From an uncultured virus (IMG/VR IMGVR_UViG_3300027867_000004) (lineage: Duplodnaviria > Heunggongvirae > Uroviricota > Caudoviricetes): a DNA stretch of 20,000 bases. The notes beneath the pieces are model-generated. The model saw only the letters and a program-made list of their open reading frames with translations. It did not search any database and was not told the origin of the DNA. The translations under genes and the position numbers were made by a program. The stretch lies in the IMG/VR virus record IMGVR_UViG_3300027867_000004. One strand, written 5' to 3'. Below, one piece after another: positions 1 to 20,000 of the stretch. Numbering within the stretch: the first letter of the stretch is position 1; each line of letters starts with the position of its first letter.

Positions 1-2
1 TA

Positions 3-104
3 TCATCAGTGGTCATCAAATACGTTGAAGCTAATCACTTTAAAACCAGCACGGTGTTCATATCCGTCAACTCCGCCACTTTAGATGTACTGTCTAATCA
101 GTAA
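3..104 (+). CDS. 3' end of a gene entering from the left (…SSVVIKYVEANHFKTSTVFISVNSATLDVLSNQ*)
   Basis: Open frame from the window edge to TAA at 102-104, followed directly by a terminator. Confidence 0.4.
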   Translation, partial: SSVVIKYVEANHFKTSTVFISVNSATLDVLSNQ

Positions 105-122
105 GGATTATTAAAAAGCTTT

Positions 123-150
123 AAGCCCGGAGGTGACTCCGGGCTTTTTC
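123..150 (+). terminator. Intrinsic terminator
   Basis: AAGCCCGGAG-gtga-CTCCGGGCTT perfect 10-bp stem followed by a T run. Confidence 0.85.
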
Positions 151-593
151 TTGTAAAAAATTTTTTTATGTTCATGTGGAGCCGGTAAAATTTTTTTTAA
201 AATTTTTTTTTCTGTTATACTGGTATAGAGCCGGTGTAACCACTTCAAACACCCGGCCCTGAAAACCCAAAGGAAAAACACTTTCCGCAGGACCGGGTAC
301 CCTGGCCATAAAAAGCAATCCCGCATACCTCAACACCTCATCCCATAAGCTACCAAAAAGCTATATGGCAAAGCTACACAGCTATTTAAGGCTCCATAGT
401 TACCAGGCTGTTAGCTACCCCCGGCTGTTAATAGCCAGGCTAATTATAAGGCTTTGATGGTCCAGGCTGCCGGACTTTGATGGTCCGGGATCCGGTTAAC
501 AGTATAACTTATAGTTATAACCGTGATCTATCACTATAACGTGCGGTTATGAGTGTGTTAAAATGTGTACATTATTACTTTTATTGATAATGA

Positions 594-1028
594 ATGCATA
601 AATTTGGTGCTATGGAGCCGGTAAAAAGGACTAACACTACAGCAACTGCTGTCATAAGTGATTATGACGCACTAAAAAAGCATTTAGAAGCTCATTTGAA
701 AATATACAGTCCAGCTACCTCCATTATAACCTCAAATATTAAGCAAATACCAGGAAACAGACCTACCTACTTATACAGAATATTAGTCACAATAGCTAGT
801 TTAGATAAGCCGTGTGAGTTTAATATAAGGAAGGCTATCAAAGGTAATAGTGTTTCAATATTAAGTGCAGTTAACAGCTTACAGCAGGAAGGTTATATAA
901 AAATGATCAAAAAACCTAGATTAATACACCAATTAAACCGCATAAAACTGGAAAAAGCTTATATACTAACACCCAAAGGCAAGCAAGTACTTTGTAAAAT
1001 AATTTCCCCACTTTTCCCCAAAGTGTAG
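594..1028 (+). CDS. Putative winged-helix (MarR-like) DNA-binding protein
   Basis: 144 aa; C-terminal SILSAVNSLQQEGYI…AYILTPKGKQVL resembles a wHTH recognition helix, wing and LTxKG motif. Confidence 0.5.
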   Translation: MHKFGAMEPVKRTNTTATAVISDYDALKKHLEAHLKIYSPATSIITSNIKQIPGNRPTYLYRILVTIASLDKPCEFNIRKAIKGNSVSILSAVNSLQQEGYIKMIKKPRLIHQLNRIKLEKAYILTPKGKQVLCKIISPLFPKV

Positions 1029-1105
1029 AATAATTTCCCTCCACATTTTTATGCACATGATACATAAAACGCGCATAATGTGCTAAATACGCATAATACG
1101 CATAT

Positions 1106-1120
1106 TGGCATGATGTTTGC
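1106..1120 (+). promoter_or_regulatory. Sigma-54 (-24/-12) type promoter upstream of the ArdC-like gene
   Basis: TGGCATG-ATGT-TTGC matches TGGCAYR-N4-TTGC with exact spacing, 50 nt before the ATG at 1171. Confidence 0.55.
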
Positions 1121-1170
1121 CTATGTATCAGCATGGTTGCAATGGTTGCAACCTTTAAAACGACCAGAAA

Positions 1171-1608
1171 ATGAAAAAATCAGCAATCCCTTTTGACTTG
1201 TATGAAGTAGTTACAAGCAAAATTTTAGCTCAGATCGAAGCTACAGGTAAACTCACTTGGGTTAAACCTTGGAACAACAAAAACGGTAATATTCCTATGA
1301 ACGGGAAAACTAAAAGGCCTTATGACGGCGTGAATTTCTTTTTACTCCAAATGTCTGGCTTTAGTTCAAACTATTGGCTAACCTATAATCAAATCACTGA
1401 AATGGGAGGCACTGTTAAAAAAGGTGAGCACGCTACACAAGTTGTGTTCTGGAAAATGAACCTTTACAAAGACGTTGATAAAAAGACAGGAGAAGAGACT
1501 GTTAAAAAAGTTCCTTTTCTAAAATATTACAACGTTTTCAATGTTGATCAGTGCGAAGGCATTATTAAAGTTAAAAACAACGTCATTACAATAAAAAAAT
1601 TAAAATGA
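1171..1608 (+). CDS. ardC: ArdC-like ssDNA-binding antirestriction protein, N-terminal (DUF1738) domain only
   Basis: Motifs WVKPW, PMNGKTKRPYDGVN, WLTYNQ, GGTVKKGEHA and YYNVFNVDQCEG; the protein ends before any metallopeptidase domain. Confidence 0.85.
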   Translation: MKKSAIPFDLYEVVTSKILAQIEATGKLTWVKPWNNKNGNIPMNGKTKRPYDGVNFFLLQMSGFSSNYWLTYNQITEMGGTVKKGEHATQVVFWKMNLYKDVDKKTGEETVKKVPFLKYYNVFNVDQCEGIIKVKNNVITIKKLK

Positions 1609-1814
1609 GCCTCATTGATGGACTAATCCTTTATACATTGGACCAGGTTAACCATGTTAGCCAGCACTCCATGCTCATGCGGTTTTACAAGTTAGAAAAA
1701 GAAATTGATCACTTGTATGAAACCAGAAGTTACAAGGAAAATTTTCATGATGTAAATCTATATTTTATGGAAATTGAAGCCCGTGCAATATTAAAAGCTT
1801 TGGATATCATCTAA
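1605..1814 (+). CDS. Hypothetical protein
   Basis: 69 aa; ATGA overlap with the upstream stop. Confidence 0.65.
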   Translation: MSLIDGLILYTLDQVNHVSQHSMLMRFYKLEKEIDHLYETRSYKENFHDVNLYFMEIEARAILKALDII

Positions 1815-1910
1815 AATACTGCCGGTTACCTGGTCGTTCCCGGTAGCTTTGCCCCGCGGCCCGACTCCTTAAAACGGATCGGGCTTAAGGCAGTAAAAAA
1901 CTTAATCAAA

Positions 1911-2045
1911 ATGGAAACTTACCAATTATTAACAGCTATTGTCCTGATCGTAGGACTAATTGCAATCAGTTCTAATGTGAACTGGAAAAACGAATTAACC
2001 GATTTAACAAATCTTTTTAAATCACAGGATCATGAAGACCATTGA
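1911..2045 (+). CDS. Small membrane protein (44 aa, METYQLLTAIVLIVGLIAISS…)
   Basis: Translated by hand; A-rich leader and hydrophobic N-terminal helix; below the ORF-track cutoff. Confidence 0.6.
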   Translation: METYQLLTAIVLIVGLIAISSNVNWKNELTDLTNLFKSQDHEDH

Positions 2046-2181
2046 AAATCCGCAAATCACTGATGACGGATGTTACACCATTTACAATGGCAACATGCAT
2101 GAAGTGTACCAGGACCAGGAAGGCGCGTTTTACATCATCGATTTTGAAAACGCAAACGAAGTAATTTATTTAAACATATGA
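2032..2181 (+). CDS. Small acidic hypothetical protein (49 aa, MKTIENPQITDDGCYTIYNG…)
   Basis: Translated by hand; its stop overlaps the next ATG (ATGA 2178-2181). Confidence 0.6.
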   Translation: MKTIENPQITDDGCYTIYNGNMHEVYQDQEGAFYIIDFENANEVIYLNI

Positions 2182-2360
2182 CAAATTTAAAAATAAACCA
2201 GACCCGCAAGGCGGTAGACCTGGATCAAAAAATCATTGACCTGTTAGCAGTTCAGGCAATTGAATTAGGTCACCGTAATTTTAAAAATTATGCTGAATTG
2301 TTATTAACTGCTCAGGCCTATAAAACTACTATTGATCAACTTAAAAACTTAAGCAAATGA
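2178..2360 (+). CDS. Small protein, possibly ribbon-helix-helix DNA-binding
   Basis: 60 aa; RKAVDLDQKIIDLLAVQA…NFKNYAELLL fits a strand-helix-helix pattern; coupled to neighbours on both sides. Confidence 0.6.
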   Translation: MTNLKINQTRKAVDLDQKIIDLLAVQAIELGHRNFKNYAELLLTAQAYKTTIDQLKNLSK

Positions 2361-2569
2361 AAACGCTACTCATCGCTTTAATGATCATGTCATCCTTTAG
2401 CATTGGTTTTTGTTTAAAAGGTCTCCAGGTTCAAACAGAAAAGGTGCACATCCTAAAACAAGTGATAGACGAAAGAGGCCTTATTTCCGTCATTTACATC
2501 CAGGGAGGTAGTGAATATGCACAGGATTATTTAACCGAAACAGAATATTTGAAATTAATTAACTCCTGA
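2357..2569 (+). CDS. Hypothetical protein with N-terminal hydrophobic/signal segment
   Basis: 70 aa; MKTLLIALMIMSSFSIGFCL. Confidence 0.65.
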   Translation: MKTLLIALMIMSSFSIGFCLKGLQVQTEKVHILKQVIDERGLISVIYIQGGSEYAQDYLTETEYLKLINS

Positions 2570-2641
2570 ATTTGCATTTCTCGTTTTTTATTCTAACCTT
2601 TGAATTCCCGCTCTTTCAATGGCTGTACCAAAAAATATACA

Positions 2642-2963
2642 ATGTTTACAGATGTTTACAGATGTTTACACATCAAAAATAAACATCTGTAAACATTAAA
2701 AACAGCCCTCACATCACAAATTTCACGGTTTTTTAGCAAATGTTTACAGTTTACACTTATCACGCGCGCGTGCGCACACGCACACGCGAGACACAATTTT
2801 TATTTTTAACCCTTTTAAAATAAATAAAAAAAAAATTTCTCCTATAGCGCGAAGAAAACATCTGTAAACATCTGTAAACTGTAAACATATTGCCTTATTA
2901 TATATTTAAACGCACTATTTATGTTTACAGATGTGTTTACAGATATAGCGATGTTTACAGATG
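2642..2963. repeat. Iteron array (ATGTTTACAG unit, both orientations), putative replication origin
   Basis: About 12 full or partial copies. Forward TGTTTACA at 2643, 2653, 2663, 2741, 2922, 2934 and 2952; reverse at 2688, 2863, 2873 (variant) and 2880. Non-coding and just upstream of the HTH and primase genes. Confidence 0.8.
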
Positions 2964-3007
2964 AAAATTTATTTTGTATTTTAAATAATACTTTTTAGAT
3001 TAGCCGA

Positions 3008-3169
3008 ATGGATCAGGAACTTATATTAAAGGTCAACCAGTCAGGCCTGAAAAAGAAATTCATTGCTCAAAAACTGGAAATTACACCTAATCACCTTTAT
3101 CAATCCTTGCTTGGAAACCGCCGGTTATCCTCTAAAAAACAAGATGCTTTACGTAAACTGTTAAATTAG
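3008..3169 (+). CDS. Cro-like helix-turn-helix protein (53 aa)
   Basis: Translated by hand: MDQELILKVNQSGLKKKFIAQKLEITPNHLYQSLLGNRRLSSKKQDALRKLLN; stop lies 1 nt before the primase ATG. Confidence 0.75.
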   Translation: MDQELILKVNQSGLKKKFIAQKLEITPNHLYQSLLGNRRLSSKKQDALRKLLN

Positions 3170-3170
3170 T

Positions 3171-5318
3171 ATGGAAACAGAAATAAGCCTTTACCCAAAT
3201 GCCTGGGCGACTGTGACGACCGATAAAATCACCGTTACTGAATTTTTAGACCGGATCAAAACCGGCTATTGGCAGGATCAGGTTCTTCCCGTACGCGCCG
3301 CGGTAGAAAAAAAGCTTTCAAAAGATGAACTTGACGCGCTAAAAAAGAAACTACCGGGATCGACCGCATCCGGCACTTTCAAAGTGCGGAACAAATTACC
3401 ATCCAACCTGATCAGGCATTCCGGTTACCTGGCCGTAGACATAGATAAACTAAGCGATTTAAAGGCCACCAGGGAACAGTTGATGCAAGACAGCCTTTTC
3501 TACGCTCTGTTTATTTCGTGTTCAGGAAGGGGCCTTTGCGGGCTTGTGCGAATAAACCCGAAGGCACATCTTGAATCGTTCAACTTTATGTCTGAACACA
3601 TGTTTGAAAAATACGGGCTGAACATTGACGAAAACTGTAAAGACGAATGCCGTCTCCGTTTTGTTTCGTATGATCCGGACCTGTACATCAACCCGGAGGC
3701 GCAGCTTGCCCCAATCAAACCCACTTTAAAAAAAGAAAGGCACGAGCCAAAAAAATACCAATACACCGATCAGGATTTCCAGCGCATCCTGAAAGACATT
3801 GACCAGGCGCAGCTGGACCTGACCAAAAACTATAACGACTGGATCTATTGCGGGTTTTCCCTGGTCAGTAAATTCGGCGAAACGCCGGGCCGTGAGTATT
3901 TTCACCAGATCAGTCAATATCATCCGGAGTATGACCCGGATAAGGTAGACTATAAATATACTCACCTGTTGAACACCAAAAACGGGGAGCACACCATAGA
4001 CTGGTTCTATCACATCATTGAAAAAAACGGCCTGGTAGCCTACGGCAAGGAAACGCTGGACTTCATCCAGCAGGAACTGGCTGAAAAACGGGCTTATGAC
4101 GCCGGGCTTACTGATGTCAAACCTTTATCTTACGCCTCGATAAGCCTGATCGACATACCGCCGACCGACCCGATCATCCAGGTTAAAAATTTTGTGCACA
4201 AGGCCTACACGGTAAGGAAGAACGAAATGACCGGATCCCTGGAGATAAACGGGGAAACGCTGGACGACGAGCTGCTGAACACCGTGTACATTCTTTGCCG
4301 GTCTGTGATCGATAAAATTAACGGACGGGATATTGTCTATCACGTGCTGGACTCCCGGTTTACCCCGCGCTATCACCCGGTCAAGGACCTGATAAGCCAT
4401 TATGAAAACCAGCCCCCTGAAAACCCTACAGGTCACATTGAGGCTCTTGTAGCCTGTCTGCACACCACAACGACTTACGCGGCCTCTTTTATAAAAAAAT
4501 GGCTTGTAGCCATGGTTGCAAGCGCCTACGGGCAGCACAGCGCGTTGATACTGATCCTGCAGGGGCCACAAAACAGCGGTAAAACCGAATTTTTCAGAAG
4601 ATTGCTTCCCGCGTGCCTCAAAGAGTACTATGCAGAGAGTAAAATGGACGAGGGCAAGGACGACTTGATCCTGATGAGTAAAAAGCTCATTATCATGGAC
4701 GACGAGCTAAGCGGCAAGAGCAAGCAGGAGGAACGGAAAATGAAGTCCATCTCTTCCAAACAAACGCTGGACCTCAGGGTCCCTTTCGGCCGCACGCACT
4801 CCACACTGAACCGTATAGCAATGCTTGGAGCTACCGCCAATGATGACGAGATCGTGGATGACCCGACCGGCAACCGCCGGCAGATCGTTATAGGTATACA
4901 GAAAATAGACTTTGATGCTTATAACGCAGTGGACAAGGAATTATTGCTGTATGAATGTTACCTGGAGTATATAGCGGGCTATAATTATGAAATGACAGCT
5001 GACGACATACGTCTGCTGGAGTCCGGAGGTGAGCAGTTTAAAAAATCGGTGGTGGAGGAAGAACTTTTAGTAAAATATTTTTGCCCTCCTACGGAGCAGA
5101 CTAAGGCCCATACAGTAGAGCTGTGCAGCTCGGAGATATATGAGTATTTGAAAGTGCACACCAAGCTGAACATTAACAGCATTACCCTGGGCAGGTACCT
5201 GAAAAAACTGGGCTTTGAGCAGAAACACCGCAGGACCGGCAAAACAACCATCCGGAAATACCAGGTGGTGCGAGTAATGGACTTGGAGGATGATCAAAAT
5301 ATGGAGGACCTGATATGA
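3171..5318 (+). CDS. Primase-helicase: BT4734/VirE N-terminal primase domain + PriCT-2 + VapE/VirE P-loop domain
   Basis: SGYLAVDID, SCSGRG and KDECRLRFVSYDPD (primase); YNDWIYCGFSL…GREYFHQIS (PriCT-2); Walker A GPQNSGKT, Walker B IIMDDE and DPTGNRR (VapE). Confidence 0.88.
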   Translation: METEISLYPNAWATVTTDKITVTEFLDRIKTGYWQDQVLPVRAAVEKKLSKDELDALKKKLPGSTASGTFKVRNKLPSNLIRHSGYLAVDIDKLSDLKATREQLMQDSLFYALFISCSGRGLCGLVRINPKAHLESFNFMSEHMFEKYGLNIDENCKDECRLRFVSYDPDLYINPEAQLAPIKPTLKKERHEPKKYQYTDQDFQRILKDIDQAQLDLTKNYNDWIYCGFSLVSKFGETPGREYFHQISQYHPEYDPDKVDYKYTHLLNTKNGEHTIDWFYHIIEKNGLVAYGKETLDFIQQELAEKRAYDAGLTDVKPLSYASISLIDIPPTDPIIQVKNFVHKAYTVRKNEMTGSLEINGETLDDELLNTVYILCRSVIDKINGRDIVYHVLDSRFTPRYHPVKDLISHYENQPPENPTGHIEALVACLHTTTTYAASFIKKWLVAMVASAYGQHSALILILQGPQNSGKTEFFRRLLPACLKEYYAESKMDEGKDDLILMSKKLIIMDDELSGKSKQEERKMKSISSKQTLDLRVPFGRTHSTLNRIAMLGATANDDEIVDDPTGNRRQIVIGIQKIDFDAYNAVDKELLLYECYLEYIAGYNYEMTADDIRLLESGGEQFKKSVVEEELLVKYFCPPTEQTKAHTVELCSSEIYEYLKVHTKLNINSITLGRYLKKLGFEQKHRRTGKTTIRKYQVVRVMDLEDDQNMEDLI

Positions 5319-5728
5319 AAAAATACGTACTTGGTTTTGCTTTTTCCGAAGATAAAAAAGCAGTTGTATTAATACTTAAAGATAAACCAGACTGGCAGAA
5401 AGGGAAGTGGAACGGTGTAGGTGGGAAAGTTGAGCTCAGCGACCAAAGCAATGCTCAGGCCATGGTTAGGGAATTTTATGAGGAAACCGGAGTGCAGACC
5501 GAGCTCACTGACTGGAAAAGATTTGCTGAGCTGGACTTTCCTGAAGCTGAGGTATTTTGTTTTAAAATGTTTAGTAATGCTATTAAGGACTGTTCAACTT
5601 GTGAAAGTGAGGTGGTGGATCTCTGCTCCGTTAAAAATGTCTTTAAACGGAATTTGGTTGATAATCTTCATGTATTAATACGTCTGGCCCTTCAGTCCGA
5701 GTTTAGTTATACAATTTTAATGCAATAA
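5315..5728 (+). CDS. Nudix hydrolase (MutT-like)
   Basis: GKWNGVGGKVE…AMVREFYEETG Nudix box. Confidence 0.9.
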   Translation: MKKYVLGFAFSEDKKAVVLILKDKPDWQKGKWNGVGGKVELSDQSNAQAMVREFYEETGVQTELTDWKRFAELDFPEAEVFCFKMFSNAIKDCSTCESEVVDLCSVKNVFKRNLVDNLHVLIRLALQSEFSYTILMQ

Positions 5729-5803
5729 AAATATTTTTAATAAAAAACTTGTAAATATTAAAAATAAGTTTTAGCTTTACTTTCGTATTAACCAACACAG
5801 ATT

Positions 5804-5947
5804 ATGAAAGCATTACTTCAACAAATGTATGACCAGGCAAACTGGTACGGATATGCAACCAGAAACGGGAAACGATATTATAGCTATAAAATTAGCTCTA
5901 TTGCTGCACGTTTAAGAATTACACTTGAATATAACTGCCCTGCCTAA
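5804..5947 (+). CDS. Small hypothetical protein (47 aa, MKALLQQMYDQANWYGYATRNG…)
   Basis: Translated by hand; follows an AT-rich promoter-like gap. Confidence 0.55.
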   Translation: MKALLQQMYDQANWYGYATRNGKRYYSYKISSIAARLRITLEYNCPA

Positions 5948-5958
5948 ACACAATATTT

Positions 5959-6270
5959 ATGATAGCAAGTTATGCAAAACCACTGAGTGACCTGGCAAAA
6001 AGAGGTGCTCAGATCGCGAAAGAAAAAGGCATTGATTGCGGGAAAATGTGCAGCGAATGCGCGTGTAAATGGGAACAAGAACGTAATCTGTTTTATTTTA
6101 TAGCTGCTGATAATGCAGCAGATAAATTAATGAACGGCGGTGAGTTTATGTGTCATACCAGCGACTTTAAATGTGCAGATAAACCTTGTGCTGGTTTTCT
6201 GATGGCGAAATTAGCCATGGATGAGCAGGATAAAATAGAAGCGGAACGAGTCAAAACTGTTGTAGTATAA
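5959..6270 (+). CDS. Cys-rich putative metal-binding protein
   Basis: CSEC…FMCH…PCAGF pattern. Confidence 0.65.
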   Translation: MIASYAKPLSDLAKRGAQIAKEKGIDCGKMCSECACKWEQERNLFYFIAADNAADKLMNGGEFMCHTSDFKCADKPCAGFLMAKLAMDEQDKIEAERVKTVVV

Positions 6271-6444
6271 ATTTCAGCCTGCCTAACACGCGGGCTTTTC
6301 AGGTGAAATAGAATTGGTAAGCTATCAGATTTAAAAATGGAGGTGCCATGAAGTAAACAAGTCATAAAATTTGAAACTAAAGGTAAAATTACGCAAACCA
6401 GGGTCAGCCATCGAGCTGGCCTTTGGTAGTGAGGAGCAATTAAT

Positions 6445-6630
6445 ATGATACTTTATACTAAGGATGAGTTATTTAATCTGCTTGAAGCAGTAGACTGTCA
6501 CTCGGACGTAATCGAAATAAATCATTATGTCCTGATCCATTGCGATGATTATCCTACGGATCTGATCTCATTGCTTTTAAGGGACATTAATTTGCTGCAC
6601 GTGTTATATTCTAATGAAGCAGATACGTAA
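6445..6630 (+). CDS. Hypothetical protein
   Basis: 61 aa, acidic; overlaps the next gene. Confidence 0.55.
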   Translation: MILYTKDELFNLLEAVDCHSDVIEINHYVLIHCDDYPTDLISLLLRDINLLHVLYSNEADT

Positions 6631-6931
6631 CAATACAATGCATTGCGCTTACTGTAAACGTAAGCTATACGGGAAAGGAACTATTGAGCATTTTTACCCA
6701 TTAGTAATGGGTGGTCCTAACAGGGTCTGGAACCGCATCATTGTTTGTAAAAGGTGCAATCATACTAAGGGCGGACATATGCCAGAGGTTTTTGTTCAGA
6801 TATTGGAAAAGAAACTTTTACGTGCTCAGGCAGCTAGTGATTATGCTGAGGACCTCCGGGATATGATAAAAAGTATCCAGAGTCTGATCCAGGAGAAACA
6901 AGATTATTTTAAAATAAAAGAGTTATTATGA
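6614..6931 (+). CDS. HNH endonuclease (Zn-binding CxxC…HNH type)
   Basis: CAYC…TIEHFYPLVMGGPNRVWNRIIVCKRCNHTKG. Confidence 0.88.
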   Translation: MKQIRNNTMHCAYCKRKLYGKGTIEHFYPLVMGGPNRVWNRIIVCKRCNHTKGGHMPEVFVQILEKKLLRAQAASDYAEDLRDMIKSIQSLIQEKQDYFKIKELL

Positions 6932-7263
6932 AAAATTTCAAAGATGTACTTAAAAAATTAAAAATCTCTCAGGAAGATTTTGATAAGGCTAATAGTGGCC
7001 TTTCCGACGATGAGGTTGCTTACAGGCAGTTAAAACTAATTGCCAAAGCACTTAATGGTGACTGGGTAGCAGATTTTTCTGATGGTAATCAGAGAAAGTA
7101 TGAACCATATTTTTACTATAGCGGTTCTGCTTTTGTGTTCAACTGCTACGACAGCTGGCTCCAGTTTACGGACGTTGGCTCGCGGCTTTGCTATAAAGAT
7201 GCTGCTACAGCTGAATTAGCTGGTAAAAACTTCATTGACATTTATAATAAATTTTTAAAATAA
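6928..7263 (+). CDS. Putative DGR target protein, paralogue 1
   Basis: 111 aa; shares LNxxW…KYxPYF…SAFVF-variable-VGSRLC…AGKxFIDIYNK with the next two genes; contains VR1. Confidence 0.8.
   Translation: MKNFKDVLKKLKISQEDFDKANSGLSDDEVAYRQLKLIAKALNGDWVADFSDGNQRKYEPYFYYSGSAFVFNCYDSWLQFTDVGSRLCYKDAATAELAGKNFIDIYNKFLK
7120..7197 (+). repeat. DGR-like variable region VR1
   Basis: agc ggt tct gct ttt gtg ttc aac tgc tac gac agc tgg ctc cag ttt acg gac gtt ggc tcg cgg ctt tgc tat aaa. Confidence 0.8.
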
Positions 7264-7703
7264 TGAAAATCCCTGTAGAAATTAATGGTAAGACGGTTAC
7301 TATCGAGCTTACTGAAGATCAGGTTGCTTTAGTTAAAAAGCACACTGGAAAGATTACGGACCGTATCAAAACTTTCCAGGATGTGCTGGAATATATTGGT
7401 CCTAAAAGAGCAAAGCAGTTTGATGACTCCTGTGAAAATTGCTCTGATCATAATATAGCGGACAAGCAGATAGAACTGATTTGCGAGGTTTTAAATGAAG
7501 GTTGGGTTGCTGATCCGTTCAATACCAGTCAAATTAAGTACTATCCGTATTTCCAGGTTAGCAGTTCTGCTTTTGTGTTCTACTACTACTACAGCTGGTG
7601 CCAGTTTACGGACGTTAGCTCGCGGCTTTGCTTTAAAAATTCTGATCTGGCTATTTATGCTGGTAAACAATTCATAGACATTTACAACAAACTATTATCA
7701 TGA
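7263..7703 (+). CDS. Putative DGR target protein, paralogue 2
   Basis: 146 aa; contains VR2 (FVFYYYYSWCQFTDVSSRLC). Confidence 0.8.
   Translation: MKIPVEINGKTVTIELTEDQVALVKKHTGKITDRIKTFQDVLEYIGPKRAKQFDDSCENCSDHNIADKQIELICEVLNEGWVADPFNTSQIKYYPYFQVSSSAFVFYYYYSWCQFTDVSSRLCFKNSDLAIYAGKQFIDIYNKLLS
7560..7637 (+). repeat. DGR-like variable region VR2
   Basis: agc agt tct gct ttt gtg ttc tac tac tac tac agc tgg tgc cag ttt acg gac gtt agc tcg cgg ctt tgc ttt aaa. Confidence 0.8.
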
Positions 7704-8116
7704 AACTTCCAATCCAGGTAAACGGTAAAACCGTAGAAATTGAACTCACCAGTGATCAGATCGATCTGGTGAAGAAAGCTAGTCAGAAAATTACTGACCA
7801 GATTAAAACTGAACAGGATGTTTACCAGGCAGCAGGCCTTACTAAATCTGCTTGGGAAAAGATGCACGTTTTTGATCAGATTGCTTTAATCTGTAACATT
7901 TTAAATGAGGGTTGGAAAGCTGACTGGAGTGATACCAGTCAATATAAATACGAACCTTACTTTAAATGGAACGGTTCTGCTTTTGTGTTCGACGACTTCC
8001 TCTGCTGGAGCCAGTCTGCGAGCGTTGGCTCGCGGCTTTGCTTTAAAAATAGTGAACTGGCCACTTATGCAGGAAAGACTTTCATCCATCTATATAATAA
8101 ATTATTGAGTTTGTAA
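7700..8116 (+). CDS. Putative DGR target protein, paralogue 3
   Basis: 138 aa; contains VR3 (FVFDDFLCWSQSASVGSRLC); N-terminus paralogous to paralogue 2. Confidence 0.8.
   Translation: MKLPIQVNGKTVEIELTSDQIDLVKKASQKITDQIKTEQDVYQAAGLTKSAWEKMHVFDQIALICNILNEGWKADWSDTSQYKYEPYFKWNGSAFVFDDFLCWSQSASVGSRLCFKNSELATYAGKTFIHLYNKLLSL
7970..8047 (+). repeat. DGR-like variable region VR3
   Basis: aac ggt tct gct ttt gtg ttc gac gac ttc ctc tgc tgg agc cag tct gcg agc gtt ggc tcg cgg ctt tgc ttt aaa. Confidence 0.8.
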
Positions 8117-8129
8117 TTTCACCGGCGCA

Positions 8130-8597
8130 ATGGGTAAGAAAAAAGGTAAGCAGCATCTTGAATCAAAAACCAAGCTGTTTGAACGCTGGGCATCAATGCA
8201 TTCCAGGTGTAAGCCAAACTGGCACAGGCATGAATCTTATTTTGATAAGGGTGTTACTGTTTGCCCTGAATGGAGCTCTTTTGTAGAGTTTAAAAAATGG
8301 GCTTTATCAAATGGCTTTGATCCGTCATTACAGCTTGACCGAAGGGATAATAACAAAGGTTATTCGCCTGATAATTGTAGGTGGATAACCCGTGGTGAGA
8401 ATAACCTAAACCGATCCAATACACTGTTTGTAGATTACGAAGGTGAAAGAATAGCATTAGCTTTATTGAGTCAGAAACTAGGATGGAACAAAAATACCTA
8501 TAATTTAGTCAGGTATAGAATTTCGCGCGGATGGCCCTTAGAGAATGCTTTGAACACTAAAGTTAGTTTTAAGGGTCAAAAGCCTGTTATTGTGTAA
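8130..8597 (+). CDS. Free-standing HNH-type phage (homing) endonuclease
   Basis: WASMHSRC…GVTVCPEW…LDRRDNNKGYSPDNCRWIT…N..N; same family as 11599-12222. Confidence 0.8.
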   Translation: MGKKKGKQHLESKTKLFERWASMHSRCKPNWHRHESYFDKGVTVCPEWSSFVEFKKWALSNGFDPSLQLDRRDNNKGYSPDNCRWITRGENNLNRSNTLFVDYEGERIALALLSQKLGWNKNTYNLVRYRISRGWPLENALNTKVSFKGQKPVIV

Positions 8598-8608
8598 ATT
8601 TAAAAAAT

Positions 8609-8758
8609 ATGAAAAGAACAGCAACCCACCCGCCGGTCGTACCCAAGGGGTACACGGGTCGTGATTTTAATAACTGGCAGCGTTATCTCCAGGGAGAGAT
8701 AAGCCTGGTCTACATGGACCGGAAACAAATGAAGGTATTAGAACAACTTGTGAAATGA
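8609..8758 (+). CDS. Small hypothetical protein (49 aa, MKRTATHPPVVPKGYTGRDFNNWQRYL…)
   Basis: Translated by hand; ATGA overlap with 8755. Confidence 0.6.
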   Translation: MKRTATHPPVVPKGYTGRDFNNWQRYLQGEISLVYMDRKQMKVLEQLVK

Positions 8759-8970
8759 AACTTGTCATAGAAGAACCACTTCAGGAAAGCATTTTCTGTT
8801 ATAACCTTAGATTTGATCATCAGTACGGTTCTGCCCGGGATTGGATCCAGTTTCGCAGGGCTAATCTAAAAATCACTACTGTTTTATGGTTCACACTGAG
8901 TCCCGTTTATTGGGTGGAATGTGAAACGTTATATAATCCGAGATGTCACGCAATGATAATTTTGAATTAA
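8755..8970 (+). CDS. Hypothetical protein
   Basis: 71 aa, tightly packed in the operon. Confidence 0.55.
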   Translation: MKLVIEEPLQESIFCYNLRFDHQYGSARDWIQFRRANLKITTVLWFTLSPVYWVECETLYNPRCHAMIILN

Positions 8971-8971
8971 A

Positions 8972-9256
8972 ATGGCTGAAGCGTATATTGAGAGCAGGCT
9001 TAGAGACGCTGTAAAGCGATTAGGAGGATTAGCCATAAAACTATACGCCTATTCCTTTACAGGGCTTCCTGACAGGCTTATTTTAATGCCTGGTGGCAAA
9101 ATAGCTTTCGTAGAGACTAAATTTTCTGAAAAGAAACCCAGGCCAAGGCAATTAGCGGTTCACAGGCAGCTGGAAAAGTTGGGGTTCAGGGTGTTTGTTG
9201 TACGGACGAATGAAGATTTAAAATTATTTATAGATGAATGTATTAAGCCTTTTTGA
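8972..9256 (+). CDS. VRR-NUC domain nuclease (Holliday-junction resolvase-like)
   Basis: EAYIE…GLPDRLILMPGGKIAFVETK…RPRQ…LEKLGFRV PD-(D/E)xK motif. Confidence 0.92.
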   Translation: MAEAYIESRLRDAVKRLGGLAIKLYAYSFTGLPDRLILMPGGKIAFVETKFSEKKPRPRQLAVHRQLEKLGFRVFVVRTNEDLKLFIDECIKPF

Positions 9257-10223
9257 TGGATGTAGTTGCGCAATGATTGCACTGGATCGTGCAGGAATAC
9301 CTGTTGAGCAATATTTTGCCAGTGAAATCGATAAATATGCCATCCAGGTAAGTAAAGCCAATTGGCCGGATATTATTCATATCGGGGATGTCACCAAGGT
9401 AAGCTACTTTGAAGGTGTTCTGTATACCGAGTTCGGGCAGTATAAGGTTAGTTTTGCGGGAGGAATGATCTGCGGGGGCAGCCCGTGCCAGGGTTTTTCT
9501 TTTGCCGGCAAACAACTTAACTTCGAAGATCCGCGCAGCAAGCTGTTCTTTGAGTTTGTCCGTATCTACGAAGAGATCAAACTGGAGCATCCGGACGTAA
9601 AAGTATTTCTGGAAAACGTGATGATGAAGAAAGAATATCAGGCAGTGATCAGTAAAGCTTTGGGCATGGAATGCATAATGATAAATTCAGCATTAGTTTC
9701 TGCACAGAACAGAAAACGACTGTATTGGACCAATATTCCGTTTCAAGGCCAACCTACTGATCGGGGTATTTTGTTGAAAGATATTTTGATAGATGCAAGA
9801 GCGGTTTTAAGATGGCAAAATAAAAAACAAGGGGCGGTAATTGATTTTGAAAAGTCAGCTACTTTATGTGCCTCAGATAAAACTGGTTTATCAAAAATTC
9901 AATTCGTTATCAGAAATAAATTTTTCGATACAGAACAAAAAATCAAAAATTTTAGCCACAACCAATACGCTACCACAAATAACGGTAGAATAAGTTCATT
10001 GTCCTCTATAAAAGATAATGGGATTATTTGCAATGGATTATTCGATACAGGAGAACATATTAATCAATTAACAATGATCGAATCGGAACGGTTACAAGGC
10101 GTTCCAGATGATTATTCTAATTGTGTAAGTAAATCACAACGTTACAGAATGCTCGGAAATGGATGGAACGTGGACACTATTGTTCATTTGTTTGAACCTT
10201 TATTATATGGTGATATCTTATGA
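9234..10223 (+). CDS. DNA cytosine-C5 methyltransferase (orphan)
   Basis: Motif I LSLFDG, SEID, GDV, catalytic GGSPCQGFS, ENV, QNRKRLYW and motif X LGNGW. Confidence 0.93.
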   Translation: MNVLSLFDGCSCAMIALDRAGIPVEQYFASEIDKYAIQVSKANWPDIIHIGDVTKVSYFEGVLYTEFGQYKVSFAGGMICGGSPCQGFSFAGKQLNFEDPRSKLFFEFVRIYEEIKLEHPDVKVFLENVMMKKEYQAVISKALGMECIMINSALVSAQNRKRLYWTNIPFQGQPTDRGILLKDILIDARAVLRWQNKKQGAVIDFEKSATLCASDKTGLSKIQFVIRNKFFDTEQKIKNFSHNQYATTNNGRISSLSSIKDNGIICNGLFDTGEHINQLTMIESERLQGVPDDYSNCVSKSQRYRMLGNGWNVDTIVHLFEPLLYGDIL

Positions 10224-11608
10224 AATATTCGCCTCATCAATATCAGGTCCGGGGTACGGCCCATATTCTCGACAATGATGTCCAGGATACACGCTCCAGA
10301 GGATGCTTCTTTACTGTAGGAACAGGTAAGTCAGTGATGTCATTGACGGCTATTGTAGAGTTGCTCTCGAACATGGAGATAAACAAACCGCTCATTATCG
10401 GGCCGTCTAGGGTTGTCTCGCACACGTGGCCAAAAGAAATTAAAAAATGGGATCATACTAATTATCTGACCATTTCTGTCATTCAGCACACTTCGAATCG
10501 AGCGTCAGAACAGCAGCGCATAAAAGCTTTAAATACTTCTGCAGATATTTATGCGGTGAGCAGGGACAACATTGCATGGCTTGTGCGTTATTGTGCCAAG
10601 ACGTTTAAACGTTGGCCGTTTGATCTGCTGATTATAGATGAATTAAGCAATTATCGTAACCCGTCAACCCAACGTTTTAAAGCTATTAGAAAAATTTTAC
10701 CTTATTGCCGGCAGGTGATAGGTCTTACAGGAACTCCAGCTCCAAGCCAATTACTAGGACTATGGAGTCAGGTTTTTTTACTTGATAAAGGGAAACGCCT
10801 TGGGACTACATACGGGGCTTACAAGGATAAGTACTTTATGCCAGGTGCACGTTCAGGGCATATCGTGTACAGTTACATTTTAAAGAAAGGCGCTGAGCAG
10901 GAAATATATGATGCCATAAAGGACATCTGTATGTCCATGTCCGTTGAGGATTACTTATCGTTACCTGAACGAACCGATATTTATGAGGAAATTGAATTAG
11001 AAGATTTTGACAGGTATTTAGAATTTAAGAAAACAGAAGTTTTAAAATTTGCTGACGGACAAGAATTAACCCCTGTCAACGCTGCAGGACTTTATAATTT
11101 GCTTTTACAGTACTCTAATGGAGCTATCTACCGACACAGGGAAGATGGAAGCAGGTATTATGAAGTGATAAATGGTAGCAAGCTCGACGCTATTTGCTCT
11201 GATGTAGAAGAATTGCAGGGTGAGCCCGTACTAATCGTTTTTCAGTTCATCTCAGATTATGAGCGCCTTCAAAAAGCTATTCCGCATTTACGAAAAATTT
11301 CTACTGATCAGGACATTGATGACTGGAATAATAAAAAAATCTCTGTAGCATGTGCACAGATCAATTCTATAGCTTACGGCATCAATATGCAAGATGGTGG
11401 TCATCATCTTTTTTGGTACTCCCTGCCATGGGATTTAGAGCTATACATTCAGTTCCTGGGCCGTTTGCACAGGCAGGGGCAGCTTAAACATGTGATCAAT
11501 AAGCATTATGTAATTAAGGGGGGGATTGAGGAATTGATCCGGGAACGATTGGCTGGCAAATATAATACGCAACAGAAATTAATGGAGGCACTTAAACGTT
11601 ATTTATAA
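10220..11608 (+). CDS. SNF2-like phage helicase
   Basis: VGTGKS Walker A, IIDELS, LTGTP, GINMQ and QFLGRLHRQGQ (motif VI). Confidence 0.92.
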   Translation: MKYSPHQYQVRGTAHILDNDVQDTRSRGCFFTVGTGKSVMSLTAIVELLSNMEINKPLIIGPSRVVSHTWPKEIKKWDHTNYLTISVIQHTSNRASEQQRIKALNTSADIYAVSRDNIAWLVRYCAKTFKRWPFDLLIIDELSNYRNPSTQRFKAIRKILPYCRQVIGLTGTPAPSQLLGLWSQVFLLDKGKRLGTTYGAYKDKYFMPGARSGHIVYSYILKKGAEQEIYDAIKDICMSMSVEDYLSLPERTDIYEEIELEDFDRYLEFKKTEVLKFADGQELTPVNAAGLYNLLLQYSNGAIYRHREDGSRYYEVINGSKLDAICSDVEELQGEPVLIVFQFISDYERLQKAIPHLRKISTDQDIDDWNNKKISVACAQINSIAYGINMQDGGHHLFWYSLPWDLELYIQFLGRLHRQGQLKHVINKHYVIKGGIEELIRERLAGKYNTQQKLMEALKRYL

Positions 11609-12222
11609 TACCTTCTTATCCTTTTACTGGATATTAAATCTGTGTAATCCATATGGGGGTATTTAGTTATTCTGTAGCGTATAATTTCTCTATGCAGGCC
11701 AGATATTTCAGCGATTTGGGAAAGTGTTAATTTGCCATTAGGTGTATTAATAAAAACATTTCTTGCGGTATTTCTGCTTTGTTCCTTACGGGTAGACCAT
11801 TTACAATTTTCAGGAGTATAGTTACCGTTACTATCTATTCTATCAATAGTTAATTCAGGAGAATAAGTTGAAAACATATCTTCTTTAAAATTTAGATAAC
11901 TTTCCCATCTTTCACATAGAGAAATTCCGCGACCGCCGTACCGATCATAATGAGCAGCGGTTGGATTATTGCATCTAAGTTTCATACCTGACCAAATTTT
12001 ATAAAATCTGGTTTTATATTCACCGTGTATTTTTCTACAATTTAGAAATAAACAGCCACAACTTTTTGTTCTTCCCGATGAAATACTTACCCCTTTTATT
12101 GTAAATTCTTTTCCACAATAGCAGCTACACAGCCAATGAGATTCTTTTCCGTTTCGTGATTCAACTTCATAAAGTACGACAACGCCATTAAAAACTTTTC
12201 CTTTTAAATCTAACTTTTTCAT
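11599..12222 (-). CDS. Free-standing HNH-type homing endonuclease (207 aa from the preferred start MKKLDLKGKVF)
   Basis: WLCSCYCG…TKSCGC, IWSGMKLRC, YGGRGI and TIDRIDSNGNYTPENCKW. The ATG at 12222 is preferred to 12255, which lies inside a structured leader. Confidence 0.85.
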   Translation of the reverse strand: MKKLDLKGKVFNGVVVLYEVESRNGKESHWLCSCYCGKEFTIKGVSISSGRTKSCGCLFLNCRKIHGEYKTRFYKIWSGMKLRCNNPTAAHYDRYGGRGISLCERWESYLNFKEDMFSTYSPELTIDRIDSNGNYTPENCKWSTRKEQSRNTARNVFINTPNGKLTLSQIAEISGLHREIIRYRITKYPHMDYTDLISSKRIRRYYK

Positions 12223-12326
12223 AAAACAAAGAACCCCGATCAAAATCAACGCCATCTCACTAACGTATCATCCAAACGAGGTCTTTTTATGTTTTAAGTT
12301 CTGTTAAGTGAGACGAGAACAATAAT

Positions 12327-12334
12327 CAAATATA
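12327..12334 (-). promoter_or_regulatory. Bacteroidota-type -7 promoter box for the HNH gene
   Basis: TATATTTG on the minus strand (TAnnTTTG), immediately after the stop of the pol fragment. Confidence 0.5.
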
Positions 12335-13243
12335 CTATTTTTTGTAATATTTTCCAACAAATCCGTCGGCTCGCACTCCCCAGGTTTTTGCCCACAGAGG
12401 TACGTCCAGCATGAGTTCTTTAATCCTTTCAAACGATACGCTGCCTTTAGGCACCTCAGCCACTATTTCGTCATGAACCGAAAGCACAATAGCATATCCG
12501 GCCTTCTCAATGTTAATTATTGCATGCATCAATAGATCCCGGCAAGTGGCCTGAACAAAGTTCTCCACCCATTTGCCCGAGTAACTTTTGATAGGCTCCC
12601 ATTTCTTGCTGGTCTGGTTCTGGCCCCAATAGCAAATGCTTTCACGTATGGTCGGCCTTGATCCGTCATCTTTCAACCCCAAGCGCTTCAGGTGCCAGTA
12701 GTACTCTTCCATGTTGTGCTTTTTTGCCTCGCCCACTTCTACGTGCTCTATTCTGGTGGTGTATTCCAGCTTTTCCTCATCAAATGTTTTAACAGGAATA
12801 GATGCCACATAAAACTTTCTAAAGTGTGGTTTTTGATAAACCAAGCAGCGCCCCGAGGGCAATTTCATCAATAAGTGCCCGTTTTTCATACCGAACATGA
12901 TTCCGTGTGCGACCGGCGTACTTTGTCCCGTTTTTAAAGTATTTTTTGCTGCGGCATCCGTTTCCCACCACAGTTTTACTATATTCGGATTCGCTTCCCG
13001 CCATGTTTTTATAAGTCCGGGTATCTCTTTTGAAGGAATGCGTTTGGCAGGATCTTCAATGGTGGCATTATTACGTTCCATTGCGCCGACTCCACCTGAA
13101 TATCCGCAGAGAAGTTCCGCTATTTTAGATTTTTGACGCTGGTCTTTTGTAATCTTATCAATAGGTGTGTGGAACATGATCGATCCGGAGGCTTTATAGA
13201 TGTCACCGCCCGTTCTGAAAAACTCAATCCGCCAGTGTTCATC
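12335..13243 (-). pseudogene. 5'-truncated second copy of the family-A DNA polymerase C-terminus
   Basis: Begins DEHWRIEFFRTGGDIYKASGSIMFH (GEQWRIDFFKTGGDIYKASGSVMFH in the full gene). Has motif B RQKSKIAELLCGY and motif C SVHDE but lacks the exonuclease and motif A. In-frame TGA just upstream (13256-13258). Confidence 0.88.
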
Positions 13244-13244
13244 C

Positions 13245-13391
13245 CGGATCGACCGTCAGGGAAAAATCAAACCAACTATTGTAAAGTACTTCGTGGCCAA
13301 GAATAGTATTGAACAGGTGGTAATTGAGCGATTGGCAGGGAAGTACGATACGCAGGAAAAACTTATGTTGGCGCTCAAAAGGTATTTATAA
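13245..13391 (+). pseudogene. 5'-truncated second copy of the SNF2 helicase C-terminus
   Basis: RIDRQGKIKPTIVKYFVAKNSIEQVVIERLAGKYDTQEKLMLALKRYL* aligns with RLHRQGQLKHVINKHYVIKGGIEELIRERLAGKYNTQQKLMEALKRYL*. Confidence 0.88.
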
Positions 13392-14168
13392 AATATCAGT
13401 TATATCCTGAATTTTTGCAATATAAGCATTTGCATCATCTACGTATTCCTGACTAATATCACAACCTAAAAATCTTCTTCCAACACGTTTAGCCTCGGCA
13501 CAGGTAGTTCCGGATCCCGAGAACGGGTCAAAAACAAGGTCCCCAATATTTGACCAGGTGGTAATATGATCAGCAGCTAATTGTTCCGGAAATATTGCTG
13601 GATGTGTTTTTCCGTTTCGGACTAATGAACCTGTATTATATTCAAAAATATTTCCATGATTTTTATAATCATTAATACGGTGCTTTTTATTTTTCTTTTG
13701 TAGATGATCAGTTCCATTATAAAAACTGGGATTCCCTCTATAAAAAGTACCTGCGTATTTACACGGTAATCTTAGAGGATTAAAAGTTTTTAATTTTCCT
13801 TTTACAAAAACAAACATATATTCAAATTCTTGCTCATACCGATTATGATTGGTTGGTATGAAATTTAGCTTTCTATAAATCATGGTATCATGTAGTTTAA
13901 AACCACAATTTATAAAGTATAACGCTTGTCTAAAGGAGCTACCGCTCTCAGAACCATTTACTGTTTGATCACCGACTACCCACACTAACACACCCCCCCC
14001 CGTATTAGTTATTCTGAATAAATTTTTTGCAGTACGTTCAAAGTCAAATATAAAGCCATTATATTTGCGTTGGTTATCATAAGGTGGTGAAGTAATTGTT
14101 AGATCAATACAGCTGTCATTCAGGCCGGCCATAAAGTCATTACATTCTGAGCAAATTATTTTATTCAT
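13386..14168 (-). CDS. DNA amino-methyltransferase, beta class (N4-C/N6-A)
   Basis: Catalytic TSPPY N-terminal, HPAIFP, and SAM-binding DPFSGSGTT C-terminal. Confidence 0.93.
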   Translation of the reverse strand: MNKIICSECNDFMAGLNDSCIDLTITSPPYDNQRKYNGFIFDFERTAKNLFRITNTGGGVLVWVVGDQTVNGSESGSSFRQALYFINCGFKLHDTMIYRKLNFIPTNHNRYEQEFEYMFVFVKGKLKTFNPLRLPCKYAGTFYRGNPSFYNGTDHLQKKNKKHRINDYKNHGNIFEYNTGSLVRNGKTHPAIFPEQLAADHITTWSNIGDLVFDPFSGSGTTCAEAKRVGRRFLGCDISQEYVDDANAYIAKIQDITDIL

Positions 14169-16357
14169 TATTTCATGTAATAATCTCCAATAAAGCCGTC
14201 AGCTCTAACCGGCCACCAAGCACACCAATCTGGTAACTGAAGCATGATCTTTTTTAACTGTTCAAGAGTAAGCCCTAGACTTTTTAATACCTCAGCCACA
14301 AACTCATCGTGTACGGTTAATACTACCGGATAACCTGCTTTTTCTACATTCATTACTGAGTGCATCAGTAAATCTCGACAAGCTGCCTGAACCAGATTTT
14401 CAAAAAATTTTGGCCCATATGTTTCAATCACTTTCCATATCCCGTCCATCCCATAAAAACATACAGTTTCCCGTTTACCAGGTTTAGGCCTTTCGTAAGT
14501 TAAACTGAACTCTTTTAAGTATTCATGAAAACCGCTGGTATTATAAGCAAGTCCAGCTCTTTTGAGCAGGTATTGATATTCCTCGGGCGTATCTTTTTGT
14601 ACTTTGCCAATCTTAACTGATAAGAACTTTACGAAAGGTTTGTTATCTTCATCAAAATGAATTTTTGGTACGATCTTACCATCTACCACATGTATATCAG
14701 GTACTTTAGCTATATAAAATTTTTGCAGAAAAGCTTTTTGATAAACCAAATATCGACCTGAAGGCAATCTCATTAGTAAGTTACCATTTTTCATGCCGAA
14801 AGCAACACCATTTTTAACAGGGACAGTTTGGTTAGTATTAATAGCAAGCTTCGCAGCTGCGTCCATATCCCACCACATCTGTACAATAGCGGGGTTAGCC
14901 TCACGCCAGGTTTTGATCAGTCCTGGAATTTCTTTTATAGGAATACGTTTTTTAGGATCTTCGATGGTATCGTTATTCCGCTCCATTGCTCCGCTGGATC
15001 CCCCGAACTGACACAATAATTCTGCAATTTTACATTTTTGCCGAATGTCTTTGGTAATTTTATCTATTGGTATGTGAAACATTACTGATCCGGAAGCCTT
15101 GTAGATATCACCACCTGTTTTAAAGAAATCAATTCGCCATTGTTCACCGGCCAAACATGCCGCGGCAAGACTTTCAATACTTGAAAAATCTAATACAACA
15201 AATTCTTTACCTGGTGCAGCGATAAAAGTAGGCCGTAACATTTGTGAGAGTATATTCGAAAGATTTGGAAATACCATATGCAAGCTGTCCACATCACGGT
15301 GTTTTACTAATTCCCGGGTATTATCTAGGAAACTAAAAGAGTCCTGAAACATATCTTCCAATCGCGGGAAATTTTGTGGCTGCGGGCCCCGGCCCGCCTC
15401 CCTGCCCGTCCGGTTAGCGCCGTAGTACTGGATCATGCCCCGGACTCGCTGATCATGGCAGGCCCCAAACTTTAAAGCCAGGTATTTGGTGATACTGGAT
15501 TTAGCCATCAGCTGCCGTATAGATAAAATACGCTTTACATCCGGGTCTTCCTCATCCAGCAGCATCTGCCGCACGGCCAGTTTATTTAAAGTAGTAACCT
15601 CTTCCTCCATTTCAGCGGAGAGCCACTCTTTTAGCTGCTTGGGTGAATTGACATTTGAAAGTCCTGTAAGCGCGGTTGCCTCTTCAATCAGTTCTTCTCT
15701 ATAGGCTTTATTGATCACAATAGCGGAGTCAACTAACTGCATATCCACCATTACCCCACGTTCATTCTTTCGTTCATTCAGACACCATATATGATGCTCG
15801 GATGCTGGAATTTTATACCACTGACAGGCCTTATCCACATTCTGCTCAACAACAACGTCCTGGCCGTTATAAGACTTAAACTGTTCCCATTTCTCAGGAT
15901 CGTGCTCAGGTAGATTCCTGGTTCGCATACTGTTCGCCTTGGTAGGTGTACAAGGCATACAGAAATACCGGATCAGTGATTTACCAATAGGGTCTTTTTT
16001 CTCAATCAAACCTAACGCTTTACTGGCGTCATCCAAACTGAGCGGTAATCCGCACATTGCTGCCCGGGCCTGGGTGCATTCCCACTGCTCGGGCGGTGAG
16101 TAAATGCCTAAGGTAATATTCAGGTAATTCCGTTCGTAAGGGGCATTGAAGGCCTTTTTGATATAATCAGGATCCGTCAATGCAGAGCGCAGCCAGGCAG
16201 GAATTTTTTGTCTGGTCAGATCAAGCACTACAACGGGCGCGTAGTCCAGTGAATAAGCCAGCAGGATGATCTCACCAGATTCAGCCCGTTTATAGACACC
16301 ATACTTAATGTCCACCGGACTATAATCTTCAATATCTAAGCTAAGAATATGTTTCAT
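14168..16357 (-). CDS. polA: Phage family-A DNA polymerase with 3'-5' exonuclease
   Basis: ExoI LDIE, AFNAPYE, RTGR…QPQNFPR, motif A DFSSIE, motif B RQKCKIAEL, ENLVQA and motif C TVHDE. Confidence 0.93.
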   Translation of the reverse strand: MKHILSLDIEDYSPVDIKYGVYKRAESGEIILLAYSLDYAPVVVLDLTRQKIPAWLRSALTDPDYIKKAFNAPYERNYLNITLGIYSPPEQWECTQARAAMCGLPLSLDDASKALGLIEKKDPIGKSLIRYFCMPCTPTKANSMRTRNLPEHDPEKWEQFKSYNGQDVVVEQNVDKACQWYKIPASEHHIWCLNERKNERGVMVDMQLVDSAIVINKAYREELIEEATALTGLSNVNSPKQLKEWLSAEMEEEVTTLNKLAVRQMLLDEEDPDVKRILSIRQLMAKSSITKYLALKFGACHDQRVRGMIQYYGANRTGREAGRGPQPQNFPRLEDMFQDSFSFLDNTRELVKHRDVDSLHMVFPNLSNILSQMLRPTFIAAPGKEFVVLDFSSIESLAAACLAGEQWRIDFFKTGGDIYKASGSVMFHIPIDKITKDIRQKCKIAELLCQFGGSSGAMERNNDTIEDPKKRIPIKEIPGLIKTWREANPAIVQMWWDMDAAAKLAINTNQTVPVKNGVAFGMKNGNLLMRLPSGRYLVYQKAFLQKFYIAKVPDIHVVDGKIVPKIHFDEDNKPFVKFLSVKIGKVQKDTPEEYQYLLKRAGLAYNTSGFHEYLKEFSLTYERPKPGKRETVCFYGMDGIWKVIETYGPKFFENLVQAACRDLLMHSVMNVEKAGYPVVLTVHDEFVAEVLKSLGLTLEQLKKIMLQLPDWCAWWPVRADGFIGDYYMK

Positions 16358-17097
16358 AAAATAGTTTTAATGAACTCGTCAAACTTGCTTTCGTGTATAA
16401 ATAATTTTTCTGTACTTTCTTTGGCCGCTCTGTTATACATACCATTTTGAGATAAAGTTCCTTTAAGCTTACCTTCCCAAATACTGATAAAATCGACTGG
16501 GGCCTGATATTCTGAAATGAATACCCAGTGATTGGTACTTTTTGTTCTACAATAATCCCAGAATTTAATATGATCAAATTTAACTCTATAACCAGTAGTG
16601 TTTTTATACGGCGGGTCACAGTAGATAACAGAATGATCAGGTATCGGTACCTGGTCGTAAGAGAGAGAGAGGAAGGTAGTGGTTTGTAATTTATTTATTT
16701 GTTTAAGTACATTATTTTTTGCTTCTTGTTGATAATTCCTAATAGTTTGACCCTCATGGTAACCAGCAAAACCAGAAAAGGGTTTTCCTGAAAAGCTACA
16801 GCAGAATTGAGCATAGCCAACTAACTCAGGTTCATAAAAATCTTGATTTTGCCAGATGTCATAATATTGTTCTTTGTCGATATATTCTGGGGGCAACCAG
16901 CCATTTTGAAGTGCTTTCCATAAGGCAATTAAGGATGTGTTCACATCATTAGCTATTTTTAAAGGATGATTAATTTTATCAATTAAATTACATCCTCCAC
17001 AAAATAATTCAACATAATATTGCTCAGCGGACAAATTTTCAATAATAATAGGAATGATATATTTAGCGATTCTACGCTTTGAGCCCATGTATTTCAT
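16354..17097 (-). CDS. Dam-like (D12, alpha class) DNA adenine methyltransferase
   Basis: KYMGSK, ELFCGG, ANDVN, YCDPPY and FISEY. Confidence 0.92.
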   Translation of the reverse strand: MKYMGSKRRIAKYIIPIIIENLSAEQYYVELFCGGCNLIDKINHPLKIANDVNTSLIALWKALQNGWLPPEYIDKEQYYDIWQNQDFYEPELVGYAQFCCSFSGKPFSGFAGYHEGQTIRNYQQEAKNNVLKQINKLQTTTFLSLSYDQVPIPDHSVIYCDPPYKNTTGYRVKFDHIKFWDYCRTKSTNHWVFISEYQAPVDFISIWEGKLKGTLSQNGMYNRAAKESTEKLFIHESKFDEFIKTIL

Positions 17098-17222
17098 TTA
17101 CCATTTGTTATTACTATAGGTCCAATATGAGGAAGAATGATAAAAAATACAACAGCACCCACTATTAAGATAAGCAATAAAATCCATTCATACTTTGGGT
17201 TCGGTTCATCTAACTGCATCAT
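17094..17222 (-). CDS. Small membrane protein (MMQLDEPNPKYEWILLLILIVGAVVFFIILPHIGPIVITNGK)
   Basis: Translated by hand; ATGA-coupled on both sides; one hydrophobic helix. Confidence 0.65.
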   Translation of the reverse strand: MMQLDEPNPKYEWILLLILIVGAVVFFIILPHIGPIVITNGK

Positions 17223-17389
17223 AATAAATCATCTCCTAATATCAGATCAATTTGTCGTTCAATTTCTTTTAATCCGGCTTTTAAAGCAATCATCCACTCA
17301 AACGCCGAGCTAACCCGCATTCTGTCTAAAGCTTCGATCTGAGCTTCGAAAATTTGTTTTTGCGATTGTAAATATTCAAGTTTTTCCAT
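17219..17389 (-). CDS. Small coiled-coil-like protein (56 aa, MEKLEYLQSQKQIFEAQIEAL…)
   Basis: Translated by hand; overlaps its neighbours in the operon. Confidence 0.65.
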   Translation of the reverse strand: MEKLEYLQSQKQIFEAQIEALDRMRVSSAFEWMIALKAGLKEIERQIDLILGDDLL

Positions 17390-17618
17390 TTCTTTTATTA
17401 ATTTCTAATTGTTCTAACCACATAAATTCATCAAACCATTGATCAAATTTACGTAGTATAATAAACCAAATTTCGTCATCTGAAAAAACACCATTATTAT
17501 AATAGAGAACTTCTTTTCTGATATCATCTACAAGCCATTGAACCATGGGCGGTTCTTCACTGTCAAGATAAAATAATATATCATTGAACCGAAACCAAAG
17601 CCAATCGAATGTTTTCAT
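17376..17618 (-). CDS. Hypothetical protein, first gene of the leftward polymerase operon
   Basis: 80 aa, Trp/Phe-rich and acidic. Confidence 0.6.
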   Translation of the reverse strand: MKTFDWLWFRFNDILFYLDSEEPPMVQWLVDDIRKEVLYYNNGVFSDDEIWFIILRKFDQWFDEFMWLEQLEINKRNGKT

Positions 17619-17626
17619 GCTTAAAC

Positions 17627-17687
17627 CAAAGATATAAATTTATTTTTTATTTTTCTTGCATTTAATTAAAATAAATAATTACATTTG
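17627..17687. promoter_or_regulatory. Divergent Bacteroidota-type promoters
   Basis: Minus-strand TATCTTTG (17634-17627) and plus-strand TACATTTG (17680-17687, with TTG 21 nt upstream) in an AT-rich gap between divergent operons. Confidence 0.7.
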
Positions 17688-17710
17688 TTTTATTAAAACA
17701 TTAATCAGAA

Positions 17711-17902
17711 ATGGCAGCAAAAGATAGAACATCTATTACAATAACCTGGAGCGAAGGAATGGTGAATTTTGTACGGGGTCCTGTTTTTGATAAGACACGC
17801 GTAAAAATTGCTCAACTTTCGGAACTAGCGATGGAGACCTGGTTGAAAGAAAATGGATATTGGGATGAATACCAGCAAACGCTTGAACCTGATATATTAT
17901 AG
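17711..17902 (+). CDS. Small putative DNA-binding regulator (RHH-like)
   Basis: 63 aa; first gene after the divergent promoter; RTSITITWS strand followed by two helices. Confidence 0.55.
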   Translation: MAAKDRTSITITWSEGMVNFVRGPVFDKTRVKIAQLSELAMETWLKENGYWDEYQQTLEPDIL

Positions 17903-18061
17903 ATGGGGTTTTTCGAGAAACATTTTGAAAAGCCAAAGCGTAAGAGTAATTATACTAAGGAAGAAGTTATTTTTCATTTAGAGGTACTCCCATTATATCG
18001 TAAAGGTGATACTAAGCAACGAAAATTAAAAACACATGATAAAGATCGAACTACAATTTGA
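17903..18061 (+). CDS. Small basic hypothetical protein (52 aa, MGFFEKHFEKPKRK…)
   Basis: Translated by hand; ATG abuts the upstream stop. Confidence 0.45.
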   Translation: MGFFEKHFEKPKRKSNYTKEEVIFHLEVLPLYRKGDTKQRKLKTHDKDRTTI

Positions 18062-18479
18062 AACAGGGGCCGAGGCCAGAGAAGCTTTAATAGAGTTATT
18101 AGGTAGTACGCCCGTACCTGAAAAGCGTCAACCTTATACGCTACCTGATGGTCAAGAAACTCCACAGGAAATTGCTGAGACTTTTTTAGGTTCAGCGCCT
18201 GAGCAGGAAAAGAAAAAAAGGCGTACAAAGGCACAGATCGAAGCTGACCAAGCGAAACAATCTGATCCCAGTGATGATGTTCAAAACGAACCTGCCAGTG
18301 AAGAGCCGAAAGTAACGGTGGAAGACCTTCAGAAAAAAGCGATTGAGCTTGGCCGTGCTGGAAAGAAAGAGGATTGCCGTGCTATACTTAAAAAATATGG
18401 CGCATCGTCCATTAGCTCGGATAATAAACTGGACCCCGCACATTATGCTGAGGTACTGGCTGAATTTAACGAATTGTAA
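18036..18479 (+). CDS. Conserved phage protein of the kind usually found upstream of DUF2800
   Basis: Low-complexity middle; C-terminal VTVEDLQKKA…RAILKKYGA…LDPAHYAEVL helical domain. Confidence 0.75.
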   Translation: MIKIELQFETGAEAREALIELLGSTPVPEKRQPYTLPDGQETPQEIAETFLGSAPEQEKKKRRTKAQIEADQAKQSDPSDDVQNEPASEEPKVTVEDLQKKAIELGRAGKKEDCRAILKKYGASSISSDNKLDPAHYAEVLAEFNEL

Positions 18480-18480
18480 A

Positions 18481-18581
18481 TATATTCCGGGAGTAAAGCC
18501 TACAGTCGGGCAATAATAACGTTATAAAACCGAACGAGCTTGCCAGGGCAGTGACGGCGGTAAAGCTACTCCCGGAATATA
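18481..18581 (+). other. Long intergenic stem (15-bp perfect inverted repeat enclosing 71 nt), candidate structured RNA
   Basis: TATATTCCGGGAGTA (18481-18495) / TACTCCCGGAATATA (18567-18581). Confidence 0.65.
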
Positions 18582-18610
18582 AAATTTTTAAACTGATTAA
18601 ACTGAATAAA

Positions 18611-19759
18611 ATGTCAAAACACGCAATTCTATCCCCCTCGGCAGCAAGCAGATGGCTTGTCTGCACTCCCTCCGCTCGTTTAGAGCAGGAATTTCCAAAT
18701 ATCTCATCTAGTTATGCTGATGAAGGAACATTGGCTCACGCCGTGGGTGAATGTATTTTAAGGCAACTGGCAGGAATGATTACAGCAGCTGAAGCTGAGA
18801 CGATCATGGCCGTCCACCTCAATAACCAGTATTACAGTAAAGAGCTGCACGATTATGCGGAAGGATACGCCTATTATGTACATGCCCAGTGTAAACCAGG
18901 TACCGAGCTGTTTATTGAAACGAGGCTGGACATGACTGATTACGTGGAGGAAGGCTTCGGTACAGGTGACGCGATTGTCATAGGAGAGCGTATCATGCGC
19001 CTGAATGATCTGAAGTACGGTAAGGGTGTTCCGGTATCAGCCGTAGATAATACCCAGCTTAAACTGTACGCTTTAGGTGCCTACAAAGAATTTGGCCATA
19101 TCTTTGATATTGATATGATCGAGCTTAACATCTACCAGCCTCGTTTGGATAATTTTTCTTCCTGGGAGATCAGTTTGAAAGATTTACTGGACTGGGCTGA
19201 AAATGAATTAAAGCCAAGGGCAGCTTTAGCCTATGCAGGGGAGGGTGAATTCGCTCCGGGTAAGGCCTGTACATTTTGCAGAGCACGCGGTACCTGTAAA
19301 GCGCTGCATGACCATAGTATGCAACTGGCCAAACTGGAATTCATCAATCCGGACCTTCTGACCGATGACCAGGTAATCCTGGTGCTTCAGATCGCTGATA
19401 CTTTTGAGAAGTGGATCAAGTCCGTTCAGGACTATGCACTGGCAACAGCCATTAGTGGAGAAAAACAGTGGCCTGGTTACAAAATCGTTGAGGGCCGAAG
19501 CCTGCGTAAATACAGTGATGAGAAAGCTGTTATTGAAGCGCTTAAGAAAAAAGGATTTAAGGATATCTTTAAAGAACCTGCTATTCTGGGCCTGGGTGAT
19601 ATGGAAAAGAAGATCGGAAAACCAGCTTTTAATGAACTGGTGGCCCCACTTTTAGTAAAACCTTCAGGCAAACCAGCCTTGGTTCCAGAGAGTGATAAGC
19701 GTCCTGTTTATTCAGCAGCAGAGACGGAGTTTCAGATTGTCAATGACGAGGATATATGA
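18611..19759 (+). CDS. DUF2800 family Cas4-like PD-(D/E)xK exonuclease
   Basis: HAILSPSAASRWLVCTPS, ADEGTLAH, GFGTGD…DLKYGKG, NTQLKLYALGA, CTFC…C and KIVEGRS; the ATG at 18611 is preferred to the GTG at 18551. Confidence 0.92.
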   Translation: MSKHAILSPSAASRWLVCTPSARLEQEFPNISSSYADEGTLAHAVGECILRQLAGMITAAEAETIMAVHLNNQYYSKELHDYAEGYAYYVHAQCKPGTELFIETRLDMTDYVEEGFGTGDAIVIGERIMRLNDLKYGKGVPVSAVDNTQLKLYALGAYKEFGHIFDIDMIELNIYQPRLDNFSSWEISLKDLLDWAENELKPRAALAYAGEGEFAPGKACTFCRARGTCKALHDHSMQLAKLEFINPDLLTDDQVILVLQIADTFEKWIKSVQDYALATAISGEKQWPGYKIVEGRSLRKYSDEKAVIEALKKKGFKDIFKEPAILGLGDMEKKIGKPAFNELVAPLLVKPSGKPALVPESDKRPVYSAAETEFQIVNDEDI

Positions 19760-20000
19760 TCTGTGAAATTTGCAGCCAGGACAGCGATCAGGTAACGGAA
19801 TGTAAACACCCAAAAAATGCTTATTGTGCACTATATCAAAAACAGGCGATAGCTGATCATTTACTTTACGGACCGAAAAAATACAGAACTTTAGCTCAGT
19901 TAGAGGTTGGCGATGTTTTCAGATATAAAGGCTCTGAGGAAGATGACTGGCACACGGTGAGCAAGGTGGACGAGCAGAAAATATATTATGCTGGTCTGCA
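19756..20000 (+). CDS. Hypothetical protein, runs off the window (MICEICSQDSDQVTECKHPKNAYC…)
   Basis: ATGA overlap with the DUF2800 stop; open to the window end. Confidence 0.6.
   Translation, partial: MICEICSQDSDQVTECKHPKNAYCALYQKQAIADHLLYGPKKYRTLAQLEVGDVFRYKGSEEDDWHTVSKVDEQKIYYAGL

Follow-up and report, generated by a model that had tools for sequence, protein, structure and literature searches.

The question raised by this locus is how three small tandem phage genes came to share a segment patterned as though written by a diversity-generating retroelement (DGR), and whether the phage still holds the means of rewriting it. DGRs are usually read as beneficial and active. The window, by which we mean the whole 20,000-nt stretch analysed here, is 20 kb of a contig of about 71.7 kb, and about 52 kb of that contig lies outside the searched DNA. 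It covers a phage replication region encoding a primase, NUDIX, HNH and VRR-NUC proteins, methylases, an SNF2 helicase and DNA polymerase A. The best primase matches are phages of Bacteroidota. Of 35 cellular records with relatives, 33 bear Bacteroidota names; judged by these matches, the window is from a Bacteroidota phage. Elsewhere in the window, the helicase is followed (11599-13391) by an HNH gene, the C-terminal part of a DNA polymerase and a duplicate of the helicase 3' end (71-74% to the intact copies), an arrangement that looks like the mosaic joint of two related phages. Upstream of the primase (2632-2977) there are 10-nt direct and inverted repeats of origin- or operator-like appearance, and a stand-alone ArdC N-terminal domain (anti-restriction family, PF08401) is encoded at 1171-1608.

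The original prediction described, in the three genes (g1-g3; Table 1), 78-nt segments aligning without gaps across 26 codons, with 17 of 78 columns variable, every one in the first or second position of its codon, and 13 of the 17 holding an A in one copy or more. Re-alignment bore out each of these statements, and the four synonymous differences quoted from outside the repeats are all present. The tract free of third-position change runs slightly beyond the 26 codons first described, to 28 (7120-7203). Third-position variation occurs in 0 of 26 codons inside the repeats compared with 36 of 44 flanking codons (Fisher P 1.6e-12), and degenerate codons for the same residue differ synonymously in 0 of 12 cases inside the repeats versus 17 of 20 outside. 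As in DGR targets, the repeats sit in the 3' part of intact ORFs, with variation at codon positions 1-2, and are followed by about 20 codons. The GC-rich constant block at the 3' end of each repeat differs from the 3' end of the template repeat (TR) of related phages at two TR adenines, and may act as the IMH. A GC-rich hairpin with a GRNA loop is a requirement of the BPP-1-type target site (PMC3240598, in part; this mark denotes sources cited from a portion of their text). None was predicted after the candidate IMH when 111 nt of DNA were folded from each 3' block of the window repeats, which gave weak, non-shared stems only; no RT-bearing sisters were folded as a control.

Table 1. Positions of the genes, repeats and junction in the window, and of the DGR core in the sister phage L001.
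Sequence	Feature	Position	Strand	Basis
Window	Target gene g1, 111 aa, core domain alone	6928..7263	+	phrog_11581 (unknown function); model pLDDT 91
Window	Target gene g2, 146 aa	7263..7703	+	74% identity to first target of DGR-complete phage L001
Window	Target gene g3, 138 aa	7700..8116	+	75% identity to second target of L001
Window	Variable repeat 1 (g1 residues 65-90)	7120..7197	+	7 mismatches to 39-nt L050 TR part, all at template A
Window	Variable repeat 2	7560..7637	+	6 mismatches to L050 TR part, all at A
Window	Variable repeat 3	7970..8047	+	9 mismatches to L050 TR part, all at A
Window	GC-rich constant 3' block of repeat, candidate IMH	7178..7197, 7618-7637, 8028-8047	+	Sequence; encodes SRLC motif
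Window	Spacer preceding TR in sister phages; junction ending L001 homology	8117..8129	+	blastn block and junction view
Window	Putative HNH-family endonuclease gene, 155 aa, in TR-RT slot	8130..8597	+	phrog_3377, E 2.4e-40
L001	TR	about 10864-10940		AAC-rich non-coding repeat
L001	RT	11033-11995		PF00078; GxxxSQ and YxDD motifs

The source of these segments can be seen in sister phages. In L001, a complete phage of 55.9 kb, two orthologous targets are followed by an AAC-rich non-coding TR and then a reverse transcriptase (RT). The second variable repeat (VR) of L001 differs from its own TR at 11 A sites and at no other site over 77 nt, and the first has a one-codon deletion relative to the template. 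The L001 TR carries A at 13 of the 17 variable columns of the window (P 6.6e-6; 1.4e-4 counting codon positions 1-2 only). A 1-kb contig, L050, ends 40 nt into a TR that is closer to the window repeats than that of L001, and all mismatches of the three repeats against this partial TR fall at template adenines (22/22), as is seen in DGR targets. Together the two TRs place an A opposite 15 of the 17 variable columns, the remaining two lying at the repeat edges. The A-rich template sought in relatives is thus present beside the targets in both L001 and L050, and the sequence predicted for it agrees by eye with the beginning of the actual L050 TR at 40 of 42 overlapping positions, both misses lying just 5' of the repeat. 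A looser repeat-pattern search of viral contigs matched only the contig of L001 and L050, and a strict one gave no match.

Sequence comparison therefore confirms that the three genes are targets of a DGR, and shows that a single TR lineage has written over the same 26 codons of each, with changes only at template adenines. Ordinary gene conversion of tandem paralogues, or strong protein constraint, acting without a DGR is extremely improbable, and the TRs and RT of the sister phages refute it: such paralogues are able to convert one another, and one gut pair (L062, L180) has identical repeats in both genes, but conversion does not predict changes confined to the adenines of a sister-phage template, and constraint predicts synonymous change, the opposite of what is seen inside the repeats. 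The proposal that one template diversifies all three genes stands in the past tense, that one DGR template wrote all three segments, because the sister loci hold template and RT; its present tense is not supported, as the window has no TR, RT or avd and an HNH gene lies at the TR start.

The wider family shows what the locus would normally contain. Our set of relatives comprises 151 loci and is redundant (54 lineages at 70%). An RT lies within 1.5 kb of a target in 91 of these loci, of which 81 have two targets, six have three and four have one; 52 have no RT although at least 1.5 kb is in view, and eight end too early. Among the first 46 loci, 22 of the 25 bearing an RT have TR-VR pairs that follow the A rule, and in L009 three targets share a single template, from which they depart at 15, 12 and 14 positions, every one an A. 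The normal layout would then be target-target(-target)-TR-RT, with g1-g3 as small, non-structural targets of an Avd-less DGR. In 78 of the 88 RT loci with enough DNA in view, a conserved gene of 99-133 aa lies directly 3' of the RT (e.g. L144:12043-12342, L065:11452-11853 and L146:10701-11021); it is absent from L001. It has no Pfam or NCBIfam match, and one Atlas cluster at 0.92 weakly links it to the phi29 SSB family (PF17427, on 44% of members). We regard it as a candidate accessory gene of these Avd-less DGRs. Members of one subfamily (L022-L031, L035, L038) have longer, non-tandem targets about 2.5 kb apart, no local RT, and repeats that vary between genomes, and are candidates for service by a remote template. 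At another locus (L124:9890-11560) neither an RT nor a template stub is in view; its targets are four in tandem, and three of these are recent duplicates.

This layout resembles architecture A1 of Wu 2018 (PMC5758913, in part) in lacking avd, in its TR-RT core order, in having several targets and in codon-size indels beside AAC runs, which are seen in L001 and L050. It differs in that the core is absent from the window, and the gene after the RT is shorter than the length given for CH1 (160-169 aa; PMC5758913, in part). The Bordetella phage BPP-1 system (mtd-avd-TR-brt) shares A-to-N mutagenesis from an AAC-rich template and a GC-rich constant 3' block; here, unlike there, the targets are not tail fibres, there is no avd or predicted GRNA-loop hairpin, and some 20 codons follow the repeat. 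The closest catalogued counterparts are the 'Phage_other' targets of cluster PC_00007 in Roux 2021, which are likewise small adjacent targets that neighbour an RT and whose repeat falls about 0.65-0.8 of the way along the gene (PMC8144416, in part). PC_00007 pairs beside an RT are listed for the data sets of L005 and L008 with matching repeat positions, and two of six data-set numbers were found among the rows listed (same source, in part). The g1-g3 family appears to be this uncharacterised cluster, by a circumstantial match made through the data set, gene order and repeat position of L005 and L008. The window differs from PC_00007 phages in having neither TR nor RT in the slot. Roux 2021 gives no function or fold for the cluster in the parts consulted (PMC8144416), and our literature search, beyond whose reach most subscription papers lay, found no paper characterising this target family.

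The targets belong to a large family, of 4,546 clusters at 50% identity. In a PHROG search g1-g3 match only phrog_11581; no Pfam, NCBIfam or PADLOC family was found for the targets, and 150 family members gave only scattered weak Pfam matches. No relative of g2 was found among annotated phages, no hydrophobic segment in g1, g2 or g3, and no solved structural relative by sequence (best E 0.062). The model of g1 (150 sequences) predicts three helices, a beta-hairpin (57-65, 68-77) and two helices, with the repeat covering the second strand, the loop and the SRLC motif, an arrangement that we take to differ from that of a C-type lectin. Foldseek against the PDB gave no match at E 0.001 for either model. 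A VIA fold search gave none at Z 5 among 48,161 chains (best Z 4.1, rmsd 3.9, 66 aligned; and Z 3.6, rmsd 5.3, 57 aligned), and these negatives establish neither a different nor a new fold. The CLec and Ig families are not among the matches, an absence that does not exclude membership, and the viral structure matches and ESM Atlas clusters are all uncharacterised.

Modelling of g2 with g3 gave a complex score of 0.61 versus 0.01 for the best control, a mark reached by 116 of 157 solved pairs and 2 of 215 mismatched pairs. Runs agreed in at least 68% of contacts, with partner pLDDT of at least 83. The predicted contacts set the C-terminus of one chain on the central helix of the other and resemble swapped within-chain contacts of homologous chains. 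This lends modest support to the targets forming some dimer, hetero- or homo-. Natural two-domain target fusions exist, the first and last genes of the arrays fall into mostly separate groups (9 and 12 changes vs about 28 when shuffled), and g2/g3 are a lineage-specific pair common to the window and L001. The targets may be cytoplasmic binders that pair up, each presenting a hairpin and a loop that are hypervariable, and their ligand may be a host protein that itself changes, for instance a defence factor; this is a guess made because of size and context only, and we hold it tentatively.

That the targets instead belong to the virion or bind receptors, as most phage DGR targets do, is quite improbable. 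Tail proteins make up most viral DGR targets, and Roux 2021 allows that unannotated clusters may be unknown structural proteins (PMC8144416, in part). Against this, g1-g3 encode only 111-146 aa and have genes for primase, NUDIX, methylase, helicase and polymerase as their neighbours, the targets of relatives lie among recombination and replication genes, and just 1.6% of PC_00007 is predicted structural, the cluster being called non-structural or unknown (PMC8144416, in part). A comparable non-structural case is the second DGR target of Quimbyvirus, a Bacteroidota phage, which lies among methylases and nucleases and has been proposed to act in phage-host conflict (Benler 2021; PMC8008677, in part). 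That target differs in being described as a C-type lectin, single and distal to the RT of the same genome, and it is by description only that it is set apart from g1-g3. A Bacteroides survey also predicts lectin folds for its DGR targets (10.1101/2024.11.15.621889, in part).

With the targets established as those of a DGR, there remains the question of where its core has gone. A DGR RT and an Avd had been expected nearby. Neither they nor a TR were found in the 20,000-nt window, sensitive blastn and tblastx found no remnant there of TR, spacer or RT, and no avd lies between targets, TR and RT in the sister cassettes inspected. The blastn block that aligns W7259-8128 with L001 9997-10864 (77.6%) ends at the first bases of the TR, and the window HNH gene begins 13 nt past the g3 stop, where the sister TR begins. 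Alignment thus shows that the TR-RT module is absent from its slot in the window phage, with an HNH-family gene starting at the first bases of the TR.

Besides phrog_3377, the product of this gene matches other HNH PHROGs, as expected of an HNH-type nuclease domain, and has a weak PADLOC homing-endonuclease match (E 0.0025) and no Pfam match. HNH enzymes carry a catalytic His in their motif. The window HNH has D-R at that position, no such His is evident in its subfamily, and the product is a putative nuclease judged from sequence. It is one of three HNH genes within the 20-kb window. A role for the HNH gene as a working part of the DGR was considered and rejected, since slot HNH and TR-RT are mutually exclusive in every locus seen.

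Replacement of the core recurs across the family. Counting as a clear loss any case with a template stub or an RT-bearing sister gives nine: the window, L002/L003, L014/L032, the L062 group, the L081 group, L140, L146, L149 and L152. L034, which is ambiguous, and RT-less lineages with neither stub nor RT-bearing sister were left out. An HNH gene lies directly in the slot in the first four of these, 366 nt further on in L152, and in none of the other four; over all 17 RT-less lineages the figure is 4 of 17. Stubs of the TR persist in L003, the L062 group and L152. The complete 94-kb record of L003 gave no RT, and broadening the HNH alignment brought in no further viral loci.

In a group of gut phages, a 572-nt HNH cassette stands in place of 1,453 nt, which reach from a template stub as far as the stop codon of the gene that follows the RT. 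Three of the 20 cassettes lack 119 nt. The cassette hardly varies, although it occurs on many different flanks. With L107 left out, diversity is 0.0011 for the HNH cassette (n=20) versus 0.0046 for TR-RT (n=13), with flanks up to 8% apart. The HNH cassette needs 8 changes on the flanking-gene tree, at least 4 of them forced, and a non-HNH 'type II' replacement needs 5 on the same tree and is polyphyletic. Because the latter is scattered in this way, ordinary recombination must move slot alleles too. All VR alleles are distinct in the RT-bearing gut genomes (14/14), and there are 12 distinct alleles among the 20 HNH genomes, as would be expected if diversification stops and alleles move by recombination. 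In two RT-less genomes (L062 and L180) both targets carry identical repeats, which suggests conversion between repeats after template loss. A separate observation concerns L157, a 136-kb record of L073, in which an RT match holds three in-frame TAG codons; this is a recoded or broken gene, apparently unrelated to the target slot.

There is no TR or RT in the window, and homology to L001 stops where the HNH gene begins; therefore the three repeats are probably frozen. On this reading, which we think likely, the window phage has no TR-RT of its own and its repeats are the last products of one, renewed only by recombination, or by co-infection, with RT-bearing sisters. It is unlikely that they are still being diversified, by a TR-RT elsewhere on the phage genome or in trans from a co-infecting sister or prophage. 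Several points favour continued diversification. The three repeats show no synonymous decay, the 12 alleles of the HNH-type gut genomes nearly all obey the A rule (359 A vs 14 other mismatches in 39 repeats), and most of the contig lies beyond the searched window. Quimbyvirus has a distal second target (PMC8008677, in part), and of five RT-less gut records two hold some RT elsewhere, not compared with these repeats, none being found in the other three. Other points run against it. At 80% identity the assembled contigs of one sequencing run, possibly the source run, gave no second match to the repeats, only a single piece of the window's own contig, which is weak evidence; they hold no variants at the repeats either, and assembled contigs show variation poorly. 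No contig of 71,790 bp appears among the 120 best relatives of the sister RT, which is also weak. Repeat alleles are shared among RT-less genomes and never among RT-bearing ones, and in the portion of Wu 2018 that bears on this, targets more than 100 kb away occur only near Lineage 4 (PMC5758913).

The HNH in the slot may be a free-standing homing endonuclease that cuts and replaces the TR-RT allele and is expressed from the target operon, a reading that we give rather less than even weight. By intronless homing as in T4 (PMC2988022, PMC2330249, both in part), the enzyme would cut the TR-RT allele of a sister phage in a mixed infection, and repair of the break would copy the HNH gene into the place of TR-RT. 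As with the T4 seg and mob genes, which are endonuclease cassettes lodged within a host operon and carried by some sister phages and not by others, the slot HNH is present or absent at one fixed site among sister genomes. The seg and mob genes sit between conserved genes, whereas the window HNH replaces a 1.5-kb retroelement core, and T4-type enzymes can cut far from their insertion site (same sources, in part).

An alternative, which we judge close to evenly balanced, disputes the homing step only: loss of the DGR came first or was favoured (less mutational load), and HNH genes, common passengers in phages, then settled in a slot that is transcribed and dispensable, ordinary recombination spreading them. 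Deletion of the RT without an HNH gene is indeed common (the L081 type, L140, L146, L149), fragmented or deleted DGR RTs have been reported in crAss-like phages (PMC11054128, in part), the type II allele is polyphyletic as well, and the window phage is rich in HNH genes. The passenger account fares worse with the identity of the genes in the slot. They belong to two unrelated families, and close relatives, many of them near-copies, are faithful to it: relatives of the window HNH lie behind targets in 2/2 matches at 58% vs 0/6 at 39-44%, and those of the L069 HNH in 25/25 at 79% identity or above vs 0/22 under 50%. The window HNH is 58% identical over 144 aa to the same-slot gene of the unrelated phage L003, which has little in common with the window phage besides targets and HNH, and whose repeats come from a different template. 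In the other family, of NUMOD4 type, L069 and L032 are 57% identical, and both have RT-bearing sisters whose flanks match theirs at about 96%. Chance occupancy was assessed by a binomial: P(>=4 of 10) is 0.001 at an assumed HNH rate of 5% and 0.013 at 10%, and over 17 lineages the values are 0.009 and 0.083. The observed baseline is five HNH ORFs in 671 kb of 39 RT-bearing lineages, and one right after the RT in 1 of 39, from profiles built on few HNH families that undercount other HNH genes. For the homing reading, the low diversity of the gut cassette on varied flanks is indirect evidence, since it concerns another HNH family than the window's and its control was partly positive.

Taken as a whole, we consider it likely, by slightly more than for its frozen repeats taken singly, that g1-g3 are targets of an Avd-less DGR whose TR-RT is absent from its slot, with an HNH gene at the TR start, probably frozen repeats, an HNH that may be homing and targets that may be cytoplasmic binders. 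A broader version is doubtful: that homing endonucleases of at least two families have specialised on DGR cores, cutting and replacing TR-RT and so switching off hypermutation in co-infecting sisters, which would leave a standing mutator/non-mutator polymorphism, and that the targets are a large family of cytoplasmic binders with a non-lectin, non-Ig scaffold, pairing two hypervariable hairpins in the manner of antibodies. The DGR itself is known biology, here represented by targets of a catalogued, uncharacterised family without their engine. What is new is the recurrent, slot-faithful replacement by endonuclease genes, for which our literature search, with most subscription papers outside its reach, found no paper on HNH or endonuclease replacement of a DGR core, and the unplaced fold; both are testable and neither is proven.

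If true, recurrent replacement of the core by an endonuclease would set a selfish gene directly against a domesticated retroelement, and some of the variable repeats that stand orphaned in phage genomes would be accounted for. Gut phages that are near-identical yet carry one allele or the other form a natural pair in which homing, and what hypermutation is worth in fitness, could both be tested. At 111 residues, a scaffold able to tolerate such variation is also of engineering interest. The target family is one of few abundant non-structural targets of phage DGRs, and to find its ligand would be to learn what phages hypermutate within the cell.

What the first reader, a model, noticed from the sequence alone, without database searches (positions are those of the whole stretch)
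6928..8116. The diversified proteins look intracellular and non-structural: possible hypervariable counter-defence binders
Seen: 111-146 aa, no signal peptide or fibre repeats, translationally coupled within an early/replication operon among HNH, VRR-NUC, MTase and helicase genes. The variable residues are rich in aromatics and Cys and precede a fixed (G/S)SRLC(F/Y)K motif. Paralogues 2 and 3 share an extra N-terminal segment (MKxPxxxNGKTVxIELTxDQ) that paralogue 1 lacks. Established: the best-characterised phage DGR target (Bordetella BPP-1 Mtd) is a receptor-binding virion protein. Inference: this may be a small repertoire of variable binders aimed at host intracellular proteins such as defence systems, possibly as hetero-oligomers.
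Basis: inference. Interest (0 to 1): 0.75.

Follow-up and report, generated by a model that had tools for sequence, protein, structure and literature searches.

The report
Orphaned hypervariable phage genes beside HNH
Three small phage genes were once rewritten by a targeted mutation device whose engine now seems replaced by a selfish nuclease gene; they belong to a very large family of non-tail proteins of unknown function that may bind targets inside the host cell.

Summary
Three coupled paralogues share a 72-nt block with the signature of a diversity-generating retroelement (DGR): 0 of 72 third-position differences, and 22 of 22 mismatches to a relative's template repeat (TR) fall on adenines. 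An HNH endonuclease starts exactly where close relatives carry TR-RT; the same swap recurs in a second phage and, with a different HNH, in a gut phage group. The repertoire is probably frozen; 51.7 kb of the contig were not seen. The family (phrog_11581, about 5,000 clusters at 50% identity, Bacteroidota phages) is already catalogued as cluster PC_00007, 'non-structural/unknown', by Roux 2021. Non-virion location is supported by gene context (about 75%). The predicted fold, mainly helices plus one hairpin, matched no solved structure. Counter-defence itself has no direct evidence (about 35%), was proposed before for Quimbyvirus, and the aromatic bias is largely intrinsic to the RT. Oligomers remain untested. 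This scan noted both small tandem targets and an HNH replacing a DGR engine before, on other DNA.

The parts
6614..6931 (+). HNH endonuclease (HNH_5 type) upstream, overlapping the start of target 1
   Evidence: Pfam HNH_5 E 2.7e-08; overlap
6928..7263 (+). DGR target 1, 111 aa, core domain only (phrog_11581; Roux PC_00007 family)
7120..7191 (+). Variable repeat 1
   Evidence: 7 of 7 mismatches to the 40-nt partial TR of L006 at adenines
7263..7703 (+). DGR target 2, 146 aa, N-terminal hairpin-helix extension plus core
   Evidence: AlphaFold2 mean pLDDT 88.5
7560..7631 (+). Variable repeat 2 (residues 100-123: second hairpin strand and following loop in the model)
   Evidence: 6 of 6 mismatches at adenines
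7700..8116 (+). DGR target 3, 138 aa, N-terminal extension plus core
7970..8041 (+). Variable repeat 3
   Evidence: 9 of 9 mismatches at adenines
8117..8129 (+). 13-nt spacer that precedes the TR in relatives; homology to L001 ends at window 8128 = L001 10864, the first bases of its TR
8130..8597 (+). Free-standing HNH endonuclease (phrog_3377) in the place of TR-RT
   Evidence: E 2.4e-40; 58% identical to the HNH at the same position in L007

Best explanation
These are three target genes of a Bacteroidota-phage DGR, left behind when a free-standing HNH endonuclease gene took the place of the TR-RT module. SHOWN: one shared template wrote the three variable repeats by adenine-specific mutagenesis; relatives carry targets-TR-RT; here and in two other phage groups an HNH gene begins at the 5' edge of the TR. 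INFERRED: the HNH spreads by homing (cutting the DGR-bearing allele in mixed infections, with repair from its own copy), which freezes the repertoire. INFERRED: the proteins are made with the replication genes, stay in the infected cell, and use the variable hairpin strand and loop as an antibody-like surface to bind a fast-changing protein. The most likely class of ligand is a host conflict protein (defence sensor or effector, or a host-takeover target); two or three paralogues give two or three specificities or one composite site.
For: VR signature. 22 of 22 mismatches to the partial TR of L006 at A; against the full L001 TR 13 of 17, 12 of 17 and 15 of 19 at A, with the same 4 non-A positions in all three VRs. 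Of 85 viral-set loci including the window: RT adjacent 56, HNH adjacent 16 (window, L007, 14 gut loci), neither 9, too short 3, RT elsewhere 1; of 76 genome loci: RT adjacent 53, elsewhere 4, none 17, short 2. L007 keeps a 16-nt TR stub before its HNH; the gut group keeps about 14 nt, its HNH being a different NUMOD4 type. Complete HNH-type genomes G014 and G015, and G003 (98%), hold no RT at all. In the gut group 0 of 105 RT+ locus pairs share an identical VR against 10 of 231 RT-less pairs. Context: 0 of 69 annotated neighbours (121 tested, 23 dereplicated loci) were tail genes; in G006 the TR has no other target. Variable positions take 14-15 residue types including charged ones, as an exposed surface would.
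Against: No ligand evidence of any kind; no PADLOC hit. 51.7 kb of the 71.7-kb source contig were not visible, and Roux lists members of this family as remote targets of DGRs elsewhere in a genome. HNH adjacency was 0 of 76 in genome loci, and 8 of 37 gut loci lost TR-RT without an HNH, so homing is not the only route; 0 of 80 loci found with the window's HNH carry targets, so that HNH family is not specialised for DGRs. The frozen-repertoire test is weak: among pairs with near-identical constant regions only 7 of 26 RT-less pairs share a VR, and only 2 RT+ pairs qualify; duplicates may be one strain sampled twice. 6 neighbours in 4 of 23 loci are head or packaging genes and 52 of 121 had no hit. 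A 28% relative in phage Versailles is annotated 'tail protein' and 1 of 111 family members hits a tail PHROG at 1e-05. Solvent exposure could not be measured: no coordinates are returned.
Confidence: 0.55

Rival explanations
1. The binders act in phage-versus-phage conflict or lysogeny control (superinfection exclusion, blocking a rival phage's replication or regulatory protein) rather than against host defence.
For: Many carriers are prophages or have integrase, repressor or Mu-like transposase neighbours; HNH swapping implies frequent mixed infection. PMC10053308 (passages) raises cytosolic DGR binders of viral proteins as a hypothesis.
Against: The genes are coupled to replication genes rather than placed in a separately transcribed moron; no direct test.
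Confidence: 0.2
2. They are small virion proteins (minor head, neck or tail adhesins) encoded out of place, doing what most phage DGR targets do.
Confidence: 0.15
3. The DGR is still active here: TR and RT sit elsewhere on the unseen 51.7 kb, and the HNH is an ordinary insertion.
For: Remote targeting occurs in this family (L003; Roux table rows). The rest of the contig could not be read.
Against: Homology to L001 and L006 runs to the TR start and stops. None of the 11 proteins in the four closest RT clusters (76-91% to L001's RT) is listed on a contig of the window's contig length (weak). Complete relatives with the analogous swap have no RT.
Confidence: 0.12
4. The genes are near-neutral cargo of a selfish element and bind nothing that matters.
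For: The engine is often lost; no phenotype is known.
Against: All three ORFs are intact and coupled; the scaffold is strongly conserved around the VR across about 5,000 clusters; targets persist after engine loss and relatives without a DGR exist in crAss-like phages.
Confidence: 0.08

Closest known systems
Roux et al. 2021 target cluster PC_00007 ('Phage_other', viral, FCB hosts, DGR clade 1) = PHROG 11581
   Same: Same family: two targets filed under PC_00007 carry the very VR peptides of my locus L074; internal VR at about 0.7-0.77 of the length; classed non-structural/unknown.
   Different: In what I read no structure, context, function or loss of the engine is described for it. Whether a C-Lec fold was detected for this cluster is shown only in figures I could not see.
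Quimbyvirus second DGR target (Benler et al. 2021, PMC8008677, passages)
   Same: Phage DGR target far from structural genes, near methyltransferases and a nuclease; a role in phage-host conflict was proposed on the same grounds.
   Different: Described as a C-type lectin domain protein, single and remote from the RT; homology to the present family was not tested.
Bordetella BPP-1 DGR (mtd-avd-TR-brt)
   Same: Adenine-specific TR-to-VR mutagenesis, AAC-rich template, RVT_1 enzyme in relatives.
   Different: Targets are 110-160 aa, 2-4 in tandem, VR followed by about 22 codons; order is targets-TR-RT-accessory; the 100-aa accessory ORF has no Avd match.
Free-standing phage homing endonucleases (HNH/NUMOD4; mechanism recalled from T4 seg/mob genes)
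   Same: HNH gene occupies an allelic position to a conserved module in near-identical phages.
   Different: The displaced unit is a whole TR-RT-accessory module; cleavage was not tested.
Toutatisvirus DGR hotspot (bioRxiv 10.1101/2024.10.15.618418, passages)
   Same: Targets persist in phages that lack the DGR engine.
   Different: DUF6273 lectin-like receptor-binding targets; no HNH replacement mentioned in the passages read.

Membership tests
DGR target gene | Variable repeat differing from a template only at template adenines | tested here: met
   22 of 22 mismatches at A against the 40-nt partial TR of L006; 0 of 72 third-position differences
Complete, active DGR at this locus | Template repeat in cis | tested here: not met
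   Only the three VRs match in the 20-kb window; the rest of the contig was not available
Complete, active DGR at this locus | Reverse transcriptase in cis | tested here: not met
   RT profile finds none in the window; elsewhere on the contig inconclusive
Complete, active DGR at this locus | Adenine-specific variation among reads | tested here: inconclusive
   Only assembled contigs of one run, possibly the source; no differences listed
PC_00007 / phrog_11581 | Sequence membership | tested here: met
   All three hit phrog_11581, 111 of 111 aligned relatives too; L074 VR peptides identical to PC_00007 entries
C-type lectin-fold DGR variable proteins | CLec fold around the VR | tested here: inconclusive
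Phage receptor-binding tail proteins | Encoded in the tail module | tested here: not met
   Replication operon in window and G006; 0 of 69 annotated neighbours are tail genes
Phage receptor-binding tail proteins | Present in the virion | not testable with these tools
   Needs proteomics
Anti-defence proteins | Binds or inhibits a host defence system | not testable with these tools
   No ligand known; PADLOC (defence systems, not anti-defence) gave 0 hits for 3 of 3
Free-standing homing endonuclease | HNH domain at an allelic site absent from relatives | tested here: met
Free-standing homing endonuclease | Cleaves the endonuclease-free allele | not testable with these tools
   Needs a cleavage assay

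The most novel reading that the evidence does not exclude
PC_00007 is a scaffold for DGR hypervariation distinct from the C-type lectin and Ig folds: a helical body presenting one variable hairpin and loop. Thousands of Bacteroidota phages use it as an intracellular antibody-like repertoire against host defence proteins, served by an RT with an SSB-like accessory in place of Avd, and homing endonucleases repeatedly parasitise the engine and freeze the repertoire.
Probability: 0.22. Interest if true: 0.9.

Novelty: new variant of a known kind. Interest (0 to 1): 0.6.

Why it matters
Phage DGRs are read almost wholly as tail-fibre tropism switches. This family is one of the largest exceptions, already counted but never explained. 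If its proteins are intracellular binders on a non-lectin fold, phages run somatic-hypermutation-like adaptation against targets inside the cell, and finding the ligand would expose a fast-evolving host function in Bacteroidota. Near-identical gut phages with the engine, with an HNH instead, or with neither give natural controls for what diversification is worth. The orphan state also means RT-centred DGR surveys undercount such targets. A 110-aa cytoplasmic scaffold that tolerates massive variation could serve for directed evolution.

Full report
OBSERVATION. The three ORFs exist as described and overlap each other's start and stop codons. They sit on the + strand after a VapE primase, a NUDIX hydrolase and an HNH, and before a second HNH, VRR-NUC, C5 methyltransferase and SNF2 helicase; PolA and two more methyltransferases follow on the other strand. 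They are 45-58% identical. A 24-codon block is shared with 21, 14 and 0 pairwise differences at codon positions 1, 2 and 3 (of 72 each), none synonymous, while the flanks differ at 34 of 57 and 32 of 63 third positions. That is what one template with adenine-only mutagenesis leaves.

THE FAMILY. All three hit phrog_11581 (unknown function) and no Pfam family above cut-off. A profile finds 5,003 clusters at 50% identity (3,434 at 1e-10) and at least 548 matches in IMG/VR. Carriers among genomes are almost all Bacteroidota by record title, the closest three being Sphingobacteriaceae. Relatives show targets-TR-RT: a TR was found in 56 of 57 RT-bearing viral loci (the miss was a parsing failure) and in 0 of 28 RT-less ones by that scan, L006 having a partial TR at its contig end. 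In 91 unique VR-TR pairs, pre-filtered to at most 2 non-A mismatches, 1,152 of 1,665 template adenines differ against 25 of 3,795 other bases. Cassettes with adjacent RT hold 1, 2, 3 or 4 targets in 5, 93, 8 and 3 of 109 cases; 8 of the 14 longer relatives are tandem two-domain fusions. Roux et al. 2021 (PMC8144416; passages, sections 8-9, supplementary files 2, 5, 9-12 in part) already list the family as target cluster PC_00007, 'Phage_other', non-structural/unknown, 1.6% predicted structural.

THE MISSING ENGINE. The window has no TR and no RT. Against its closest complete relative (L001, genome G006) the window aligns at 77.6% from 7259 to 8128 and stops at the first bases of L001's TR; the HNH starts at 8130. 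The window's VRs differ from L006's 40-nt partial TR at 7, 6 and 9 places, all adenines, so the lost template was of this kind. L007, whose target is 49% identical, has the same arrangement with a 58% identical HNH and a 16-nt TR stub. In a gut phage group about 97% identical in DNA, 15 of 37 loci have TR-RT-accessory, 14 have a NUMOD4-HNH in its place (one truncated) with about 14 nt of TR left, and 8 have neither. Of 10 RT-less records searched whole, 9 have no RT, including complete genomes G014, G015, G005 and the 98% complete G003; G004 has a 58% identical RT elsewhere, which also shows that the search works. These gut loci are redundant and count as one or two events. So replacement by an HNH happened at least twice with different HNH types. 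Homing is the inferred mechanism (recalled from T4-type free-standing endonucleases), not shown. Against generality: 0 of 76 genome loci show an adjacent HNH, with profiles built only from my own three HNH types. The source contig is 71.7 kb and the window covers 27,051-47,050 of it; the rest was not readable.

STRUCTURAL OR NOT. Among 121 neighbours (three nearest ORFs of 150-900 aa each side, 23 dereplicated loci), 69 had a PHROG hit at 1e-12: primases, helicases, recombinases, methyltransferases, integrases, regulators, Mu-like transposition proteins; none tail; 6 head or packaging in 4 loci. Of 6 longer ORFs tested afterwards, one is a tape measure across an integrase and switch region; two are primases and three match an unnamed family. 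In G006 terminase, portal, head and lysis genes lie on the other strand, and its TR matches only the two small genes; the same holds in G008 apart from a 350-base gap not scanned. In phage Versailles a 28% relative lies between NinB and the replisome organiser, though labelled 'tail protein'. No signal or membrane segment. I put non-virion, intracellular action at about 75%.

FOLD. AlphaFold2 on target 2 (111 sequences): pLDDT 88.5, pTM 0.76; N-terminal hairpin and helix (the extra segment), helices 31-77, hairpin 92-100/103-112, a low-confidence loop 111-120, two C-terminal helices. The variable codons fall in the second hairpin strand and the loop, and take 14-15 residue types at most of these positions. 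No solved structure matched; predicted relatives are uncharacterised viral proteins, several from crAss-like phages. The secondary structure differs from the recalled CLec pattern of about five strands and two helices, but Roux expects unassigned VR domains to be new CLec variants, and no control was run, so this is inconclusive.

RESIDUE BIAS. Tyr, Asp, Gly, Phe and Ser dominate 437 mutated AAY codons; Tyr is 87 against 69 expected, Cys 18 against 34. PMC12875486 (passages) shows that the RT by itself turns AAC mostly into Tyr, Ser and Asp. Aromatic richness therefore says 'DGR', not 'which ligand'.

MECHANISM AND ODDS. DGR targets 97%; engine lost at this phage about 85%; loss by homing about 60%; intracellular about 75%; ligand a host defence protein about 35%, another host protein about 15%, a rival phage's protein about 20%. 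The counter-defence idea rests on context alone and was put forward for Quimbyvirus on the same grounds (PMC8008677, passages). Targets outlasting their engine were noted for Toutatisvirus. Other papers seen in passages only: PMC5758913 (plus section 14 part 1), PMC12386605, PMC12694917, PMC12636319, PMC10053308, bioRxiv 10.1101/2024.11.15.621889.

VERDICT. Real and well supported as DGR targets; the family is catalogued but unexplained. What is added here is the replication-operon context, a confident model without a solved match, the non-Avd accessory in relatives and the repeated HNH-for-engine swap. New variant of a known kind; interest 0.6.

Noticed in passing
L002:12373-12681 and equivalents downstream of the RT in related loci: A ~100-aa ORF overlaps the RT stop in 98 of 104 RT loci; no Pfam or Avd hit; ESM Atlas links it weakly to Phi29-type SSB (44% of one cluster), to PF28814 and to RT fusions. 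Possibly a non-Avd DGR accessory protein. L001 lacks it.
   Followed up: partly
window 12335-13177 and 14168-16357 (- strand): A second, 280-aa copy of the C-terminal part of PolA (71% DNA identity) lies downstream of the full gene, next to another HNH (11599-12255); a 66-nt helicase 3' end is also duplicated (11543-11608 and 13326-13391). Looks like a further recombination or homing scar.
   Followed up: no
window 2632-2980: Direct and inverted 10-nt repeats (perfect 24-nt arms 188 nt apart) just upstream of the primase operon: probable replication origin or operator array.
   Followed up: no
window 1171-1608: ArdC N-terminal domain only (145 aa; E 4e-35): an anti-restriction-related fragment, the one recognisable counter-defence gene in the window.
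   Followed up: no
window 9234-10223, 13386-14168, 16354-17097: Three DNA methyltransferases of three types (C5, N6/N4, D12-class).
   Followed up: no
L003:703-1230 and 9887-10369; G010: One TR serves an adjacent and a remote target 9 kb away; the genome holds 4 family members.
   Followed up: partly
L001:10297-10373; L034; L071: VRs with whole-codon deletions or insertions relative to the template.
   Followed up: no
L085 (G004:C1:5424-6401): A second RT, 58% identical, with 3 TAG codons inside, in an HNH-type gut record: recoding or decay.
   Followed up: no
P0262, P0259: Family domain fused to an Lcl_C lectin-like domain and to DUF285 repeats.
   Followed up: no
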